The notes under the pieces are model-generated. The model ran no database searches. It saw only the letters and a program-made list of their open reading frames with translations, and was not told the DNA's origin. From positions 22,305 through 86,304 of IMG/VR virus record IMGVR_UViG_3300023184_000072: 64,000 bases of DNA; one strand, written 5' to 3'. Source of the DNA: a virus. Below are positions 1 through 64,000 of the stretch, one piece after another; positions within the stretch are counted from its first letter, which is position 1; the number at the start of each line of letters is the position of its first letter. A program made the position numbers and the translations under genes.

Positions 1-32
1 TCTAAACTATCAAGAAACTTATTTAGTATCAT
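1..32 (-). CDS. 5' end of a gene running off the window (MILNKFLDSL...), lysis region
   Basis: ATG at 32-30, immediately after the holin-like stop; open to the window edge. Confidence 0.45.
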   Translation of the reverse strand, partial: MILNKFLDSL

Positions 33-33
33 T

Positions 34-213
34 TTATACACCTGTTACGTCATGATCTTTAGACAAATATCCAAATACAGCAATACCAATAGCTAGAACA
101 AATTTAAACCAGTCTTTCTTTAGATCTAGTCCATCTGTTGCTAATGGTTGTAAAGCTATCATTGAAGCTAATAAAAGTCCTGTTAGAGTGGTCTTCCAGT
201 TTTTCACTATCAT
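34..213 (-). CDS. Putative holin, 59 aa, two TM segments (absent from the ORF track)
   Basis: Hand translation MIVKNWKTTLTGLLLASMIALQPLATDGLDLKKDWFKFVLAIGIAVFGYLSKDHDVTGV; ATGA overlap with the upstream stop; two hydrophobic helices. Confidence 0.65.
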   Translation of the reverse strand: MIVKNWKTTLTGLLLASMIALQPLATDGLDLKKDWFKFVLAIGIAVFGYLSKDHDVTGV

Positions 214-527
214 TTTATATTTTTATACACTACAGATAGATATTGAATCAATGCTCCAATAGCTATAATTATACCTACAGTCCAGGTAAATCTTTTCTTA
301 AACTCCTCTTGTTTCTGAAGCTTGTTTTCTAATTCTTTAATTTTCTCTTTAAGCTCAGCTATGTCTGCAACAAACCCACCAGTTTTTGTTAGAGCATTAC
401 CTAATATTGCATCCACTACTTGTGTTAGCTTAGTATCTATAGAGGTCATTTTCTCTTCTAGATCATACAGTCGTTGGTCCATGCTTTTTAATTCTTTTTC
501 CACTTGTTTTTCAAATGCGTTTTCCAT
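210..527 (-). CDS. Coiled-coil protein with C-terminal TM helix (lysis-module membrane protein); likely start MENAFEKQ
   Basis: ORF 210..563; heptad-rich, TM segment FTWTVGIIIAIGALIQYLSVVY; next to the holin-like gene. Confidence 0.6.
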   Translation of the reverse strand: MENAFEKQVEKELKSMDQRLYDLEEKMTSIDTKLTQVVDAILGNALTKTGGFVADIAELKEKIKELENKLQKQEEFKKRFTWTVGIIIAIGALIQYLSVVYKNIK

Positions 528-601
528 ATGGGTGAGGGGAGTTAGTATAGCATACGCATACATAGATTGTAACGATGCAATGATTATACCATTATATCTA
601 G

Positions 602-609
602 CAAATATA
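602..609 (-). promoter_or_regulatory. Bacteroidota-type -7 promoter box (TATATTTG) for lysis genes
   Basis: CAAATATA on + reads TAnnTTTG on -; intergenic; no clear -33 box. Confidence 0.55.
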
Positions 610-685
610 AAATTTATATTTGGAATAATGAAATTGTTAAAATAGATTTATAACATAATATAGCATAAGAGAAATATATTTTTCT

Positions 686-3600
686 TTATCTAATACCTGA
701 TTGTGATTGCATTTTTATTTTAAGATCTTTAGCAAGTGAAGGATAGAACATTGGAAGCATTCCAGCAGCTTGATTAGTTATTGGATTAGTTTTCATCCAA
801 TATTTGATAACACTAGTTTTTTCAACAAGATCATCATCTCCTGTAGCTAAACCATATGATTCTTTCAAAAACCCTTCCAATCCTTTTTCATAGTTATTTA
901 ATAATCCCATTGCAGGGAATATTCCTTTTTCTGGTATACTTAATAAACTTCCAGGATTATAGAAGTATCCAATCTCATCTTTAAACTTATCTGTAGCTTT
1001 AAGAGCAAACTTCCATTGGTTCTTAACCATTGGATCTTCATCATCATCTGGAGCCATAGCTTTAAGTCCTAAGAATAAAGCCCATAATGCAGCATAGAAT
1101 AATACATCTATTAACTGATTCTTAATGTTTGCTCTAACAAGATCAATGAATTCATCTTCTGTCATTTCAAGTTCTTTATCAGTATCAGCTTTATAATCTG
1201 CTCTCTTTTTATCATATAACTGTCTAATGTAATCCATACCTTTATCATTACCCATCAATGAGTTTTTAAGATTGGCAATAGATCCTCTAAAGTCATCTGA
1301 TATAATTCTAGCAATCATTCTAGTTCTTCCCCATTCATAAGCATCTGATGCAGCATTATATTTAATGTTACCCATACGTACATCAACAAGTCTAGGAATC
1401 CAGTTCTTAAATACCATGAAAGAGTTTCCATATATATTTAAGTTCATTAGACGTTTGTTTTCTTCTGTCATAGATCCTAATGCATCAGCTGTAAAACTTT
1501 GCACCTTTCTTCTTAATTCTAATACAGAATCAGATTTTCTATCTATACCAGGGATAACAAGTTTTCCATCTACTACATTACTAACATTCAACACTCCTTT
1601 TTCTTTGATAAGTTCTTCTACAGCTTTTTCATATTTTTCAGCTCTAGCATCTCTTTCTGATTGTGTTCCTTCATAGAAGTTTTTAAACTCATCTGTAGTT
1701 TTTAAATACTCTCTAACATTAACTACTTGGCCATCTAAAACAATTGTATTCTTTAAGAAAGAAAAGAAGTTTAATCTTTGTACAGCTAAATCTCCTTCTA
1801 TCATCATTATCATTAGCCAATCTTGTAATGCTTGATCATCTAATTTATTTATAGATAGTTTTGTTGCAGCATGTTTATTATAACTTTCTGTAAATGGTAT
1901 AAAGTAATCAAGAGCAGCAAGTATTTTTTGTTTATCTTCACCACCCATTTTATTACCTAACAACCATTGTTCTGTAGATACATAATCTTTTTTAGTAAAA
2001 TATTTACCAGCATTAATAAATCCTTGTGCTGTACCTCCAAAGTAGTTAGAAGATGATGATAATATATTAAGACCAAGTGCTGTCACTTGGAATGTATTAT
2101 TCATCTGTGTAATAGCTTTGTTAATACTTATTTGTCTTCCGTCTAAGTTCTCTGGTAATAATTTGAATCCAAGAGTTTTATTAATTGTTGTTCCAAAGTT
2201 TCCAAACTTACCAAGTAATTGGTCATATGCTTCACTCTCTATATACTTCTGTTGGTATATAATTGCTTTAATCATATCCTCTATAAGTTTAGAGTTTTCA
2301 TCATTATTGTTTATGTATATCAAATCACCATTAGCATCCTTTTGTGTTTTATTAAACATTGATGTAGCAATAGCTTGTTTATTTTTCTCAAGTCTCAATA
2401 ATGCTAATGCTTGATCTTCTATACTTGATAGATATTGAAACTTAATAGCAAACTCATTATACATAGCCATTGTTTTGAAAAGATCTTCAGAATGTTGTCC
2501 TTCAAATTCTCTAGTTAAATATTTAGGAATCTTATTAACTACATTACCATTTATTGGATCATATTTTCCCATTCCCACTTCATCTTCATCAACAGAAATG
2601 TTTTTAAGAAATTGTTCTCCAATAGTTATTTTTCCACCAAATATAAGTTTTTCAGAAAGCCCTTTTCTTAACCAAGGAAGAAATGTTCTAGCTTGACCAT
2701 TTGATATATATCCTATAGCAGCGTATGCTTCATTTCTTTCTATAATGTAATTATAGAAATCAAGAGCAGGTTTGTTTAAATAGTTACCAGAAGCATCTTT
2801 TTTATGTAACTCTTTCCATTCTTCAGATTGCCATTTATCTTTAGGAAATTGTTTAGCTTCTCTATATAATAACCAACCAAGAGAATTATCTGCAGTGATA
2901 CTATATAGTGATGCCACTTTAGCTTTTTCTGCAGCTATATCATATTCATTTTGTTCTTGAGTACCAAGTCTAGGAAGATTATCTATTCTATTATATTCTT
3001 CTTCTCTTTTATTCTCAAGATATTTTTTATAAGCTTCTACATCAATATTATCTTTGATCCATTTAACATCTTTAACATTCTTATCTGTAGCTTTTTTTAA
3101 TTCATTATAGAATTCAGGTTTGTATTCATCAATTAATTCATTAGATCCTTTCTTCTTAATCATATTAAACATGTTCTTAGCTGATAATCCTTTAGCAGAA
3201 GCCCATGCTTGATATTCATTTTTCAATTTAGTTAATCTTGCCACTTCAGTTTGTGTATCCATACCAGCACGTCCAAAAGCAGCATTAGCTTTTTGAAATA
3301 ATGCAGCCATTCCTTTTAACTGAATAGTAGATGTTGTACCTAACCATTTAGAAAATAATCCTTTTACAACTTTTTCTCCTTTTTCTGTACCACCAATTTG
3401 TTCAACAGTGAACTCAGTGAATATATCAGATAGATTAGAATTTAGTTTTCTTGATTGATATGCTGTATCTCTAAGTTCTTCTTTTAATTCTTTATCTTCA
3501 TCTGATAATTTTCCTTCAAATAAGAAGTCAAGATCTGTATCTAATGTTATATAATGTTGTAATGCATCTTCAGCAAGTCTTAATGATTTAACAAAGTCTG

Positions 3601-5752
3601 ATATTTCTTGTTCAGAAAATCCTTCTTTACTTTTAAACTTTTCATTATATGTATTAATAAGACTTTGTATCTGTACATTTAATATTTTAGATTGGTATAA
3701 TAAAGGACCAATATCTTGTTTCATTTGCAATTGTCTAATTGCAGAATAAAGAGCATTCAATTGTTCAGCTTTATTTAATCTTTCTGATGGTAATGCTTTC
3801 TGTTCAGATAGCTTTGCATATATGTCATTTAGTTTATCTAAAAGAACATTTATCTTCTTAGTTGCTTCTGTATCATTTTCAATAATAACTTTCTCACCAG
3901 CTACACCAACAGGAATTAAATAGTCTTGTTTAATGTTTTTAATATTAACATCTCCTATTTCTATTTGCAATAGTTTAGGAAGCACCTTTGTTTTTGGATT
4001 TGCTTCAGAATAAACTGCTCTGATAGGAATCATTCTAGTTTGTCCAAAGTCTTTTATATCTACACCATAATTATCTTTGATGATAGTTTTATATTGTTTC
4101 ATCTGTCTATCCCAAGAAGCAACATTGTACCAAGGAACATCTTGATATCTTTGTGTATCAAGTCCAATAAACTTCCAGTCAAGAATATTAACCTTTCCTT
4201 CAGGAGTGACCGCTAAGAAATCCACTGTACCAGCAACACTTCTTTTAGGATCATATATTGTCATCTCTGACATAAACACTGTATCTTTATCAAATGATTC
4301 AAGACGTGATCTAAGATTATCTCTTAGTAGCTCATAGATAGTGTTATCATTTGGATCAATGAATGATACATGATTATCATTTAATACAGCAGCATCCATC
4401 TCATCACTACTTTTTCTTTTACCATTCTCATCTGTAAACAAACTAAATGCATGCTCAAAGTCTTTGTGACCTGCAGTACCCTTATCAGCTTTTAATGTAT
4501 TGATTGCTTTCTTGTATTCAGAATCAGTTAGTGCATCTTGTGCACGTATTTCATCATACCAAGTTTTAATAATATTACTAACTCTATTTTTTATTTCTTT
4601 ACCATCAATAAAATACTTTTCCTCTTCACCACCAAGTTCATTCTTAACAGCTTTCTTTTCAATTCTACTAGCCACTTCTTTAATACCATTAACAACTTTT
4701 TGTTGTTTAGATAATTGGAAGAACATTTCTCCTGCATTCTCTCTAATATCTTCAACTGTACCTATTGCTTCACCTCTAATAATTTTCATAGCAGCCATAT
4801 CAAAGCCACTCTTAGTAAATAAGTTTTTTAAATAATTAACAATCTGTTCCCACCATCCTTCAGCATTTGCAATGCGTTCTGGTTTCTCTGTATTGTTCTC
4901 ATTATTATTAATGATAGTTTCAACTAACACCTTAGCAATAGCTTCTTCTTTAAGTTTGATTACATTTGGTTTACCATCTATTTGATAAGCAGGATTATTT
5001 CCATATGATTCAAATACCTCATTCATTATAGCATAACTATTAATTTCACTCATCAACTTTTTATACAAAGCTGGATTAGTTTGTTTAATAATAGCAACAG
5101 CAAAGTGCATAGCTTCTTCAGGAAGAGCTGTTGCTTCTTTACCATCTATCACTTGAATAAGTTTTTGTGTAAGTAGTGCAACAGCATTAGCATCTTGCTT
5201 AATACCATTCACTACAATATTATCCATTGATTTTACATCTACACCAATGTTCTTAAGAAAGTCTTTTATTAGAGATAAAGTTTGCGGAGAAGCAGATGTT
5301 GGTATAGCTTCTTCTTCTTTTTGAAACATTAAATCTTGTTCTTTATATCCTTGACCAAATGCATTTTTATATTGTTCATAATCAAAAGTTTTACCTGTTT
5401 TAGTAAAACCATTTTGTAAAAGAGCAGTAAGAGAAATATCAAAAATTGGATGACTGTCTATTTCTTCATCTAATGTTCCATCAGGATTTAAATTATATAC
5501 AGATTCTATTTGAACAGGATCTAAATTATAAAATGGAATTTGATCAGCAGTTGAAATTGCTTCATATTGTGTATCATAAGATTCTTCTGAAAGAGCTTCC
5601 TGATTTAAAAACTGAGAACCTACACGATTAGAATCATGAACCATATATTCAACTCCATCATATTCTATAATCTCACCTTGTTTAGGAATATATTTTTCAG
5701 CAAATGCTTCTTCAGTCATTTGTTGATTATTATATGTTATTATACAACTCAT
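686..5752 (-). CDS. Large virion/ejection protein (1688 aa) with PD-(D/E)XK nuclease-like domain
   Basis: Directly downstream of the vRNAP; E...AGTVDFLAV...NILDWKF nuclease signature at ~4170-4260; degenerate zincin-like LPEEAMH at ~5105-5127. Confidence 0.7.
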   Translation of the reverse strand: MSCIITYNNQQMTEEAFAEKYIPKQGEIIEYDGVEYMVHDSNRVGSQFLNQEALSEESYDTQYEAISTADQIPFYNLDPVQIESVYNLNPDGTLDEEIDSHPIFDISLTALLQNGFTKTGKTFDYEQYKNAFGQGYKEQDLMFQKEEEAIPTSASPQTLSLIKDFLKNIGVDVKSMDNIVVNGIKQDANAVALLTQKLIQVIDGKEATALPEEAMHFAVAIIKQTNPALYKKLMSEINSYAIMNEVFESYGNNPAYQIDGKPNVIKLKEEAIAKVLVETIINNNENNTEKPERIANAEGWWEQIVNYLKNLFTKSGFDMAAMKIIRGEAIGTVEDIRENAGEMFFQLSKQQKVVNGIKEVASRIEKKAVKNELGGEEEKYFIDGKEIKNRVSNIIKTWYDEIRAQDALTDSEYKKAINTLKADKGTAGHKDFEHAFSLFTDENGKRKSSDEMDAAVLNDNHVSFIDPNDNTIYELLRDNLRSRLESFDKDTVFMSEMTIYDPKRSVAGTVDFLAVTPEGKVNILDWKFIGLDTQRYQDVPWYNVASWDRQMKQYKTIIKDNYGVDIKDFGQTRMIPIRAVYSEANPKTKVLPKLLQIEIGDVNIKNIKQDYLIPVGVAGEKVIIENDTEATKKINVLLDKLNDIYAKLSEQKALPSERLNKAEQLNALYSAIRQLQMKQDIGPLLYQSKILNVQIQSLINTYNEKFKSKEGFSEQEISDFVKSLRLAEDALQHYITLDTDLDFLFEGKLSDEDKELKEELRDTAYQSRKLNSNLSDIFTEFTVEQIGGTEKGEKVVKGLFSKWLGTTSTIQLKGMAALFQKANAAFGRAGMDTQTEVARLTKLKNEYQAWASAKGLSAKNMFNMIKKKGSNELIDEYKPEFYNELKKATDKNVKDVKWIKDNIDVEAYKKYLENKREEEYNRIDNLPRLGTQEQNEYDIAAEKAKVASLYSITADNSLGWLLYREAKQFPKDKWQSEEWKELHKKDASGNYLNKPALDFYNYIIERNEAYAAIGYISNGQARTFLPWLRKGLSEKLIFGGKITIGEQFLKNISVDEDEVGMGKYDPINGNVVNKIPKYLTREFEGQHSEDLFKTMAMYNEFAIKFQYLSSIEDQALALLRLEKNKQAIATSMFNKTQKDANGDLIYINNNDENSKLIEDMIKAIIYQQKYIESEAYDQLLGKFGNFGTTINKTLGFKLLPENLDGRQISINKAITQMNNTFQVTALGLNILSSSSNYFGGTAQGFINAGKYFTKKDYVSTEQWLLGNKMGGEDKQKILAALDYFIPFTESYNKHAATKLSINKLDDQALQDWLMIMMIEGDLAVQRLNFFSFLKNTIVLDGQVVNVREYLKTTDEFKNFYEGTQSERDARAEKYEKAVEELIKEKGVLNVSNVVDGKLVIPGIDRKSDSVLELRRKVQSFTADALGSMTEENKRLMNLNIYGNSFMVFKNWIPRLVDVRMGNIKYNAASDAYEWGRTRMIARIISDDFRGSIANLKNSLMGNDKGMDYIRQLYDKKRADYKADTDKELEMTEDEFIDLVRANIKNQLIDVLFYAALWALFLGLKAMAPDDDEDPMVKNQWKFALKATDKFKDEIGYFYNPGSLLSIPEKGIFPAMGLLNNYEKGLEGFLKESYGLATGDDDLVEKTSVIKYWMKTNPITNQAAGMLPMFYPSLAKDLKIKMQSQSGIR

Positions 5753-8700
5753 GATTTACAATTTTTATCTATTATGTTATTTTCTTTAAGTGCATTTACA
5801 ATATCTGTTGTATTAGATTTTGTAAGTATTTCTGTTGGTAAAGATACAACTTCTTCTTGAATTTCACCACCATAAAAGCTAACAATATCTGCATCATTTA
5901 ACTCTCTTGTTGTTTTCAATGTACCATTATCAATTACAGAAGGTCTGAAGTCTGTGTAGTTCTCTGTAGCTCTATTACCATCCCCATAAAGATTTACTAG
6001 TTTGTATACAGATTGTGGAAATCCTTTTTTATCTAGTATTCTTAATGGTTCTCCTGTAGATAAAAACACTCTCTTATATCCAAGTACATCATTTAAAGAG
6101 TAGTCTCCTTTTTTCTTTCTAGCAGCATAGTTAGCACCAGTAACAGTGTTACCAGTTAGTACATCAACTCTCACACCACTTTTCAATTTCACCACTCTAG
6201 GTACAGCAACATAGTCACTATTCATAGCTTTTTGATTATACTTATCTCCAATCACTAACACTTGTCTATCTATTGATTGAAGATTCATTGAATCAATCTT
6301 TGGAAAAGAAGGAGAGTAATAACCAGTAGTGCTAGGAAGTCCTAGTATCTCAGCAGCATAATCTACACTCTTAGGTTTAAAGAATGGTGTAACTCTAGGC
6401 ATAATCAATGCATCATTAAAATTATTTCTTTGGAACATTCCATCAGCAAATGCTTTTAATGTTTCATCAGAAGAAATAGAATTAACAACAGGAGCCACTA
6501 TAGTAGAATAATCTTCTATAGGAATAATGTTCTTAATAGATATAGCTGATTGATAACTTCCTTGTAGAATAGATAGAGCAATTAAATGTCTATATAACAC
6601 TTTTGTGTCAGCATTATAATCTCTAAGTTCTCTCATCATATCTGTATAGAGATCTTCATCATATGCATCTTTGATGTTAGCTCTAAGCTCTACACTCTTA
6701 GCTCCATTCTCTCTTTCAGAAGGAACAACTTGTAAGTCTTTTAGTATTTGTAAATCAGGATATTTTTGTTTTGCTATCTCTAATCTATTAGCAACAGATG
6801 TTTTTGCATTAACAAGAAGATTTTCTGTTCTACTATTAATACCAGTTTTAGTTTGTATAATGTAATCTAAGAATGCCATTTTAGCTTTGTTAGATATCTT
6901 ATTGAAGTTATCAATACTAAGGTATTTATTCTTAGCATAAGTTTTCATTATATCTTCTGTAATGATTCTAAGATTGTCTTGCTCTAATTTGAATATAGCT
7001 CCCATTGCTTGCATGGATGCAGAAAGAAGCTTAGCTTGATTTCCAAGGAATGTATTATCAAGAATTTCTTTTGCAGAAGAAATAATGTTTATATCATTAG
7101 CTTTCTGCGTTTGTAATTCTTTTCTTGCAAACATATCTCCAGATCCAAATCTACTTGTATCATAGTTTGTAGCTTGTGTGAAATCAAAATTAAATTCAGC
7201 CATCTTGGCATATTTCAAGAACTCTTTGAGAATAGCTTGTTGTTCACCATTCTCTTTTGTATTAAATTTACTAGCGGCATATTTAGATATATTTCCTTTT
7301 AATCCATCTACATTTATATTAGCATTATCAATTTCTTCTTGTGTTGAAGGAAACAATGATTTAGCATAATTAATATTATCTTCATAGAAAAGATTAGAAG
7401 AATTATTAGCATTTACAATTCTTAAATATTCTGAAATGATTGGTTGATTCAAAAAGTATATAGATTGTTCTCCTGCACCAATATTCTCTAAGAACATGAA
7501 TGTTCCAATAACAAGATTTGATTGAATGATTCTTGTAATAAAGTCATCCTTAGCTACATCCACTACAGCTGTTGCATATCCAGAAAGTCTATTAGAGATT
7601 AATTGATTAGTTCCATCAGCAGTTCTTGTTCCACCTAAAGATATTCTATCTACACCATTCACCTTTGTAGTGTTATGTTTCAATACAATACTTCCATCAC
7701 CTAATAATTCTTGGTCTTCTTTAGATAAACCATCAAACTTAGCAGGATCAATATAAGCTTGTATCTTTTGTCTTAATGAAAGATTTGTAATATTTACAGC
7801 TACAACACCAACCCATCTTTTACCCATAAGAAATGAGTTTCTCAAATTGGTCATGTAGTTTCTATTAAGAATTCTATTTGGAATTTTGTTCTCATCAATT
7901 CCTCTTAACTTATCTAATTCTCCAGCAGCATCTTTTAATCCAGCATCATCTACAGGAGATACAAGTCTTTCAAAGTTTTCAGGAAGCGTGATAAGTTTTT
8001 CAAGACTATCATAGTATTCATTCTCAAGAGCTTTCTTATACATATCTTTTACATACTCAATACGCAATTCAGCTTGTAAGTTTTTATCTGTTAACTTATT
8101 AAGATCTTTCTCAATCAATTCTCTGAACTCATATGGGTTTTCATATTGTTCTTCTTTAGCTTTGATATAATCTCCATAGATATTAAGTAGTCCTTTTGGA
8201 TCTTCTAATCCATAAACAACAATATCTAATGCTTCTATAAGATCAGCTTTCTTCATTTGTTTAACACCAAGAGTATCATCAAACACTTTACCATAGAAGT
8301 CTTTTGTATTCTGTTCATCACCTTGTAATCTAACAAGTTTAATATTACCTGTTCTATCTACATACACAGATTTAAGGTACATGTTCAACTTATCAATATC
8401 AAAATCCGATCCAGCTTTAGTAGTAATCTCTGAAGGTACTACAACTGTTGCTCCCATATATTGTGGAAGGAATCCTTTCACTCTAAACACCTCAGCAGAA
8501 GAAAGAGCTTGTGTAGGAATTCTAAATCCAATACCAGAAAGAATTGATCTTCCTTCTTCTGTACCATTTAAATATTTCAATAACTCGTTATCTGTTTTAA
8601 ATTTGTTTTTGAATTTATCTTTAAACCAATGAGGAAGTAACACTTCACAATATGGTTGTTCTTTAGTATAGAATTTAAGACTCTCATCTGTAAGCATTAC

Positions 8701-11700
8701 ACCAGCTTTTTCTTCATCAGTTAATGTTTCATACTTCTCTTTAGTTATCTTCTCCCATATGCCTTCCTTGTTCTTCATAACAATACTTCTACCTTTTGTA
8801 AAAGACTCAAGCATTGTTGCAGGCATTTGTACATGTGCTCCTCCATTCATTTTAGGAGAAACAATTGCTTTATCAATCATTGAGTAAACAATACTTCTAA
8901 TCTGTACATAAGAAGGAGAAGCTTCAAATGGAATCATAAACTGATTCTCATCATTAAGTTTGATTGTTTGTTTTGTATTAGTAGAAACTTCTCTTCTCAT
9001 CATCTCTCTCATTAATGTTTCAGATACACTTTTACCATCTTTCATTACAAATCCATTACCAAGATCTTCTATACCTAATCTGTTAAGAAGTTCATTGTAT
9101 GCATTTTGATGCATTGCATTAAGAATGTCTGTATTACGTTTATATTCTTCTGCAGCTCTAGGACTTGTTGGAATACCATTATCAAATAAATCTATACTTG
9201 CAATCTTAGTAATCTGAGAACCTCTAGTTTGTGATTTGTTATCACTACTAGCTGTCTCCACTTGAATACCATAAGCTTTCCAAGGAACTTGTACAATAGA
9301 TTCATCAGAGAAAGCTTCAGTGTTAAATGAACCATCTCCATTGTAAAGACTATGTAACTCTTGTGCTCCCACCTTTCTACCTGATTCAACAATAGCATAA
9401 CCTATATTTTGATTCTTCATTTGAACATATAGCTTCTCAAGGTTAGTTCCTTTCACCATACTATAGTAGATAGGCACTTGAGAGAACTTATCTAATATAA
9501 GATCAAAATTGTTTTTATTAAACTTGTTTCCAGATACAATAGGTTTTAATATCTCTGTTGTATATTTAGGACGTGGAGTTTCCATAAGCTTAACATCATG
9601 TGCTCTTAAAGCTTCACTAGTATATTCATATCCAGGAAGATTTTGTCTTGTAAAAGCCATTTCCCATTGGAACCATTTTTCTTCTGGTCCTTGTAAATCC
9701 CATTGTCCATTCTTAAGTTTAATCTCTCTGTGTGTTGTATCCATTAACCATGAAACAGCATCTGCCTCATTTGTTTTTGAATATAATGAATTAATAGCAG
9801 AAAGACTACCTGCAGTGATAACATCTTTTACAGTGATAGTATTAGTATGAGATTTATGTAAGTGATATCCAGGATCATTCTCTGTTAACTTAATACCATC
9901 AGCATTGTTTATATTATTATTCAAATATGTATTATATTCAGCACTATCAAATGTTGTTCTTCTTGGAGATAGAAAAGATTTAATACGTTTAGTTTCATCT
10001 AATGCTCCTCCTTTTTTAACAGCAAATTGATATGGATCTCCAAATAATATTTTGTGATATTCTATGTTAGCAATAATATAATTAACATTAGCATATGTTA
10101 TAATATGATTTATATCATCAGCAGATAAAGAATTTTTCTTTAATGATTCAGCTTTAAGGAAGTTATCATCAAGATCTTGGTAAGCATATGTATCTTTTCC
10201 TACTGGATTAATTTTATCATTTGCTTTAAGAACATTTGTTGTGTCTACAACCATAGTATCAATAAATTCTTTTACAGAGTTATTAATATCAGATATGTTA
10301 TCATTTACATATGCTGTGATTTCTTCAAGAGTGCGACCATCTTCAATCATTTCATTGATTGCTTCTAAATTCTTAGGTGCAAGAATATCTTTAAAGAATC
10401 TAAGTTGTTTAGGTCTATTTACTATTTCATCTATTTCTTCAGCTAGATCAGATAGTTTTTTTCTATCTTCTTCTGTTTTATTTTTCTTAGTAAATAGAGC
10501 AGCAAACTCTTTATTAAGTTGTTCAATTTTTTGTAGATTACCAACATTATTTAACTTCTCTCTATTTGTATAATCTAGAGCTAAATTAATGTCATCCATT
10601 AAATATCCTTTGAATATAGAATTAACATCTGTATAAGAGTTTCTTGCTATAGAATCAAATGAAACATTGTTACCAATATTCATCATCCATTCTGTAGATC
10701 CATCTGCAGGAATAAGGATGTAATATTTACCATTAAGGTTTTGATTAATTTCCATTGTAAATCTATCACCTATTGTTAATTTAGATGTAGAAGTACCTTT
10801 ATCATCATCTTGATTTTCTTCTCCTTGTATAACAGAAACTTTGAAATCTTTTATTTTGTTTCCATCCTTATCATAGAACAATCCACCTTTTTTCAAGACT
10901 TGACTACCTGTAGAGAACACATCATTTAATTCAGGTCTTGATTGTTTTAATTGATCAATAGTTGCTGATTCATTAAATTCATTCTCAAATACAGATGGTG
11001 TATTGTTTTCAGAGAAAGCACCAATACGTTGTCCCTCTACACCAAAGTATGTACTCTCTTGTGAAGGATTGTTCACTTTATTATATAGTTCAGCTAATGT
11101 AGATAATGGCCCACCAATATCTAATGTTTTACCAGAGATGCTCATTAAATCATTGTTACTTCCAAAGTAACCATATATACTTTCTACTTGGTCAGTAAAA
11201 CTATTTTTACCTACTTTATCACTAGGTTTAAGTTTAACATATGTATCATAATCAAACGTAACTCCAATAGCATTTAACATTGCTATCATGGCTTTAGGTT
11301 TTCTTATAGGCATATCTTTAAGTGCATCCTGATCTATTACATATTTATTATTTATATATTTAACAATAGTTCCATCTCCTTTAGCTAAAGTTTGAATGTT
11401 TGTCATCCATTCTTTTTCTGTTTGTTGAGTAGCTGTAAATAAATTAGCAGCTCCTGTATGAACACTATCAGCAGATTTATATTGTATTAATGCATTTGGT
11501 TTTTGTCTAGCAAATGTTTGTATAAATTGAACAAATAATCTCCAGTCATTATCATTAAACTCACCAAATGGAACCACCTTATCTTTACCACCCACCTTTT
11601 GGAATACACTAACATAGTTAGAATCATCCTGTGCTAGGTTGAATAATTTATTTGTAAATGCACCAACACTAGATGTATTAGAAAGTTTATCTAATAATGT

Positions 11701-14700
11701 AGAAAACACTCTACTAAAGTTTAAAAGTTTATATCCTTCAATCTCATTACCTTCAATAGTCATTTTAGAATACTTATTCTTAAGAGGAGTGCTTAATGTA
11801 ATAGCACTTTCTTGATTGCTAGGTTCTCTTTCAATCACTGTAGAACATAAAAACTTAACTGCAGGAGCAGAATTCTTCTTAGTATCTAATGTGAATGGCT
11901 CAGCAGCATAATCATTTTTATTTGATTCTTCATTATTAATGCTTTGTACATCTTCATCATTAAAGTTGATACCTCTTGTACGCAATTGATCTCTTACTTC
12001 TTGTTTAAGATCTTCCCATGTTTTATCACTTAGTAATTGTCTTCTACCTTCTTCAATAAGCATATCCTCAATCTTACCAAACATTTCTGTTCCAGTAATT
12101 CTTTCAGGATTAAATAAAAGACTCTTATCTCCTTCTCTAAATAATATACCAGCAGCTCTTGCTGTCATATCCTGTACAAAGTTATTAGCTTGTTGTGCAG
12201 TTAGCTGAGATACTCTACTATATTCAGAGAATGGATTATTATTTACAAAGTTTTTAAATCCTTCTACGTCTTGCTTACCACCTAGTATGTGAATTTGTTC
12301 TGGCTCAAATACTATATATTCTGAATCATTTCCATAATAATCCTCTACAATAATACCATTTCCTGAACCTTCAAATTTTTTTCTTAAGTCTCTAGCATAA
12401 CTCTCAACTGATTTAGGAGTCTCTCCTTCTATAGTTAAATCGTCTATTAAATTATTATGACTTTCAAAATCTATACGTGTGCTTATTTTTGGTATATTAA
12501 TTAAGTATGAGTTTGCTTTATAAAAATTACCTTCATAATCCTCTCCATAATCCCTAGCATCTTTTTCGTTTTTAGCAAAAAAACCACCAAGATATGCAGA
12601 AATATTAGTTATAAATTTTTCTTTTCTTGTATTTGGTAATATTTTCTCACCAGAAGGATTAGCATGATAAACAATATCTTTAACTTGACTATCAGGAAAT
12701 ATAGAATCAATATATTGAGAATATTGTTGAGGTGTTCCTATATTAGTTAACTCTGGACTAGAGTCAAATATTTCTTGCACACCTTCTTTAACTACAGGAG
12801 TAGCTAATGTTCTTTCTTTAAACTTACCTGATTCAATTGCTTTAAAGAATTCTTCTTTCAAAGATGGTTTAACTACAAATGATTTAAAGAAATCCATTAT
12901 AGCTTTAAAGAATCTACGAACTTTTTCTCCTAATGATCTAGCAGGTAATTTACCTTTTCTAAACTCAGAGAAGTCATCCATTATTCTTTCTTCAGCTTGA
13001 AGATCTGTAGCATCTGCATAAGCAATCTTTTTACGAGAAGCTCTATCAGTAAATGTACCAGACTTAGATTTGAACTCATCTAGTAAAGCTCTTTGCTCTT
13101 CAGGAGATAACATACCTTTAAATATAGCATGGCCTATCTCATGATACTCTGTACCTCTTAATCCTCCACGAACAAACTTAGCTACACCATCTTCAAATGC
13201 ACCCCAAGCTTTTTCTCCATCATATGTATCAATAAGATTTTCTAACACTTCAAAAGGAATGTTAGGAACATTTTCTGCATGCCATTCTTTGAACAATTCT
13301 AATTCAGCCTCTGTCATTCTTTCATTCTCATCAAGCCCCACCTTTCTGAAATCACCACCTGGTTTTTTCTGAACAGGAACAACTGGTTTTTCTGTTGGAG
13401 TTTCTAAAGCAGCTTGTTCTGCATCATATTTAGCATTGATTTCATTAAATAAATTTATAAATTTAGTTGCTATTCCTTCATTGAATTGATGTATTCTATC
13501 TATTACAGAATAACTATTTGCTTTTAGTAAATCTAAACTTTGTTCAAAACTTATAGATGCAGCAGGACTTCCTTTTTTAAAATTAGTTAATTTGTCTTTT
13601 AATTCTTCTTGTCTTCTTTTTTCTATATCAGCTTTCTTATCATCTATATCAGAAACTTCTTCTACTACTTCTTCAGCTACAGGAGCTTCTTGTGCAGGAG
13701 CTGCTGCTTTTAACTTATCTAACTCTGCTGAAATTCTAAGAGCTAAATAATCTGTAATATATTTCTCTTCTTCTTCTAAAGGAATAGAAGCATCAAATCT
13801 ATTAGCTGCTTTTAGTGCTCCTTTAATCTTTTCAAATGTAGGTTTATCTGCAAAAAGTTTTGCAGTTGTTTCATTACTCTCTACCTCTACATTAAAGTTA
13901 CTATCAGCATCTTCTATTGCTGTAAACTGTACAGGACCAGCATCAATAATATATGGATTTGATGTTGTACCATCTATTACATATTCTCCTAATGTAGGAA
14001 CTTCCACACCAGCAGGTGCTTCTTCTTTAGCTTTTTGTACAGGTGTAATTATTTGTACATTAAAACTATCTGGTTCTGCTATTGTAGAATATCTTTGTTT
14101 AAAAGAATAAGGTCTTCCTGGAATAGGTTTAGCTATAGATGTAGACAAAGGAGTATCACCAGAAGGTCTAGCTTTACCACTAGGATATGTTTTAGCCAAT
14201 AAGAATGTTTGGTAGTTTGTCCATTTACTAGATGTAAACTGACCATCTTTATTAATGTACCACTCTTCAAATGGAGCTTGTGCAAAATCAGTTAATGTTT
14301 TATTATTAACGCTTATAAATGCTTTCTCAGTTAAGTGTTCTTTTATATCTGCTTCATGTTGAGCTATGTCTGATAAAGGATAACTCTTATTACCAAGTTT
14401 CAAACTCATTGATTCAATATCAATACGTATTTGATTAGGAGAAGTTGTATCATCTTTTGATTTCCAATATAATACATTCTGTAAGAATGTTGTAAACTGT
14501 CTATTTAAAGTTACTCTTTGTCCTGTGTTAGCTTGTTCTACAGCAGTGTTTGCAAGTCTTTTAATCACTTCATATGTACCAGCTGCTTCTCTATCATTAA
14601 ATGTTCTATTGTTTAAGAATGCAATAGTATCTCCATATTGTAATACAGGAACTCCAGGAGGTGTTTTTTGTATCTCACCTTTACTATTAACAATAGTTCC

Positions 14701-17700
14701 TGTTGTAGGAATAACAATTAAGTTTGCTTGGTTAGCAATAAGAGACTCATCAATTAATACATCACCAACATGGTTTTTTTCTTTAAGACCATTAGCATCT
14801 TTTAATTCAATAGGAATACCATTTGATACAGAAAATTCAAATGTAGGAAACTCTGTAGCTCCTGCATTGAATAATGTTTTTCTATATTCACCCCAAGCTT
14901 TTGAGTAAGCTTCAGCTTCAGCTTGTTGGTCTTTTCTATATCTAGGATCACCTGATCTATTAAGTAAAGATGTTGTACGCATTGTTTGGAATATAATCTT
15001 ATTAAGATCAGTTCCTGGTTCACCCACTTTACCAATTCTCTCACCATTTTTGTTTACAAAGAATAAACCATCTACATCTTGTTCTACAAATACTTGTGCA
15101 ACCCATCCAGAGTTAACATCATTAACTCCTTCAATAGAATCAATACTAGTAGAAGGATCTTTCTCATAAGACATCTGAACTATTCCATCAAGTTGTAATC
15201 CTTCAGCTTGTTTAGATGTAATTAATATAGATCTTAGTTTAGATCTATTAGGCATACCTGCAACATTGTTTAAAAACTCTCTTGAGTTTGTAATAAATGG
15301 AGCAACTGCTACTGTAGGATTATCTTCTTCTGATGCTGATGAACTAGAAAGAAATAATATTGAAGCATCTGGAAGACGTGATTCTTTAACATTCTCTGCT
15401 GCTTCTGAATTAACTGAAGCAATAGTTCCTGACTTATGTTCAAGTTCTGTTTGTTCTTTAGCTATGTCTTCTTTATTCTTTTGTAATTTCTCTTGGTCTG
15501 TCTCAAGTTTTTTATATCCTGTTAATCTTTTTGGATCAATATTTAATATATCTCCATTAACATCTTCCACCTTAACTGTACCATTTTCATTAACATTTAA
15601 AACTTTCACCTTAGATAAGTTAGTACTCTCATCAGTTAAGTCTTTAGCTTCTTCTTTAGCTTGTTCCTCAGTTTTATGAAAAGATATAGTTCCATCAGGA
15701 GCTGTCACTTGGTATCTACCATCAGCAATCTTTTTAATAGAAGCTTTCTTTGTAGCTCTCACTTCATAATCTCTACCTACTTCTAATTTTTCTTTTTGCT
15801 TATCTTTATTAACAAATGTAGGTTCAACTACATCTTTAGCATTTTCAGTTACAACTTCTTCTTTAGCAATATCTTCTGCTTGTTTGAAATATTTATTAAA
15901 TCCTTTTTCTGTAGCTAATTCATCAAATGCAACAGCAGCTTTTTTCTTATGTTCATTTAATTCATTTATACCAGCTCCATAATTATATAATTCTGTTGAA
16001 TTTTCAAGACCTACAACATCATCTTTTGTACCATCTTGATTGTTTAATTCAAAGTTTAATAATGAATGAAATGTTTTTAAATCTAATTGTCCATTATTTA
16101 AAGCTATTGTAATTTTTTCAGATGCTGTACGTAAAGCTTTAACTTGTTCTCTAGTAGCTTTTTTATCAGCAGGTGTAGTGTAATCAGTAATTGTATTCAT
16201 TAACTGATTAGCTTGCTCCTCATATGATTTAGATAGTTCTTGTAATGATTCTTTATTAGTAACATTAGCTAATGTACTATTAGTTACAAGAGGATTTACT
16301 GAAGATACTTTTTCTTGTATAGAATTAAGTCTTTCATTTACATCATCTTTTATTGTTCCATAATATGTAATGTCTTCTTTCCAATCTTCAAAAGTAGAAT
16401 GGTTAAAAGCTTCAAGAGATTCTTCACCTGGTTTTGGATCTACAATATATCTAAATGGATTTTTAAATGTATTGTTGACAGCATTAGTTGTTTCTTTTAT
16501 AGAATTAGCTTTGTTTATTAATGAGTCTACATACTCATTCACTGTATTCTTATTAGATGCATTGAAATCCATTCCAAAAGATTTTTGAAAATCTTCTTTA
16601 GTAAGATCTTTCAACATATTCAATTGTTCTATTGTAACATCATGCATCCCTGATGGAATACGTGATTGTACAAAATTAAAGAACATGTCATGTTTAAGAT
16701 TTTTATATTTAAATACATTTCCAGTTGCAGCAGCATCTTTCATTTCTTTTGCTATAGCTGAAGAACTTAATGTATTATCATATTTATTAGAAAGAATACC
16801 TGTCATTCCATATCTATTAAGAATGTTTATAGAAGAATTTAATCTTTTATCTTGACCGTTTCCTTTTTTATAATCATAAAATTGTTTAGCTCCTCCAGTT
16901 AATACAGCAGTAAGTCCACCAATAATCATATTATCAATACCTTCTGTTGTATTAAATTGTTGAGAAAGTCCATAAGTGGTTGAGCTCATTGCTTCACTTA
17001 ACCATTTACCATTCTCATAGTTTTTTTTATTATTTGGATCTTTATACTTTCTTGTATAATAATCATATGTTCCTTTCTCAGCAGCAAACTGTCCACCTTC
17101 TTGATATACACCTTCAGATAATACATCAGCTAATTTAGGTTTAACAAAATCCCAAACTTTATTACCAACACCTGTAACAGCTTTCTTTTCAAATGTATCA
17201 AGACTTCCTTCTTTAAGAGTTATTTTACCAGCTTCTTCAAGTTTTTTTGTAAGACTTCCTTGAATTCCTTTTTCTGCTGTTGTAAAAGATTTAAATAAGT
17301 TATCAAACTGTATAGCATTTGATACAGTTAAAAGAGCCATGTTAATACCAAATCTAGTATTCATTGCATTAGTAGCATAGTCTTCTATTTCTTTAGATGC
17401 TTCTGCTGTTAACTCTTCACCTGGATGATCTAATTCATATTGTTTTAATAATTCTTCTTTAACTTGTCTATATCCATCTCTACCTTCAACACCAGCTTCT
17501 GTCATAGAAGAACCTATAAGTCCTGCACCATATCTAAAACTATTTGTTAGTTTTGTATAAGCAGCTCCTTGTGCAAGTTTTTCAGCAGATAATAAACTTT
17601 TTCCAACAACACCAGCTTCATTAGCTATGTCTAGCACTTTATCTACTTCATTAGATCCAGCAAATATTTTGTTTAAATATAAAGCAGCTTTACCTATTTG

Positions 17701-18417
17701 TGCACCTATTAATGGAAGTTCTCCTATACCTTCTGTTATTGCTCCTATAGCAAGATCTTGTGCAGCTGCTCCTAACATAGCTCCTCCCATAAACCCAAGA
17801 TTTTTAATAACAGATTCTCCCCAGAAGTTTGCTGATCCAGCAAATCCAGGAATCATTGCTAAATGAGGATGTTCTTTTTCATATCTTGTGTAATAGTTTG
17901 GAAAAACATTTTCCATGTTTTTTATCCAATTATCTATACTACCTTCATATCCATTTGGATCTCCAGATAGTTTTGAAAAATCTGCATTCTTTGCAGCTAT
18001 ATAAGTATTAGGAACATTAGAAAGCGATTGTGCAAATGTACCTACAGCTGTTACTCCTGCTTTAACAAGACTATGTCCTAGTTGAGAGAAAGCATTTTGT
18101 TGTAATCCATATACATTCTCAAGATCTTTATCTCTTTGAAACAATGGATACTTTTGATTTTCAATTAACTCTCCTCTTGTAACTACACCCATAGGTGAAC
18201 TAAATGTAGGAGTTTTAATTGGAGCATTTGCAAGACTTGAAATTTCTTCAATACTGTTTCCTTTTCTACTAATTGTATTAGCTCCTAAATCTCCTCCAAT
18301 AACAGGATTAAGACTTACATCAACTTCTCTTGTAGCAAGAGATGTTAGATCTGGTCTTCTTGGTGCTTCACCTCTATTAGAAACATTATCTATAAGTTCA
18401 TTGTCAAAAATTGGCAT
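5749..18417 (-). CDS. Giant virion RNA polymerase polyprotein (4222 aa), crAss-like
   Basis: Catalytic AGSDFDIDKL (DFDID at 8392-8406) preceded by GFRIPTQ; zincin HEIGH at 13129-13143; size and position typical of Crassvirales vRNAP. Confidence 0.9.
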   Translation of the reverse strand: MPIFDNELIDNVSNRGEAPRRPDLTSLATREVDVSLNPVIGGDLGANTISRKGNSIEEISSLANAPIKTPTFSSPMGVVTRGELIENQKYPLFQRDKDLENVYGLQQNAFSQLGHSLVKAGVTAVGTFAQSLSNVPNTYIAAKNADFSKLSGDPNGYEGSIDNWIKNMENVFPNYYTRYEKEHPHLAMIPGFAGSANFWGESVIKNLGFMGGAMLGAAAQDLAIGAITEGIGELPLIGAQIGKAALYLNKIFAGSNEVDKVLDIANEAGVVGKSLLSAEKLAQGAAYTKLTNSFRYGAGLIGSSMTEAGVEGRDGYRQVKEELLKQYELDHPGEELTAEASKEIEDYATNAMNTRFGINMALLTVSNAIQFDNLFKSFTTAEKGIQGSLTKKLEEAGKITLKEGSLDTFEKKAVTGVGNKVWDFVKPKLADVLSEGVYQEGGQFAAEKGTYDYYTRKYKDPNNKKNYENGKWLSEAMSSTTYGLSQQFNTTEGIDNMIIGGLTAVLTGGAKQFYDYKKGNGQDKRLNSSINILNRYGMTGILSNKYDNTLSSSAIAKEMKDAAATGNVFKYKNLKHDMFFNFVQSRIPSGMHDVTIEQLNMLKDLTKEDFQKSFGMDFNASNKNTVNEYVDSLINKANSIKETTNAVNNTFKNPFRYIVDPKPGEESLEAFNHSTFEDWKEDITYYGTIKDDVNERLNSIQEKVSSVNPLVTNSTLANVTNKESLQELSKSYEEQANQLMNTITDYTTPADKKATREQVKALRTASEKITIALNNGQLDLKTFHSLLNFELNNQDGTKDDVVGLENSTELYNYGAGINELNEHKKKAAVAFDELATEKGFNKYFKQAEDIAKEEVVTENAKDVVEPTFVNKDKQKEKLEVGRDYEVRATKKASIKKIADGRYQVTAPDGTISFHKTEEQAKEEAKDLTDESTNLSKVKVLNVNENGTVKVEDVNGDILNIDPKRLTGYKKLETDQEKLQKNKEDIAKEQTELEHKSGTIASVNSEAAENVKESRLPDASILFLSSSSASEEDNPTVAVAPFITNSREFLNNVAGMPNRSKLRSILITSKQAEGLQLDGIVQMSYEKDPSTSIDSIEGVNDVNSGWVAQVFVEQDVDGLFFVNKNGERIGKVGEPGTDLNKIIFQTMRTTSLLNRSGDPRYRKDQQAEAEAYSKAWGEYRKTLFNAGATEFPTFEFSVSNGIPIELKDANGLKEKNHVGDVLIDESLIANQANLIVIPTTGTIVNSKGEIQKTPPGVPVLQYGDTIAFLNNRTFNDREAAGTYEVIKRLANTAVEQANTGQRVTLNRQFTTFLQNVLYWKSKDDTTSPNQIRIDIESMSLKLGNKSYPLSDIAQHEADIKEHLTEKAFISVNNKTLTDFAQAPFEEWYINKDGQFTSSKWTNYQTFLLAKTYPSGKARPSGDTPLSTSIAKPIPGRPYSFKQRYSTIAEPDSFNVQIITPVQKAKEEAPAGVEVPTLGEYVIDGTTSNPYIIDAGPVQFTAIEDADSNFNVEVESNETTAKLFADKPTFEKIKGALKAANRFDASIPLEEEEKYITDYLALRISAELDKLKAAAPAQEAPVAEEVVEEVSDIDDKKADIEKRRQEELKDKLTNFKKGSPAASISFEQSLDLLKANSYSVIDRIHQFNEGIATKFINLFNEINAKYDAEQAALETPTEKPVVPVQKKPGGDFRKVGLDENERMTEAELELFKEWHAENVPNIPFEVLENLIDTYDGEKAWGAFEDGVAKFVRGGLRGTEYHEIGHAIFKGMLSPEEQRALLDEFKSKSGTFTDRASRKKIAYADATDLQAEERIMDDFSEFRKGKLPARSLGEKVRRFFKAIMDFFKSFVVKPSLKEEFFKAIESGKFKERTLATPVVKEGVQEIFDSSPELTNIGTPQQYSQYIDSIFPDSQVKDIVYHANPSGEKILPNTRKEKFITNISAYLGGFFAKNEKDARDYGEDYEGNFYKANSYLINIPKISTRIDFESHNNLIDDLTIEGETPKSVESYARDLRKKFEGSGNGIIVEDYYGNDSEYIVFEPEQIHILGGKQDVEGFKNFVNNNPFSEYSRVSQLTAQQANNFVQDMTARAAGILFREGDKSLLFNPERITGTEMFGKIEDMLIEEGRRQLLSDKTWEDLKQEVRDQLRTRGINFNDEDVQSINNEESNKNDYAAEPFTLDTKKNSAPAVKFLCSTVIEREPSNQESAITLSTPLKNKYSKMTIEGNEIEGYKLLNFSRVFSTLLDKLSNTSSVGAFTNKLFNLAQDDSNYVSVFQKVGGKDKVVPFGEFNDNDWRLFVQFIQTFARQKPNALIQYKSADSVHTGAANLFTATQQTEKEWMTNIQTLAKGDGTIVKYINNKYVIDQDALKDMPIRKPKAMIAMLNAIGVTFDYDTYVKLKPSDKVGKNSFTDQVESIYGYFGSNNDLMSISGKTLDIGGPLSTLAELYNKVNNPSQESTYFGVEGQRIGAFSENNTPSVFENEFNESATIDQLKQSRPELNDVFSTGSQVLKKGGLFYDKDGNKIKDFKVSVIQGEENQDDDKGTSTSKLTIGDRFTMEINQNLNGKYYILIPADGSTEWMMNIGNNVSFDSIARNSYTDVNSIFKGYLMDDINLALDYTNREKLNNVGNLQKIEQLNKEFAALFTKKNKTEEDRKKLSDLAEEIDEIVNRPKQLRFFKDILAPKNLEAINEMIEDGRTLEEITAYVNDNISDINNSVKEFIDTMVVDTTNVLKANDKINPVGKDTYAYQDLDDNFLKAESLKKNSLSADDINHIITYANVNYIIANIEYHKILFGDPYQFAVKKGGALDETKRIKSFLSPRRTTFDSAEYNTYLNNNINNADGIKLTENDPGYHLHKSHTNTITVKDVITAGSLSAINSLYSKTNEADAVSWLMDTTHREIKLKNGQWDLQGPEEKWFQWEMAFTRQNLPGYEYTSEALRAHDVKLMETPRPKYTTEILKPIVSGNKFNKNNFDLILDKFSQVPIYYSMVKGTNLEKLYVQMKNQNIGYAIVESGRKVGAQELHSLYNGDGSFNTEAFSDESIVQVPWKAYGIQVETASSDNKSQTRGSQITKIASIDLFDNGIPTSPRAAEEYKRNTDILNAMHQNAYNELLNRLGIEDLGNGFVMKDGKSVSETLMREMMRREVSTNTKQTIKLNDENQFMIPFEASPSYVQIRSIVYSMIDKAIVSPKMNGGAHVQMPATMLESFTKGRSIVMKNKEGIWEKITKEKYETLTDEEKAGVMLTDESLKFYTKEQPYCEVLLPHWFKDKFKNKFKTDNELLKYLNGTEEGRSILSGIGFRIPTQALSSAEVFRVKGFLPQYMGATVVVPSEITTKAGSDFDIDKLNMYLKSVYVDRTGNIKLVRLQGDEQNTKDFYGKVFDDTLGVKQMKKADLIEALDIVVYGLEDPKGLLNIYGDYIKAKEEQYENPYEFRELIEKDLNKLTDKNLQAELRIEYVKDMYKKALENEYYDSLEKLITLPENFERLVSPVDDAGLKDAAGELDKLRGIDENKIPNRILNRNYMTNLRNSFLMGKRWVGVVAVNITNLSLRQKIQAYIDPAKFDGLSKEDQELLGDGSIVLKHNTTKVNGVDRISLGGTRTADGTNQLISNRLSGYATAVVDVAKDDFITRIIQSNLVIGTFMFLENIGAGEQSIYFLNQPIISEYLRIVNANNSSNLFYEDNINYAKSLFPSTQEEIDNANINVDGLKGNISKYAASKFNTKENGEQQAILKEFLKYAKMAEFNFDFTQATNYDTSRFGSGDMFARKELQTQKANDINIISSAKEILDNTFLGNQAKLLSASMQAMGAIFKLEQDNLRIITEDIMKTYAKNKYLSIDNFNKISNKAKMAFLDYIIQTKTGINSRTENLLVNAKTSVANRLEIAKQKYPDLQILKDLQVVPSERENGAKSVELRANIKDAYDEDLYTDMMRELRDYNADTKVLYRHLIALSILQGSYQSAISIKNIIPIEDYSTIVAPVVNSISSDETLKAFADGMFQRNNFNDALIMPRVTPFFKPKSVDYAAEILGLPSTTGYYSPSFPKIDSMNLQSIDRQVLVIGDKYNQKAMNSDYVAVPRVVKLKSGVRVDVLTGNTVTGANYAARKKKGDYSLNDVLGYKRVFLSTGEPLRILDKKGFPQSVYKLVNLYGDGNRATENYTDFRPSVIDNGTLKTTRELNDADIVSFYGGEIQEEVVSLPTEILTKSNTTDIVNALKENNIIDKNCKS

Positions 18418-18419
18418 AT

Positions 18420-21029
18420 CTATTGTTTTAATGTATAATTAACTGCATCCATCCCAATACCATTAATAGCATCTTGAATAGACTCTTCTCCTATATATCC
18501 TTGTTGGTTCACAACTGTGTTGTGCCATATCTTTCCATCAAATGCATATAATCTAATTTGGTAACTATCAGTTTTTCCTCCACGATTACTACTAGCTCCT
18601 TCAACATCATATCTTACATTTTTAGCTTGTGTTGTTCCATTTAATAAAGGAATATTATATCCTGTATATTGAGCTCCAATAGCATCTCCTCTTTTATTAA
18701 TATTTGTTGTTTTTCCTGGAGAAGCCATTATCATAGATTTAATTTGTGTAACAGGATTTGTTGCAGCATATCTAGGATAGTAAGCTTGAAAGGTTTGTGC
18801 ACTCATTGGTATAATCTGTCTTTCTGTACCTTTTTGAATAACTAGTTCTCCAGACCCATCATAGTTTTTAACTATCTGATAATCTAATACAGTTTTAGGA
18901 TCTTCTCTCCATTTTTGAACAGTGTCAGGATCATAATCTTTTGTTTTATTAAGATCTAATATACCAAGTTCTGGATTCATAGAATCAGAAATCAATGCAT
19001 CTGTATGTTGCATATCTACTTCATTCTTTTTATTTAATGATCCAGCCATTGTCATGTTCTCAGGCATGTGAGCATTTAAATATTTAGATTCAGCATCAAG
19101 TTTTCTTTTATTCATAGATGATGCAACGTTATCAAATTGAGAATGTATTACCTTTGCTCTATCAACTATTAATTTTTCACTATATGACATTGGTTGATTA
19201 TGAAAATATTTAACAAGTGCTCTAGCTACATTTTCATTTTTAGTTCCTTTAAATCTATTTATAAGATTATTTTCATTTAATGTAACTGCTGGAACAGCAC
19301 CTGGTCTAACTGAAACTCCTGTTGATTTAATTGAATTTTGATATTGTTTCATTACAGAGAATAAATCTTTTGAACTATACATCTCTTTACCATTCTTATC
19401 TACAACTCCTCCAAACTGTTTGAATGTTTTATCTAACTCAGCATCTATATTTGTTGTAAAACTTTTAGCACCTTTTAATAAATTATAATTATGTAGGTTG
19501 TCATGATCAAGTTGTCTTCTTTGTGTAAGGTAAACTCTTAAGTCATTATCTTTTAAATTAAGACTGCTTGGATCTTGATCATACTTAGAAGCAAGATCGT
19601 CTAATGTATCTTTTGTATATCCTTTGTTTGATCTAATAAATTCAGAATCCAATAAACTAATTTGATACTTATTTGAATTAATTTTATTATTTATATCAAC
19701 AACTGTTGTATTAGGAACATCTGTTTTTTGTGCACCTTCATGAGTAATAGGTTCTGCTCCTAATTTCTCTTTTTCCTTTTCTGCTCTTTCTAAAGCTTTA
19801 TCCTGTCTTTCAGTTTTCCATTTAAGAAGATCAAATGCATGATCTGCATTCCATTCATTAATTCTAGTGTTTTCTTTATTAACATCAAACTGAAACTTCT
19901 TTTTTTCCATAGCTGCTTGAGCATATGGATTATTCATAAGTTCTTCTGTATAGGATTCTGTTGATTTATCTTGAGCAAGATTAGTTAAATACTTTTGTGT
20001 ATAAACTTTAGTTTTATATTGTTCTACTACATCAGGATTATTTAATGCTTCTAAAGAAGCTTGTAATTCTTTTTCAGCAGCACCACTTTCTATTTTTGAA
20101 TTAATATCATTTAACTTAGCTTGTAGTAAAGCTTTATCAGCATCTGGTAATTTTGGACTTCTTAATGCAACATTTAATTCTGTTGCGTATTGTGTAATTT
20201 GTTTTTTCTGAAGTTCAAATGTATTAACTAAATCTTGTTTTATAGAATCTGCAGATTTGTTTCTATAGTGATAGTCAGCATCAATAGCTAATTGCTGTTG
20301 ATCATTTTCTGTTGTAGTATCATAAAATGTATTAAGGATAGTTTTAGCAGATTTACCTTTAGTAGTAATTCTTTTCATTGCATCATCATATTGTGCTACT
20401 CCTTTTGTAGGATCTAATGAAGCATTACCCTTAGCATCAAAATATAATGTCTTACCCTCAGAGTTTGTTTTATATGGTTGATCATAACTATATTCAATAG
20501 CTTCTACATCTTTTGCAACATCACCATATTTTTTTGAAAGGTCTGTGTATGGGACATATTTTCCTGTAAAACTAGCATTAAGATCTTTATTATTTACATA
20601 ACTACTAACTTGTTTATTTAAATAAAGTTCATTTTGTGGAGATGACTTTCCTTCTTTTCTAGCTGTTTCTAAAAGAGATTGTTCTTTTCTAACTTTAGCT
20701 GTAGAAGATACAGCATTTAAAATATGTTTATCTTTAGTAATTTGATTAGTCATTCCATTAACAGAATTAACAAGTTGGAAGTCTGAAAAATCTCCAGCTC
20801 CAACCCATCTTAAATCGTTACCAAGTTGATTAAGTTTAGATTGAAGATATTTTTGTTGAGTACCATTTGCAATATCTAATCCTGCAACATTATCAATATT
20901 TGATTGTATCTTTTCTATACCTTGTTCATACTTCTGTTGTTTGTCCATACCGACTTTCAACATAAGATCATTTGGGATCTCTGATACGTAAGGAGCAAAT
21001 TGTGGTATAGAATCAGTGAATGAGGCCAT
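18420..21029 (-). CDS. Virion cargo/ejection protein (869 aa)
   Basis: Long helical ORF directly upstream of the vRNAP. Confidence 0.6.
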   Translation of the reverse strand: MASFTDSIPQFAPYVSEIPNDLMLKVGMDKQQKYEQGIEKIQSNIDNVAGLDIANGTQQKYLQSKLNQLGNDLRWVGAGDFSDFQLVNSVNGMTNQITKDKHILNAVSSTAKVRKEQSLLETARKEGKSSPQNELYLNKQVSSYVNNKDLNASFTGKYVPYTDLSKKYGDVAKDVEAIEYSYDQPYKTNSEGKTLYFDAKGNASLDPTKGVAQYDDAMKRITTKGKSAKTILNTFYDTTTENDQQQLAIDADYHYRNKSADSIKQDLVNTFELQKKQITQYATELNVALRSPKLPDADKALLQAKLNDINSKIESGAAEKELQASLEALNNPDVVEQYKTKVYTQKYLTNLAQDKSTESYTEELMNNPYAQAAMEKKKFQFDVNKENTRINEWNADHAFDLLKWKTERQDKALERAEKEKEKLGAEPITHEGAQKTDVPNTTVVDINNKINSNKYQISLLDSEFIRSNKGYTKDTLDDLASKYDQDPSSLNLKDNDLRVYLTQRRQLDHDNLHNYNLLKGAKSFTTNIDAELDKTFKQFGGVVDKNGKEMYSSKDLFSVMKQYQNSIKSTGVSVRPGAVPAVTLNENNLINRFKGTKNENVARALVKYFHNQPMSYSEKLIVDRAKVIHSQFDNVASSMNKRKLDAESKYLNAHMPENMTMAGSLNKKNEVDMQHTDALISDSMNPELGILDLNKTKDYDPDTVQKWREDPKTVLDYQIVKNYDGSGELVIQKGTERQIIPMSAQTFQAYYPRYAATNPVTQIKSMIMASPGKTTNINKRGDAIGAQYTGYNIPLLNGTTQAKNVRYDVEGASSNRGGKTDSYQIRLYAFDGKIWHNTVVNQQGYIGEESIQDAINGIGMDAVNYTLKQ

Positions 21030-21065
21030 ATTCTTTTATTTTATTATGTACTATGTACATGTTAG

Positions 21066-21096
21066 CAAATTTAATGTAAATTATTATATATACAAA
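21066..21096 (-). promoter_or_regulatory. Bacteroidota-type promoter TTTG-N19-TAAATTTG for the 869-aa/vRNAP/1688-aa operon
   Basis: CAAATTTA at 21066-21073 and CAAA at 21093-21096; canonical -33/-7 spacing. Confidence 0.7.
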
Positions 21097-21127
21097 CTTT
21101 TATAGTTAATTAAAATAACTAAGAAAG

Positions 21128-24100
21128 TTATAGATTTTTAAAAGCTTTAACTATGTTACTATTTAAGTTTTTATTCTTAATAGTTTTTCCATCTCTAGCA
21201 GTACTCTTTTTTCCTTTAGAGTGTACACCTATAATATTTCCTTCAGAATCATATGAGAATTCTTTACCAGCTGCAAGTCCTTTACCTTTAGTACCAGATG
21301 CTACACCTTTTCCTGTTGTATCAAAATCTATATATCTAGGAAGTTTAATAATTCTACCATCAGGACCAAATGTATAATCTGGATGTTCAGCCATTCCAAT
21401 ATTATACTCCATGTTCTCTTTTTTGTTAGCAGCTTCTTTAGCATATAATGATGTTAATGCAGCTTCTGTAGTAGCTTTAGTATTAGATTTAGCTTGTGCT
21501 AGTTTATTAGCTGCATCCATATCTATTCCTAAGTTTCTAGCTCTATCTTGATTAACAGTGTTTATGTTATCATTATATACTCCTTGGTATCCTTGTTGGT
21601 TAATCTCAAATTCTTTAGAACCTATTTGATTCATAGCATCTGCTACACTAGCCATTATAGCTGATTGTGCTGCAGGATTATTTCCAGAATTCTTTACAGC
21701 TTCTCTAGCTTGAGAAAGAACTGCATTTCTATCCTTATCTGCAGAATATTTATATGGGGTTTTTAACATAGAATACATATGATTTTCAGCTAATCCTTCA
21801 ACTTGATTATTTGCAAGAGCATATAACTCAGGATTGATTTGATTACCTAATGGCATATTGAATGCAGGATACAATCCTCTAATTAAACTACTAGCTGCAG
21901 ATGCCCAAGGAAATCCTTTCTTAGGAGTTTCTTCTATTGCTTCAAGTTCAGTAGCAGCTGGTTTAGTTGGTGTTGGAGTGATAGTTGGTGCTACTGCAGG
22001 TGTTGCATTTTTATCAATAATAGAATTTAATATTGTATGATAAGGTCCCACTTTTTTATCAGAAGCTAATTCATAAGCTTTAGCTATTTTTCCTGACATA
22101 GTTTTTTCTTTATTTAAAACAGCTTTGACATCTTCTGCATCTTGTCCAGAATAGTTTTCAAGATCACTTATTAATTGTTTAGCTATTGTAGGATCAGAAA
22201 ATGCTTTATCTCTTTTAGGTCCCCATTGTGTTTCATAATTTGAACCTTTAAAAATATCTCCTGCTGTATCTGGTGCATTATAATCTATTGAACCAGGAAG
22301 AGTTCCTTTTACTGCATATGTACCATCTTGAGCTTTTATTGTTTTACCATTTTTAGCAACTTGAGAAAGTTCTCCTTTAGCTAATGTATGACTCACTTCT
22401 CCATTCTTAGCAAACTTCTCTTGAGAAACTTCTTTACCTAATAGGTTAGTTAAAAAATCAGTTGTTTGATGAATATGATCTTGGTAAGCAGCAAGATTTT
22501 CTTTGTCTTTTGCTAGTTGTTTTAATTTCATATTAAGTCCTAGTGTTTGCACTTCTTTTGTTTTATCTCCTAATGCTCCTATTGCTGTATTAGATTTAGG
22601 AACATCACTTGTTATTTTTTCTAACTCACCTGTATATTTTTTTTCTTGAGGAACAATTATATTATTTACAACATGTTTAACTTTTTTGTTAGCATATTTT
22701 TCAGGTAATTGGAATTGTTCTAACAAATCTTTATTAGTATTAAGATTACCATATACAACAGCACCATCATTTGTTATAGAAATAGGTTCATTAGTTTCTA
22801 TTTCTACATCTGGTTCATCTCCCATGTCTCCACCATCTTTCATTATAGAAAGTCCTATACCTGTTCTTCCTTGTTCATCTTTTTGGAAATGAGAATTACC
22901 ATATGCATTATATGTAAGTCCTTCTCCTTCTGAATAAGGATTGTATGATACAGGTTTTACACCTTCCCCTCCAGGAAGATTTCCACCCCAATGAGTTTTT
23001 AATTCTCCACCATCAGCATAAGTTTCCATAGCTCTTTCACTTGGAGGAGTGTATTCTTTTAAATGTCCACCAGCTCTATATTTATGTGCATAGTCAGCAA
23101 AGTCTTCTGCAGTGTGATCACCAAACATTGCAATCACTTGAGGATTCCAATCATTACTAACCCAACCACCTTCTTTTCTAACACTTCCAAATTGTCCCAT
23201 ATTTTTCCACATAGAATTATCCATTATTCTTTGTTGTGTGTTAGCATTGCTTTGAGTTAATTTATTTATTTTTCCAGCATCACCAAATGCTTGATCAAGT
23301 CCTCCTCCTACTAATTGTAAAGCTAATCCTGCTCCTGGGAATGCCATATCTGCTAATGGAGCAAGTGCTCCTGCTGCTTGAAAACCAGCATTATTATTAT
23401 ATCCAGCTCCTATTAAATTACTACCTAAACTATTGATAGGTCCCATTATATCCATTCCACCACCAGCTGCTCCTTCAAGATCTCCACCATCAGCATATTG
23501 TTTAACTTGATCAAGATCATCATATAATGTACCAGGAGCAAATGTATTAGAAATTTCTCCACCATCTTTATACATAACAAAGTTAGGAGTGAATGGTTGA
23601 TTTAACATTCTAGGTGCAGCTTGTCCTAATTGTTTAGCTCCTTGTCCTAAATATCCTGCAGCTCTAGATCCTGCACCTTCTCCAATAGCAGTAGGAAATG
23701 CTTCATAAGAAACTTCAGGTAAACCTGATAATAATGTAGCAGCATTTAATGCAGCTTTAGGAGTAAGTTTTAATCCTTTCTTAATATGACTAAGGATTCT
23801 TTGTTTATCTGTTTTGTTTGGATTATATCTATTAGCCATAACTTCTTTTCTGAATGCTTCAGAAGTTTCATCTTCTCTAGTTCCACTAGGATTAAGCACA
23901 CTCTTAAAATCTCCAAATGCTTTACTAGGATGAGCCATGTAATATAAAGGTCTTTCTCCTAATAAATAATCATCATATTCTGCTTGAGATCTTTTAGCTT
24001 CTTCTTCTCTTTGTGTTTGATTTCTTTTATCAGTAGATAACATTGCATCACTACCCTTGTATTTAGGTTTACCTTTAAAGAAGTCTTCATAAGATTGTAT

Positions 24101-25177
24101 AGGTTTTTTAATAGGTGCAAGTCTTCCTGTAGGAGTTTCTCTATGTTGTACAGGTGTACGTGATTGAGAACTATTTTTAGGAGGAGTACTTCTTAAGTTT
24201 TCTTTTTTGAATCTAGGATCATTTAATTCACTTAATAGTTTTGTGTTATCTTTAGCAGATCCTGTTGTATATCCAAGTCTTTTAGCTTCACTCCATGGAA
24301 GTCCTGTTTTTGCAACCCAGTTATCTCTAGCAGATTTACTATCAATTTTAGGTGATTGTTTGATTGGTTGAATATCACTATCAGTCATATCATAATAATC
24401 ATATCCTTCAGAATCTTTTCCCATTCCTTCTACAAATCCTTCTTGAGCTTTTTGAATGTTTAAACCATCTCTACCCACTCCTCTTAATATATCATATCCT
24501 GTACCTTGAGAAGGATAGAACATATTTGTAGAAGCAGTATAGTTTTCTGGTCTATCTAATACATGTTTTTGATAACGATCATTTACATCAGTAGATTTAC
24601 TTAATTCTTCCATAGGTTTAAGTAAAGCTTCTTGCTGTTGAAGAGATTTTTTTTGTTTTCTTTCTGCTGCAAAAGCATTAAAAATTCCTGGAATAGCACC
24701 TGCTATACCTGCAACCATTTGAGGAGATATAGCACTTGAACCTTCACCTTTATAATCTTTACCACCAAGTCCACCTGTTACAGATTTATCTTCACCAAAT
24801 ACACCATTAGAAATTTTTCCAATTCCTTTTTGTATTGCTGGATTATTTTGCATAAACTGTTGTCCATAGTTTTGCATAGCAAAAGGATTACCTGAAGATT
24901 GAAAAGTATTACCAGCCATCTGTTGTGTACTAGGTGCACCAAATGATGGAGTGGATGACATATTACTACCAAAGTTCCATTGGTTCTGTGGACCAAATGA
25001 TTGTCCAAAATAATTTGGACTACCAGGAGTATTTGTTGCATTGTAGTATCCTGATTGTGCTTTCTTAATAGACTTAGCTTCAGGGTGAGCTTTAAAGAAA
25101 GCTGCTTCTGTTGGATACTTCTTGTAAAATGCTGCTTCAGATTTTACTCCTGCAATTTTTAAAATTTGTGACTTCAT
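21128..25177 (-). CDS. Virion cargo protein (1349 aa) punctuated by xAxDGG-like motifs
   Basis: Gly/Ala/Gln-rich, ~13 motif copies, located between tail and vRNAP genes. Confidence 0.65.
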   Translation of the reverse strand: MKSQILKIAGVKSEAAFYKKYPTEAAFFKAHPEAKSIKKAQSGYYNATNTPGSPNYFGQSFGPQNQWNFGSNMSSTPSFGAPSTQQMAGNTFQSSGNPFAMQNYGQQFMQNNPAIQKGIGKISNGVFGEDKSVTGGLGGKDYKGEGSSAISPQMVAGIAGAIPGIFNAFAAERKQKKSLQQQEALLKPMEELSKSTDVNDRYQKHVLDRPENYTASTNMFYPSQGTGYDILRGVGRDGLNIQKAQEGFVEGMGKDSEGYDYYDMTDSDIQPIKQSPKIDSKSARDNWVAKTGLPWSEAKRLGYTTGSAKDNTKLLSELNDPRFKKENLRSTPPKNSSQSRTPVQHRETPTGRLAPIKKPIQSYEDFFKGKPKYKGSDAMLSTDKRNQTQREEEAKRSQAEYDDYLLGERPLYYMAHPSKAFGDFKSVLNPSGTREDETSEAFRKEVMANRYNPNKTDKQRILSHIKKGLKLTPKAALNAATLLSGLPEVSYEAFPTAIGEGAGSRAAGYLGQGAKQLGQAAPRMLNQPFTPNFVMYKDGGEISNTFAPGTLYDDLDQVKQYADGGDLEGAAGGGMDIMGPINSLGSNLIGAGYNNNAGFQAAGALAPLADMAFPGAGLALQLVGGGLDQAFGDAGKINKLTQSNANTQQRIMDNSMWKNMGQFGSVRKEGGWVSNDWNPQVIAMFGDHTAEDFADYAHKYRAGGHLKEYTPPSERAMETYADGGELKTHWGGNLPGGEGVKPVSYNPYSEGEGLTYNAYGNSHFQKDEQGRTGIGLSIMKDGGDMGDEPDVEIETNEPISITNDGAVVYGNLNTNKDLLEQFQLPEKYANKKVKHVVNNIIVPQEKKYTGELEKITSDVPKSNTAIGALGDKTKEVQTLGLNMKLKQLAKDKENLAAYQDHIHQTTDFLTNLLGKEVSQEKFAKNGEVSHTLAKGELSQVAKNGKTIKAQDGTYAVKGTLPGSIDYNAPDTAGDIFKGSNYETQWGPKRDKAFSDPTIAKQLISDLENYSGQDAEDVKAVLNKEKTMSGKIAKAYELASDKKVGPYHTILNSIIDKNATPAVAPTITPTPTKPAATELEAIEETPKKGFPWASAASSLIRGLYPAFNMPLGNQINPELYALANNQVEGLAENHMYSMLKTPYKYSADKDRNAVLSQAREAVKNSGNNPAAQSAIMASVADAMNQIGSKEFEINQQGYQGVYNDNINTVNQDRARNLGIDMDAANKLAQAKSNTKATTEAALTSLYAKEAANKKENMEYNIGMAEHPDYTFGPDGRIIKLPRYIDFDTTGKGVASGTKGKGLAAGKEFSYDSEGNIIGVHSKGKKSTARDGKTIKNKNLNSNIVKAFKNL

Positions 25178-25183
25178 AATATA

Positions 25184-27898
25184 TTAGTATTGGTCCAACC
25201 ATCCACCTGGTTGTTTTGTGTTATAGTTTGTAAAGTTAGTTAATTGATCTAGATTAACCAAACCTTTTTGTTCTTGTCTTAATCCATTTTTAGCCATAGG
25301 AAACTCTGTAACTTTCTTTCCTTTAAACTTATAGTTTTTTCCTGGCTTCATTAGTTTAGTATCTCCTTCATCTGATATACCAAGAACAGGATAAGGAACT
25401 CCTTCCATTGTTATATCATTAGAACCTATTTCTGTTATCTCTCCTGGATGATCCCATTGTCCTCTATCATCTTTAATGATTCCTCCATCTCTTTGTTTAA
25501 TATATTCTCCTTTATTTTTTATAATAGTAGGTATATTTTCATTACCTGAATAATATGATAATGTAGCTCTATGGTGACCATCATTTATTTGATAACTTCC
25601 ATCTGGTAATTCGCTAATGTTAATTGGTTCTTTTTCTAAAAATTTTTGATATTTTGCAGCGTCATTAGGATTATTTTTTAAATGTTCAACCATCTCTTTA
25701 AGAGTAGGTTGACCTGGTTTTGCACTTTCTACTTCAATACCAATGCTTTTCAAAATATCTCTTGCTCCTTCTGATGTAGCACCTTGATTACCAATACTAC
25801 CACTTGGTTTACGAACATTGTTTAAATCAAATAATTCAAAATTATTATTAGGTAAATCATTAATATCTATAACAGATGAACTTCTTAATATAGAACGAGG
25901 ATCTTGTACAGGTGTGCTAGGATTCATTCTAGCTTTCTGTTCATTAAACCATTTTATATATTCATCTTCTTGATGTGGTATATACTCACCTATTTGAGAT
26001 TCACCTATACGTGAGAAATATGGTTCTAAACCTTGTTCAGCCTCTGCAACATATGGTTTGTAATTACCTATTGATTCAGCAATTGTAGGAACTTTATAAT
26101 CTCCTACAATAGGTAAAACTCTTTTTGAATTTATAAAGTTTTTACCAGCATTTAATCCTTTTGAAATGTATGGTGCTAAAATTTCTTCACCTGCACCAAA
26201 TGCTAAAGGTTCTGCAAAAGCCATAGCAGCTTGTCCATAATTACCTCTATTAATATTATCTGGAAATGCACCTAGTTTATTAGCCATTGAACCTAACCAT
26301 GCAGCAGGATTTATATAATCATCAAATACATTATCATTTAAAGATAATCTCATATGTGTATCTATAGCACCATTAGCATCTTTAAAATCTTGTGTAGAAT
26401 TAAATTGTCCTCTACCTTGAGCAAGTATCTCTTTACGCATTCTTGCTTTTCTTTCTAACTCTTTATCAGACAATCTTGCATCAGTTTCTCTTTCTGACTG
26501 AGTTCTTTTATCAGTAGATAGCATTGCTTGATTAAGTGTGTTACCATAACCTGCAGCTTTACTTTTAGCTATAGCTGCTTTAAACTCTGCTAAAGAATCT
26601 CTTGTACCTCCACCTACTTTTGTACCTCCTTGAGCTACATCATAACTATTTAACCATTCACCATCTTTTGCACTAGCCATTGTTTTCTTTGCATATGGAC
26701 CATTACTAGGAGCAGGAGATTGTGTACGTGCATAGGAGAAACCTACAGCTCCTGGAATAGAACCACCCATTGCATGTTTTTTATACATATTATCTTTATC
26801 TCTATATCCATCTGGAATTAGATTATTATCAGATAAATATTTTATTGTTTCACTTTTTTGTTTTTTAGACATAAAAGGAGTTGATCCAATAGTTGCTCCA
26901 ACCATATTATTCAATTGATCTTCTGCTCCTTCTTTAATTGTATCCCACATACTATAAGGACGTTTAACTGTACCTCTGTTAGGTTCAATTAATTCATGAC
27001 CAAGTCCTGCTGCACTACCTCCTAAAAATCCTGCTGCTTGTGGTATTCCTATATATTGCATCCATGAAGGAAATTTATTTTGAATAGCTTCAGATGTAAA
27101 TCTACCAGCCATTGGATGTCTAATATTATCTGTTTGATCTTCTCCTGGATCTGTATATTCATCAGCAGCTTGTTCAGCTTTTTGCATAGGATGATCTAAC
27201 CAATCTTCTACTTTATCTTGAATATTTTTCTTTTTATTATTTTTCTTACCATTCTGTGCTTGAGGAACATAATTAACTGGATAGACAGATCCACCCATTT
27301 GTTGTTTAAGAGCTGCTGGTTTTTTACGTAAAGGTTTTCTATCACCCATGTCTGAAAGCACACCATGTTTTTGAGCTTTTATTAAAAGATCATGTTGATT
27401 CTCTTCTGAGATAGGTAATGTTCCTACAATACTTCCTATAAAATTATTATACAAATCAGATCCATGTTCTTTCCAACTATTTGGTGCATTAAGTTCATGA
27501 GCTGCTCCTGCAATATTAGTACCTATAATTTTCAATGGTGCAACCCCAGGAATAAAGTTTGTCCATCCAGGTAATGCAGAAGACATAGCAGCAGCACTTG
27601 ATGAATGTCTTATAGCATCTAATCCTCCATTATGTGAACCTGTATTAATTCCTTGTTGCTGAGCTCTTCTAGAAGCTCTTTCTTTTACTGGATCTATATA
27701 TTCTTTTAAAAGTTCTTTTTCTGTGTTACTAAATTTCTTTTTTAAATAACCACCAGTTTGAAACTGTCCACCCCATGCAGGAGAATAGTTTCTACCTACA
27801 TTGCTATATCCATCTCCTTGAAAACCTTCAGGAGCAGAAGCTTGTGAATCATTGTAATTATCTTCTTCACCGTAATTATCTAACCAACCTTTTGCCAT
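25184..27898 (-). CDS. Modular virion cargo protein (904 aa): two D-x-x-R-H/HE/D-x-x-NN domains and a ParB/Srx-like domain
   Basis: DAIRH..HEL..DLYNNFIG; DNIRH..HEL..DQLNNMVG; YQINDGHHR; GG motifs between modules. Confidence 0.65.
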   Translation of the reverse strand: MAKGWLDNYGEEDNYNDSQASAPEGFQGDGYSNVGRNYSPAWGGQFQTGGYLKKKFSNTEKELLKEYIDPVKERASRRAQQQGINTGSHNGGLDAIRHSSSAAAMSSALPGWTNFIPGVAPLKIIGTNIAGAAHELNAPNSWKEHGSDLYNNFIGSIVGTLPISEENQHDLLIKAQKHGVLSDMGDRKPLRKKPAALKQQMGGSVYPVNYVPQAQNGKKNNKKKNIQDKVEDWLDHPMQKAEQAADEYTDPGEDQTDNIRHPMAGRFTSEAIQNKFPSWMQYIGIPQAAGFLGGSAAGLGHELIEPNRGTVKRPYSMWDTIKEGAEDQLNNMVGATIGSTPFMSKKQKSETIKYLSDNNLIPDGYRDKDNMYKKHAMGGSIPGAVGFSYARTQSPAPSNGPYAKKTMASAKDGEWLNSYDVAQGGTKVGGGTRDSLAEFKAAIAKSKAAGYGNTLNQAMLSTDKRTQSERETDARLSDKELERKARMRKEILAQGRGQFNSTQDFKDANGAIDTHMRLSLNDNVFDDYINPAAWLGSMANKLGAFPDNINRGNYGQAAMAFAEPLAFGAGEEILAPYISKGLNAGKNFINSKRVLPIVGDYKVPTIAESIGNYKPYVAEAEQGLEPYFSRIGESQIGEYIPHQEDEYIKWFNEQKARMNPSTPVQDPRSILRSSSVIDINDLPNNNFELFDLNNVRKPSGSIGNQGATSEGARDILKSIGIEVESAKPGQPTLKEMVEHLKNNPNDAAKYQKFLEKEPINISELPDGSYQINDGHHRATLSYYSGNENIPTIIKNKGEYIKQRDGGIIKDDRGQWDHPGEITEIGSNDITMEGVPYPVLGISDEGDTKLMKPGKNYKFKGKKVTEFPMAKNGLRQEQKGLVNLDQLTNFTNYNTKQPGGWLDQY

Positions 27899-28764
27899 TA
27901 CTTATAAGATATTTGAGATGGGGTTACTATGAATTGACTAACTAAATGTATATCAGCTCTATTATCAAGAATGTGTCTCACCTTTAAATCTTTTGCTCTT
28001 AGAGGAGATTTCTTAAAACTTCTAGGACCATAATCCATATTGGCTTGATTAACTGCTTTATCCACTGAAAGACTCTCACATGATGTATAGAACAATGGAA
28101 CTTGAGAACTTTTCTCTAATGCCCAGAATGTATTATACTGATAGAAGTTATCACTCTTAGTGTAAGTGATAGTTTTACTTTCAGCGTTAAAGATAGGGTA
28201 TTGATTGTAAGCTTGCAAGTTATGCATTGGTTTTGCAACTAACTCAAGAACACCAGAACTCTGTTGTCCATTATATAGAATAGCTTTATTAAACCATTTG
28301 TTGTTTGTTTCTATTCTTACATTATCATTAAAGACACCATCAGGTATAGGAAGATATTCATATGCCTTTGTATAGTCTTTTACATTCTGTAAGATTTCAT
28401 CTTGATAGTTGTAAGCAAATGGATATTCAATAACATATGGTTCTATGTTTCCATAGAATATATTGTATATCTCTATGTTAGTTAAATGTCTCCATACACA
28501 TCCTGTAACAGATTGTGTGTATTTTATATTTGCATATTCTGCAATATTAAAATCTTTCAATTGTATAGTGAAAGATGTTTTACATTTACCTAAAGATACT
28601 AATATCACTGCATATACACTACTATCTACAACATAACTCACTCCTTGTATTAATGCTTTCTTAGGAACATTCTCAGCTATAATGTTTCCATATATATCCG
28701 TAATGTTAAATGGTCCAACATTTGGTCCAGTCTGTACTAACTTTATGGTTATAACTTTTGTCAT
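27898..28764 (-). CDS. Tail protein (288 aa); probable C-terminal part of the stabilisation/muzzle protein
   Basis: N-terminal GPNVGPFN domain followed by WRH..YNIFYG..PYVIEY. Confidence 0.55.
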   Translation of the reverse strand: MTKVITIKLVQTGPNVGPFNITDIYGNIIAENVPKKALIQGVSYVVDSSVYAVILVSLGKCKTSFTIQLKDFNIAEYANIKYTQSVTGCVWRHLTNIEIYNIFYGNIEPYVIEYPFAYNYQDEILQNVKDYTKAYEYLPIPDGVFNDNVRIETNNKWFNKAILYNGQQSSGVLELVAKPMHNLQAYNQYPIFNAESKTITYTKSDNFYQYNTFWALEKSSQVPLFYTSCESLSVDKAVNQANMDYGPRSFKKSPLRAKDLKVRHILDNRADIHLVSQFIVTPSQISYK

Positions 28765-28765
28765 A

Positions 28766-30274
28766 TTAAGGGGTAGTTGTAGTGGTAGTTGTTGTAGAAG
28801 AAGAACTAGATGTAGTGGTAGTAGTTAATGGTATCTCAGCAGAGAAACAAGATGAAACTTGTGTAATTGAAATTGGATTATAAGTAAATGTTTCTGCAGG
28901 TAATAAATCATATGGATTAGTTTTATCTAATAACCAAGATGCACCTTCTGTATCTACAATAAATAACCAACAATTACATTCGTATAAGTTAGCAGGAGTA
29001 ATTGCAGTTATTTCTATATCATATTCTATTGTTCCTAATGGATAATCATATTGTGTTAAATAGTAACTACTAGTCATACTATCTTGATTGATCAATAATA
29101 ATTTACTATTACTTGTAAGAATTAAATTACCAATAGCTATTCTATTTGTAATTAAAGTAAATATAGATGTTAATGCTTCTGTATCCATATTTATTTCAAC
29201 CACTTCATTAGTTGTATCATTCACTGCTATTACTACATCATCATTTTTAGCAGTGATTCCAGAGTTGATTGTAAATCCTACAGGAAATGCAATATTTTTA
29301 TTATATGTAGCATCAAAAGGAATAAGTGTTATATCCCATTGATGGAACTCTGTATCAACACTCCATAAATAATTTTTAGTCATTGCTATTCCTATTCCAG
29401 GAGTGTAGTTAGGAACATTAAGTAATTCCATAGGTTGTCCTAAATTATGATAATATATATTTGTTCCTGAACTAATTAGTGCTGTACAACAATTATCTAT
29501 ATATGGAGCAGTGGTTGTACTAGTTGTTGTAGCATTACAATCACAATCTACAATTTCTAATATAACACCACCTGATACACGATATGCAAATTTACCATAT
29601 ACACTTTCTTCAGTGTAATACCATCCATCAGGAACAAATGTACAATCTGTTAAAGTGGAATCGTAATAAACAATTTGATTAACTTCATAAGAAGCAGCTT
29701 GTGTACTAAATCCTGTTACTGTAACACCTAAAGGTTGTAAAATTAAAAATGAAACTGCATTACAAACATCTTGTAAACTATTTGATGAAACTACTGCTGG
29801 TTCTGTTCCAACTTGATAACCTGTACCAAAATTATTAGATTGTAAATTAGAAGGTCTTTGGCATATAGTGGTAGTAGTTGTAGCAGGAACTGTAATAATT
29901 GCTGTACCATCCATGTTACAATCTGTTATAATTATTCTTCCATCTATACCACAATCTAATGTTGTTGTACTTGTAGTGGTAGAAGGAGAAGGATAGTATG
30001 TTGTAGTGGTACTAGTCATAGGTGGATTCTTATCCATCACTCCAGCAATAGCTTGAAACCCACCAGCTAACCCATCATCACAACATCCATTAAGTCCTGA
30101 ATAGAAGAAGTTATTCTCTCCTATATAGAAGTTAGGAATATAGCTATGAAAGGATATCCATTTTTGAGTGTTTAAATTATACGACATAGTCCAACTCTTA
30201 TTACAAAAGTATTCGGGATCTTCAAGATAAACTTGTGTACGTATAACTACTTTATTTATATTATCTTCAGCCAT
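28766..30274 (-). CDS. Tail protein (502 aa) with poly-Thr linkers and a beta-rich domain
   Basis: N-terminal SWTMSY..WISFHSYIP segment; four Thr tracts. Confidence 0.6.
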   Translation of the reverse strand: MAEDNINKVVIRTQVYLEDPEYFCNKSWTMSYNLNTQKWISFHSYIPNFYIGENNFFYSGLNGCCDDGLAGGFQAIAGVMDKNPPMTSTTTTYYPSPSTTTSTTTLDCGIDGRIIITDCNMDGTAIITVPATTTTTICQRPSNLQSNNFGTGYQVGTEPAVVSSNSLQDVCNAVSFLILQPLGVTVTGFSTQAASYEVNQIVYYDSTLTDCTFVPDGWYYTEESVYGKFAYRVSGGVILEIVDCDCNATTTSTTTAPYIDNCCTALISSGTNIYYHNLGQPMELLNVPNYTPGIGIAMTKNYLWSVDTEFHQWDITLIPFDATYNKNIAFPVGFTINSGITAKNDDVVIAVNDTTNEVVEINMDTEALTSIFTLITNRIAIGNLILTSNSKLLLINQDSMTSSYYLTQYDYPLGTIEYDIEITAITPANLYECNCWLFIVDTEGASWLLDKTNPYDLLPAETFTYNPISITQVSSCFSAEIPLTTTTTSSSSSTTTTTTTTP

Positions 30275-30285
30275 TGGATTAATCT

Positions 30286-33200
30286 TTATGAAGTTGTGGT
30301 AGTTGTTGTAGTAGGTTGAATTATATCATATACTGTCTCAATATAAAACTCTCTTTTTACAGGATCATATTTAACATCTTTATCAATAGGAATATAATCT
30401 AGTTTAGTAATAATAACTCTTTCAAATTTACTATCATATACTCCATGTAATCCAATACCATTAAAATTATTATCTATATCTACTTTTGGAAAGTATCTTT
30501 GTATTTCAAATGATAAATGATCTGTCATAAATCTATTTACACCAGAACCAAATCCCCCTATCTCATTAATCTTTACACCTTCAATTAAAAATATCTGTCC
30601 TCTTTTAGCATCTACTGTAACTTGTCCTTGTGGAATTTTAAGAAAGAATTTATTTTGACTTCCTACAAATCCAAGATCTGTTTCAGCAAAATCAATAGGT
30701 GGAGTTTCTCCAAATAATTTAGTTCCTCCTAAATAAGCAGCTTTTGGATTTGTAGAATTCATTGTTAATAAGTTATTATATAACAATGATTTATTTTCAA
30801 ATCTAGCAAGTACAGCTTTGTTTTGAATACCATCTAATGATATAAGATTTCCATAGTTTTGAGGAAAATCAAATAAAGCTGTTGGAGAATATCTTAACCA
30901 ATTATTAACTCTTACATCTACATTCTGTTCTTGTGCATCAGAGTAAATAGCTCTAAATGGATAGTTTGTAAAACATAATTGATTAGTCCAATCTGCAGGA
31001 AGATGACTGAAATAATTTTCTTTATTCTGTTTAGAATATGTTGGATTATAATGATATGTATTATCAAATGTAATAGGTACAAATGTTTCTTGTACCCAGT
31101 TATCAGGAATACCTGTTGTTACATGTGGCCAAAAATCACCTTCTCTATTATTAAATGCTTGTCTTAAATCTGTATTATAAGAACTCTCGCAATAGAAGTT
31201 AGGAATACCATATGCAAATAAATAAAAGTATCCATCATAATAAGTTCTATATGTTCCATTTATCCCATCAATTCCTTCAGAAATTTTAGCAGGGTCTGTA
31301 GGACAATCAAAACTATGTGCTTTAACTGATATTATATTTTTAAAATTACGACCATCTCTATTGAAGTCATATAATATAGATCTAGATGAATGCCAATATT
31401 TAGGATAGGCAATATTACCTAACTCATCATAAAATATTTCTGAATCATCTGGAGAATTAACTCTATTATCTATAAAGAATGGAAGCTTAGTTTTGAATGC
31501 AAAACGAGAGATGAATGTATCACCACCAAATACAGTGAATGATGATTTATAATTTGGAGAATTAAATATTTGTTGTGCTCCAGTATCAACAGTTTGATAT
31601 GAATATATTTGTCCCCATTGATTAGTTATTACATTTTTTAAAGATGCATAATAAGAAACAACTGTTATATCTTTTTGATTTTCTGGAGAGTTACAATTAT
31701 CAAAATCTGTTATTGTTTTTCTAGATATATCTGTTATATAAGGAATTGTTCCATTTAATAAAGATGGTGTTTCACTAGGAAACAATAATGGATCTACAAC
31801 ATTACTATTTCTTTTTTCTAATGTCTTTAAGTATATAGATGTTTCTCTTTGATAATTGTTTATACTAATTCCACTTGGTTCCCCAACAGATTGAACAACA
31901 GGAATTAAATATTGTTTTAAGTCAAGTTCTCTTTGTTTAATACCAGTGCTATTCCCAACAGTAACATTATTATCTATATCTGCAGAATAATCATAACTAG
32001 CTATAGAGTTATATGAATAAGCATAATTTTTTCTTAATATACCATTTATAAAAAGTTGTAAATAAGTTTGGTATCCTGTAAACATTGCTATTGCATTGAA
32101 AGGATCAGTAATTGCTGCAATATTATAAGAACTGTTTAAAGCATCTTTTTGAGCTTCATATGAAAGAAGTCTATATTTTGCATTACTTCTAACATTAACA
32201 TGATGAGCAGTTCCTGCACCATACATTACATTCTCTAGTTTAAGAATACTTCCTAAGAAAGGTTGTCCAAAAGATGTTTCTGGAGAATTAAATACTTGTC
32301 TATATTTAAGATCTTTTTTTGCAGGATTAAAAGAATCTATAGGAATTTCTTTTCCACAGTCTTTTGTGCTTCTTCTTCCAATTGTAGGATTATAAATATC
32401 ACCACCTGGACCAAAATCAAATACACCTGGAGCACTTGTTACATTACCTTGTTTTTGTTTACTATAAGCACATTGACATCCAACAGGACTCCAATCACCA
32501 TTTATACCTCTATTACTACAATCATCACCTGGAGCATCATCAACATTTACTCTTGAATACACATCACCTCCTCCTGCAAACCAACCATTACCTTTTACCC
32601 AAGGATCTTTATAAATATATGTAGAATTATTATTTGTAAAAGGATCATTCCATTGTACATGAAATCCTCTACAACCTATAGATTCTGTATTCCATACATC
32701 ATAATTTGCAGGACCTATATACATAGTATCTGGATAATTAGCAAATGGTCTTGTTCCAGAACATATTTCTATCATCTCACCAACTGGTACTTCTATAGTT
32801 GTAGGTCTTCCTGTTTCTAAACTTGTATATACATATGTAGGAACTTTAGTTAGATCATTAGTCACTCCTTTATAACAATATATAATCCATGGTTTAGCTT
32901 CTTGAATCCATGCATTATTTGTTTCATCTATAAATGGATCTACATTAAGATCATTATATGGATAGTTTGGATAATAGTAGTCTTGATTTTCTCTTTTATA
33001 AGATCCAACATTTCTAAGAATACCTTTTGCTATAATTGATTTATTGGTTGATCTATCTCCTCTTATTATTTTAAATCCAACAATATTATCTTTCTGCTCT
33101 TGTGTAAGAGAAGATGTTTGTATTAGTGAATGAATTTGATAAGAATCTACATTAATACCTAATGGATATACTGAATCATTTTGCATTACCACTTTATACT

Positions 33201-34800
33201 TACCATTTTCTATTGTAGGAGTAGCACTTTCAAATGCTGGACTTACAAGAATGTCAGGAAACTTATGGTGTCTAATAGGTTTATTTGCTAGGTCTCCCCA
33301 CAAAGCTACATTACAAGGATAGGTTTCTTCTGATTCCCAATAAGCAAATTCGCCATATTCATGTGGTGTTGCATTACCAATTGGAAGTCCAGTAGCTTGC
33401 CCTATTACAGTTGCTGTATTATATATCTTCCAATAAGGACTATATCCAATCCCTGTTGAAGGATCTATAGTGGTAGGTTCACCTATGAAGTCAGCATTAG
33501 TAGTTGGAATATCTGGAAGCTGTAAATCATTATAATTTAATACTCTTCCAGGAATATGAAAACCATCTGTTTGTTTACCATTAGCTAATAAAAATACTAT
33601 TTCAATTGCATATATTTCATCACGTAGATATCCACGTAAGTTTGTAGCATTCACTTCATCAGCATAACTTTCTGTTGCAGGTAATTTATATGTTTGCCAT
33701 TTAAGATCTATTTGACTAGCAATAGATTGGTAATTAATTCTATCTATAGATGTAAGATTATCCCATACAAGAATATCTTGTACAGCTGTAAGATCTTGTG
33801 CTATTTCATAATAAGGATATTTTTCAAATATATCTCCAATACTTAATGTTGCAGTGGTTACATCTTCTCCTGTGTACGTAATCTTTTTAGTTGAAGAACT
33901 AATAGAATAAGTTCCTACTAAATTAACAGATGTGGATGCATTCACTGTTTTTACAACAGCTAAGTTAAAATATCTAAATTCTCCTGAAACATCTAAATTA
34001 CTAACTTGTACTACAACAGATTTACCAACTTCATAATCAAAATTAAAATCTGTAATATGTGTATCAACTATAGGACAAGGATTTGTAACAGAATAATAAG
34101 ATGTATATCCATTACCAGAAACATCACAATATTGAATTGCAAATTGAACTGTTCCTGCTTTTAAATTTCCACCACTAATAACTTTTGTAATACTTAAATC
34201 AGGAATGTTAAAATTAGGTTGTAATTTTATTCTATTACAATCTAAATTACCTACATCATATACAGGATCACATAAAGAAGTTCCAGATAATAATTTCCAA
34301 GGAATATTTTCAAGAGTGATATCCATATATCTTCTTGGATTATATCCATCTGTCCAATATATTTCTGTTGTACAATTTGTAATTTTATGTACCACCTTAT
34401 GTATAGGATAGTGTATATTAAAATTTAAACATGGAGCATTTGTCAATGTATTATAAATACAATCATTGTTTTCCATATATCCTATTTCAGAACCTCCTGT
34501 TGTAGGATTTGCTAAAAAGAATATATGTTTGTTTTTTTCATTAATAAAATAAGTTCCTATTAAAGCATATCCTGAAGGAAACTGTACACAGAATTCATTA
34601 CCTTGTTCATTCTGATAATTAACTGAACTAGAATCAAAGTTTTCTAAAGCTGCATTTAATGCATAGGTTAATTCTCCTGGCTTAACTTGGTTTATTGTAT
34701 TATCCATGTTAAGTCCAGAAACAGCAACACCATATTCCATTTTGATATTGCTTTTATCTCCATCAAGTATTTTTTTAATTTGATCTAATTCGTCTGCCAT
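30286..34800 (-). CDS. Tail stabilisation (muzzle-type, P22 gp10-like) protein, 1504 aa
   Basis: N-terminal GLNMD..YALNA, beta-rich, size and position as in crAss-like tail modules. Confidence 0.7.
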   Translation of the reverse strand: MADELDQIKKILDGDKSNIKMEYGVAVSGLNMDNTINQVKPGELTYALNAALENFDSSSVNYQNEQGNEFCVQFPSGYALIGTYFINEKNKHIFFLANPTTGGSEIGYMENNDCIYNTLTNAPCLNFNIHYPIHKVVHKITNCTTEIYWTDGYNPRRYMDITLENIPWKLLSGTSLCDPVYDVGNLDCNRIKLQPNFNIPDLSITKVISGGNLKAGTVQFAIQYCDVSGNGYTSYYSVTNPCPIVDTHITDFNFDYEVGKSVVVQVSNLDVSGEFRYFNLAVVKTVNASTSVNLVGTYSISSSTKKITYTGEDVTTATLSIGDIFEKYPYYEIAQDLTAVQDILVWDNLTSIDRINYQSIASQIDLKWQTYKLPATESYADEVNATNLRGYLRDEIYAIEIVFLLANGKQTDGFHIPGRVLNYNDLQLPDIPTTNADFIGEPTTIDPSTGIGYSPYWKIYNTATVIGQATGLPIGNATPHEYGEFAYWESEETYPCNVALWGDLANKPIRHHKFPDILVSPAFESATPTIENGKYKVVMQNDSVYPLGINVDSYQIHSLIQTSSLTQEQKDNIVGFKIIRGDRSTNKSIIAKGILRNVGSYKRENQDYYYPNYPYNDLNVDPFIDETNNAWIQEAKPWIIYCYKGVTNDLTKVPTYVYTSLETGRPTTIEVPVGEMIEICSGTRPFANYPDTMYIGPANYDVWNTESIGCRGFHVQWNDPFTNNNSTYIYKDPWVKGNGWFAGGGDVYSRVNVDDAPGDDCSNRGINGDWSPVGCQCAYSKQKQGNVTSAPGVFDFGPGGDIYNPTIGRRSTKDCGKEIPIDSFNPAKKDLKYRQVFNSPETSFGQPFLGSILKLENVMYGAGTAHHVNVRSNAKYRLLSYEAQKDALNSSYNIAAITDPFNAIAMFTGYQTYLQLFINGILRKNYAYSYNSIASYDYSADIDNNVTVGNSTGIKQRELDLKQYLIPVVQSVGEPSGISINNYQRETSIYLKTLEKRNSNVVDPLLFPSETPSLLNGTIPYITDISRKTITDFDNCNSPENQKDITVVSYYASLKNVITNQWGQIYSYQTVDTGAQQIFNSPNYKSSFTVFGGDTFISRFAFKTKLPFFIDNRVNSPDDSEIFYDELGNIAYPKYWHSSRSILYDFNRDGRNFKNIISVKAHSFDCPTDPAKISEGIDGINGTYRTYYDGYFYLFAYGIPNFYCESSYNTDLRQAFNNREGDFWPHVTTGIPDNWVQETFVPITFDNTYHYNPTYSKQNKENYFSHLPADWTNQLCFTNYPFRAIYSDAQEQNVDVRVNNWLRYSPTALFDFPQNYGNLISLDGIQNKAVLARFENKSLLYNNLLTMNSTNPKAAYLGGTKLFGETPPIDFAETDLGFVGSQNKFFLKIPQGQVTVDAKRGQIFLIEGVKINEIGGFGSGVNRFMTDHLSFEIQRYFPKVDIDNNFNGIGLHGVYDSKFERVIITKLDYIPIDKDVKYDPVKREFYIETVYDIIQPTTTTTTTS

Positions 34801-34805
34801 AGTGA

Positions 34806-35780
34806 TTAGTTATTACGTCTTCTACCATATCTATTAGTACGGTTAGGAAGTTCATACATATTAAATCTATTCAAATCGTTTTTGATTCTTCTTTGTTTCT
34901 CCCAAGGAGTTTGTTTCTTAATTTCTATATCAGCCATAATGAATGATTCTTCATATGCTTGTTTATGATATACGAGTTTTTGTTGTAACTGATTGAAAGT
35001 TTCATCATTAGTTTGGTTAGTAAGCATTTCAAACACTTTAAACTTAATAAATGCTTCTACATATTCTCTTATACGATAGTTATCAGGAATCATTTGATTT
35101 CCTATTTCATCATATTCTGTAGAATAGAATAATAAGTGAACTGTTCCATTTCTGAAATTTGTAACAAACTTATTATCTCTAATATCAAAACTATCATAGC
35201 TAGCAGCTCCAGGAGTGAATTCATGAATAGGAGGAGCTTGAGCATACATTTCCCAATTGTTTGTATAGTCTACACCACAGTTTTGTCTTGCAGATATATT
35301 TCCAGGTTTTAATAAATACTCATGAGTAAATTGTCTAGCTGTACTATTATTTGTTTTATAAACAGCTTGTACTAATTCTGGCATACATGTACCATCACAT
35401 TGTGGAACTTGACAACCAGGTCTGTTACAAGGTGTACCTCCAATAGTTAATGGAGCAATTTGTATAGTGGTTGCACTAGCTGCTTGAGAATAAAATGAGT
35501 TAGCATCTTGATATGGAAAACCATTCACTGCTGTACACATCCAAGCTTCTCTTACAGCATAGAAGTTATCAGGAAGTCTAGCTTGAAAATCTTCTATATA
35601 AAGAATCTCTTCACTTATAACAAATGTAGTTCTTCCTAACTTCTTTAGAGCTTTGTCTAAGTAAGTAGGAAATAAAAGATCATCTATTGCACCAGTATCA
35701 AAATAACTTTTCAGTTCTTCTTTTACAGTTGAATAAATAGGTTCAGGCGATATAAAATTATATTTATAGTAGTAACTCAT
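34806..35780 (-). CDS. Putative tail tubular/ring protein (324 aa)
   Basis: Position between the IHF-like gene and the stabilisation protein, as in crAss-like phages. Confidence 0.55.
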   Translation of the reverse strand: MSYYYKYNFISPEPIYSTVKEELKSYFDTGAIDDLLFPTYLDKALKKLGRTTFVISEEILYIEDFQARLPDNFYAVREAWMCTAVNGFPYQDANSFYSQAASATTIQIAPLTIGGTPCNRPGCQVPQCDGTCMPELVQAVYKTNNSTARQFTHEYLLKPGNISARQNCGVDYTNNWEMYAQAPPIHEFTPGAASYDSFDIRDNKFVTNFRNGTVHLLFYSTEYDEIGNQMIPDNYRIREYVEAFIKFKVFEMLTNQTNDETFNQLQQKLVYHKQAYEESFIMADIEIKKQTPWEKQRRIKNDLNRFNMYELPNRTNRYGRRRNN

Positions 35781-35786
35781 AATTTA

Positions 35787-36266
35787 TTATTTTTTCCATT
35801 CATGGTAAATATGTTGATACTTATCGCTGGTTTTTAAGTAGTGTGATAATAGTCTTGATGTAAGTCTAGAAGGTTTGAAATACCAAAGATCAGAATGTTT
35901 AAATCTTGCTGTGTTTTTAAACCACATCCAACCAAAAAAGAATCCTTCTGTATGGTAATTGAAGTTATATATTACCTTTCCCTTCTCTTTAGTTTTTTGC
36001 CAATCTATTGGAAGATTAATAAACTCTTTCCCATCAGCATTTGTAATCTTTCTTCTTTTCTTTTTATTTATAGAGAACTCTCCAAACCCATAAGGTAGTT
36101 TTGCTTTATCACCTGTCTCTAATATATATTCTTTAAAAGATTCATTATAAGTGTAGGTAATGTTTCTCCATTCATCATATGTAAGTTTTATAGATGGATG
36201 TTTTTTACAAAACAAGTTGTAATTATCCTTACTTGAAGATCTCCATTCCACTTTAACTCTTGCCAT
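35787..36266 (-). CDS. IHF/HU-like DNA-binding protein (159 aa)
   Basis: KLPYGFGEFSINKKKR motif, basic; conserved crAss-like gene position. Confidence 0.65.
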   Translation of the reverse strand: MARVKVEWRSSSKDNYNLFCKKHPSIKLTYDEWRNITYTYNESFKEYILETGDKAKLPYGFGEFSINKKKRRKITNADGKEFINLPIDWQKTKEKGKVIYNFNYHTEGFFFGWMWFKNTARFKHSDLWYFKPSRLTSRLLSHYLKTSDKYQHIYHEWKK

Positions 36267-36269
36267 TTA

Positions 36270-36998
36270 TTATGTGGTTGGTCCAGAATTAGGTGCTTGA
36301 CCATCTAATCCTTGTTCAGTTTGATCTGTTTTAATATTGAAATATGTTTGCAATAGTTTCTTAGATGTTAACTCAAGGACTTGTTGTTCTAGATATCCAG
36401 GAAGAGGAAACTCTTTATCTAATGGATTCATACATAATTGTTCATTTGTATAATCTGGAGTTCCACATCCACATTCTGGATATAAGATTTCATTATCTAC
36501 ATCTTCTTCAAAAAATGCTACTAATCTAATTGATTTAATCATAGGATTATTTACATATAGATACTCATTAGTTATCCAGAAATATTCCTCATTTTTGATT
36601 ATAGGAAGTTTTAAAAGATTGATATATCTATTGACAGTGATTTCTTTTAACTTCTTTCCTCTACCACTTAATGCATTAATAGAATAAACTCCTTGTATTA
36701 CATATTGGTAATTACCTTCTGATACACGTGGAAGTTTAAATTTAGTTCTAGCTATTGTGCATTCATCTACATAATTACAACATTCAGAAATAGGTACTTC
36801 TACCATCTCTAAACAAGGAATGGTAGTAAATAATGTGTCAGTTGCCCAAAGCTTTCTTAGATTGGTTTCTCTCTTTATAAGTAATAAAGAATTGTTTCTT
36901 ATTTCAGATGCAATTGCTCTATCGGTTATCAAAGAGTCAGTCGAAAGTATCTTGTGGACACTTCTAACATCTGATACTAATTTTCTTAATGTTGCCAT
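36270..36998 (-). CDS. Putative virion ring/neck protein (242 aa)
   Basis: Synteny within the tail module. Confidence 0.5.
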   Translation of the reverse strand: MATLRKLVSDVRSVHKILSTDSLITDRAIASEIRNNSLLLIKRETNLRKLWATDTLFTTIPCLEMVEVPISECCNYVDECTIARTKFKLPRVSEGNYQYVIQGVYSINALSGRGKKLKEITVNRYINLLKLPIIKNEEYFWITNEYLYVNNPMIKSIRLVAFFEEDVDNEILYPECGCGTPDYTNEQLCMNPLDKEFPLPGYLEQQVLELTSKKLLQTYFNIKTDQTEQGLDGQAPNSGPTT

Positions 36999-37000
36999 AA

Positions 37001-38206
37001 TTATATTCGTTGTTCGAATTCAGCTATTTTACCAAGCTCCATATCATATACTAATGCTAGAGCAGCTCTTACTGAATGTACAAAATTATTATCTAAGTGC
37101 CATCTATCAGTTCCTGAAAGACTAGGCATTTGTTGTATTCTCACTCCTTTAACTTCTTTAGCCATATAGTGATGTTTATCACCTGTATGTACTTCTCTAT
37201 ATTTAGCATTACCAAATGCTTGACTATACTGAGGATGTGTTGCAAACAATAATGGTAAATCTTCTAACTTACAATTACCATGGTGCCAACCAATGAATGT
37301 ATTTCCTAATGTGATTCCTTTAATAACACTATGCTCTCTTATAAAATCTACATCAATAGCTTCTTTAAAGAATACATCTAATGCATGTGCTAAATAAAAA
37401 GATTTAGTTCTGTCATGATTACCTTGTACTAACACTACCACCACTTGACTTGCATATTGTCTTAACATATTAATAGTCTTAACTAAAATATCAAAACCTA
37501 ATTCATATTCTTCTGAATAATCCATTATAGTATCTTGTGGTGTACCATTTGTAGTTTGGTGTTGATAGTTATCAGTGTGGAAGAAATCATTTGATATAGG
37601 TAACACTACAGTGTCTATATGATAATTAGATACCACTTTGTTAATCAAAGATTGAGCCACATCAAAATATCTTTGAGCTCTTGCTTGTGGACTGTTATCA
37701 CCATCTATTGTTTTCTTAGCTAAATGGTAATCAGCTATAGAGATTTCTACATTTACAACATCTTTAAAGTTTGGTACCTTATCAACTGTTATATTGTTTG
37801 GTTTGTAGTTTTGTAAAAACTTAGCAAAGTCTTCAGGAGAATAATCTTTTGCTTGTTTTAGTTTTGAAAAGACTGAGGAAGTAAACTTCCCACTTGGTAA
37901 CATCTTAGACCAGTAGTTGGTTATGATGTATTTATCTAAGTTTATCTTATGTAGCTTGGCTAGTTCAATATCATCTTTAGGTTCAAAGTCTGATATAATT
38001 GTACTTTCTATTGTACCTTTTTCAACATTCACTTTACGTTCTCCTGTATAATTTATTACAGGTTCACTATCTTTTTCTTTAAGCTCTTTCATGAGCTCAT
38101 TCACTTCGTATTCACTTATTCCTAATTTCTCAGCATAGAATTTTTTACTTTTCTTCTGCGTTAACAACTCTTCTAATCTGTACAATAAACTTTGATTTTC
38201 AGACAT
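37001..38206 (-). CDS. Calcineurin-like metallophosphoesterase with N-terminal HTH-like region (401 aa)
   Basis: Motifs ADYH, NDFFH, GNHD, HHG, GDKHH. Confidence 0.85.
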   Translation of the reverse strand: MSENQSLLYRLEELLTQKKSKKFYAEKLGISEYEVNELMKELKEKDSEPVINYTGERKVNVEKGTIESTIISDFEPKDDIELAKLHKINLDKYIITNYWSKMLPSGKFTSSVFSKLKQAKDYSPEDFAKFLQNYKPNNITVDKVPNFKDVVNVEISIADYHLAKKTIDGDNSPQARAQRYFDVAQSLINKVVSNYHIDTVVLPISNDFFHTDNYQHQTTNGTPQDTIMDYSEEYELGFDILVKTINMLRQYASQVVVVLVQGNHDRTKSFYLAHALDVFFKEAIDVDFIREHSVIKGITLGNTFIGWHHGNCKLEDLPLLFATHPQYSQAFGNAKYREVHTGDKHHYMAKEVKGVRIQQMPSLSGTDRWHLDNNFVHSVRAALALVYDMELGKIAEFEQRI

Positions 38207-38234
38207 ATGTATTTATATTAGTTAAAAAATATCG

Positions 38235-38267
38235 TAAAGATAAACAATAGTTTTTATATAATCCAAA
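38235..38267 (-). promoter_or_regulatory. Bacteroidota-type promoter TTTG-N21-TATCTTTA
   Basis: TAAAGATA at 38235-38242 and CAAA at 38264-38267. Confidence 0.6.
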
Positions 38268-38315
38268 TAATTTTAGTTAGAGAGTTAATTATTTATAATT
38301 AAATTAGTTATAAAA

Positions 38316-38378
38316 CAAAAACTCCCCAAGAAGATCTTGAGGAGAAACCTTGTAAAACCAACAAAACAAGGTTTTTTA
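38316..38378 (-). terminator. Tandem hairpins / intrinsic terminator after the poly-Thr gene block
   Basis: AAACCTTGT..ACAAGGTTT and CTCCCCAAG..CTTGAGGAG (one mismatch), with a T-run on the minus strand. Confidence 0.65.
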
Positions 38379-38380
38379 AT

Positions 38381-38668
38381 TTATTCAGGTACTGTTGTAG
38401 ATGTAGTAGTTGTACTTCTACTAAATGTAGTGGTTGTTGTAGTTGTTGGTTCAATTAGTACTATGTCAAAATAGTTATTACACTCTCCAGTAGAAAGTAA
38501 TCTAATAGTTGTTGTACCATCAGGTACTAAATCTGAAGCATATCCACTTGTTAAATCTACTGTAGCAACAGCTGTTTCAAATGCTGTTGTATATAAATCA
38601 ACATTTGAATACAGATTAAATGGGCCTACATTAGCTCCAGCTAATGTTAATGTTATGAATACTGTCAT
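38381..38668 (-). CDS. Small beta-domain protein with C-terminal poly-Thr tail (95 aa)
   Basis: GANVGPFN domain similar to the N-terminus of the 288-aa protein. Confidence 0.7.
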   Translation of the reverse strand: MTVFITLTLAGANVGPFNLYSNVDLYTTAFETAVATVDLTSGYASDLVPDGTTTIRLLSTGECNNYFDIVLIEPTTTTTTTFSRSTTTTSTTVPE

Positions 38669-38688
38669 TTTATTTTATTTTATTGATT

Positions 38689-40146
38689 TTAACCAAATTT
38701 ATAAACTTGTCCATCACCTTCACCAATATTTAATTGTTGTCCAGCAAAGAATTGACAAGTTCCAATTGCACGAACTGCTGACCAATCAGAATCTGTTCCA
38801 CAAGATATTTTAACAAATGTAGTTGTACCTGCATATATTATCCAAACACCTCCAACATAACCTGGTGTTTTTTCACCAACACAAATTATATCTCCATTAG
38901 GTGATGCTGATAAACTAGTCCAATATCCTGGTGATGTAGATAATGAAACAAATGCTCCAGTTCCTCCTGTTTGTTTCCAAACATTATAAGGACCACATAT
39001 ATACACATCTCCATTTGGTGCTACAGTGATATCTCTTGCTCCACTATATGCTGTACCATGATATGTAAATCCAGTTGCAGATACTACTCTTGTATAAATA
39101 TTTCCAGAAGTATCAAGTGTCCATAATGTATCATATTGATCTACATATAATCCTGTCCAGTTAGCATTTCCAGCAAATGGAAAAATAGGAGTGAATGAAG
39201 ATGCACTAACAGTTTTTACATATAATGTACCACCATATCTTGCAGCATATATATTACCTAAAGAATCTGCAGCTATTGCAGCATCTAAACTATTTGATGC
39301 TGGTACAGTAGACCAAGGACCACCTACAGGATATTTATAAACTGTACCACCTAGAGTACATCCATATAATGTACCATCTGTTGTTGTAGTTAATCCTTTC
39401 CATGTATTTACATTTGTAGAAAGCATGTTAACTGGACAATATTCACATGTTGTAGTGGTAGTAGTTGTACTACTTGTACTACTTGTAGATGTTGTACTTG
39501 TAGAAGTTGTACTTGTAGTTGATGTACTAGAACTACTTGTAGTTGTAGTAGTTGATGGTGGTATAGTAGTGGTAGTAGTTGTTGTTTGACAAACTCCTAA
39601 AATACATGCAGGACCATTTGTAACTGTTACTAATGGTGCATGTGTCACTCCACAACATCCACAATAACTATTTGTAGCACCTACTTGTATTATAGTGTAT
39701 TCAATTTGTCCTAAACAATTATTATATTCTATTTCTTGTATTGTTGGCTCTCCATTATAAAAAGTGACACAATTACAAGCTATTGTTGTACTTGTACTAG
39801 TTGTTGTTGATGTAGAAGAAGATGAAGTTGTTGTAGTTGTAGGACAACAACAATTACAAGCTATTGTTGTAGTGGTTGTTGTTGTGGGACAACATATATT
39901 TAATTGATCATTAATATTAATTATCTCTTCTGAAATAATCATCACCTCTTCAGTGATGTTTGTTACATCATCTATAAGTTCATTAATACTATTTGTTGCA
40001 TTACATATAATACTATCAAATTTAACAAGAATATCATTTAATCCATCACATGGTTGTACACCTGTACAAGGAAGTGGAGTGCTATCATATCCAATAGCAC
40101 TCGTTCCTATTATTGTTGTATTATTTATTTGAGGACAATTAGCCAT
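38689..40146 (-). CDS. Putative fibre/receptor-binding protein (485 aa): coiled coil, Cys/poly-Thr stalk, beta-propeller head
   Basis: Repeated W..L...xxG.lY blades in the C-terminal half. Confidence 0.65.
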   Translation of the reverse strand: MANCPQINNTTIIGTSAIGYDSTPLPCTGVQPCDGLNDILVKFDSIICNATNSINELIDDVTNITEEVMIISEEIININDQLNICCPTTTTTTTIACNCCCPTTTTTSSSSTSTTTSTSTTIACNCVTFYNGEPTIQEIEYNNCLGQIEYTIIQVGATNSYCGCCGVTHAPLVTVTNGPACILGVCQTTTTTTTIPPSTTTTTSSSSTSTTSTTSTSTTSTSSTSSTTTTTTTCEYCPVNMLSTNVNTWKGLTTTTDGTLYGCTLGGTVYKYPVGGPWSTVPASNSLDAAIAADSLGNIYAARYGGTLYVKTVSASSFTPIFPFAGNANWTGLYVDQYDTLWTLDTSGNIYTRVVSATGFTYHGTAYSGARDITVAPNGDVYICGPYNVWKQTGGTGAFVSLSTSPGYWTSLSASPNGDIICVGEKTPGYVGGVWIIYAGTTTFVKISCGTDSDWSAVRAIGTCQFFAGQQLNIGEGDGQVYKFG

Positions 40147-40155
40147 GTTTTATAT

Positions 40156-42099
40156 TTATAATGCTGTTGTTGTTGTTGTTGTAGTACAAGGTGTAGAATC
40201 TTTAATATATGCATTGCTAAGAACTAATGTTGATGCATTCATACATCCTGTTGGTTCTGTACCTCCTCCTGTAACTGTTCCAGATATAGGAGCTCCATTA
40301 CAATCAAATCCTGTCCAAGACCCTGATGGAGAATTTCCTTGTACTAAATAATTAATACAATCTACAACAGTTGTGGTTGTAGTGGTAGTTATACAAGAAG
40401 GGAAGTCAACAATCACACTATTAATAATTTGAACTACAACCCATATACCATCGTAATCAATTTGGTAATATCCATCAAGTCCTGCTAATGTACATCCAGT
40501 AGATCCTGCATAAGCTACATCGCCTAATTCTGGATATTCCTGATTCCAATGTACTATATAAGATGAGGTTATTGTACAACTAGCATCTTGTAAACAAGCA
40601 GCAGCATCACATGCATCAACTAAGAAACTACCTGAATCAGGAATAGTGTTAGTACCATTCACCACTGTACCAGTAAATGGATGAGGGATAGCAGCATTAC
40701 ATGTAGTTGATGTAGTAGTTGTAGATGTTGATGATGTTGATGTGCTAGTTGAACTAGAACTAGTAGTTGTTGTTGATGTACAATCAGGACAATAGTTTTG
40801 AACAAATCCTGTACCAAGAGTTGCAATATTTGTTAATTCAGTATATGCATACAATTTAATTTTAATTTGCCAATATTCAAAAAGAGTGTTGCATTCAAAA
40901 TTATCTCTTGTCATTAACATAGGATATTGCCAAGTATATAATCCTGTAGGATATATTTTAAGACTAGGTGCAACAATTGTTCCATTATATTCTATTTGCA
41001 ATCCTGCAACAGGTGTAACACTAAAAATTTCTACATATTCAATTTCACTCCATAAAATAGTTGGAATAAACATACCAGTAATAATTTGAGGGGAAGGAAG
41101 AGGATATGAGAATGGATAATCTAATACACTACATCCATCTTCTACAGTAGCTTGATATTCTGATGATATATTACGTATTGGAGGAGGAACTGAAGTGGTA
41201 GTAGTAGATGTAGTAGAACTTGATGTACTAGTTGTTGTTGATGTAGAACTAGTTGTAGTAGATGTTGTTACTGGATCACAATGTCCAACACGACAATCTA
41301 CTCCCACTGTAATTAATACAAGTGGATCACTAGCAAATCCTTGAGATCCACAAATTTTTATAACTTCATTAGAGAATATTTCTACAGGACCACTAGGATC
41401 GTTGTTACAATCTATGTAAGTTATTATATGAGTATCAACATCTCTATTGTTAAATGTTAAACATTCACATGGATATAATACTGTTGTTGTAGATGTTGTA
41501 GTTGAACTACTAGTAGATGTTGTTGTAGAAGTGCCACAAGGACCATTTGGTGTTACAATCACTGTACCTGGAACTGTAAGAGGACTATCTGTTACAACAC
41601 AAATATTTGTGTCTCCTGGTAATAATACAACAGCTTCTTGTAAATGTGTAATACAATCAGTAATAATTATACCTACTGCTATATCTCCTGTATTATTTAA
41701 TGAGAAGCTTTCACAAGGATTTAATGTAGTAGAAGTGGTTGTTGTAGTTACACAACATACATCTAATGTATTGTATATGTTTGTTATATCATTATTAATA
41801 ATTAATATTTCTGTAGTGATATTATTAACTTGAGTCTGTAATGTAGTTATTTGACCAAGTAATGTACAGATAATTTGATCTATCTTCTGTAATATTACAT
41901 TGAGTGTATCACATGGTTCAGCAATTATACATGGTAGGTTAGGACCATTATAAATAACATTACTAGACAAAATTACATTAGTTCCACATGGATCATTACT
42001 TCCACAACCACTATTAGTGATTGTAGAACTACATCCACAAGGACTATTTAAAACTACATCTGTGCAGCAAGGACTAACTGGTAAATAAGGATATGCCAT
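40156..42099 (-). CDS. Putative fibre protein (647 aa), Cys domains separated by poly-Thr linkers
   Basis: N-terminal domain paralogous to the 485-aa protein; six Thr tracts. Confidence 0.65.
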   Translation of the reverse strand: MAYPYLPVSPCCTDVVLNSPCGCSSTITNSGCGSNDPCGTNVILSSNVIYNGPNLPCIIAEPCDTLNVILQKIDQIICTLLGQITTLQTQVNNITTEILIINNDITNIYNTLDVCCVTTTTTSTTLNPCESFSLNNTGDIAVGIIITDCITHLQEAVVLLPGDTNICVVTDSPLTVPGTVIVTPNGPCGTSTTTSTSSSTTTSTTTVLYPCECLTFNNRDVDTHIITYIDCNNDPSGPVEIFSNEVIKICGSQGFASDPLVLITVGVDCRVGHCDPVTTSTTTSSTSTTTSTSSSTTSTTTTSVPPPIRNISSEYQATVEDGCSVLDYPFSYPLPSPQIITGMFIPTILWSEIEYVEIFSVTPVAGLQIEYNGTIVAPSLKIYPTGLYTWQYPMLMTRDNFECNTLFEYWQIKIKLYAYTELTNIATLGTGFVQNYCPDCTSTTTTSSSSTSTSTSSTSTTTTSTTCNAAIPHPFTGTVVNGTNTIPDSGSFLVDACDAAACLQDASCTITSSYIVHWNQEYPELGDVAYAGSTGCTLAGLDGYYQIDYDGIWVVVQIINSVIVDFPSCITTTTTTTVVDCINYLVQGNSPSGSWTGFDCNGAPISGTVTGGGTEPTGCMNASTLVLSNAYIKDSTPCTTTTTTTAL

Positions 42100-42112
42100 T
42101 TTTTTTAATTTA

Positions 42113-43231
42113 TTAAACTGGTCTGTATTGAATATAGTAACAAGCTGTCACTGGTTGAATATTTGCATGAGGAAGTCCTCCACCATCTGGTCCAGCTACA
42201 TTAGTTATTGTTGCTAAAATATTAGCAGTTCCTGTATTTGTAGTTTGTGTTCCTTTTGTAAAATATTGTCCTGATCCATCATTAGGTATTGCATTATAAG
42301 CATATACTGCAGCATCTGTTATAGTGTGTGTATGTCCTTGATCTATTACTGAAATAGTGTTAGCATGTGTATGTAATGGAATTTGTGTAGATGTAAGTGT
42401 TATTTGATTTGCACCAGCAATATCATAAAGACTATAATTTGGATTAGCAGGACTAATAGCAGGATCTACAATAGGATTAAGTACTCCTCCAGGAACACCA
42501 ACAATAGCACCAACTAGTGCTCTACCTCTTAAATCAGGAGCTACATTACCATTACATAAATATATTTTACTCCAATTTTCTCCTGTAGTTGATGTTAAAT
42601 TTAATCCAGCTCCTTGAGAATCAAAATTAGTTAATGGTCCAAAATATGGAAGTACAGAATAAGGAACCATTCTATTACTAATAAGATTAGCATTACCACT
42701 AGTATTTAAATAGTCTTGAATTAATACATCAAGATCTGCAATAGCTACATATGTATTAGGAAGATCAATTAACAATTGTAGAAATTGAGAATTTAATGCA
42801 CAAAGTTTAGTTATTACAGCTTGTAACACTTGATGTGTTATAGAGTTTCCAGCACCCACTGTAAGACATCCTGTTGTATAAGGAGCTTCTATATCAGCAA
42901 CAACTGCTCCTAATATATCTATTTGTTCTTGAAGATCACAAACAGATTTTATAATAGCTGATAATATTTCATTTAATGTAAATCCTGTACAAGTTGTACA
43001 TGTAGGAAGATTAGCTCTTACAAGATTACAAATAATATTATCATCTATAACTGGTTTAATTCCTACACCATTTAATACTGGAACAAGAAAATTTACAATT
43101 GAAGCTTCTACATGAGATAATGTATCTCCTGTAGTGATTCCTAATTCAGGAACATCTATTCCTGTATATCTAACACATCTGTCAGAGATAATCTCTGTAC
43201 ATCCGTTAAAACAATTTGAGCAATTGGACAT
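42113..43231 (-). CDS. Tail fibre protein with phage tail-collar-type domain (likely start MSNCSNC)
   Basis: LCNGNVAPDLRGRALVG..QITLTSTQIPLHTH..HANIQP..YYI. Confidence 0.75.
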   Translation of the reverse strand: MSNCSNCFNGCTEIISDRCVRYTGIDVPELGITTGDTLSHVEASIVNFLVPVLNGVGIKPVIDDNIICNLVRANLPTCTTCTGFTLNEILSAIIKSVCDLQEQIDILGAVVADIEAPYTTGCLTVGAGNSITHQVLQAVITKLCALNSQFLQLLIDLPNTYVAIADLDVLIQDYLNTSGNANLISNRMVPYSVLPYFGPLTNFDSQGAGLNLTSTTGENWSKIYLCNGNVAPDLRGRALVGAIVGVPGGVLNPIVDPAISPANPNYSLYDIAGANQITLTSTQIPLHTHANTISVIDQGHTHTITDAAVYAYNAIPNDGSGQYFTKGTQTTNTGTANILATITNVAGPDGGGLPHANIQPVTACYYIQYRPV

Positions 43232-43251
43232 ATTTTTTATTTTAAAAAGGT

Positions 43252-44358
43252 TTATATACAAATATTTACTGTTGCAATATTACCTACAGGACAACCATTA
43301 TAAATAACAGTACCGTCAGGTTTACTAATTCTAGTCCATGTAACATTTTCATGTGGGAGTACATCAACATCACATGTAACATTATAAGTTATCATTGTAG
43401 GAACTAGTTCAAATTGAATACTACAATGTCCTGGATATGCACTTGCTATATCAATAGCTTGTTGTCCAGAGATAGTCATTTCACTATATCTTGATCCACC
43501 ACTAGGAACTGTTTCTCCAGTCCAAGTACCTCCAGTTAAAGCAGCAGGATAATTTGAATAATCTACACAAGTAAATTTACCTGATTGAGTTTCAACCCCT
43601 GGTCCACCTGCATTTAGATTATTCATTAATGAATCACCTATATATACATTATTACCTGTCACTTCAAAGAATCCTCTATCACATGTATGTGCACTTATTT
43701 GAAATGGACATGGATGATCATAGTTAGATGGAAGTTTATTTAAGTCATTTTGTGAACGAATATATATAGTTTCTATTTTAAGTCCTGTTAGTTTTTGTAT
43801 AATAATATTATTATTTATAGTGGTAGAACTAGTTGTTGTGCTACTACTTGTACTTGTTGTAGAAGTACTACTTGTACTAGTTGTGGTACAACCAGGACAT
43901 AATGTTGTAGAACTAGTAGTTGTAGTACAACGAGGACATAATGTTGTACTAGTAGAACTTGTTGTACTAGTAGTAGGTATATATGGAGGTCTAGGTCTAA
44001 ATGTAGTGGTGGTAGTAGTGGTAGGGTTAGGAACTATTGTAACATTACAAGGAACCTCTTTACAAGGTATTGGTTCATTACATCTACTAACACATCCTAC
44101 AGTAAGACGTATAACTCTACTAGCTATCATGTTTATTGTATATCTACCAGCGTAATTTGGGTTTATATATTTATATTGTAATATTCTTCTATATCCTATT
44201 AACTGAAGAATGTCATCAGCAGGAACAGGTTTGTTCAACATATATGAAATATTGTTGTACAAATTATTACCAAGCTCTGCTAACTTGCAATCTATTTTTC
44301 TAAGTAAAGAAGGAATGTTAGCACATTCTGGACAATTAGTTAATCTTGGTGATAACAT
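43252..44358 (-). CDS. Cys-rich virion protein with poly-Thr stalk (368 aa)
   Basis: ORF track; contains repeated TTLCPxCTTT. Confidence 0.65.
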   Translation of the reverse strand: MLSPRLTNCPECANIPSLLRKIDCKLAELGNNLYNNISYMLNKPVPADDILQLIGYRRILQYKYINPNYAGRYTINMIASRVIRLTVGCVSRCNEPIPCKEVPCNVTIVPNPTTTTTTTFRPRPPYIPTTSTTSSTSTTLCPRCTTTTSSTTLCPGCTTTSTSSTSTTSTSSSTTTSSTTINNNIIIQKLTGLKIETIYIRSQNDLNKLPSNYDHPCPFQISAHTCDRGFFEVTGNNVYIGDSLMNNLNAGGPGVETQSGKFTCVDYSNYPAALTGGTWTGETVPSGGSRYSEMTISGQQAIDIASAYPGHCSIQFELVPTMITYNVTCDVDVLPHENVTWTRISKPDGTVIYNGCPVGNIATVNICI

Positions 44359-44370
44359 AATATCTATTTT

Positions 44371-44466
44371 TTATTTATTCACTTTAGATGCACAGTGTCC
44401 ACATAACCCATTGGTTAGTTGACATCCACACCCTACATTAGCTCCGCAACCTGAACATTGTGCCAT
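44371..44466 (-). CDS. 31-aa Cys-rich mini-protein (absent from the ORF track)
   Basis: MAQCSGCGANVGCGCQLTNGLCGHCASKVNK; fills the gap between two genes. Confidence 0.7.
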   Translation of the reverse strand: MAQCSGCGANVGCGCQLTNGLCGHCASKVNK

Positions 44467-44468
44467 AA

Positions 44469-45032
44469 TTAATAAAAGTTTATTAGGTAGTTATTACCAG
44501 AACAACCACAGTTAGATCTTAAGAAACCATCTAACATATTATCTGCTTGAGCATATAATGTATTAGACTCATATTCTGCGCAGTTATTAGCTGCTGCAAT
44601 AGCTCCTTGTATAAAGAAGTTAATTGTATTTAATTGTACACTAGATTGTGTTTTAAGTGCTCTGTCACACTCCATCATATTTAATTGTAAAAACGCATTG
44701 TCAAACTTCTCTTGAAGTCTATCAACACGTAATATTGTTTTCTCTACATAATTCTGATATGCAGGAGCAACAGAATATCTTAATCTATACACTCCATCAG
44801 GGAGTGGTTGATTACAACCAGGATCTGTAATTCCTAAATTAGAAGATGTAAATACATTTAATTGGTTAGGAACAAATGGTAATATTTTAGTTCCGAATCC
44901 TGGTATTTCAATCTCAATAGTAGGTGCAGAGACCACTGGAGGATTAGTAGGATATACAGAAGCATCTGCAACACCAAGAGTATTAACATCGTAGGTAGGT
45001 ACTACTAGTATATCTAATTGTAAGTTTGCCAT
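44469..45032 (-). CDS. Putative tail hub/structural protein (187 aa)
   Basis: LPDGVYRLRYSV Ig-like strand followed by a helical C-terminus; synteny. Confidence 0.5.
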   Translation of the reverse strand: MANLQLDILVVPTYDVNTLGVADASVYPTNPPVVSAPTIEIEIPGFGTKILPFVPNQLNVFTSSNLGITDPGCNQPLPDGVYRLRYSVAPAYQNYVEKTILRVDRLQEKFDNAFLQLNMMECDRALKTQSSVQLNTINFFIQGAIAAANNCAEYESNTLYAQADNMLDGFLRSNCGCSGNNYLINFY

Positions 45033-45048
45033 GTTTGTTTTAAATAAT

Positions 45049-45092
45049 TATGCCAGAGGAATATGAGATTTATCCTCTTTCCCCTGGCATAG
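45049..45092 (-). terminator. Hairpin/terminator after the 397-aa gene
   Basis: TATGCCAG..CTGGCATA stem. Confidence 0.5.
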
Positions 45093-45120
45093 GTTATTAA
45101 TATTTATCTACTGTTTATTC

Positions 45121-46314
45121 TTAAGGAATTTGAGTAGAAGTAGTAGTTGTAGTTGATGGAGCAGCAGTAGAAGTAGTTGTTGTAGTTGTAATACAAGGAA
45201 TACCTTGATCTACTACATCTCCTAAAGCAGCTTCTAAGATTGCTTCAAATGAAGCAGTAAGATCGTAACCACCTTGAGGAACAGCAAGAATCACTGTAGA
45301 ATCTTCCATAATATAATCACCCCATTGGTACTCAGATTTGTTGTACTCATTAAATCTGATATAGAATGTGTTATAGATAGCACCATCAGATACCCAAGAC
45401 TCAAAGTTCTCGTTATATCCATTCATTCTATATAAATGTTTCAAGTAACCAGCTTGGTAGCTGTAGAAGTTTTTCTCTAATTGAGCAATTTCTGCAGATG
45501 TACCAGTAGCATAAGAAGCACGTTGAGTGATGATAGGTTGAGCAACAAAGTTACAAGCATCAGCAACAATAAAGTCAGCAGTGGTAGCAGGACCAGCATA
45601 TACAAAAGTTCTGAAAGACATTCTATCATATTCAAATGGGAACGCTGCAATATCACAAGGTTGTCCATATTGAGTTAATGGTTTTCCTGTAATACGTAAA
45701 ATTGTACCACCTACATTTTCAAATGTAAAGAATGTGTTGAAGCTAATGTTATCAGGGTTGTTACCTGGAGCAGCTTGTCTTAATTTAGCAATCAATAAGT
45801 CAATGATAGTGTTATCACTTACATCATCACATGGATTATCTGCACAGTTACAACAAGGAGCTTGTATAGTTACTGAACGTGTAAATCCATTAAAATACAA
45901 TGTATCAATGTAAGAAGAGTGAGCACGTAAAGTTAACGTGATACTTTCTCCACATTGTACAGTGAAATTAGTTACATCTGTAATTTGATTAGCAGCAGTT
46001 GGACATCCTGATACTTTGTACCATTCTGTTACATTAGAGTTTTTTGCTATAATAGTTTCAGCACTACCTGTTAATACTGTACTAGCAACACCAATTTTGT
46101 CAGATCTTTTTGATCCTTGAAGATAAGTGTTTGTTCTACCTTGAGCTATGTAAAAGTACGGAGCACTTTTGATAGTGGTACTAGTTACAGTAGCATACAA
46201 GTTGTTAAAGATTCCCACAGTACCTGCAGTTAGGTTTTGTGTTGAGCCAGAGCTAGGGACAGCATCCTGCCCTACTGGAACCACGAATAACGTGGTTAAT
46301 GAAAAATCAGCCAT
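45121..46314 (-). CDS. Abundant structural (auxiliary capsid/decoration-type) protein with poly-Thr C-terminus (397 aa)
   Basis: Near MCP, followed by a hairpin, codon usage like MCP. Confidence 0.55.
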   Translation of the reverse strand: MADFSLTTLFVVPVGQDAVPSSGSTQNLTAGTVGIFNNLYATVTSTTIKSAPYFYIAQGRTNTYLQGSKRSDKIGVASTVLTGSAETIIAKNSNVTEWYKVSGCPTAANQITDVTNFTVQCGESITLTLRAHSSYIDTLYFNGFTRSVTIQAPCCNCADNPCDDVSDNTIIDLLIAKLRQAAPGNNPDNISFNTFFTFENVGGTILRITGKPLTQYGQPCDIAAFPFEYDRMSFRTFVYAGPATTADFIVADACNFVAQPIITQRASYATGTSAEIAQLEKNFYSYQAGYLKHLYRMNGYNENFESWVSDGAIYNTFYIRFNEYNKSEYQWGDYIMEDSTVILAVPQGGYDLTASFEAILEAALGDVVDQGIPCITTTTTTSTAAPSTTTTTSTQIP

Positions 46315-46339
46315 TTTGTTTATTTATTAAGTTAATAGT

Positions 46340-47071
46340 TTATTCGTTTGTTTGTATTCTGTAAGCTGCACTTTGTACAGCAGATTGATTTTCAGTATAC
46401 ATTGCTAAGTTTTGAACTGTTAAATCTAAAAGTTCATCTTCTAGATATGTTTCAAGTTCACAATCAGCATCATATGATGGCTCTCCATCCATCATGATAT
46501 ACCCTGTTTTATTTATATACACTGGGTATCTCATGTACATAATCTGTATATTCTTAGGTGTGAATGTACCATCTGTGAATATACTGATTTCATCTGATGC
46601 TAAGAAGTTAAATGTTTCTTGGTATTCAAATGAAGGTTTATAATGATCATTGTTTAATATAAACTGAAGATCACCATGTTTAGCAAGATCTCGATTAATC
46701 CAAATCTTTCTATCTTTACATCTTCCTTTGTCTGCTAGAACATAACTATCTACATAGAACATATATCTTGGCTCAAGTAGATGAACATTAGCAGCCCATT
46801 GGTTTAGATCAGCATCTTTAAGCGTTAATATTAAAGGTTGATGATTATAATTCATTACAAGACTCTGTAAGTCTTCATAACGTTTTTTAAATGAATCAAG
46901 CCCTAACTGATTAGCAGAACTAATTCCATCAACTTTTTGTTTTATCAACTTAATCTGAGCTTCATTCAGAGCTAAGATTTTGTCTTCTAATTGAATCTGT
47001 TGATGCTCATTAGTTGATAGCTTATTCAATCTTTGGTCAATCTTGTATAATAAACTATCTACTTGTATCAT
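46340..47071 (-). CDS. Conserved crAss-like head-tail ring protein (243 aa)
   Basis: Second gene downstream of MCP; LNEAQ and Y.RYP motifs. Confidence 0.6.
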   Translation of the reverse strand: MIQVDSLLYKIDQRLNKLSTNEHQQIQLEDKILALNEAQIKLIKQKVDGISSANQLGLDSFKKRYEDLQSLVMNYNHQPLILTLKDADLNQWAANVHLLEPRYMFYVDSYVLADKGRCKDRKIWINRDLAKHGDLQFILNNDHYKPSFEYQETFNFLASDEISIFTDGTFTPKNIQIMYMRYPVYINKTGYIMMDGEPSYDADCELETYLEDELLDLTVQNLAMYTENQSAVQSAAYRIQTNE

Positions 47072-47099
47072 ATGCTTTTATATTTTTAAAACTAGCCTC

Positions 47100-48068
47100 T
47101 TAAATAGAAGCTAGTTTTTTAGTTTTTAATTTACCTTCTAATGTCAATAACTCATCTTGGTTATCATCATCTGCAAGGAATTTAATTAAATCATCTTCAT
47201 CTTTAGCTATTTCAAACTCACCTTCATAAACCTTACCGTTAGGTTTGATTCTATAAACTGAATGTGCTACAGCTTGTTTTACTAAATCTTTAATATGGAG
47301 TAAGGCTTCTTTCATATCAGCAAATCTATTAAAAACTTCAACTGGATTCAATCCTGAATATTTACCATTCTTGAATTCTGTTTGTTTCAATACATTATCT
47401 ACTAAGTTGTATACCACTTCTTCTTTTGAATCTTCTGAAACTGGAAGTCCTAAAAGTCTTGCAACTTTACGTTTCTTCTCAGGAGTCATACTATCAAACT
47501 TAACAATTGCTTTATTAATTAATTGTTTTTTCTTGAAGATCACTGCATTCTCTATCTCATCATCAACAACATAAAATTGTGTATCTGCTGGATATTCTCC
47601 TCTTTCCCAAGATTGGTAAGAAGATGCAATTGTTGGATGTACTCTCAACCATGAAAAGGCTATCTCTTGAAAAGGAACTGATAGATCAAAATAATTATCA
47701 CCATCTAATAACTTTACTGCTTGTACGTGTGTTTGGTCATCTGTTGAAGTTGATAATCCATAGTTCCAGAATTTAGAACGTGGACCAAGATCGATATCAC
47801 CAATCTCATCTTCAAGTCTTTTTTTAAGATTAGTCACTCTTTCAATTTCCAATTCTTTTTCAAGTGGATCTTGAATACGTTTAATGTAAGTAGCATCTGG
47901 ATCTAATCCTGTTCTATACTTACCATCTAATTCTTTGTAAGGATATTTAAAAACTCCTGTACCAGGAATTCTTGTCATACCTTTTTGCGATAATCCACTA
48001 TCCATTGTTTGAAGTTGTGAATTGTTGTACTCACGTTTTATCGTAGAGATTTTACCTGTCTTACCCAT
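47100..48068 (-). CDS. Conserved crAss-like protein downstream of MCP (322 aa)
   Basis: Synteny; YRTGLD motif. Confidence 0.6.
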   Translation of the reverse strand: MGKTGKISTIKREYNNSQLQTMDSGLSQKGMTRIPGTGVFKYPYKELDGKYRTGLDPDATYIKRIQDPLEKELEIERVTNLKKRLEDEIGDIDLGPRSKFWNYGLSTSTDDQTHVQAVKLLDGDNYFDLSVPFQEIAFSWLRVHPTIASSYQSWERGEYPADTQFYVVDDEIENAVIFKKKQLINKAIVKFDSMTPEKKRKVARLLGLPVSEDSKEEVVYNLVDNVLKQTEFKNGKYSGLNPVEVFNRFADMKEALLHIKDLVKQAVAHSVYRIKPNGKVYEGEFEIAKDEDDLIKFLADDDNQDELLTLEGKLKTKKLASI

Positions 48069-48173
48069 ATGTAGTTAATTTAATAATTTGGTTTATTTTA
48101 GTAGAGTGTTCCAATTGAATGGAATGCAATACAGACATGAAGTCTAGTATTCATCACTCTGGGGTTGAGAATC

Positions 48174-48207
48174 ATCCCCTCTAGGAGGGAGAGGAGGTGA
48201 GGGGATT
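48174..48207 (-). terminator. GC-rich hairpin after MCP
   Basis: ATCCCCTC..GAGGGGAT. Confidence 0.55.
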
Positions 48208-48225
48208 TTTCTCGAATTCTTATTC

Positions 48226-49788
48226 TTAGAATTGTGGGATTTCCTCGATCAACACAGTTCTTGATAAATCTTCAATGAATACATCACATCTGTCTTTCAT
48301 CCAGATTTCGTATCCTGGGAATTTGTTAGCACTTGACATACCTTGAGATTTAGCAAAACCTAAGTGGTGACGAGTACCATCAATATAACCCCATGTCATA
48401 GAAGGAGCACCTTTCATTCTCACTTCTCTAATGTTATTCACCATTGAACCATCAGACATTGGAGAAACATCAAACACCATAAATACTGGAGTAGATTTTT
48501 TGTTTTGTCCAAACTCTAAGTTAGTTTGTGGTAAATCTAATTCTTTTAAGTGAATCAATTCAACTCTACCAGTCTCACGAGTTACCATTGCATCAAATGC
48601 AAAGTTGTAAGTGATATGTTGTCCTTCACCTTGCATATATCTGTTTCCAGAATCAGCCATGAAAGTAAGACCAGAGTTTAATGCATCTGTTTTTAAAGCT
48701 TGTTGGAATACATCAAATCCAGCTTCATTAGTATACATTTTTACACTTCTGTCTTTAACATCCACTCTTCTGTAGAATAAATCTCCAAATACTGAACGGA
48801 TTAAGTTAGCAGAGAATTCACCTCTGTTATATTGTACCAAGTTTCCATTGTTACGCATTCTGTGGTATACACCTGCAGATGTACGTTTCAATTCTTGTTT
48901 AGAACCATTAGTTTTAACTGTACCTGGTTTAGCCCAAATCATACGTTTAACTTTCAATTCTAACATTGATTTACGCATCCAGAATTCAATGAACGGTTCC
49001 CATTTAACATCATTACGAGTTAAAGGTAATTGGTTTCTTCTTTGTGGAGCATATACTAAGATGTCTAATGGCTTACCAGAAGAATCTCTCATCATTTTAT
49101 CATCAGCCCATTCAGTGATTTTGTGCTCATAACCATATGCAGAACCTAAAGATTCAAACATTGTGATTTGCTCACCTAATCTTGGAAGACCTAATAAGTC
49201 TTGATCAAACTCACCAATAGCAGCATCAACTAATTCTAGTTCAACACCATACTGTAAGAAGGTAGGATTAACAAAATCAATTGTTGGGTTATCAGTTACT
49301 AATGTAAATGAATACAAGTAACCCATGTTCCAAGGCACTGGATCTTTGATTACATAGAATCTAGGACCGTACTGACGAGTACCTACAGATATGATTGCAT
49401 TTTTAGAAAACTCATTAGTATCTAATACTAAAGTGAATTCTTGACCATCAATACCTGTCTTACCAGCATCAATTAATTCTTGCGTAGAAGCAGGAATGTC
49501 AATAATTTTTGGGAATTTGTAAGGAACAGCTATTTGCCATTTCCATGCATCACTATTATTATCAATGTAATAAGGTGTGCTTTTGTTGATCATGTCCAAA
49601 AAGTCATTACTGTACAATGAGCTCTGAGTATATAAAGAAATGATTTTCTTGTCATAATCTGCAGGCTCAGTAGAGTGAAAACTCTCTAAGTGATTGGAGT
49701 CTGTAAGTTTACCTACTGCACGCTTGTCCATAGAAGCTACTCTAGCGTAAGTAAAACCTGTTAACCCAGGGATTGTTTGAATTGCCAT
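48226..49788 (-). CDS. Major capsid protein (520 aa)
   Basis: Terminase-portal-scaffold-MCP order; size; high-expression codon bias (TTC/AAC/CGT). Confidence 0.85.
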   Translation of the reverse strand: MAIQTIPGLTGFTYARVASMDKRAVGKLTDSNHLESFHSTEPADYDKKIISLYTQSSLYSNDFLDMINKSTPYYIDNNSDAWKWQIAVPYKFPKIIDIPASTQELIDAGKTGIDGQEFTLVLDTNEFSKNAIISVGTRQYGPRFYVIKDPVPWNMGYLYSFTLVTDNPTIDFVNPTFLQYGVELELVDAAIGEFDQDLLGLPRLGEQITMFESLGSAYGYEHKITEWADDKMMRDSSGKPLDILVYAPQRRNQLPLTRNDVKWEPFIEFWMRKSMLELKVKRMIWAKPGTVKTNGSKQELKRTSAGVYHRMRNNGNLVQYNRGEFSANLIRSVFGDLFYRRVDVKDRSVKMYTNEAGFDVFQQALKTDALNSGLTFMADSGNRYMQGEGQHITYNFAFDAMVTRETGRVELIHLKELDLPQTNLEFGQNKKSTPVFMVFDVSPMSDGSMVNNIREVRMKGAPSMTWGYIDGTRHHLGFAKSQGMSSANKFPGYEIWMKDRCDVFIEDLSRTVLIEEIPQF

Positions 49789-49824
49789 TGTTATTCGTTT
49801 TTGTTAATTATTATTTATTTTTTG

Positions 49825-51075
49825 TTATTGAAACCATGAATTAGATTTAGCACCAGTAGTGCCTACAGATGTTTTAGCTTTAGTCACTTGTCTTGCAACT
49901 TCTCCAAATAATTGGTTAGACTGTTTAGTCATACCTGTTCTTTGTATAGTTGATAATGTAGGATCTTTTTCTAACATTTTAAGTAGAAGCCCCACCTTCA
50001 CTTTCATTGCATGGTTTTCTGGTTTTTTCATATCCAGGATAGCACGATCAAAGTCTGTTAGTGTTTCTCCTGTAGGAGTTTTCCACTTGTCAACTAATAA
50101 GAAGTCTTGTAGTTCTGTTGCTAATTTTGGATTGATAGGAATACCATCAAACTCTTTTGCTTTCACCTTATCTTGTAAGATGGATTGCACATTATTTATA
50201 TACTGATTTTTAACAGCTTGTTTTTGTTGTAACTCTTGTTGAGCATTTGATTCCATTTCTTGTAACTTAGCTGCTTCTTTTTTAACTAACACCTTGTGGT
50301 GTTTAGCAGCTACATTCTCAAGATCTCCATAGTTTTTAAGTCTTTCAACTTCTGTTTCTACATCTTCTGGATCAAAACCTTGATTGGCTAAAGCCTGTTT
50401 CATTATTCTAATTTGGTTATCTTCACTTGAAAGATCCATTTCAGCAAAGTTTACCACTTGATTATAAACACCAAAGTAATCTTTTGGATTAACTCCTTTT
50501 ACAAATATGGCATCAAAAGCTTCCTGGTAATCTTCTCCAAATTGTCCTATGAAGTTTTGTACTATTTCACTAGCACCTTTTTTCTTCTCTTCATTAAATC
50601 TTTCTAAGAATTCTTCTGCAGTGGTTACTGGTTCTTGATCTTCATCATCAGATGTAAACACTCCTAGTTTATAAAGATCATTTGCAAGAGCAGTGAATTG
50701 TGTTTCTTCTGGAGCATCATCTGTATTATCTGCATCATCATCAGTTGCAGGTTTTGCAGGTTTTGATACTGGAGGAATATCTTCATCTTCATCTTCATCA
50801 GTGTTATCACCTAAGAAGTTTGATATTAAAGATTGTCCTTTTTCTTTATCATCAGCATCATCATCAACTGGTGTTACCTCTTTACCTTTTGGTACTGCTG
50901 GTTTAGCAGGAGGTGTAGCAGGTTCTGCATCTTTAATAATTGCAGTGACATCTTCTGGGTTAGAAGTAGATGTTTCAGGGGAAAACAAGTCATTCAATAA
51001 TTCTTGATTACCCATTCCCATGTCCATAGTATCTTGGATACTAAAGTTACCCATAGTTTCTAAATTATCAGCCAT
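49825..51075 (-). CDS. Putative scaffolding protein (416 aa)
   Basis: Acidic, disordered N-terminus and coiled coil; lies between portal and MCP. Confidence 0.65.
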   Translation of the reverse strand: MADNLETMGNFSIQDTMDMGMGNQELLNDLFSPETSTSNPEDVTAIIKDAEPATPPAKPAVPKGKEVTPVDDDADDKEKGQSLISNFLGDNTDEDEDEDIPPVSKPAKPATDDDADNTDDAPEETQFTALANDLYKLGVFTSDDEDQEPVTTAEEFLERFNEEKKKGASEIVQNFIGQFGEDYQEAFDAIFVKGVNPKDYFGVYNQVVNFAEMDLSSEDNQIRIMKQALANQGFDPEDVETEVERLKNYGDLENVAAKHHKVLVKKEAAKLQEMESNAQQELQQKQAVKNQYINNVQSILQDKVKAKEFDGIPINPKLATELQDFLLVDKWKTPTGETLTDFDRAILDMKKPENHAMKVKVGLLLKMLEKDPTLSTIQRTGMTKQSNQLFGEVARQVTKAKTSVGTTGAKSNSWFQ

Positions 51076-51108
51076 ATGTAGTTGTATTTATGTTTGGTTT
51101 TATTTATG

Positions 51109-51139
51109 TAAAAGTATAATAAGAGTTTTTAATATCAAA
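51109..51139 (-). promoter_or_regulatory. Bacteroidota-type promoter TTTG-N19-TACTTTTA for the scaffold/MCP operon
   Basis: TAAAAGTA at 51109-51116 and CAAA at 51136-51139. Confidence 0.6.
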
Positions 51140-51218
51140 GAGTTATGTATTAATATCATCCAATTTTCTGGATAATATAGCATTAATATATTTTTCTCCT
51201 CCGAAGAAAAGAAGTTTT

Positions 51219-53804
51219 TTAACCTTTTTTGTTATTTCTACCCTTGGCATTTTCTTTTGCAACAGCAAGATCGTTTGCCATATTTTCTCTAGCCACTTGT
51301 AATTTCTCTTTTTCTATAGACATTTTATCAGTAGCTTGTTTATTTTTAGATTGTAAATCAGCCATCTTAGCTTGGTAGTTTTTAGTGGCTACATCTTGAT
51401 CATGTGCTAATCTACTAACTTCCATTACATCAGGAACAGCATTAGCATTAACATCTTCTGATTCCACTTTACCAAATCCTGTAGCTTGTATAATAGCAAT
51501 CTTCTCTTTAGATAGTCTATCAAGTTCTTTTTGATAATCATCATGAGCCATTTGCTCTGTATGTTGTTGGATGGCAAATTCTTGTGCAGCTTGAGCTTGT
51601 TGTTGTTGAGCTTCTTGCTGTTGTTGAGCAAGTTGTTGAGCTTGTTCTTGTTGAGCAATTTGTCTATCTCTAAGATCTTTAAATGTTTTCTTAAGCTCTC
51701 TTTGAGATTTAGAACTGTATAATTCTACTACATCATAAAGCGTGCCACCATTTTGAATAATAGCTTGAGAAAGTTGTCTAAGTTCATTAAACATTTGTGT
51801 ATCCTCTGGTCTATTAGTTAAGAACACTTTCAAATCACGAAATGATAGATCAGATCCATTCACTTGTACAAATGCAGATTCTCCTTCAGATGTAATATAC
51901 GATAGAGTAGATTGTGGTTTAGCACTCTCTACATATAATGCAGCATCTATAATAGCTTGGTATAATTGTCCCATTACATATTCATGAGCTACAAATAAAG
52001 GCTCTGTTTGAGAATAACTCTGTTGCATAGCAGTGTTAGTACCTGTAGCACTTTCAGAAGCAGAAACAGTACCCATACGTTGTCTAGACATACCTATAAG
52101 TTCCCAACACTCAGCTTTAAGTTGTTGTGCTAATGTATAACGAGATTGTATCTCCTGTGTACGTGTAAGATCAAGAGCTGTAAACTGATTGAATGAACTT
52201 GGAGATTTCATGTTCTCTGGAGAGTCATCAATAAATACCACTCCTCTATTACGTGCTTCCATTTCCCATATATCAAGAGCATCTTGTGCATCTCCATCTT
52301 TAGGTATAGGTATATGACGTAATGACATTAACTGAACCTTACCAACTTCTTTCTCTAGAAGTTTATATAGTTGGTTCATACATACGTTATATAGCACTTG
52401 AAAAGGTTTCATAAGATCTACTAAGCTTTTTGCTTCTGTATTCTTCACCTCATATGTTGTACCTATTATAGGACAATAGTTTAATAACTTATATGGTTTG
52501 ATGTGATAAATGTCTGGACCAATCTTTATTCCTTGATACCATTGGTTAATCCATCCCCATTCTAATGATTGTTGTGTAGGTATAGTTCCTGATTTGTAAT
52601 TCTCGTCAACTAGAGTTGATTGCTCATTACCCATTTCATCTATATAAATAAGCTTACCTATTTTCTTTTTAGAAATCCAATAACTTCTAACAACAACATA
52701 CTTATAACCAAATGAACTTACATTATTAGTTAAGCCTAAAAAGTCTTTTAATCCATCATTGTTCTCTTTCATTTCTGATTCTATAATCATACGTGTTTGT
52801 AACACTAATGGGTCAAATGTATCATACATTACAGAGTCTTGTCCAGGGATAGCATCTGGATTACCTAGATTAGATTCTCTAACATTAATTAATCCATAAT
52901 CTTGTAATGAACTACGTAAGTGGTCAATCTCCTCTTTTGTAAGATCTGGTACGCTTTCAATGATCTCTGAAAGTTCCATAACTTCCACTGTCCCTGCAGC
53001 ATAAGCACCCTGAGCTCTTCCTGTGGGATCTGATATATATTTCCTATCAGGAGTGGTAAGAAACCAAGTGTTCTTTGGGTTAGCCACTTCGATGTTAAAT
53101 CCAAGTTTTGAGTTGTCTTCATATATATGATAAAATTCTCTAGCAGATATTAACATATCTCTAAAGGCATCTTCTGATTTTTCTTTTAAATTAAACTCAG
53201 CTTTTTGACAAGTAAGAACATGATTAGCCCATTTCTCAGCAATAGATGTATAGCTATCTAACTGATCTTTAACTTGTTCCATTGTCATTTGATCTAGTTG
53301 CTCAGGTTCAATTTGTTCTCCTGATATAGCAGCTTTTGTAGCAAGTTGTTGTTTCACTTGATTAATAACATATTGCTGAAGAGTGTCTGTTTTAAACTGA
53401 AGCTCTTCTGCCTTACTATCATCATCAAAAGCTTTCACTCTGAATGTATCAGGTCTTTTAGATATTTCTCCTACCAACTCATTTACAGGAGTGGTGATAA
53501 TAGAATACATCTTTACATAAGCAGGAAGCTCTAGATCAGATGTAAGTACATCTGTAAAGCTTCTCACTTCTGGTTCTTGATAGAAATCTTCCATACGAAG
53601 AATTCCTTTCATAAGATCATAATTCTTAACAAATGTATCTCTGTTCTTTACATACTCAGCGTATGCTTTGTTTGAGAAATAATCCATTGTATTCTTTATC
53701 CAACTCTCATCTTGCTTTTCTTTCTCTGTCTTGAACTGATCAGGGAATATATTCAGATAAGCGTATCTGATAGTTGCATCTTTTGTATATCTAATTATTG
53801 CCAT
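51219..53804 (-). CDS. Portal protein (861 aa)
   Basis: Follows terminase; SLVDLMKPFQVLYN motif and Gln-rich C-terminal coiled coil. Confidence 0.85.
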   Translation of the reverse strand: MAIIRYTKDATIRYAYLNIFPDQFKTEKEKQDESWIKNTMDYFSNKAYAEYVKNRDTFVKNYDLMKGILRMEDFYQEPEVRSFTDVLTSDLELPAYVKMYSIITTPVNELVGEISKRPDTFRVKAFDDDSKAEELQFKTDTLQQYVINQVKQQLATKAAISGEQIEPEQLDQMTMEQVKDQLDSYTSIAEKWANHVLTCQKAEFNLKEKSEDAFRDMLISAREFYHIYEDNSKLGFNIEVANPKNTWFLTTPDRKYISDPTGRAQGAYAAGTVEVMELSEIIESVPDLTKEEIDHLRSSLQDYGLINVRESNLGNPDAIPGQDSVMYDTFDPLVLQTRMIIESEMKENNDGLKDFLGLTNNVSSFGYKYVVVRSYWISKKKIGKLIYIDEMGNEQSTLVDENYKSGTIPTQQSLEWGWINQWYQGIKIGPDIYHIKPYKLLNYCPIIGTTYEVKNTEAKSLVDLMKPFQVLYNVCMNQLYKLLEKEVGKVQLMSLRHIPIPKDGDAQDALDIWEMEARNRGVVFIDDSPENMKSPSSFNQFTALDLTRTQEIQSRYTLAQQLKAECWELIGMSRQRMGTVSASESATGTNTAMQQSYSQTEPLFVAHEYVMGQLYQAIIDAALYVESAKPQSTLSYITSEGESAFVQVNGSDLSFRDLKVFLTNRPEDTQMFNELRQLSQAIIQNGGTLYDVVELYSSKSQRELKKTFKDLRDRQIAQQEQAQQLAQQQQEAQQQQAQAAQEFAIQQHTEQMAHDDYQKELDRLSKEKIAIIQATGFGKVESEDVNANAVPDVMEVSRLAHDQDVATKNYQAKMADLQSKNKQATDKMSIEKEKLQVARENMANDLAVAKENAKGRNNKKG

Positions 53805-55828
53805 TATGTAAATAATTTATTTCTTGGTGTGTTAAACATTGATCTGCTTTCTGTAAACAGTGTCTTCTTTTTATTTTTTGTGAACATTGATTTCATTCTT
53901 ACATCTTGTTCTCCTCCTATTTTTCCCATAATGGGATCTAGTTTCATAGCAAGAGCTATTGCAAGTTCTGCAGCAATAATTCTATCAAAGTTACCTTGTT
54001 CATTATACTGAATCATTTCTTCTAGTAGAACAGGATCAAACATCTTTGACATTCCTTTTATCTCTGATATGATATTACCATCTTCATCCTTCTCTACATG
54101 TATAGCTTCTTCTGAATACTTCTTAAGACATCCATGTAAGAAGTCTCGTATTTTCTCAGAAGATCTATGTATTCCATAATCTCTTCTAACTGTTGTATTA
54201 GGAACTATTTCTTTTAACCAATCTGGTTGTCTTTCTAAATAATGCGCATCTCCTTTAGCTATCATATAATCAATAAACGAGATTTCGTCATTCTCACATA
54301 GAGCTCTAGCATTATAATACTTTATTAGATATCTAGCTTGTTCTTCCCATGTTTCTTTCTTATCTGGTCTAGCACAATAGCTAGCTACAAACATATCTTG
54401 ATACTTCTCTCCAGAAATAGCATGCATACGTTTGTATATATAGACAGATCCTAATGAACTTGAATATGCAGATTTACCTTGTCTATAAGGGTCAATCCCT
54501 GCAACATATAATCCATATGGAGGAGATTCAATTGGAAACTCATATATCACTACAGGAGCATCTTTGTTATCACTATTCTTTAATGGAAAGTTTGATATAG
54601 GAAGTTTATCTGTAAACTCATGTCTTACTCCTTGGCCATCATCATAAAGAACAACAGGTGTTCCTGTTCTTTCTTGATTTAATAGTCTAGCTTTCTGACG
54701 TTTAGCTGCTTCTATATCAAATATGTTTGTATCTTCATTTAAGAATATATCATCCACCTCTTGTGGGTAATACATCTTCTCTTTTAAATAAGCTAGTCTA
54801 TCACCAGCTTTCTTTAATCTTTCAAGATTGTCATTTGTAATCTTATCTGCCTTATCTTGATTAGAGACTAACATCTTTACATTATGTAGCTCAGATTCTT
54901 TTGGTTGTTCTAAATAAGCTCCTAAAGAAGATTCTTCTTTAGCTTCCATTCTATATTTATGGGAGATAAATAGTCCATGGATTCTTTGATCATCTTTAGC
55001 ACTATTGTATTCTAGGAAGTTAAAATTCTGTACATCGAACATTAAACTCTTTGCATCCATGAAATTCTGCATATCTCCACCTGTACCTGTAAGAATTGGA
55101 GAACAGCCCCAACCAAATGGTGTTGTAAATCCTGGTGTTGCAGCTTGTAGTCCTCTCAAGAAATTACCCTTACCTATCTCATCAATAATAAGCCTTCTTG
55201 GTTTTGTACCTGCAATAGCTTCCTCATTGTTACCACCATCTAAGTTACGAATAAGGATCTGAGAAAAGGGGATTCTCTCTCCTGCTTTTGTCTTGATCCC
55301 TAAAGTAACTTGGTTTTTCCAATTGTCTTCTACCCTCTGCCATCTCCATGCTTCTGGTAAGAAGTTTAATCCTTTGTCAATCTTATCTGTGATAAGCTTT
55401 ATATCAGGAGCATTCAATCCTGCAATAATGTTCTGGGAGTTCTCATCGAACGTTGCACCATGACCTATGTAGGAACTCTCAATTACTGACTTAGCCAAAC
55501 GTCTAATACCTAGTATTACTAGGCCTTTCTTTTCTGTATGTGCTCTATCTATTTCGTTTGTAATAATCCATTCGTTATCACGTAGATATGGGTTAGCATA
55601 TTTCTGTGATATACGTCCTCTATCATCTATCATATCCACTTCTGTATTCCAGAAGTTCAAATGCCAATATAAGAAAGGATTGATATATACACCACCCATT
55701 GTACAACCATCAATACATAGTTGTTTATGGTAGGCATAGAATGCTTTATATTCATCTGAGTCTTTTTGAGGAACTCTCTTCTGATTTATAAACCAATCTT
55801 TATAATCAATACTTTGTAGGCCTTCCAT
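53804..55828 (-). CDS. terL: Terminase large subunit (674 aa)
   Basis: Walker A-like GIRRLAKS, Walker B LIIDEIG, TGTGG, RNase H-like nuclease AGIDPY..GNFDR. Confidence 0.92.
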   Translation of the reverse strand: MEGLQSIDYKDWFINQKRVPQKDSDEYKAFYAYHKQLCIDGCTMGGVYINPFLYWHLNFWNTEVDMIDDRGRISQKYANPYLRDNEWIITNEIDRAHTEKKGLVILGIRRLAKSVIESSYIGHGATFDENSQNIIAGLNAPDIKLITDKIDKGLNFLPEAWRWQRVEDNWKNQVTLGIKTKAGERIPFSQILIRNLDGGNNEEAIAGTKPRRLIIDEIGKGNFLRGLQAATPGFTTPFGWGCSPILTGTGGDMQNFMDAKSLMFDVQNFNFLEYNSAKDDQRIHGLFISHKYRMEAKEESSLGAYLEQPKESELHNVKMLVSNQDKADKITNDNLERLKKAGDRLAYLKEKMYYPQEVDDIFLNEDTNIFDIEAAKRQKARLLNQERTGTPVVLYDDGQGVRHEFTDKLPISNFPLKNSDNKDAPVVIYEFPIESPPYGLYVAGIDPYRQGKSAYSSSLGSVYIYKRMHAISGEKYQDMFVASYCARPDKKETWEEQARYLIKYYNARALCENDEISFIDYMIAKGDAHYLERQPDWLKEIVPNTTVRRDYGIHRSSEKIRDFLHGCLKKYSEEAIHVEKDEDGNIISEIKGMSKMFDPVLLEEMIQYNEQGNFDRIIAAELAIALAMKLDPIMGKIGGEQDVRMKSMFTKNKKKTLFTESRSMFNTPRNKLFT

Positions 55829-56160
55829 TATTTTCTACCCTTTAAGAAATCTTCAGCCATACTTCCAAGCTCAACACCACCTCTAACAGGCACCACCTTT
55901 GCTTCTTCTTTCTCACGTAGTTTCTCAACTTGTTCAAGAAGAGCTAAATAGTTCTTCATTGTCTCTTGTACAAACTTACCTTGAGCTTCAATACTTGCAA
56001 TCACCATAGGCATAGCACCACCAGCTTTGGTTTCTTTCCATTTGATTCTATCCTCTAATGTGTGTAAGGGATTAGCATCAACGTATTGTTTCCAGCTTGA
56101 TAATTGTTCTTCAGCCCAATCAAGTTCTGTATTTATGTATGTAGTTTTCTTTATTGCCAT
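55828..56160 (-). CDS. Possible terminase small subunit (110 aa)
   Basis: Immediately upstream of terL, helical, ends VRGG.. Confidence 0.45.
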   Translation of the reverse strand: MAIKKTTYINTELDWAEEQLSSWKQYVDANPLHTLEDRIKWKETKAGGAMPMVIASIEAQGKFVQETMKNYLALLEQVEKLREKEEAKVVPVRGGVELGSMAEDFLKGRK

Positions 56161-56171
56161 TGTGTTTGTTT

Positions 56172-56435
56172 TTAGTCTTCCTCCTCTTCGAACAATGTTC
56201 TCTCCAAATTCATGCCATCTTTTATTATCTCCTCTATTTCATCTGTATGAGCATGATCTATATTAAGCTCTATCTCATACTTCTGTATAGCATATAACAT
56301 CTCTCTATCATCTAGGCCCCATAGATTAGATTCATCCAATGCTGTGGCAAGATGTCTTCCCATATTATATGTGGGATGAGCTTTATGTAAACGATCTAAA
56401 GCTTTTAGTATTTGGCGATAATAGTTTGGCTTCAT
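56172..56435 (-). CDS. Hypothetical protein (87 aa)
   Basis: ORF in a tightly overlapping operon. Confidence 0.7.
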   Translation of the reverse strand: MKPNYYRQILKALDRLHKAHPTYNMGRHLATALDESNLWGLDDREMLYAIQKYEIELNIDHAHTDEIEEIIKDGMNLERTLFEEEED

Positions 56436-56713
56436 ATAAGATCATTTATATCTTCTTCAGAAAGACTTATGTTTGTATTCTTTTTGTTTTCATAAACATC
56501 TTCCTCATCACCATCTTCTGTAAAATCTATCTCTATCTTTCTCATAGTGTCTAGATCTTCAGAGATGTATTCAGGTTTCACCGTTATCTTCATTTGATCT
56601 GGTTCATTTGTCTCTGTTGATTCAGCTGTTATATCAATATAATCAGCACCTCCATCATATAGATCTGCTAACAAATTAATAAGGCTTTCTAAAGGAATTT
56701 TACGTAGTCTCAT
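56432..56713 (-). CDS. Hypothetical acidic protein (93 aa)
   Basis: ORF in operon. Confidence 0.7.
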   Translation of the reverse strand: MRLRKIPLESLINLLADLYDGGADYIDITAESTETNEPDQMKITVKPEYISEDLDTMRKIEIDFTEDGDEEDVYENKKNTNISLSEEDINDLI

Positions 56714-56963
56714 CTGGTATAGATTCAGGAAGCCATTTCTTCAATGGACATTCACATGTTAAACATTTTGTTTTTGCAGAGAGTGTACATCCACATTCTG
56801 TGCAATGTACATCAGGTCTCATTGTTTTATGTTTCGTAGAAACATGTTCACATTCATTACATATAGCCATTCTTGAAAGACTAACATGTTCTATAAAAGC
56901 TTTCTTTCTTTCTTCAGGAAGAAGATGATTCTTCCATCCCTCTATCACTTGCGCTATCTTCAT
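56700..56963 (-). CDS. Zn-finger-like protein (87 aa)
   Basis: R..ICNECEH..CTECGC..KT.CL.CECPLKKW. Confidence 0.7.
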   Translation of the reverse strand: MKIAQVIEGWKNHLLPEERKKAFIEHVSLSRMAICNECEHVSTKHKTMRPDVHCTECGCTLSAKTKCLTCECPLKKWLPESIPDETT

Positions 56964-57303
56964 TTGTTTTTGGTTTTAATGAATATATACTAGTTGCTAT
57001 TATTTTTAATTTTAATTCAACAGCATCTCTTTTTGCTGGTGTAATGTTTTCATCTAGAAGCATATTCTTATACGCTTGTTCAATAGCCAACAACTTATTA
57101 TAATGTGTAATAGCTTTCTTTGTGTTAAATAAAAACTTACCAAACCCAGAAATTTCAACACTCTTATGTATGTTTACAGCATCATGTGCAGAATCAAATT
57201 GATGTGTAACAACAGCATCAATTATCTTCTCTGATATCACCATGTTGATTGACATCTTTTTTATTATCCACTCCTTCACTGACATTGATTGTGGCTTCTC
57301 CAT
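56914..57303 (-). CDS. HU/IHF-like DNA-binding protein (129 aa)
   Basis: SVEISGFGKF motif. Confidence 0.65.
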   Translation of the reverse strand: MEKPQSMSVKEWIIKKMSINMVISEKIIDAVVTHQFDSAHDAVNIHKSVEISGFGKFLFNTKKAITHYNKLLAIEQAYKNMLLDENITPAKRDAVELKLKIIATSIYSLKPKTNEDSASDRGMEESSSS

Positions 57304-57634
57304 GTATTAGTTTTATATCTAACGTTAAATCTTTAGTGAAATCTATAGAGATGATTGGATTCACCTTCACCTTTCCATTCTCCTTAATAAATATACCCAC
57401 CTTCTTCAGTTTACTGATGATGTTGTTTATAGAAGGAGATGTACTATTATATGTCTTACAGAATTCTTCTCTTACATTAGCATATGTAATGTTTCCTTTA
57501 ATAGCTGTAAAAGAAATAAGTTGTATTTCTCTCTCTGTAAGATGTAGATTGTTTATAGAAGATAATACACTATAATATGTCATAGCTAATTCTATGTCAC
57601 TATCAACTATCTTCTTAAGTCTTTGTACTATCAT
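57218..57634 (-). CDS. Winged-helix DNA-binding protein (138 aa)
   Basis: LTEREIQL..SINNIISKLKKVGIFIK..VKVNP. Confidence 0.6.
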   Translation of the reverse strand: MIVQRLKKIVDSDIELAMTYYSVLSSINNLHLTEREIQLISFTAIKGNITYANVREEFCKTYNSTSPSINNIISKLKKVGIFIKENGKVKVNPIISIDFTKDLTLDIKLIHGEATINVSEGVDNKKDVNQHGDIREDN

Positions 57635-57653
57635 AATTTAGTTTTAATACTGA

Positions 57654-57806
57654 CAAAGATATATAATAAAAATATATAAAATACATATATAGAAGAAATA
57701 TTTTATTCCTATGCTATATTATGAAAACTTTTTTATATAGATCTATATAGAAGACCAAGCCCAACCACCGCCCCAAAGGTATAACATAATTCTTATACTT
57801 TCCAAA
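57654..57806 (-). promoter_or_regulatory. Two leftward Bacteroidota-type promoters at the head of the late module
   Basis: TATCTTTG at 57654-57661; TTTG-N21-TACCTTTG at 57774-57806. Confidence 0.6.
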
Positions 57807-57955
57807 CTTTTTTAAAATTTTTTTTTCCAAAATTTAGAAACCCTTTGTGTATGTGGGAATGTTGACCACTCCATATCAAGACCCCCCATACAATTTGAGA
57901 GATTGGGGTACTCCCCCATGCTTCTAATAGGTCTAACCATAATCTAAAACTAAAG

Positions 57956-58087
57956 ATGCAAAAAGAAATTAAAGCAGTAGGTATGCTTCACATTCCTGGA
58001 AAGAATGACAAGCAGTGGAAAGAATACTTGAAAGAAAATAAAAAGAAACAACAAGTAAAGAATAATCTATGGTATCATCTACCGTAG
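57956..58087 (+). CDS. Small basic protein, 43 aa (absent from the ORF track)
   Basis: MQKEIKAVGMLHIPGKNDKQWKEYLKENKKKQQVKNNLWYHLP; A-rich leader. Confidence 0.5.
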   Translation: MQKEIKAVGMLHIPGKNDKQWKEYLKENKKKQQVKNNLWYHLP

Positions 58088-58321
58088 GTTATTCTTATCT
58101 ATCTATATTATACATATCATATAGGCTTACTCTGTCAATCCGAATAGTAATTAAATCCTTGATAAGGTAAGAGGTTGAATGATACCTCAAAGATTACAGA
58201 GGTCATAGGAGTGAGTCTTTCTTTCAAAACCAATGGACTGTAGGGTTCCATCCCAAAACCCTTTCAACAATCGGAGTGTAAGACTCAATATAAATTCATT
58301 TAATTAAAAACAGAAACAAAA

Positions 58322-58723
58322 ATGAAAAGTTTAAAAGTAACTCGTGGTGCTTTCTCTAAAGCAGGTAATCTAATGTTAATGGACAAAGCAAGAAAGGCTT
58401 ACTTCTGTCCAAAGAGTATTGTAACAGAAAATGGTTGGTCAAAAATTGAAGACGTAACATTTCCTCTTTACATCAATGTGAGTGAATTCACTTACAACAA
58501 TCTTGATGATAATGGTAATCCATTATTGAATGCTGACGGTACTAACAACACATTCACAAGAGAAGACGTGATAGACGTGTTCACAAGTGCTCAGGAATTG
58601 GCTGATGATTATGCTGATGATTTCTCATTAGAAATCTTAAAGAAACAAGCAGTGAAATCTACAGCAAGTAGTGCAGGATTAACAGAATCTAATGTTAATG
58701 CTTTATTAGAACTTGCAATCTAA
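58322..58723 (+). CDS. Hypothetical protein (133 aa), probably highly expressed
   Basis: A-rich leader, biased codons, followed by a terminator. Confidence 0.8.
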   Translation: MKSLKVTRGAFSKAGNLMLMDKARKAYFCPKSIVTENGWSKIEDVTFPLYINVSEFTYNNLDDNGNPLLNADGTNNTFTREDVIDVFTSAQELADDYADDFSLEILKKQAVKSTASSAGLTESNVNALLELAI

Positions 58724-58731
58724 TACCTATA

Positions 58732-58763
58732 ATAAGCCTGTTCTTAATTGAGCAGGCTTTATT
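58732..58763 (+). terminator. Intrinsic terminator
   Basis: AAGCCTGTTC-TTAATT-GAGCAGGCTTT. Confidence 0.7.
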
Positions 58764-59028
58764 ATTATATATAGGGTGGGATAAAAAATGAAATTAGGGG
58801 GTTTGGGTGATTAACTTTGCAAAACTTTCTTCCTTATATATATGTATAAAACTTTTTACGAGGGAGAAAAAAACTTTTTTAAAGCTAAATGCTTGATAAT
58901 CAACTATAATTTATTTTTGTAGAAGTTTTTCTTGAGTGTAAAAGAATAGCAGTGTGTACCTCTACACTATAATAAAGCATAAATAACAAAATAGAAGATC
59001 AACAAACTAACACATTATATATAGCATT

Positions 59029-59217
59029 ATGAAACAATTAACCTATGCAGAGATAGAACTATTACAATATGCATTGAAAGTATGTATGTTTGAGACTGGT
59101 AGTGAAAGTAAAGACTTATTATCATTAAAGAATAAACTTATTGCAATGAGAGCTCAATTAGAATATCCTCGTAGTAATATAGATCTTTCTCCTGAAGAGA
59201 TTAATAACTCTTTATAG
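59029..59217 (+). CDS. Hypothetical protein (62 aa)
   Basis: ORF followed by a GGGCTC..GGGCCC-TTT hairpin. Confidence 0.65.
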   Translation: MKQLTYAEIELLQYALKVCMFETGSESKDLLSLKNKLIAMRAQLEYPRSNIDLSPEEINNSL

Positions 59218-59413
59218 AATAATTATGGGCTCTTCTTAGGGCCCTTTATAATACAATTACTTGATGCACTAGATAGTAATGGTTGAATGTATGTGCAAAT
59301 GAGTATTCCTTGCTTATAACAAAAATTAGGAAAACAATCAACTACCAACAGATGATTGGTGTAGTTTAGAAGAGCGTTAAAGGAGATAACACATGCTATA
59401 GTTGATTTAATAA

Positions 59414-59607
59414 AAAACTCAATAACTTTCTAAGATGTTGAAGACACCAGTTTCTTTGATAAGAATTAACAGTTGATGAAGAGCAAGTACTCATCAAATT
59501 ACATGATATTAAGAATGTAGTGATACAAGGGCTAGAATACAAGCTTTCTTTAAATGAAATCCTCTACTATGTATCTTAATATGTGATGTAATATATATCA
59601 GAGTTTT
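59414..59607 (+). ncRNA. Candidate structured non-coding RNA (strand uncertain)
   Basis: Nested helices in an intergenic gap lacking ORFs of 60 aa or more; see findings. Confidence 0.45.
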
Positions 59608-59642
59608 AGGTGTAAAACACAAATCCTTTAATAACAAACATT

Positions 59643-59762
59643 ATGAAACATTTTAAAACTTATGCTCTTGTAGCATTATTATTTATTGCTCTTACATTAG
59701 AGAGCTGTGCATCCAAATGTGCAAGAAGTAGAAACTATTGGTCTAATCATAGATGTGTATAA
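59643..59762 (+). CDS. Small lipoprotein, 39 aa (absent from the ORF track)
   Basis: MKHFKTYALVALLFIALTLES-C: signal peptide II and lipobox. Confidence 0.7.
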   Translation: MKHFKTYALVALLFIALTLESCASKCARSRNYWSNHRCV

Positions 59763-59765
59763 ATC

Positions 59766-59957
59766 ATGAGAGCAGAAGAAATACAACAGAGATTACAAGA
59801 TATCAGAATGGAATTATATTCCTTAGATAGTCTTAGAGATGGTAACGATGATGTGAACATACACATTATTGAAGAAAGAATAACAGAGTTACAACAAGAG
59901 AAGTATAACCTTCAAGACCTCTTAGAGAGTTGTTTTGATCAAATGATTGGTTTATGA
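59766..59957 (+). CDS. Hypothetical coiled-coil protein (63 aa)
   Basis: ORF track. Confidence 0.65.
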   Translation: MRAEEIQQRLQDIRMELYSLDSLRDGNDDVNIHIIEERITELQQEKYNLQDLLESCFDQMIGL

Positions 59958-60127
59958 TAATATTATTATACATTTTTCTTTCCTACATGATAATGTTAGG
60001 AATGATATTAGAATCTTACCCACATAGTGATAATGTACCATATTATATGTGGTTTATGTGGCTATTGAGTCCATTTGTATTTCCTATCATTCTTGGTATG
60101 GAAATAGTTTCTAAAAACAAAAACTAA
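59954..60127 (+). CDS. Small two-TM membrane protein, 57 aa (absent from the ORF track)
   Basis: MIILLYIFLSYMIMLGMILE..YMWFMWLLSPFVFPIILGMEIVSKNKN; ATGA overlap. Confidence 0.6.
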   Translation: MIILLYIFLSYMIMLGMILESYPHSDNVPYYMWFMWLLSPFVFPIILGMEIVSKNKN

Positions 60128-60132
60128 ATAAC

Positions 60133-60372
60133 ATGAAAAAACAAGAAAAACCAATTGAAGAGACAATTAAATTGCTTACAGAACTTGTAGAAGGTCAACA
60201 AAGAGCATTAGACATGGCTAACAATCTACTTGATATGAAAAGTAAACTTGTAGAACTATGTGAAGAAGAAGTGGAGATATACAAACATAATAATGTAAAT
60301 CTTTATAAAACAGTTATATGTCTTTCTGTATTACTTGTTATTTCAGCTTTTCTTCATATTATTAGATTATGA
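60133..60372 (+). CDS. Coiled-coil protein with C-terminal TM (79 aa)
   Basis: ORF track. Confidence 0.65.
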   Translation: MKKQEKPIEETIKLLTELVEGQQRALDMANNLLDMKSKLVELCEEEVEIYKHNNVNLYKTVICLSVLLVISAFLHIIRL

Positions 60373-60524
60373 GACGTAGAATATACAAAGGAACATTAGT
60401 GGGTTCAACTAATTCTCTTAGAAAAATAAAAGCTAGGAGGTTAATAGTTGAAGTGTTATACAATTTCAGATATGGGATTGTAACAGAGAAGACAATTGAT
60501 GTTAGACAAAACATTGAACAATAA
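60369..60524 (+). CDS. Small basic protein, 51 aa (absent from the ORF track)
   Basis: MRRRIYKGTLVG..; ATGA overlap with the previous stop. Confidence 0.55.
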   Translation: MRRRIYKGTLVGSTNSLRKIKARRLIVEVLYNFRYGIVTEKTIDVRQNIEQ

Positions 60525-60538
60525 ATTTGGTTAATTTG

Positions 60539-60570
60539 TTTGTTTTATTTATCCCTGTAGATTATATTTG
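60539..60570 (+). promoter_or_regulatory. Bacteroidota-type promoter TTTG-N20-TATATTTG for tmRNA
   Basis: Exact consensus ending 17 nt before the tmRNA 5' G; embedded in the hairpin ATCCCTG..CAGGGAT. Confidence 0.75.
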
Positions 60571-60890
60571 CAGGGATATTTATTTATGGGGGTGACTGGT
60601 TTTGACAGGTTACCAATAATTAATACAATCAGCCAGAGAGATAACTGTAAACTAAGGTGAATTTAATTAAATGGCAAAAACAATTCTCGTGTTGTGTCTC
60701 TAGGAGATTACGCACAAATCGAAGCTAACATGAATACAGTATTCTCTTTATTAGGAGAAGAAGTCCTTGTAGCAGCCTAAATTGAATAAGATTTCTCTAT
60801 TAGATTAAATAGAGTGGTGGAAACGTTGAGCTGAGCTTGACCCTATAAGCTGTATAAATTGTATTAACGAAAGTAGTTTGGACGTGGGTT

Positions 60891-61586
60891 TGGAAATTGG
60901 ACCCATTACATAGGAATATGTAATTAAAAATTGCTTGAATTGCTGGAACGCTAAGTCAGAAATGATATGCCAATCAGCAGCCAAGCTCACTAGAAGAAGT
61001 GAGAAGGTTCAGAGACTAGGGACACTAAGGTGAGCCCACAGTAAGCAACATCTAGAACAGATGATGATATAGTCCGATCCCTACAGAAATGTAGGAAGAA
61101 AGAATAGTCTTTCATAGGCTAACTTTCTTATAGCTTGTTTATTTGTGTATTTACCATTTCTAACGGTAACTACATCATGGTACTTCAAGACTGTGTTTAT
61201 ACGATGTAACTTTTTAGGATGGTGAGAATCTATAAGTCTACAAAATTTTAAACACTCTTGATTGCTATTACATGTTAAAGAATAACCTGTAGCATGGTTT
61301 TCTTTTCTAGAAGCTTTTGTTGATAGATGTAATTTTATATTATGTTCTTCTAACATATATTTTTGAATCTCTTCAAGGATATTAATGTATGTGTTAGTAA
61401 AATCTAATCTAATTGTTTTATACAATTCGTTTTTAGATTTCTTACATAGTGTAATTGAACCATCAGCATCAAAGAAGCCTGAAATGTATTGTAGTGTCAT
61501 GATAAATATGTTTTTAGATATGGTGTAAATCTACAACATGTCCTAGACATATGCAAGTAAAGTGACAACAAGTTATTAACAAAATG
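60891..61586 (+). mobile_element. Group I self-splicing intron in the tmRNA T-loop (696 nt)
   Basis: P1 GGGTT/GACCC with U:G at the splice site; P AATTGCTGGAA, Q AATCAGCAG, R GTTCAGAGACTA, S GATATAGTCC; P3 TTGCTT/AAGCAA; terminal G at 61586. Confidence 0.93.
61081..61500 (-). CDS. Single-motif LAGLIDADG homing endonuclease, antisense inside the intron (139 aa)
   Basis: LQYISGFFDADGSI motif helix followed by a beta-saddle (IRLDFTNT). Confidence 0.88.
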   Translation of the reverse strand: MTLQYISGFFDADGSITLCKKSKNELYKTIRLDFTNTYINILEEIQKYMLEEHNIKLHLSTKASRKENHATGYSLTCNSNQECLKFCRLIDSHHPKKLHRINTVLKYHDVVTVRNGKYTNKQAIRKLAYERLFFLPTFL

Positions 61587-61773
61587 CGACTCCCACCACC
61601 TCCACTCATAATGCTGATTATCAATCAGTTAAAGAAAGCAGTTGCTTGATGTCAAATATGTACAGCAACAGACATTAGAGAAATTTGGCTTCTCATGAAT
61701 GTTAAGTCCTTTCCACACAGAGAAGGAGTTGAGTACTTTATGGTTTGGGTTTTACTAGTGCCAATCTCAACAT

Positions 61774-61804
61774 AAAGGCTATCAGAAATGGTAGCCTTTT
61801 TTAT
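61774..61804 (+). terminator. Intrinsic terminator
   Basis: AAAGGCTATC-AGAAAT-GGTAGCCTTTTTT. Confidence 0.8.
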
Positions 61805-61832
61805 TTTGTATTAATCCTTAATAACAATAGAA

Positions 61833-61979
61833 ATGAAAACAATTGAATTACAACCAACTGAGTTTTATCAGTTCAGACAATTAGCATTTGCAATGTGTAT
61901 TGCATTTGCATGTACAATAGCACATGGTGTGTATATTGTAGAAGCCAATATAGACCAACTAGAAAAGTTGGGTTATTAA
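61833..61979 (+). CDS. Hypothetical protein, 48 aa (absent from the ORF track)
   Basis: MKTIELQPTEFYQFRQLAF..LEKLGY; followed by a GGGCTCT..AGAGCCC hairpin. Confidence 0.6.
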   Translation: MKTIELQPTEFYQFRQLAFAMCIAFACTIAHGVYIVEANIDQLEKLGY

Positions 61980-62036
61980 GGAGGGGAATATATGGGCTCT
62001 GTAACAAGAGCCCTTATTCTTTAAATCAATAAAATT

Positions 62037-62216
62037 ATGAGTCTATTAAAAGAAACAAAGAGAGTGTTATTAAAGAAAGATACAGGTATTGTGTCTTTTG
62101 TAAACAATGAAGGCTCTTCAACACATGTATTGTATATTAATAAACCTAAAACAATCAAACAAAAAGATTTTGAAGAGATAATGCAATCATTAGAAATAAA
62201 ATTTAAAAAATCATGA
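62037..62216 (+). CDS. Hypothetical protein, 59 aa (absent from the ORF track)
   Basis: MSLLKETKRV..KFKKS; A-rich leader. Confidence 0.6.
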   Translation: MSLLKETKRVLLKKDTGIVSFVNNEGSSTHVLYINKPKTIKQKDFEEIMQSLEIKFKKS

Positions 62217-62380
62217 GAAGATATTTATTATACTATTACACAGAAAAGAATGATGAATGTCATGATGTAGAGACAATCATTGAAGCAGACAACATTGAAG
62301 AAGCTATTAAGTTCTTTAAATCAAGAATTAGAATATATAAACGTATAACAACAATAACAGAATTGCCTTATGAAAAATAA
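62213..62380 (+). CDS. Hypothetical protein, 55 aa (absent from the ORF track)
   Basis: MRRYLLYYY..IIEADNIEEAI..; ATGA overlap. Confidence 0.6.
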   Translation: MRRYLLYYYTEKNDECHDVETIIEADNIEEAIKFFKSRIRIYKRITTITELPYEK

Positions 62381-62759
62381 CATACACATATTACCAACAG
62401 ATAAACCAAGTAGGATTTACTTAATTAAATCAAACAACAGATTAGGTATTACTTCTGACAACCCAGAATTTACAGAGAACTTCGGTAGTGGAACTCAAAA
62501 CCAAAACATCTACATCACTTCTGATGAAGAAATTAAAGAAGGAGATTGGTTTTATTCTGTAAGAGAATTAATTGAAAAAGCAATAATTAATTATCCTAAA
62601 GGAGAAAATTTTGGTAAAATCATCCTAACAACAGACCAAGACTTAATTAAAGATGGTGTACAAGCTATTGATAATGAGTTTTTAGAATGGTTTGTTAAGA
62701 ATCCAAGTTGTGAGGAGATTGAGATTGAAAAATGGTTTGAACAATTTAAAAAAAAATAA
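62370..62759 (+). CDS. Hypothetical phage protein (129 aa)
   Basis: ORF track; NIYITSDEEIKEGDW..KIILTTDQDLI. Confidence 0.75.
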   Translation: MKNNIHILPTDKPSRIYLIKSNNRLGITSDNPEFTENFGSGTQNQNIYITSDEEIKEGDWFYSVRELIEKAIINYPKGENFGKIILTTDQDLIKDGVQAIDNEFLEWFVKNPSCEEIEIEKWFEQFKKK

Positions 62760-62763
62760 GATT

Positions 62764-62958
62764 ATGACACTAAAAGAAAAGTTTGATTGGTATTTATCTG
62801 GTGGGGAGAATTGTCCAGAAGTGGAAGAATGTGCTAAAATAGCAGATGAATTTGCTATTGGATTTGCAGAGTGGTTAAATTTTAATTTTAAACTTGATTT
62901 TTCAGATAAAGCATTTGAAGAATTATTAATGGTTTATAAAAAAGAAAAAGAATTATGA
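62764..62958 (+). CDS. Hypothetical protein (likely start MTLKEKF, 64 aa)
   Basis: ORF 62692..62958 trimmed to the ATG after the previous stop. Confidence 0.65.
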   Translation: MTLKEKFDWYLSGGENCPEVEECAKIADEFAIGFAEWLNFNFKLDFSDKAFEELLMVYKKEKEL

Positions 62959-63329
62959 AAAAACTATTATTAGCACTATTGTTTAGTGCATCAATGTTCT
63001 CTCAAACAGAGACATTTGTTAAGAATTATACATCTTATATATCACAATCAAAAGGTGTATTACAACCATGGGTTGCTTTAAATCTTACAGTGGTGTTTAA
63101 TGCTAACAAAACCAGTGATATTATATTCTATTATTCAGATGGTAGAAAAAAAATATTAAAACAAATAGGTGATGTTAGAGAAGACAAAACTAAAGGTGAT
63201 GAGAAATATCAAATCATTAATGTAATTAATGAAGATGGAAAAGAAATGTCATTACAATTGTTTGATAATGATACAGCAATGAGACTTCTTATTGATGATG
63301 GATATTATATTGAATTTCATAACGATTAA
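62955..63329 (+). CDS. Secreted/periplasmic protein with signal peptide (124 aa)
   Basis: MKKLLLALLFSASMFS-Q, a Bacteroidota-type signal peptide followed by Gln. Confidence 0.7.
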   Translation: MKKLLLALLFSASMFSQTETFVKNYTSYISQSKGVLQPWVALNLTVVFNANKTSDIIFYYSDGRKKILKQIGDVREDKTKGDEKYQIINVINEDGKEMSLQLFDNDTAMRLLIDDGYYIEFHND

Positions 63330-63330
63330 C

Positions 63331-63591
63331 ATGACAAAGAAAGAAAGAATCTTATATCACAAACTAGCAGCATTGAGTAATCTATTAATAATGGAACTAG
63401 ATGAGATGAAACCTACAGCAGAGATTGGTGCAAACATGCATCAGAAGGCTAAAGAGTTTATTATTGCATTAGAACCATTTATAGAAGCATCATTTGATAG
63501 TGAGCAAGTGAGAAGTGGAACATATTTAATAGATCTTTGCCACAAGGTAGATACAGTGATAAGAAAAAATTACGAACAAATAACAGATTAA
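63331..63591 (+). CDS. Hypothetical protein (likely start MTKKER)
   Basis: ORF track. Confidence 0.65.
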   Translation: MTKKERILYHKLAALSNLLIMELDEMKPTAEIGANMHQKAKEFIIALEPFIEASFDSEQVRSGTYLIDLCHKVDTVIRKNYEQITD

Positions 63592-63593
63592 AG

Positions 63594-63827
63594 ATGAAAA
63601 TAGAAAACGGAAAATGGAGAGACCAATATGGTGATCCTGTAACAGTATTTAACTTCAATGAGTTAAAAGAAATAGGAGAAAAGGTGACAGCAGTGTATGG
63701 TGAAAACATCACTTACAATAGAATAGAACTTATATCTTCTATAAAAGATTTATCAGAGAGAGAAGAGAATGGTCTTGCTCAACTACTAACAAGTGATTAT
63801 AACATTTCTAAACTAGCAGGATATTAA
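63594..63827 (+). CDS. Hypothetical protein (likely start MKIENG)
   Basis: ORF track. Confidence 0.65.
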   Translation: MKIENGKWRDQYGDPVTVFNFNELKEIGEKVTAVYGENITYNRIELISSIKDLSEREENGLAQLLTSDYNISKLAGY

Positions 63828-63829
63828 TT

Positions 63830-64000
63830 ATGGCAACATTAACAAAAGCAATACAAGATGTATTAGATAACACAAGTGATGTGTTATATAGACAAGAGAT
63901 TTATATCAATGATAGACATGAATATGATTATCATAAACTTCAAGTTACACCAGATGTAATAGTTCATACATTATATTATAGTGATGATTTTGAATGGGCT
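63830..64000 (+). CDS. Partial hypothetical protein (MATLTKAIQDV...)
   Basis: Open to the window edge. Confidence 0.55.
   Translation, partial: MATLTKAIQDVLDNTSDVLYRQEIYINDRHEYDYHKLQVTPDVIVHTLYYSDDFEWA

Follow-up and report, generated by a model that had tools for sequence, protein, structure and literature searches.

The window analysed here, a 64,000-nucleotide stretch of one strand of IMG/VR virus record IMGVR_UViG_3300023184_000072 (positions 22,305 to 86,304 of that record), is, taking the evidence as a whole, very probably part of a freshwater crAss-like phage with an intron-form tmRNA gene, the T-loop of which is split by a mobile group I intron. The intron form of tmRNA was first encountered in Clostridium botulinum. 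In bacteria it is known from 883 sequences in 21 phyla, according to PMC11915505; what is new here is the phage as host of this known gene form, which is thus extended from bacteria to phages, no report of a phage intron-form tmRNA having been found in the literature searched.

The split tmRNA gene

The assignment to the crAss-like phages, implied in an earlier note on this DNA, is borne out by an open reading frame at 48226-49788 on the minus strand that matches the Crass_capsid family PF23898 (E 2.2e-28). Exon 1 of the tmRNA (60588..60890, plus strand) was delimited by its match to RF00023 and by the family structure; it contains the 5' strand of the acceptor stem (60588-60594), helix 2, the PK1 region, the tag frame and downstream hairpins, and it ends with the 5' strand of the T-stem (60884-60888) followed by T-loop bases 1 and 2 (60889-60890). 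When the scan was ended at 60890, RF00023 gave 43.2 bits (E 3.5e-16) over 60588-60890 on the plus strand, just below a gathering cut-off of 47 bits that is set for the whole gene, and the alignment covered model positions 1-353 of 374, being truncated on its 3' side exactly at 60890. Exon 2 (61587..61604, plus strand), recognised from the sequence and from its pairing to 60588-60594 and 60884-60888, supplies the last five bases of the T-loop, the 3' strands of the T-stem and of the acceptor stem, and the discriminator A61604. The earlier placement of a tmRNA at 60588-61604, its two ends about 1 kb apart, was confirmed; exon 2 completes the T-arm.

Removal of 60891-61586 in silico yields a 321-nt RNA with the T-arm GTGGG-TT^CGACT-CCCAC (5 bp and a 7-nt loop) and an acceptor stem of 7 bp (60588-60594 with 61597-61603) that includes G3:U, so that both the perfect T-arm and the alanyl acceptor stem claimed for the spliced molecule were found. 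G3:U is invariant in 13 members of the tmRNA family, and the acceptor stem, the T-arm and helix 2 covary. CCA is not encoded, as had also been read from the letters, since A61604 is followed by CTCA, and no SmpB gene was found in the 86-kb virus record, which is estimated to be 75% complete; on both counts the function of the tmRNA would depend on host factors.

The gene is flanked by structured elements on either side. Just 5' of the tmRNA start lies a terminator-like hairpin (60550..60578, plus strand) containing TATATTTG, which fits TAnnTTTG, a motif that we take to be the Bacteroidota -7 promoter element, making the site a candidate promoter. In the window, TAnnTTTG lies at -25 relative to the start of the tmRNA, and L029 is the one relative to have it as well (at -21); at the same upstream place the other relatives have a different hairpin. 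A scan for sigma-70 promoters returned 9 sites against 8.7 in shuffled sequences, which is no excess. On the 3' side (61605..61799, plus strand), a structured trailer, conserved over about 170 nt, precedes a terminator-like hairpin at 61774-61799; aligned with five relatives, the trailer shows four hairpins with few covariations, and a contig from an RNA run covers 61593-61710, that is, the end of exon 2 and part of the trailer.

Intronless alleles and the insertion site

A census of 37 sequences carrying the 27-nt element of this tmRNA family (see below) found 7 split at the same bond and 23 uninterrupted, with 7 that the script left unresolved, and a later analysis recognised L009 as intron-bearing too, so that at least 8 of the 37 share the split architecture. 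Several split genes have empty-site twins: L015 is matched by L028 and L035, L013 by L038, and, within the cr128 group, the split L005, L010, L024 and L032 by the intronless L007, L011, L022 and L037. Because these natural intronless alleles have the same T-arm and flanks, the search for them, which the earlier note had proposed, proves the insertion site to the base. The intronless alleles pass RF00023 in 12 of 14 loci at 79-95 bits (L025 90.7, L008 86.3, L028 79.1), and the identity of the window RNA spliced in silico reaches 93.8% with L008 and 93.5% with L025; alleles without the intron that share 92-94% identity with it score 79-91 bits. The published human-gut crAss-like phage cr128_1 (NC_055885) carries the same split gene, unannotated. 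The earlier note had held T-loop introns in tmRNA to be rare and mainly a matter of Firmicutes; PMC11915505 agrees on the Firmicutes, but their rarity was overrated, as cr128_1 and the split relatives indicate.

The sequencing runs bear on both forms of the gene. An exact ligated junction 60890/61587 was absent from the three RNA runs searched (X19, X20 and X21); a relative in X20 runs unspliced through the 5' splice site, and in X19 and X21 the T-arms of relatives are uninterrupted, which may simply reflect intronless alleles. In DNA, an independent run is identical to the window over 60471-60883, the exon 1 region, and a contig in which 45 other letters bridge 60883 and 61796 is consistent with an intronless allele. 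Another DNA contig, from X6, which seemed to be without the whole tmRNA locus (join 60524/61797), was set aside, one of its sides being just 28 letters long.

Detection of such genes by standard tools is poor. With the intron in place, cmscan finds no tmRNA match in the region, and ARAGORN reports nothing in the window and nothing in the spliced RNA at -ps80 or -ps60; at -ps40 its only call on the spliced RNA is a permuted one on the other strand, which is spurious. In our view this silence does not speak against a tmRNA, because the program also fails on 8 of 16 relatives whose tmRNA is intact and intronless. Since ARAGORN sees nothing and Rfam only the intron, phage tmRNAs of this kind go unannotated, that of cr128_1 included.

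The group I intron

The intron occupies 696 nt (60891..61586, plus strand) between T-loop bases 2 and 3, as RF00028 and the empty-site alleles agree, and consists of a core, P1-P9, at 60885-61095, a 3' tail at 61501-61586 and the omega-G at 61586, directly before C61587. On the unspliced sequence, the check that had been suggested at the outset, RF00028 scores 94.1 bits against a cut-off of 50 over 60881-61096 (plus strand) and spans the full model (1-253 of 253), while our own model, R1, gives the window intron 245.7 bits. The claim of a complete group I core held at every helix named: P1 with U60890:G60900, P2 at 60905-60924, P3 at 60931-36/61043-48, P4, P6/P6a, P7, P8, an IA-like P7.1 at 61019-61037 and P9 at 61080-61095. 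The intron is AT-rich, and 490 nt separate P9 from the omega-G.

Laid over 15 related tmRNA introns, this structure of 12 helices has 92.6% of its cells paired (shuffled controls have 75.2%, slid ones no more than 43.2%), and 39 of 59 intron pairs show compensatory change on both sides; none of 500 shuffles reached the observed values. P7 is nearly invariant and so speaks neither for nor against the structure. P1 tracks the exon (GGGTT with GGACCC, GAGTT with GGACTC), and the U:G splice-site pair is present in 14 of the 15 aligned introns. The -1 U, the IGS pairing and the omega-G occur in all 11 subsite-3 introns compared, in keeping with U60890:G60900 and the omega-G at 61586 as first proposed.

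Related introns differ in what they carry: some bear LAGLIDADG and some HNH-like endonucleases, L270, L272 and L274 are ORF-less mini-introns of 194-225 nt, and L024, whose intron is 2 nt longer and lacks any endonuclease ORF of at least 60 aa, tells us that decay does occur in this intron family. RF00028 misses L262, L263, L264, L268 and L278 even at E <=0.01, although R1 gives them 139-201 bits and their core strings are visible. Since R1 lacks specificity for tmRNA introns (100 control loci gave 152 matches at E <=0.001), it was used solely for presence or absence within loci. A generic J8/7-P7 motif occurs in viral sequences at 117 loci or more; a regular expression for the tmRNA 5' signature found none among the 117 listed, with at least one false negative, L113, which has an R1 score of 190 bits and a T-arm-like exon on a contig that begins 184 nt upstream. 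A scan with 15-mers for junctions returned 101 stretches, of which four are real (L226, L239, L258 and L259) in addition to the known L013 and L015.

The LAGLIDADG endonuclease gene

A gene for a single-motif LAGLIDADG homing endonuclease of 139 aa lies within the intron on the minus strand (61500..61081), its last codons overlapping the P9 hairpin. It was overlooked in the earlier reading, and it runs antisense to both the tmRNA and the intron. The open reading frame matches PF14528 (29.7 bits, cut-off 22.5) and PF00961 (29.8 bits, cut-off 23.1) and has 167 homologues at E <=0.001; 29 columns are invariant, the FFDADG motif included, and D11 and D13 are unchanged in 28 sequences. Among its best matches to PDB sequences are I-AniI and an entry named 'mRNA maturase'. 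I-AniI has a second role as a maturase.

This endonuclease family sits inside or next to a tmRNA gene in 23 of 25 viral loci, nearly always antisense. By R1, 20 of the 25 hold a tmRNA-type intron, the gene being antisense in 18 of them and sense in 2, and in L271, L277 and L279 it is free-standing, 10-55 nt downstream of an intronless tmRNA. Judged from this linkage, the target of the enzyme would most likely be the intronless tmRNA T-arm. An antisense gene within the precursor could interfere with the expression of that precursor, a point against the explanation that we favour.

The tag frame and an invariant element

The tag reading frame (60673..60780, plus strand) begins with the resume codon GGC at 60673, placed there by the Rfam alignment, and runs for 35 codons, GKNNSRVVSLGDYAQIEANMNTVFSLLGEEVLVAA, with the C-terminus ...VLVAA, to the stop TAA at 60778-60780. 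No stop interrupts this frame in any of the 15 distinct family sequences, in which the sole indel is 6 nt long and in frame. Its codon signal is modest: variable columns number 14, 11 and 19 at codon positions 1, 2 and 3, and pairwise differences comprise 478 synonymous and 814 non-synonymous ones. The tag, three to four times the usual length, is conserved as a peptide of 35-37 aa with the core AQIEANMN.VFSLL; human-gut relatives have an ordinary 8-aa tag, GNTYRAAA, and the tags that ARAGORN predicts for relatives are shorter and in the same frame.

Downstream of the tag, an element of 27 nt (60794..60820, plus strand), a hairpin with GGTGG, is kept invariant across this phage tmRNA family. 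It occurs exactly in 35 IMG/VR contigs and in cr128_1, and in only one contig of a 185,579-species genome set. The family belongs to phages of Bacteroidota, such as Flavobacterium phage FpV4, the Cellulophaga phages phi40:1 and phi14:2, and cr128_1.

Proposed mechanism and alternative explanations

We infer that the precursor is spliced and that ribosome rescue by this RNA depends on the splicing. Transcription of the plus strand would give a precursor of about 1 kb, to be cut by RNase P at G60588, and the ribozyme (60891-61586) would excise itself by two transesterifications, with P1 presenting U60890:G60900 and G61586 serving as omega-G. Ligation of 60890 to 61587 would rebuild the 7-nt T-loop; the 3' trailer would then be trimmed and CCA added by a host enzyme, and the 321-nt RNA could be charged with alanine by virtue of its G3:U identity pair and take part in trans-translation with host SmpB, appending a tag of 35 residues that is specified by the phage and has VAA at its end. 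The antisense LAGLIDADG enzyme, for its part, would most likely cut tmRNA alleles that lack the intron, and would do so at the T-arm, a palindrome at the DNA level; repair from an intron-bearing copy would spread the intron among co-infecting phages.

It is possible, if unlikely, that the RNA is spliced and yet serves mainly for something other than generic rescue, either as a phage device for tagging proteins with a 35-37-aa peptide or as a competitor that titrates SmpB and blunts host trans-translation. The unusual length of the tag and its conserved core would suit such a role, as would the invariant 27-nt element with its single occurrence in the genome set and the lack of a phage SmpB in the record; PMC4131195 reports strong inhibition of tmRNA, perhaps through titration of SmpB, by a molecule that consists of the tRNA-like domain only, as in phage DS6A. 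The gene nevertheless keeps all the parts of a working tmRNA, namely G3:U, a resume codon in its usual context, a stop and a C-terminal AA, and the tag of the human-gut relatives is ordinary.

We consider it distinctly improbable that splicing requires a helper, be it a host RNA chaperone or the LAGLIDADG protein in the role of maturase: the PDB matches and the AT-rich intron with its long distance from P9 to the omega-G would allow for one, but the core is complete and covarying, and the existence of ORF-less mini-introns and of two endonuclease types in the same family argues that the protein is a passenger. That splicing has been lost, leaving a dead tmRNA gene in which only a selfish endonuclease persists, is scarcely credible; the missing junction in the RNA runs and the decay of L024 would accord with it, but the core helices are all preserved, as are the U:G pair, the omega-G and the two exons, these parts show covariation, and the exon 1 region recurs letter for letter in an independent DNA run.

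Relation to known systems

Like the bacterial intron-form tmRNAs described in PMC11915505, the gene has a group I intron in the T-psi-C loop, with an omega-G and with the U at -1 pairing with G in P1, and its T-loop would be restored by splicing. It differs from them in that its genome is that of a phage; the main text of that paper names phages for DS6A only, though RefSeq viruses were screened. The subsite after loop base 2 ('position 3', as read from the legend of its Figure 2) is there confined to the class Bacteroidia, and LAGLIDADG genes are reported in 36 of the 883 tmRNA introns, after P9 or in P7.1. Here the endonuclease gene is antisense, and the main text of PMC11915505 nowhere uses the words 'antisense', 'opposite' or 'orientation'. 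In having its own ssrA without smpB, and hence needing host factors, the phage resembles mycobacteriophages Bxz1, Cali and Catera and Bacillus phage G, whereas the phage tmRNAs treated in PMC4131195 are uninterrupted and belong to other host phyla, as against the Bacteroidota phages, long tags and invariant 27-mer found here. The word 'tmRNA' is absent from the main text of Yutin et al. 2021 (PMC7886860).

Collaborative (trans) homing and the invasion of ORF-less phage introns by endonuclease genes are covered in the review PMC3984707, which cites Zeng, Bonocora and Shub 2009. Our loci share with the cases in that review the free-standing genes, the ORF-less introns and the composite introns at one site, all three around the tmRNA T-loop, and differ from them in that the putative target is an RNA gene and that the embedded gene is still convergent (antisense), as the free-standing copies are. 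An endonuclease gene opposite to the ribozyme strand is also found in the Didymium iridis nuclear rDNA intron Dir.S956-2 (PMC3679873), although that intron is eukaryotic and nucleolar, of another subclass, and with an endonuclease of a different family; our search of literature titles and abstracts returned no report of antisense endonuclease genes in phage introns.

Significance

Beyond this one gene, we suggest, tentatively and as a somewhat doubtful extension, that Bacteroidota phages may be both reservoir and vector of subsite-3 introns, that a dedicated LAGLIDADG family may attack the T-arm, and that the loci may record the assembly of a composite intron. If so, a phage would escape the endonuclease either by carrying the intron or by altering its T-loop (L277 and L279 have an altered one), and some intron-form tmRNAs of metagenome bins labelled 'bacterial' would be phage fragments, as L260 is. 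The assembly series would lead from a free-standing convergent gene, through the same arrangement with an ORF-less mini-intron, and end with a gene that lies inside the intron after P9, its antisense orientation kept. Because the phage form is tied to the only bacterial class with this known subsite, phage-mediated transfer of tmRNA introns becomes testable. In view of the long, conserved tag and of the 27-nt element that never varies, one may ask how a trans-translation RNA of its own benefits a phage. The endonuclease family, for its part, is a natural series with many members in which to study how homing endonucleases that stand free come to be carried by introns.

A tmRNA gene split in its T-loop

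The stretch 60588-61604 (+) is almost certainly a tmRNA gene of the intron form, and the earlier note, which had proposed a tmRNA interrupted by a group I intron, read it correctly: exon 1 (60588-60890) is followed by a 696-nt intron (60891-61586), inserted between T-loop bases 2 and 3, and then by exon 2 (61587-61604). A scan with the Rfam tmRNA model RF00023, made to end at 60890 so that a 3'-partial match was possible, matched 60588-60890 over model positions 1-353 of 374 (43.2 bits, E 3.5e-16) and stopped exactly at the two T-loop uridines. Exon 2 (+) is the counterpart of the 21 absent model positions and supplies the remainder of the T-loop and the 3' strands of the T-stem and acceptor stem, the last of which pairs with 60588-60594, including the G3:U pair that had been claimed. 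A61604 is followed by CTCA, so that CCA is not encoded, again as previously read. The Rfam group I model RF00028 is matched in full at 60881-61096 (+; 94.1 bits) and is the sole Rfam family at curated threshold in the 64-kb window.

The earlier note had suggested Infernal models as a check, before and after splicing in silico. With the intron in place, Rfam gives no tmRNA match in 60300-61900 even at a loose threshold, and ARAGORN calls no tRNA or tmRNA in the 64-kb window; it is also silent on the 321-nt RNA joined in silico, a silence that weighs little because ARAGORN recognizes no more than 8 of 16 relatives whose gene is intact. The note's refuting condition, a spliced sequence that fails to score as tmRNA, is answered by proxy: the joined RNA is 93.8% and 93.5% identical to the intronless alleles of the related contigs L008 and L025, which do match RF00023.

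Structure of the intron

The named helices were mapped to 15 aligned introns from tmRNA genes (those of the window, of 12 viral contigs with a LAGLIDADG gene, of the human-gut crAss-like phage cr128_1, and of the contig L009), and the pairs were then counted. All the helices of the earlier note are where it placed them: standard pairs fill 92.6% of 869 cells, against 75.2% after shuffling and 32-43% with partners slid, compensatory changes on both sides occur at 39 of 59 pairs, and none of 500 shuffles matches any observed pairing measure. Nearly every pair covaries in P2, P3, P6a, and P9, while P7 is almost invariant and hence uninformative on pairing either way; blind RNAalifold recovered P2, P3, P4, P5, P6, P6a, and P9 and mispaired the P1 and P7 strands. 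P7.1, an insert between P7 and P3', is found in all aligned introns and fits group I subgroup IA.

P1 follows the exon, T-stems ending GGGTT lying opposite GGACCC and those ending GAGTT opposite GGACTC. All 11 introns compared at subsite 3 (after T-loop base 2, the 'position 3' of the tmRNA database paper PMC11915505) share U at -1 and omega-G, and in each of them exon 2 begins with C. Read from P1, other T-loop subsites are tentatively assigned to some loci, the loop base that precedes the intron being 1 in L270, 6 in L276, and 7 in L265, L009, and L278. RF00028 (cmscan, E <= 0.01) misses the AT-rich tmRNA introns of L262, L263, L264, L268, and L278, in which the core strings are plainly visible and a family-specific model gives 139-201 bits.

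Intronless alleles and sequencing runs

Capsid, portal, and terminase mark the record, which stems from metagenomes of lakes and fresh water, as crAss-like, and cr128_1 shares 34 consecutive nt of exon 1 without a difference. Scanning 27 nt of these against IMG/VR yielded 35 contigs, to which cr128_1 and the window were added. Intronless alleles, for which a search had been proposed, account for 23 of these 37 sequences; another 7 have an intron at one and the same bond (696-703 nt long in the window, L013, and L015; 869-871 nt in L005, which is cr128_1, L010, L024, and L032), and 7 were left unclassed by the script. One of the latter, L009, was later found to carry an intron (RF00028, 79.4 bits; also R1, a model of tmRNA introns built here), and R1 found none in the other six. 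Near-isogenic pairs with and without the intron (L015 versus L028/L035; L013 versus L038; four cr128-type contigs versus four) occur, and because natural intronless alleles exist the intron boundaries are fixed to the base. RF00023 finds a full-length tmRNA in 12 of 14 intronless loci scanned (in bits, among others, L006 95.3, L012 93.7, L025 90.7, L008 86.3, L035 79.2, L028 79.1, L037 61.3), with no match in L021 and the 5'-cut L023. Uninterrupted relatives also occur in cultured Flavobacteriia phages: Flavobacterium phage FpV4 has one at 58.2 bits and Cellulophaga phage phi40:1 one at 87.6 bits, and ARAGORN adds that of the crAss-like phi14:2.

Part of the stretch is contained in 23 listed sequencing runs, including six RNA libraries that contain roughly one tenth of its words; three RNA runs (X19, X20, X21) and one DNA run (X6) were compared in detail. 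The window's own ligated junction was not found in these four, so that splicing is inferred. In X20, a contig of a ~92%-identical relative crosses the 5' splice site unspliced, which would fit either precursor RNA or carried-over DNA. The T-arm in X21 is uninterrupted, shows a compensating change in its stem, and runs into the window's own downstream flank, from which it differs at 2 of 118 letters; it could represent spliced RNA or an intronless allele. The uninterrupted T-arm in X19 comes from a more distant relative. An X6 contig identical to 60471-60883, continuing for 45 further letters and then at 61796, fits an intronless allele. Overall, the window RNA very probably splices and functions as described.

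A short X6 contig joins 60471-60524 to 61797-61824, with only 28 letters on one side, seemingly without the whole tmRNA locus; if this joint is true, the tmRNA gene might be optional among close relatives.

The tmRNA family

An alignment of 13 members has a standard tRNA-like domain, with G3:U invariant and the T-arm and helix 2 covarying. The tag frame, taken from the Rfam-aligned resume codon GGC (35-37 codons; 60673-60780 in the window), stays open in all 15 distinct sequences, with a single indel, of 6 nt. Variable columns number 14/11/19 at codon positions 1/2/3, so that third positions vary most, and the synonymous share of codon changes is only moderate (478/1292); in relatives, ARAGORN keeps to this frame and sets the resume codon further along. 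Freshwater-type tags have a conserved AQIEANMN.VFSLL core and several times the usual tag length, and the gut-type (cr128) tag has an ordinary 8 residues. No SmpB was found in the 86-kb record.

A 27-nt element (60794-60820; L005 2507-2533; L006-L040), a hairpin plus GGTGG, is letter-perfect across phage tmRNAs that are ~56% identical elsewhere and is common to the freshwater long-tag, human-gut cr128, and L009 types; it occurs in 35 IMG/VR contigs, whereas a set of 185,579 species genomes has it in a single contig. A trailer (61605-61799) with ~170 conserved nt and four hairpins separates the tmRNA 3' end from a terminator-like hairpin and is common to L015, L021, L028, L035, and L038 and absent from other relatives, with few covariations and no Rfam family match at a loose threshold. 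Oversized tRNA-like genes (tRNA-model matches of 104-111 nt) adjoin the tmRNAs of L257 (3515-3623, -), L039 (1990-2100, +), and L278 (1438-1541, -), and a GOLLD RNA (RF02032, 328 bits) lies at 1300-1714 (+) of L274, ~1.2 kb from that contig's intron-split tmRNA.

An antisense endonuclease gene

Absent from the earlier note is a minus-strand ORF of 139 aa (61500..61081) that encodes a LAGLIDADG endonuclease with an FFDADG motif, passes both Pfam LAGLIDADG models, and overlaps intron P9 with its last codons. Its product, a putative homodimer that would cut the palindromic T-arm DNA, has 167 homologues of similar length, many on contigs near 100 kb; the cr128-type intron carries an HNH-like gene instead, likewise antisense. 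By R1, a tmRNA-type intron is present in 20 of 25 viral loci encoding LAGLIDADG relatives, the gene being antisense to it in 18 and sense in two (L273, L275). In L270, L272, and L274 the intron is ORF-less (194-225 nt) and the gene lies 14-52 nt past the tmRNA 3' end; L271, L277, and L279 lack an intron, and in them the gene lies 10-55 nt past an intact tmRNA. The 18 + 2 intron loci and three free-standing genes tie the family to the tmRNA 3' side in 23 of 25 loci, the exceptions being L280 and L281. The three states correspond to those in the models of 'collaborative homing' and of invasion that PMC3984707 presents, and the simplest account of the antisense orientation is that it survives from the convergent arrangement of the free-standing genes.

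The tmRNAs of L277 (805-1213, -) and L279 (1351-1740, -), beside free-standing convergent genes, have the T-loop AGTCGGA, not TTCGAnn, and encode CCA; the altered T-loop may let these genes evade the endonuclease.

A published phage and a misbinned contig

Phage cr128_1 (MT774392.1 / NC_055885.1, about 7824-9140; L005 2202-3518) has an unannotated tmRNA with the tag GNTYRAAA. A group I intron of 869 nt interrupts it at the T-loop bond used in the window, and within this intron QOR59651.1, annotated 'hypothetical protein', is an antisense HNH-like endonuclease. L260 (CALEBD010000052.1, 4269 b), from an 'uncultured Clostridium sp.' MAG bin, is 98.9% identical to cr128_1 over tmRNA and intron, and the two tRNA-Arg genes upstream are also shared. 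Because L260 is a phage fragment inside a bacterial bin, some of the intron-form tmRNAs that MAGs ascribe to bacteria may belong to phages.

Relation to known systems

The 'position 3' tmRNA introns of PMC11915505 all belong to class Bacteroidia, and 36 of 883 tmRNA introns there have LAGLIDADG genes; RefSeq viruses were screened, and its main text names no phage intron form and is silent on gene orientation. The phage tmRNAs listed in PMC4131195 are those of mycobacteriophages and Bacillus phage G only. Yutin et al. 2021 (PMC7886860) describe crAss-like introns in protein genes, tmRNA being unmentioned in the main text, and the literature searched yielded no published account of a phage tmRNA gene interrupted by an intron. 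An antisense endonuclease gene, as here, is known from a Didymium rDNA intron (PMC3679873). The split gene brings the intron form of tmRNA, at the subsite known from Bacteroidia, to a phage, and further interest lies in its antisense endonuclease gene and in the evolutionary series around the tmRNA.

What the first reader, a model, noticed from the sequence alone, without database searches (positions are those of the whole stretch)
61081..61557. Antisense LAGLIDADG endonuclease in the intron with its own promoter; its target may be the pseudo-palindromic T-arm shared with host ssrA
Seen: the 139-aa LAGLIDADG ORF is on the strand opposite the intron and tmRNA, inserted in the P9 region, and its last codons double as the P9 hairpin. 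A near-consensus host promoter (CTTG-N20-TAGATTTA, 61526-61557, minus strand) lies just upstream, inside the intron. Known: intron endonuclease genes are usually sense-oriented, phage ones are mostly GIY-YIG or HNH, and single-motif LAGLIDADGs are homodimers that cut pseudo-palindromes. Inference: the intronless site GTGGG-TTCGACT-CCCAC is such an inverted repeat. The enzyme could home into rival phages' tmRNA genes, or cut the conserved host ssrA/tRNA T-arm DNA while the phage copy is immune. Its antisense transcript could also regulate splicing.
Basis: partly seen in the sequence, partly recalled or inferred. Interest (0 to 1): 0.85.

Follow-up and report, generated by a model that had tools for sequence, protein, structure and literature searches.

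The report
Backwards homing nuclease in phage tmRNA intron
A lake phage's ribosome-rescue RNA (tmRNA) gene is split by a self-splicing-type intron that carries an intact DNA-cutting "homing" gene on the opposite strand with its own promoter, a real variant of a mobile element already catalogued in bacteria.

Summary
Window 61081-61500 (minus strand) encodes an intact 139-aa single-motif LAGLIDADG protein with an I-CreI-like predicted fold. It lies after P9 of a 696-nt group I intron (60891-61586, plus strand) that splits a phage tmRNA gene at T-loop position 3. It recurs in 8 of 13 lineages, against 0.11 expected by chance.

Of 26 related loci, 18 share the antisense in-intron layout, including the only ssrA genes of two Flavobacteriaceae genome bins. 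Two loci are sense. Six hold the nuclease gene free-standing and convergent at the tmRNA 3' end.

The intron and nuclease gene are more conserved than the tmRNA exons (83-97% against 62-86%), and dN/dS is 0.12-0.44. This points to an active, mobile element.

New here: the antisense of codons 121-124 pairs with a strand about 10 nt before the 3' splice site. The pairing covaries across lineages (0 of 20000 permutations did as well).

Not shown: cleavage, the target site, a minus-strand transcript, splicing. Attack on host ssrA or tRNA genes and antisense regulation remain speculation.

T-loop introns with LAGLIDADG genes after P9 are in print (PMC11915505). The scan has reported this design in at least 10 other genomes. 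I rate it a new variant of a known kind.

The parts
60540..60570 (+). Putative promoter of the tmRNA gene, TTG-N20-TATATTTG. It ends 17 nt before tmRNA G1 and faces the nuclease gene's promoter.
   Evidence: Motif scan of the whole window, 11 hits on both strands. The -7 consensus TAnnTTTG of Flavobacterium sigma-A is from PMC9723704. No transcription start data.
60588..60890 (+). tmRNA exon 1: acceptor 5' strand GGGGGTG, tag reading frame, pseudoknot region, and the T-stem 5' strand GTGGG plus TT.
   Evidence: RF00023 match 60588-60895, 31.8 bits, E 2.4e-11, cut off at its 3' end. 75.6% identical over 194 nt to the intron-less tmRNA of Flavobacterium phage FpV4.
60891..61586 (+). Group I intron, 696 nt, at T-loop position 3 (between TT and CGACT). 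It ends with omega G at 61586.
   Evidence: RF00028 match 60881-61096, 94.1 bits. Splice sites read and found by the split-T-arm search.
61080..61095 (+). P9 hairpin CCUACA-GAAA-UGUAGG. Its reverse complement encodes the last codons (PTFL) and the stop codon of the nuclease gene.
   Evidence: Last helix of the RF00028 alignment; ORF coordinates.
61081..61500 (-). Homing endonuclease gene, 139 aa, with one LAGLIDADG motif (YISGFFDADGSI).
   Evidence: Pfam. Model pLDDT 92.8. Foldseek top hits are I-CreI chains. 167 homologues found. ORF intact in 26 of 26 loci. dN/dS 0.12-0.44.
61130..61138 (+). 5' strand (AUAGCUUGU) of a long-range RNA helix that closes the insert. It is the antisense of codons K121-I124.
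   Evidence: Minimum-free-energy fold. Cognate pairs beat non-cognate pairs in all 20000 permutations. Block controls.
61568..61576 (+). 3' strand (ACAAGUUAU) of the closing helix, 10 nt before omega G.
   Evidence: The segment 61501-61586 is 92-97% identical among five relatives, more than the ORF.
61526..61557 (-). Promoter of the nuclease gene inside the intron: -33 TTG (within CTTG), 20-nt spacer, -7 box TAGATTTA. The box ends 25 nt before the ATG.
   Evidence: The motif is found in 8 of 13 lineages against 0.11 expected. Sequence level only.
61587..61604 (+). tmRNA exon 2: CGACT (rest of the T-loop), CCCAC (T stem), CACCTCC (acceptor strand) and the discriminator A. CTC follows in place of CCA.
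   Evidence: Read; split-T-arm search.

Best explanation
The ORF is a working I-CreI-type LAGLIDADG homing endonuclease gene. I infer that it acts as a homodimer. It rides, in reverse orientation, inside a mobile group I intron of a phage tmRNA gene.

Shown: the anatomy, the fold, purifying selection, and a layout conserved across many loci. The intron plus nuclease gene is also better conserved than the tmRNA gene around it.

Inferred mechanism:
1. The host sigma-A RNA polymerase starts at the TTG-N20-TAGATTTA promoter inside the intron's 3' segment and transcribes the minus strand. This makes nuclease expression independent of the untranslated tmRNA precursor.
2. The enzyme cuts intron-less tmRNA genes of co-infecting phages, and now and then the host ssrA gene, in or next to the T-loop DNA.
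3. Repair from the intron-bearing copy moves intron and nuclease gene together. The donor copy is immune because the intron splits the site.
4. On the plus strand the 490-nt insert after P9 is looped out of the ribozyme. A helix between the antisense of codons 121-124 and a strand 10 nt before the 3' splice site closes it, so splicing and tmRNA function can continue.
For: Identity and fold:
- Pfam LAGLIDADG_1 and LAGLIDADG_3 above their cut-offs.
- S7 G8 F9 F10 D11 A12 D13 G14 are invariant in 49 aligned homologues.
- AlphaFold pLDDT 92.8 with helix-strand-strand-helix-strand-strand-helix order.
- Foldseek top hits are I-CreI chains (probability 1.00, TM 0.57-0.66), followed by I-OnuI, I-Vdi141I, I-TnaI and I-MsoI.

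Selection:
- The ORF is intact in 26 of 26 loci.
- dN/dS is 0.12-0.44 in all 36 pairs among 9 sequences.

Layout:
- 18 of 26 loci have the gene inside the intron and antisense.
- 2 have it inside and sense.
- 3 have it free-standing and convergent beside a tmRNA with an ORF-less intron.
- 3 have it free-standing beside an intron-less tmRNA.

Mobility (window against L002, L003, L004 and L012):
- Upstream flank 23-33% identical, exon 1 62-86%, intron core 88-92%.
- Nuclease gene 83-85%, intron 3' segment 92-97%, exon 2 71-81%, downstream flank 33-61%.
- Related elements sit at T-loop positions 2, 3, 7 and 8.
- They also sit in the only above-cut-off tmRNA gene of two Flavobacteriaceae bins, flanked by housekeeping genes.

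Promoter: the motif is in 8 of 13 lineages against 0.11 expected. The -7 consensus TAnnTTTG is reported for Flavobacterium psychrophilum (PMC9723704, passages).

Closing helix:
- Minimum-free-energy pair 61130-61138 with 61568-61576.
- Mean cognate duplex energy -8.68 kcal/mol against -4.49 for non-cognate pairs; 0 of 20000 permutations did as well.
- Five of seven control block pairs show no cognate advantage.
Against:
- ARAGORN finds no tmRNA even in the script-joined exons. The RF00023 hit is below its gathering score.
- The exact promoter motif is absent in 5 of 13 lineages: L013 (one mismatch), L006, L007, L027 and L029.
- The helix is weak in L013 and absent at that register in L029.
- A second block, the antisense of codons 92-100, also shows cognate-specific pairing with the same 3' strand (1 of 5000 permutations). 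The exact partner is therefore uncertain.
- Near-identical nucleases sit in genes with different T stems, so the recognised bases are unknown.
- No terminator-like site on the minus strand follows the ORF, so the 3' end of the mRNA is undefined.
- The nuclease gene is rare in bacteria: found in 1 of 401 Flavobacteriaceae genomes searched, and that one is the centre genome itself.
Confidence: 0.7

Rival explanations
1. Host-attack weapon. The main role of the enzyme is to cut the host's ssrA gene, and perhaps tRNA genes, during infection. This would shut down host trans-translation while the intron-protected phage tmRNA takes over. Homing would be secondary.
For: The exon junction resembles bacterial ssrA T arms and acceptor ends: compare GGACGTGGGTTCGACTCCCACCACCTCCA here with the L006 junction. 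Related intron and nuclease elements sit in two Flavobacteriaceae ssrA genes, so this family has reached host genes at least once. The promoter is of the host sigma-A type, so early expression is possible.
Against: No result shows cleavage of host DNA. The conservation pattern (element better conserved than its host gene, many phage tmRNA alleles, four insertion subsites) is the classic signature of homing between homologous genes. The nuclease gene was found in only 1 of 401 Flavobacteriaceae genomes searched. Free-standing forms beside intron-less tmRNA genes (L022, L028, L030) fit selfish spread as well.
Confidence: 0.12
2. Relic or maturase. The protein no longer cuts DNA and is kept, if at all, as a splicing helper for the intron.
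For: Some LAGLIDADG proteins are maturases: I-AniI and an mRNA maturase appear among the weak PDB profile hits. No activity data exist.
Against: The acidic motif residues are invariant in 49 sequences. The six free-standing copies, three of them beside intron-less tmRNA genes, are equally intact, and a maturase would have no substrate there. The element looks recently mobile. From recall, known maturases are double-motif monomers.
Confidence: 0.05
3. Regulatory antisense RNA. The minus-strand transcript matters mainly as an antisense RNA, or through convergent transcription, and controls splicing or tmRNA output.
For: The tmRNA promoter motif (60540-60570, plus strand) and the nuclease promoter motif (61526-61557, minus strand) face each other about 990 bp apart, with no minus-strand terminator-like site between them.
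Against: Purifying selection acts on the protein (dN/dS 0.12-0.44). Free-standing copies lie beyond a shared terminator hairpin and would not cover the tmRNA. Two lineages have the gene in sense orientation. No strand-specific RNA data exist, since the runs laid were contigs.
Confidence: 0.06
4. On the origin of the orientation: the antisense layout is inherited from a free-standing nuclease gene that lay convergent at the tmRNA 3' end and was later captured by the intron (collaborative homing followed by invasion).
For: All intermediate states exist in relatives. A free-standing nuclease gene lies beside an ORF-less intron in L021, L023 and L025, and beside an intron-less tmRNA in L022, L028 and L030. 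It is always convergent and within about 15-60 nt of the tmRNA end. The pathway is proposed in print for other phage systems (PMC3984707, section 12).
Against: The protein tree nests L022 inside the in-intron clade (99/96 with L017). The five other free forms make one clade (99/98) among in-intron forms (midpoint root only). L022, L025 and L028 keep a second, partial copy of the tmRNA 3' end beyond the nuclease promoter, as expected if they derive from intron-borne forms.
Confidence: 0.3

Closest known systems
Intron-form tmRNA genes with LAGLIDADG homing endonuclease genes (tmRNA database paper, PMC11915505; passages read)
   Same: [quoted passage not shown] Position 3 is reported only from class Bacteroidia. 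23 of 844 introns carry a LAGLIDADG gene, and 4 of those lie after P9. The element here is at position 3 with the gene after P9.
   Different: Here the host gene is a phage tmRNA, from an IMG/VR virus record of 86 kb. The words orientation, strand, antisense and reverse do not occur in the paper's main text, so the reverse orientation, the internal promoter and the closing helix are not described there. In my sample one nuclease family spans positions 3, 7 and 8, and a free-standing member lies beside an ORF-less intron at position 2.
I-CreI, I-MsoI, I-CvuI and I-TnaI: single-motif homodimeric LAGLIDADG homing endonucleases of rRNA-gene introns
   Same: One LAGLIDADG motif, a comparable size (139 aa against about 150-170) and the same fold (Foldseek probability 1.00, TM 0.57-0.66). 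[quoted passage not shown]
   Different: Sequence identity is only 13-16%. From recall, those genes are sense-oriented. Dimerisation, target and cleavage pattern are untested here.
I-DirII of the Didymium iridis rDNA group I intron, and antisense nuclease genes in nuclear L2066 rDNA introns
   Same: The nuclease gene lies on the strand opposite the intron and host RNA gene and is expressed from its own promoter (PMC3073962, passage; PMC9548176, title and abstract start in the listing only).
   Different: Those are eukaryotic nuclear His-Cys-box genes with Pol II promoters, spliceosomal introns and poly(A) tails. Here it is a phage or bacterial LAGLIDADG gene with a sigma-A-type promoter. My two searches for antisense nuclease genes in bacterial or phage group I introns brought up none in the titles, abstract starts and the passages of PMC3073962 that I read. 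A review of bacterial group I introns does not use the words antisense, opposite or orientation (PMC3984707).
Collaborative homing and endonuclease-gene invasion (free-standing nucleases that target intron insertion sites in phages; review PMC3984707, section 12)
   Same: Relatives L021, L023 and L025 have a free-standing nuclease gene next to a gene that carries an ORF-less intron. That is the configuration the model requires.
   Different: The window itself holds the composite form. The tree and the exon-2 remnants suggest that in this family some free-standing forms derive from intron-borne ones rather than the reverse.

Membership tests
LAGLIDADG homing endonuclease (single-motif, I-CreI type) | LAGLIDADG motif with conserved acidic residue | tested here: met
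   Pfam PF00961 29.8 bits and PF14528 29.7 bits, both above their cut-offs. SGFFDADG is invariant in 49 sequences.
LAGLIDADG homing endonuclease (single-motif, I-CreI type) | alpha-beta-beta-alpha-beta-beta-alpha core fold | tested here: met
   Model pLDDT 92.8 with elements H3-13, E14-19, E29-36, H39-53, E58-62, E72-77, H80-89. I-CreI chains are the top Foldseek hits.
LAGLIDADG homing endonuclease (single-motif, I-CreI type) | Homodimer formed through the LAGLIDADG helices | not testable with these tools
Inferred only from the single motif and the size.
LAGLIDADG homing endonuclease (single-motif, I-CreI type) | Site-specific double-strand cleavage of an intron-less allele | not testable with these tools
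   Needs an enzyme assay. The only indirect support is the mobility signature.
Group I intron | Conserved catalytic core P3-P9 | tested here: met
   RF00028 94.1 bits against a gathering score of 50, with model positions 1-253 covered.
Group I intron | U at -1 paired with G in P1, and G at the 3' end (omega G) | tested here: met
   UGGGUU pairs with GGACCCA with a U.G wobble at the splice site. The intron ends ...AAAAUG at 61586 (same pattern in 15 relatives).
Group I intron | Self-splicing | not testable with these tools
   No RNA contig joined 60890 to 61587 (contigs only, of relatives). Indirect support: the same element interrupts the only tmRNA gene of two bacterial bins.
Intron-form tmRNA gene | Exons rebuild a tRNA-like domain: 7-bp acceptor with G3.U70, 5-bp T stem, 7-nt T-loop | tested here: met
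   GGGGGUG pairs with CACCUCC, GUGGG with CCCAC, and the loop is UUCGACU. The RF00023 match stops at the T-loop (E 2.4e-11, 31.8 bits, below the gathering score of 47).
Intron-form tmRNA gene | Recognised as tmRNA by a gene finder once the intron is removed | tested here: not met
   ARAGORN found nothing in the script-joined exons. It also misses the intron-less FpV4 tmRNA, which Rfam scores at 58.2 bits. The failure therefore reflects divergence of phage tmRNAs.
Intron-form tmRNA gene | Intron at one of the four catalogued T-loop subsites | tested here: met
   The intron lies between loop nucleotides 2 and 3, which is position 3 in the numbering of PMC11915505.
Bacteroidota sigma-A promoter | -7 box TAnnTTTG with an upstream TTG | tested here: met
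   TAGATTTA matches 7 of the 8 box positions (5 of 6 specified), with the last G replaced by A, and TTG lies 20 nt upstream. The motif is in 8 of 13 lineages against 0.11 expected. The consensus is from PMC9723704; the -33 TTG and its spacing are recalled.
Bacteroidota sigma-A promoter | Mapped transcription start | not testable with these tools
   The runs available were kept as contigs without strand or read ends.

The most novel reading that the evidence does not exclude
The phage uses the intron-protected arrangement as a weapon. The early, host-promoter-driven nuclease would cut the host ssrA T-arm DNA and rival phages' tmRNA genes. The phage's own split tmRNA gene would be immune and would supply a tmRNA with a different tag, so ribosome rescue in the infected cell is taken over. 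In the same reading, the nuclease coding sequence also serves, on its antisense strand, as a ribozyme helix needed for that immunity to be harmless.
Probability: 0.12. Interest if true: 0.85.

Novelty: new variant of a known kind. Interest (0 to 1): 0.55.

Why it matters
T-loop introns in tmRNA genes, some with LAGLIDADG genes after P9, are catalogued (PMC11915505). This finding adds four things.

1. In a large, mostly phage-borne family the nuclease gene is read backwards from its own host-type promoter inside the intron.
2. A stretch of the coding sequence co-varies, on its antisense strand, with the 3' splice-site region to close the insert. That is a dual constraint on one DNA stretch, and compensatory mutations can test it.
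3. One nuclease family shows intron-borne antisense, intron-borne sense and free-standing forms. It lies inside introns at three T-loop subsites (3, 7, 8), and a free-standing member lies beside an ORF-less intron at a fourth (2). This is a natural series for studying how nucleases and introns join and part.
4. Phage tmRNA genes and host ssrA genes exchange the element.

It also matters for annotation. ARAGORN found none of the tmRNA genes in the window or the seven loci it scanned. Rfam RF00023 gave no tmRNA hit in the 3-kb scan of the window or in seven of the 25 related loci, and stayed below its gathering score in the window and eight more. Rfam's filters also missed the intron in four loci.

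Tried and rejected
RNA evidence. I made one search for public sequencing runs and laid four of them, three RNA and one DNA, all kept as contigs. No contig joins 60890 to 61587. One RNA contig of a relative (X16, 516 nt, about 92% identical) runs from exon 1 through the intron into the ORF's 3' part, which is either unspliced RNA or DNA carry-over. One RNA contig (X15) ends in an uninterrupted T arm of a relative, which could be spliced RNA or an intron-less gene. Contigs give no strand and no read ends, so nothing can be said about a minus-strand transcript.

ARAGORN found no tmRNA or tRNA in the window, in the exons joined in a script, in the FpV4 locus, or in L002-L007.

Rfam missed the intron in L013, L014, L018 and L019 at E up to 1, although it is plain by eye. 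From that point I classified loci by reading and by regular expressions.

A MAFFT alignment from the ORF tail to exon 2 (A2) misaligned the variable 3' segment. I therefore did not run the count of structure pairs on the helix and used cognate against non-cognate duplex energies instead. Per-locus shuffles of the 3' strand were not significant on their own.

The sigma-70 scan is the wrong model for Bacteroidota promoters. I used it only for terminators.

I first favoured a free-standing ancestor as the reason for the antisense orientation. The tree and the exon-2 remnants weakened this, and I demoted it to a rival.

L031 and L032 (33% matches) were left unclassified and are not in any count. 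L008-L011 are the same places as L002-L005 and were dropped. L018 has a T arm and an acceptor strand around the intron, but I did not find the rest of its tmRNA.

The PHROGs best hit is labelled 'HNH endonuclease'. I treat that label as a misnomer, given Pfam and the fold.

I did not scan metagenome contigs or run the search of protein representatives. Supplements of PMC11915505 (the intron covariance model and the list of nuclease-bearing introns) were closed and may already record the orientation.
Full report
WHAT IS THERE

The window is the last 64 kb of an 86,304-base IMG/VR virus record. Public runs that hold the stretch are freshwater and lake metagenomes.

On the plus strand, 60588-60890 is the 5' part of a tmRNA gene. 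RF00023 matches 60588-60895 with E 2.4e-11 (31.8 bits, below the gathering score of 47), and the match is cut off at the T-loop. The first 194 nt are 75.6% identical to an unannotated stretch of Flavobacterium psychrophilum phages of the FpV4 group. In FpV4 that stretch is a complete, intron-less tmRNA gene (58.2 bits).

Rfam's group I intron model matches 60881-61096 at 94.1 bits against a gathering score of 50. It is the only family above its gathering score in the whole window.

Reading the sequence gives the splice sites. Exon 1 ends GTGGGTT at 60890. Its last U can pair with G in the internal guide GGACCCA. The intron ends with G at 61586, and exon 2 starts CGACTCCCACCACCTCCA. The joined exons give the T arm GTGGG-TTCGACT-CCCAC and a 7-bp acceptor stem with G3.U70.

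The intron is 696 nt long and lies between loop nucleotides 2 and 3. That is position 3 in the numbering of the tmRNA database paper, which reports position 3 only from class Bacteroidia (PMC11915505, passages).

THE ORF

The ORF at 61081-61500 on the minus strand encodes 139 aa. It matches both Pfam LAGLIDADG families above their cut-offs. A database search returned 167 homologues at E up to 1e-3 among 173 candidates, most of them 134-141 aa.

In an alignment of 49 of these, SGFFDADG is invariant, and so is a C-terminal A..ER.F pattern. The AlphaFold model built on that alignment has a mean pLDDT of 92.8 and the expected order of helices and strands. Foldseek against the PDB ranks I-CreI chains first (probability 1.00, TM 0.57-0.66). 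Halves of I-OnuI and the homodimeric I-Vdi141I, I-TnaI and I-MsoI follow. A profile search of PDB sequences gives only weak LAGLIDADG hits (best E 2.9e-5).

The stop codon and the last four codons are the reverse complement of the P9 hairpin at 61080-61095.

IS THE LAYOUT REAL AND CONSERVED?

I collected the window, 23 distinct viral loci and 2 bacterial loci that encode a relative at 39-81% identity. Two further weak matches, L031 and L032, were left out. I read each locus on the tmRNA strand. All 26 ORFs are intact at 133-154 aa. The loci fall into four layouts.

- In 18 of 26 the gene lies inside the intron, after P9, and antisense. These are the window, L002-L007, L012-L020, L027 and L029.
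- In 2 of 26 (L024, L026) it lies in the same place but in sense orientation.
- In 3 of 26 (L021, L023, L025) the intron is short (194-225 nt where measured) and has no ORF. The nuclease gene is free-standing just beyond the tmRNA 3' end and convergent, sharing a terminator hairpin.
- In 3 of 26 (L022, L028, L030) the tmRNA has no intron, and the gene again abuts its 3' end in convergent orientation.

So 24 of 26 copies are antisense or convergent, and all 26 lie beside the 3' part of a tmRNA gene. For L018 I found only the T arm and acceptor strand.

The introns sit at four subsites. Position 3 is used in the window and most phage loci. Position 7 is used in L006, L007 and L027. Position 8 is used in L016, L018 and L029. 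Position 2 is used in L021.

L006 and L007 are contigs of Flavobacteriaceae genome bins. There the interrupted gene is the only tmRNA hit above the cut-off in 2.5 and 2.0 Mb (109.7 and 119.8 bits). It is flanked by genes for malate dehydrogenase, FAA hydrolase, flavin reductase and an alpha/beta hydrolase. The same design therefore occurs in chromosomal ssrA genes.

The family is rare in bacteria. A profile search of 401 Flavobacteriaceae genomes found it only in the centre genome itself.

IS IT ACTIVE AND MOBILE?

dN/dS is 0.12-0.44 in all 36 pairs among nine gap-free sequences.

I compared the window with four close relatives (L002, L003, L004, L012). The identities by segment are:

- upstream flank: 23-33%
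- tmRNA exon 1: 62-86%
- intron core: 88-92%
- nuclease gene: 83-85%
- 86-nt intron 3' segment: 92-97%
- exon 2: 71-81%
- downstream flank: 33-61%

An element that is better conserved than the gene it interrupts, inside otherwise unrelated surroundings, is the expected trace of horizontal spread by homing.

THE PROMOTER

It reads TTG, 20 nt, TAGATTTA, and the box ends 25 nt before the ATG. TAnnTTTG is the -7 consensus of the main sigma factor in Flavobacterium psychrophilum (PMC9723704, passages). The upstream TTG and its spacing are from my recall.

The pattern TTG-N20-TAnnTTT[GA] occurs within 130 nt upstream of the ORF in 13 of 18 antisense in-intron loci and in the free-standing L022. Counting independent lineages, it occurs in 8 of 13, against 0.11 expected from shuffles. 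The sequence around the motif differs between lineages.

The motif is missing in L006, L007, L027 and L029, and L013 has one mismatch.

The same motif (TTG-N20-TATATTTG) lies at 60540-60570 on the plus strand, 17 nt before the tmRNA 5' end. The two promoters therefore face each other, and no minus-strand terminator-like site lies between them. Whether the antisense RNA has any effect is unknown.

A HELIX THAT CLOSES THE INSERT

This observation is new in this report.

Folding 60880-61610 gives a strongly structured RNA (z-score -7.67). The fold contains a 9-bp long-range helix between 61130-61138 (AUAGCUUGU, the antisense of codons K121-I124) and 61568-61576 (ACAAGUUAU, 10 nt before omega G).

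In relatives, the codon-anchored block and the last 26 nt of the intron pair in the same register with different sequences. Examples are AUAGUUUGUU with AACAAACUAU in L016, GUAAUUUGUUG with CAACAAAUUAU in L018, UUAAUUUCAU with AUGAAAUUAA in L014, GCAUGUUCU with AGAACAUGU in L007, and UCCUUUCUC with GAGAAAGGG in L017.

Across 12 lineages the mean duplex energy of cognate pairs is -8.68 kcal/mol, against -4.49 for non-cognate pairs. None of 20000 permutations of partners reached the cognate mean.

Of seven control block pairs, five show no cognate advantage. One is marginal (99 of 5000). One, the antisense of codons 92-100 against the same 3' strand, is also significant (1 of 5000). It uses the same 3' strand and is the only strong pairing in L029. 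Pairing of the 3' strand with the antisense ORF is therefore well supported, but the exact partner may differ or alternate. L013 is weak.

Codons 119-124 are the most variable part of the C-terminal half of the protein. This would let the RNA constraint be met.

The helix also explains why the 86-nt 3' segment is more conserved than the ORF. That segment holds the mRNA leader, the promoter, the helix strand and the 3' splice site.

THE TARGET

Nothing here shows what the enzyme cuts. Several points favour the T-loop region.

- The gene is tied to the tmRNA 3' end in every layout.
- The intron subsites span only 6 nt of the T-loop.
- In two of the three intron-less neighbours (L028, L030) the T-loop reads AGTCGGAG instead of the usual TTCGAnT. 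This could be an immunity variant.

The reconstituted site is an inverted repeat because it encodes a stem-loop. By my count it is symmetric at 6 of 11 positions per half-site (read).

One point argues against a need for that exact palindrome. Nucleases that are near-identical to each other and 78-81% identical to the window's protein sit in genes with T stems GTGGG, GAGGG and GGGAG and with loop 3' halves CGACT, CAATT, CAACT, CGAAA and CGAAT. The bases shared by those sites (GGAC, TT, C, CTCCA) are not symmetric.

ORIGIN OF THE ORIENTATION

The free-standing convergent forms suggested capture of a neighbouring nuclease gene by the intron. This is the pathway proposed for other phage systems (PMC3984707, section 12).

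The protein tree has two clades, each with 100/100 support. L022 is nested among in-intron forms (99/96 with L017). The five other free-standing forms make one clade (99/98) within in-intron forms (midpoint root only). L022, L025 and L028 keep a second partial copy of the tmRNA 3' end beyond the nuclease promoter. This fits derivation from intron-borne forms. The direction is therefore open, and I give capture from a free-standing ancestor 0.3.

A functional reason is also possible. A gene inside an untranslated, heavily processed RNA precursor gains independent expression by facing the other way. The known case I could cite is I-DirII in Didymium rDNA (PMC3073962, passage).

COMPARISON WITH WHAT IS KNOWN

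T-loop group I introns in tmRNA genes are well catalogued. PMC11915505 lists 883 unique sequences, finds LAGLIDADG genes in 23 of 844 introns, and places 4 of those after P9. Its main text does not mention strand or orientation. It searched RefSeq viruses, but the passages I read do not say whether any intron form came from a phage.

Antisense nuclease genes with their own promoters are known in eukaryotic nuclear rDNA introns. My searches brought up no bacterial or phage case, judged from titles, abstract starts and the passages of three of the listed papers that I read.

This scan has already reported the same design in at least 10 other genomes. It has also reported a free-standing member beside ssrA in a candidate-phyla-radiation bacterium (e1-1301462). 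Those notes agree with what I found independently. None of the notes returned by my word search mentions the closing helix.

VERDICT

This is a new variant of a known kind: a mostly phage-borne, antisense, self-promoted LAGLIDADG gene in the tmRNA T-loop intron, with coding and ribozyme constraints on one DNA stretch. I score interest at 0.55.

Noticed in passing
window 60540-60570 (+): TTG-N20-TATATTTG, the same promoter pattern as for the nuclease gene, lies 17 nt before the tmRNA 5' end. It overlaps a hairpin followed by a T run (60550-60578) that the terminator scan lists. The tmRNA and nuclease promoters are convergent.
   Followed up: partly
L028 805-1213 and L030 1351-1740 (minus strand): Intron-less phage tmRNA genes beside a free-standing nuclease gene have an abnormal 8-nt T-loop, AGTCGGAG, between GAGGG or GTGGG and its complement. 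This may be a cleavage-resistant variant.
   Followed up: partly
L022 about 88 nt, L025 about 40 nt and L028 about 39 nt beyond the nuclease gene's start (tmRNA strand): A second, partial copy of the tmRNA 3' end lies beyond the promoter of free-standing nuclease genes. In L022 it reads AGGGG, 21 nt, then CCCCT-ATGCTCCA. It looks like the left-over exon 2 of an earlier intron-borne state.
   Followed up: partly
L021, L023, L025, L030 (weaker in L028), 25-45 nt upstream of the nuclease ATG: A conserved element like CC(C)ATCTCC(A)CA on the nuclease strand resembles an inverted tmRNA 3' end. Its role is unknown.
   Followed up: no
L025 about 1933 (minus strand): The position aligned with omega G of the ORF-less intron reads A (TATTTA|CGAGT, against TATATG|CGAAA in L023). 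Splicing may be impaired or may use another G.
   Followed up: no
L025 300-714 (+): A GOLLD RNA (RF02032, 328 bits) lies about 1.2 kb from the nuclease gene and tmRNA gene of this viral contig.
   Followed up: no
L002 3515-3623 and L004 3655-3761 (minus strand): Rfam tRNA hits 107-109 nt long (44-46 bits) lie just upstream of the phage tmRNA. ARAGORN does not call them. They may be tRNA genes with an insert.
   Followed up: no
L013, L014, L018, L019: Rfam with E-value thresholds returned no group I intron hit, although the core motifs are plainly present and the loci parse like their relatives. Filter misses like this would hide such introns in routine annotation.
   Followed up: yes
L018 1388-2300: A T arm and an acceptor 3' strand flank the intron, but I found no tmRNA 5' part upstream. 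A tRNA-like 3' half lies nearby. This may be a permuted or degraded tmRNA gene.
   Followed up: no
L024 and L026: Two viral loci carry the nuclease gene in sense orientation after P9. A TTG-N20/21-TAnnTTT[GA] motif ends only 3-4 nt before the ATG.
   Followed up: no
window 61728-61804 (+): A hairpin region after the tmRNA ends in a terminator-like site at 61774-61799. It gives a weak, sub-threshold match to the Phe leader model (26.4 bits, gathering score 55). This is probably just the terminator.
   Followed up: no
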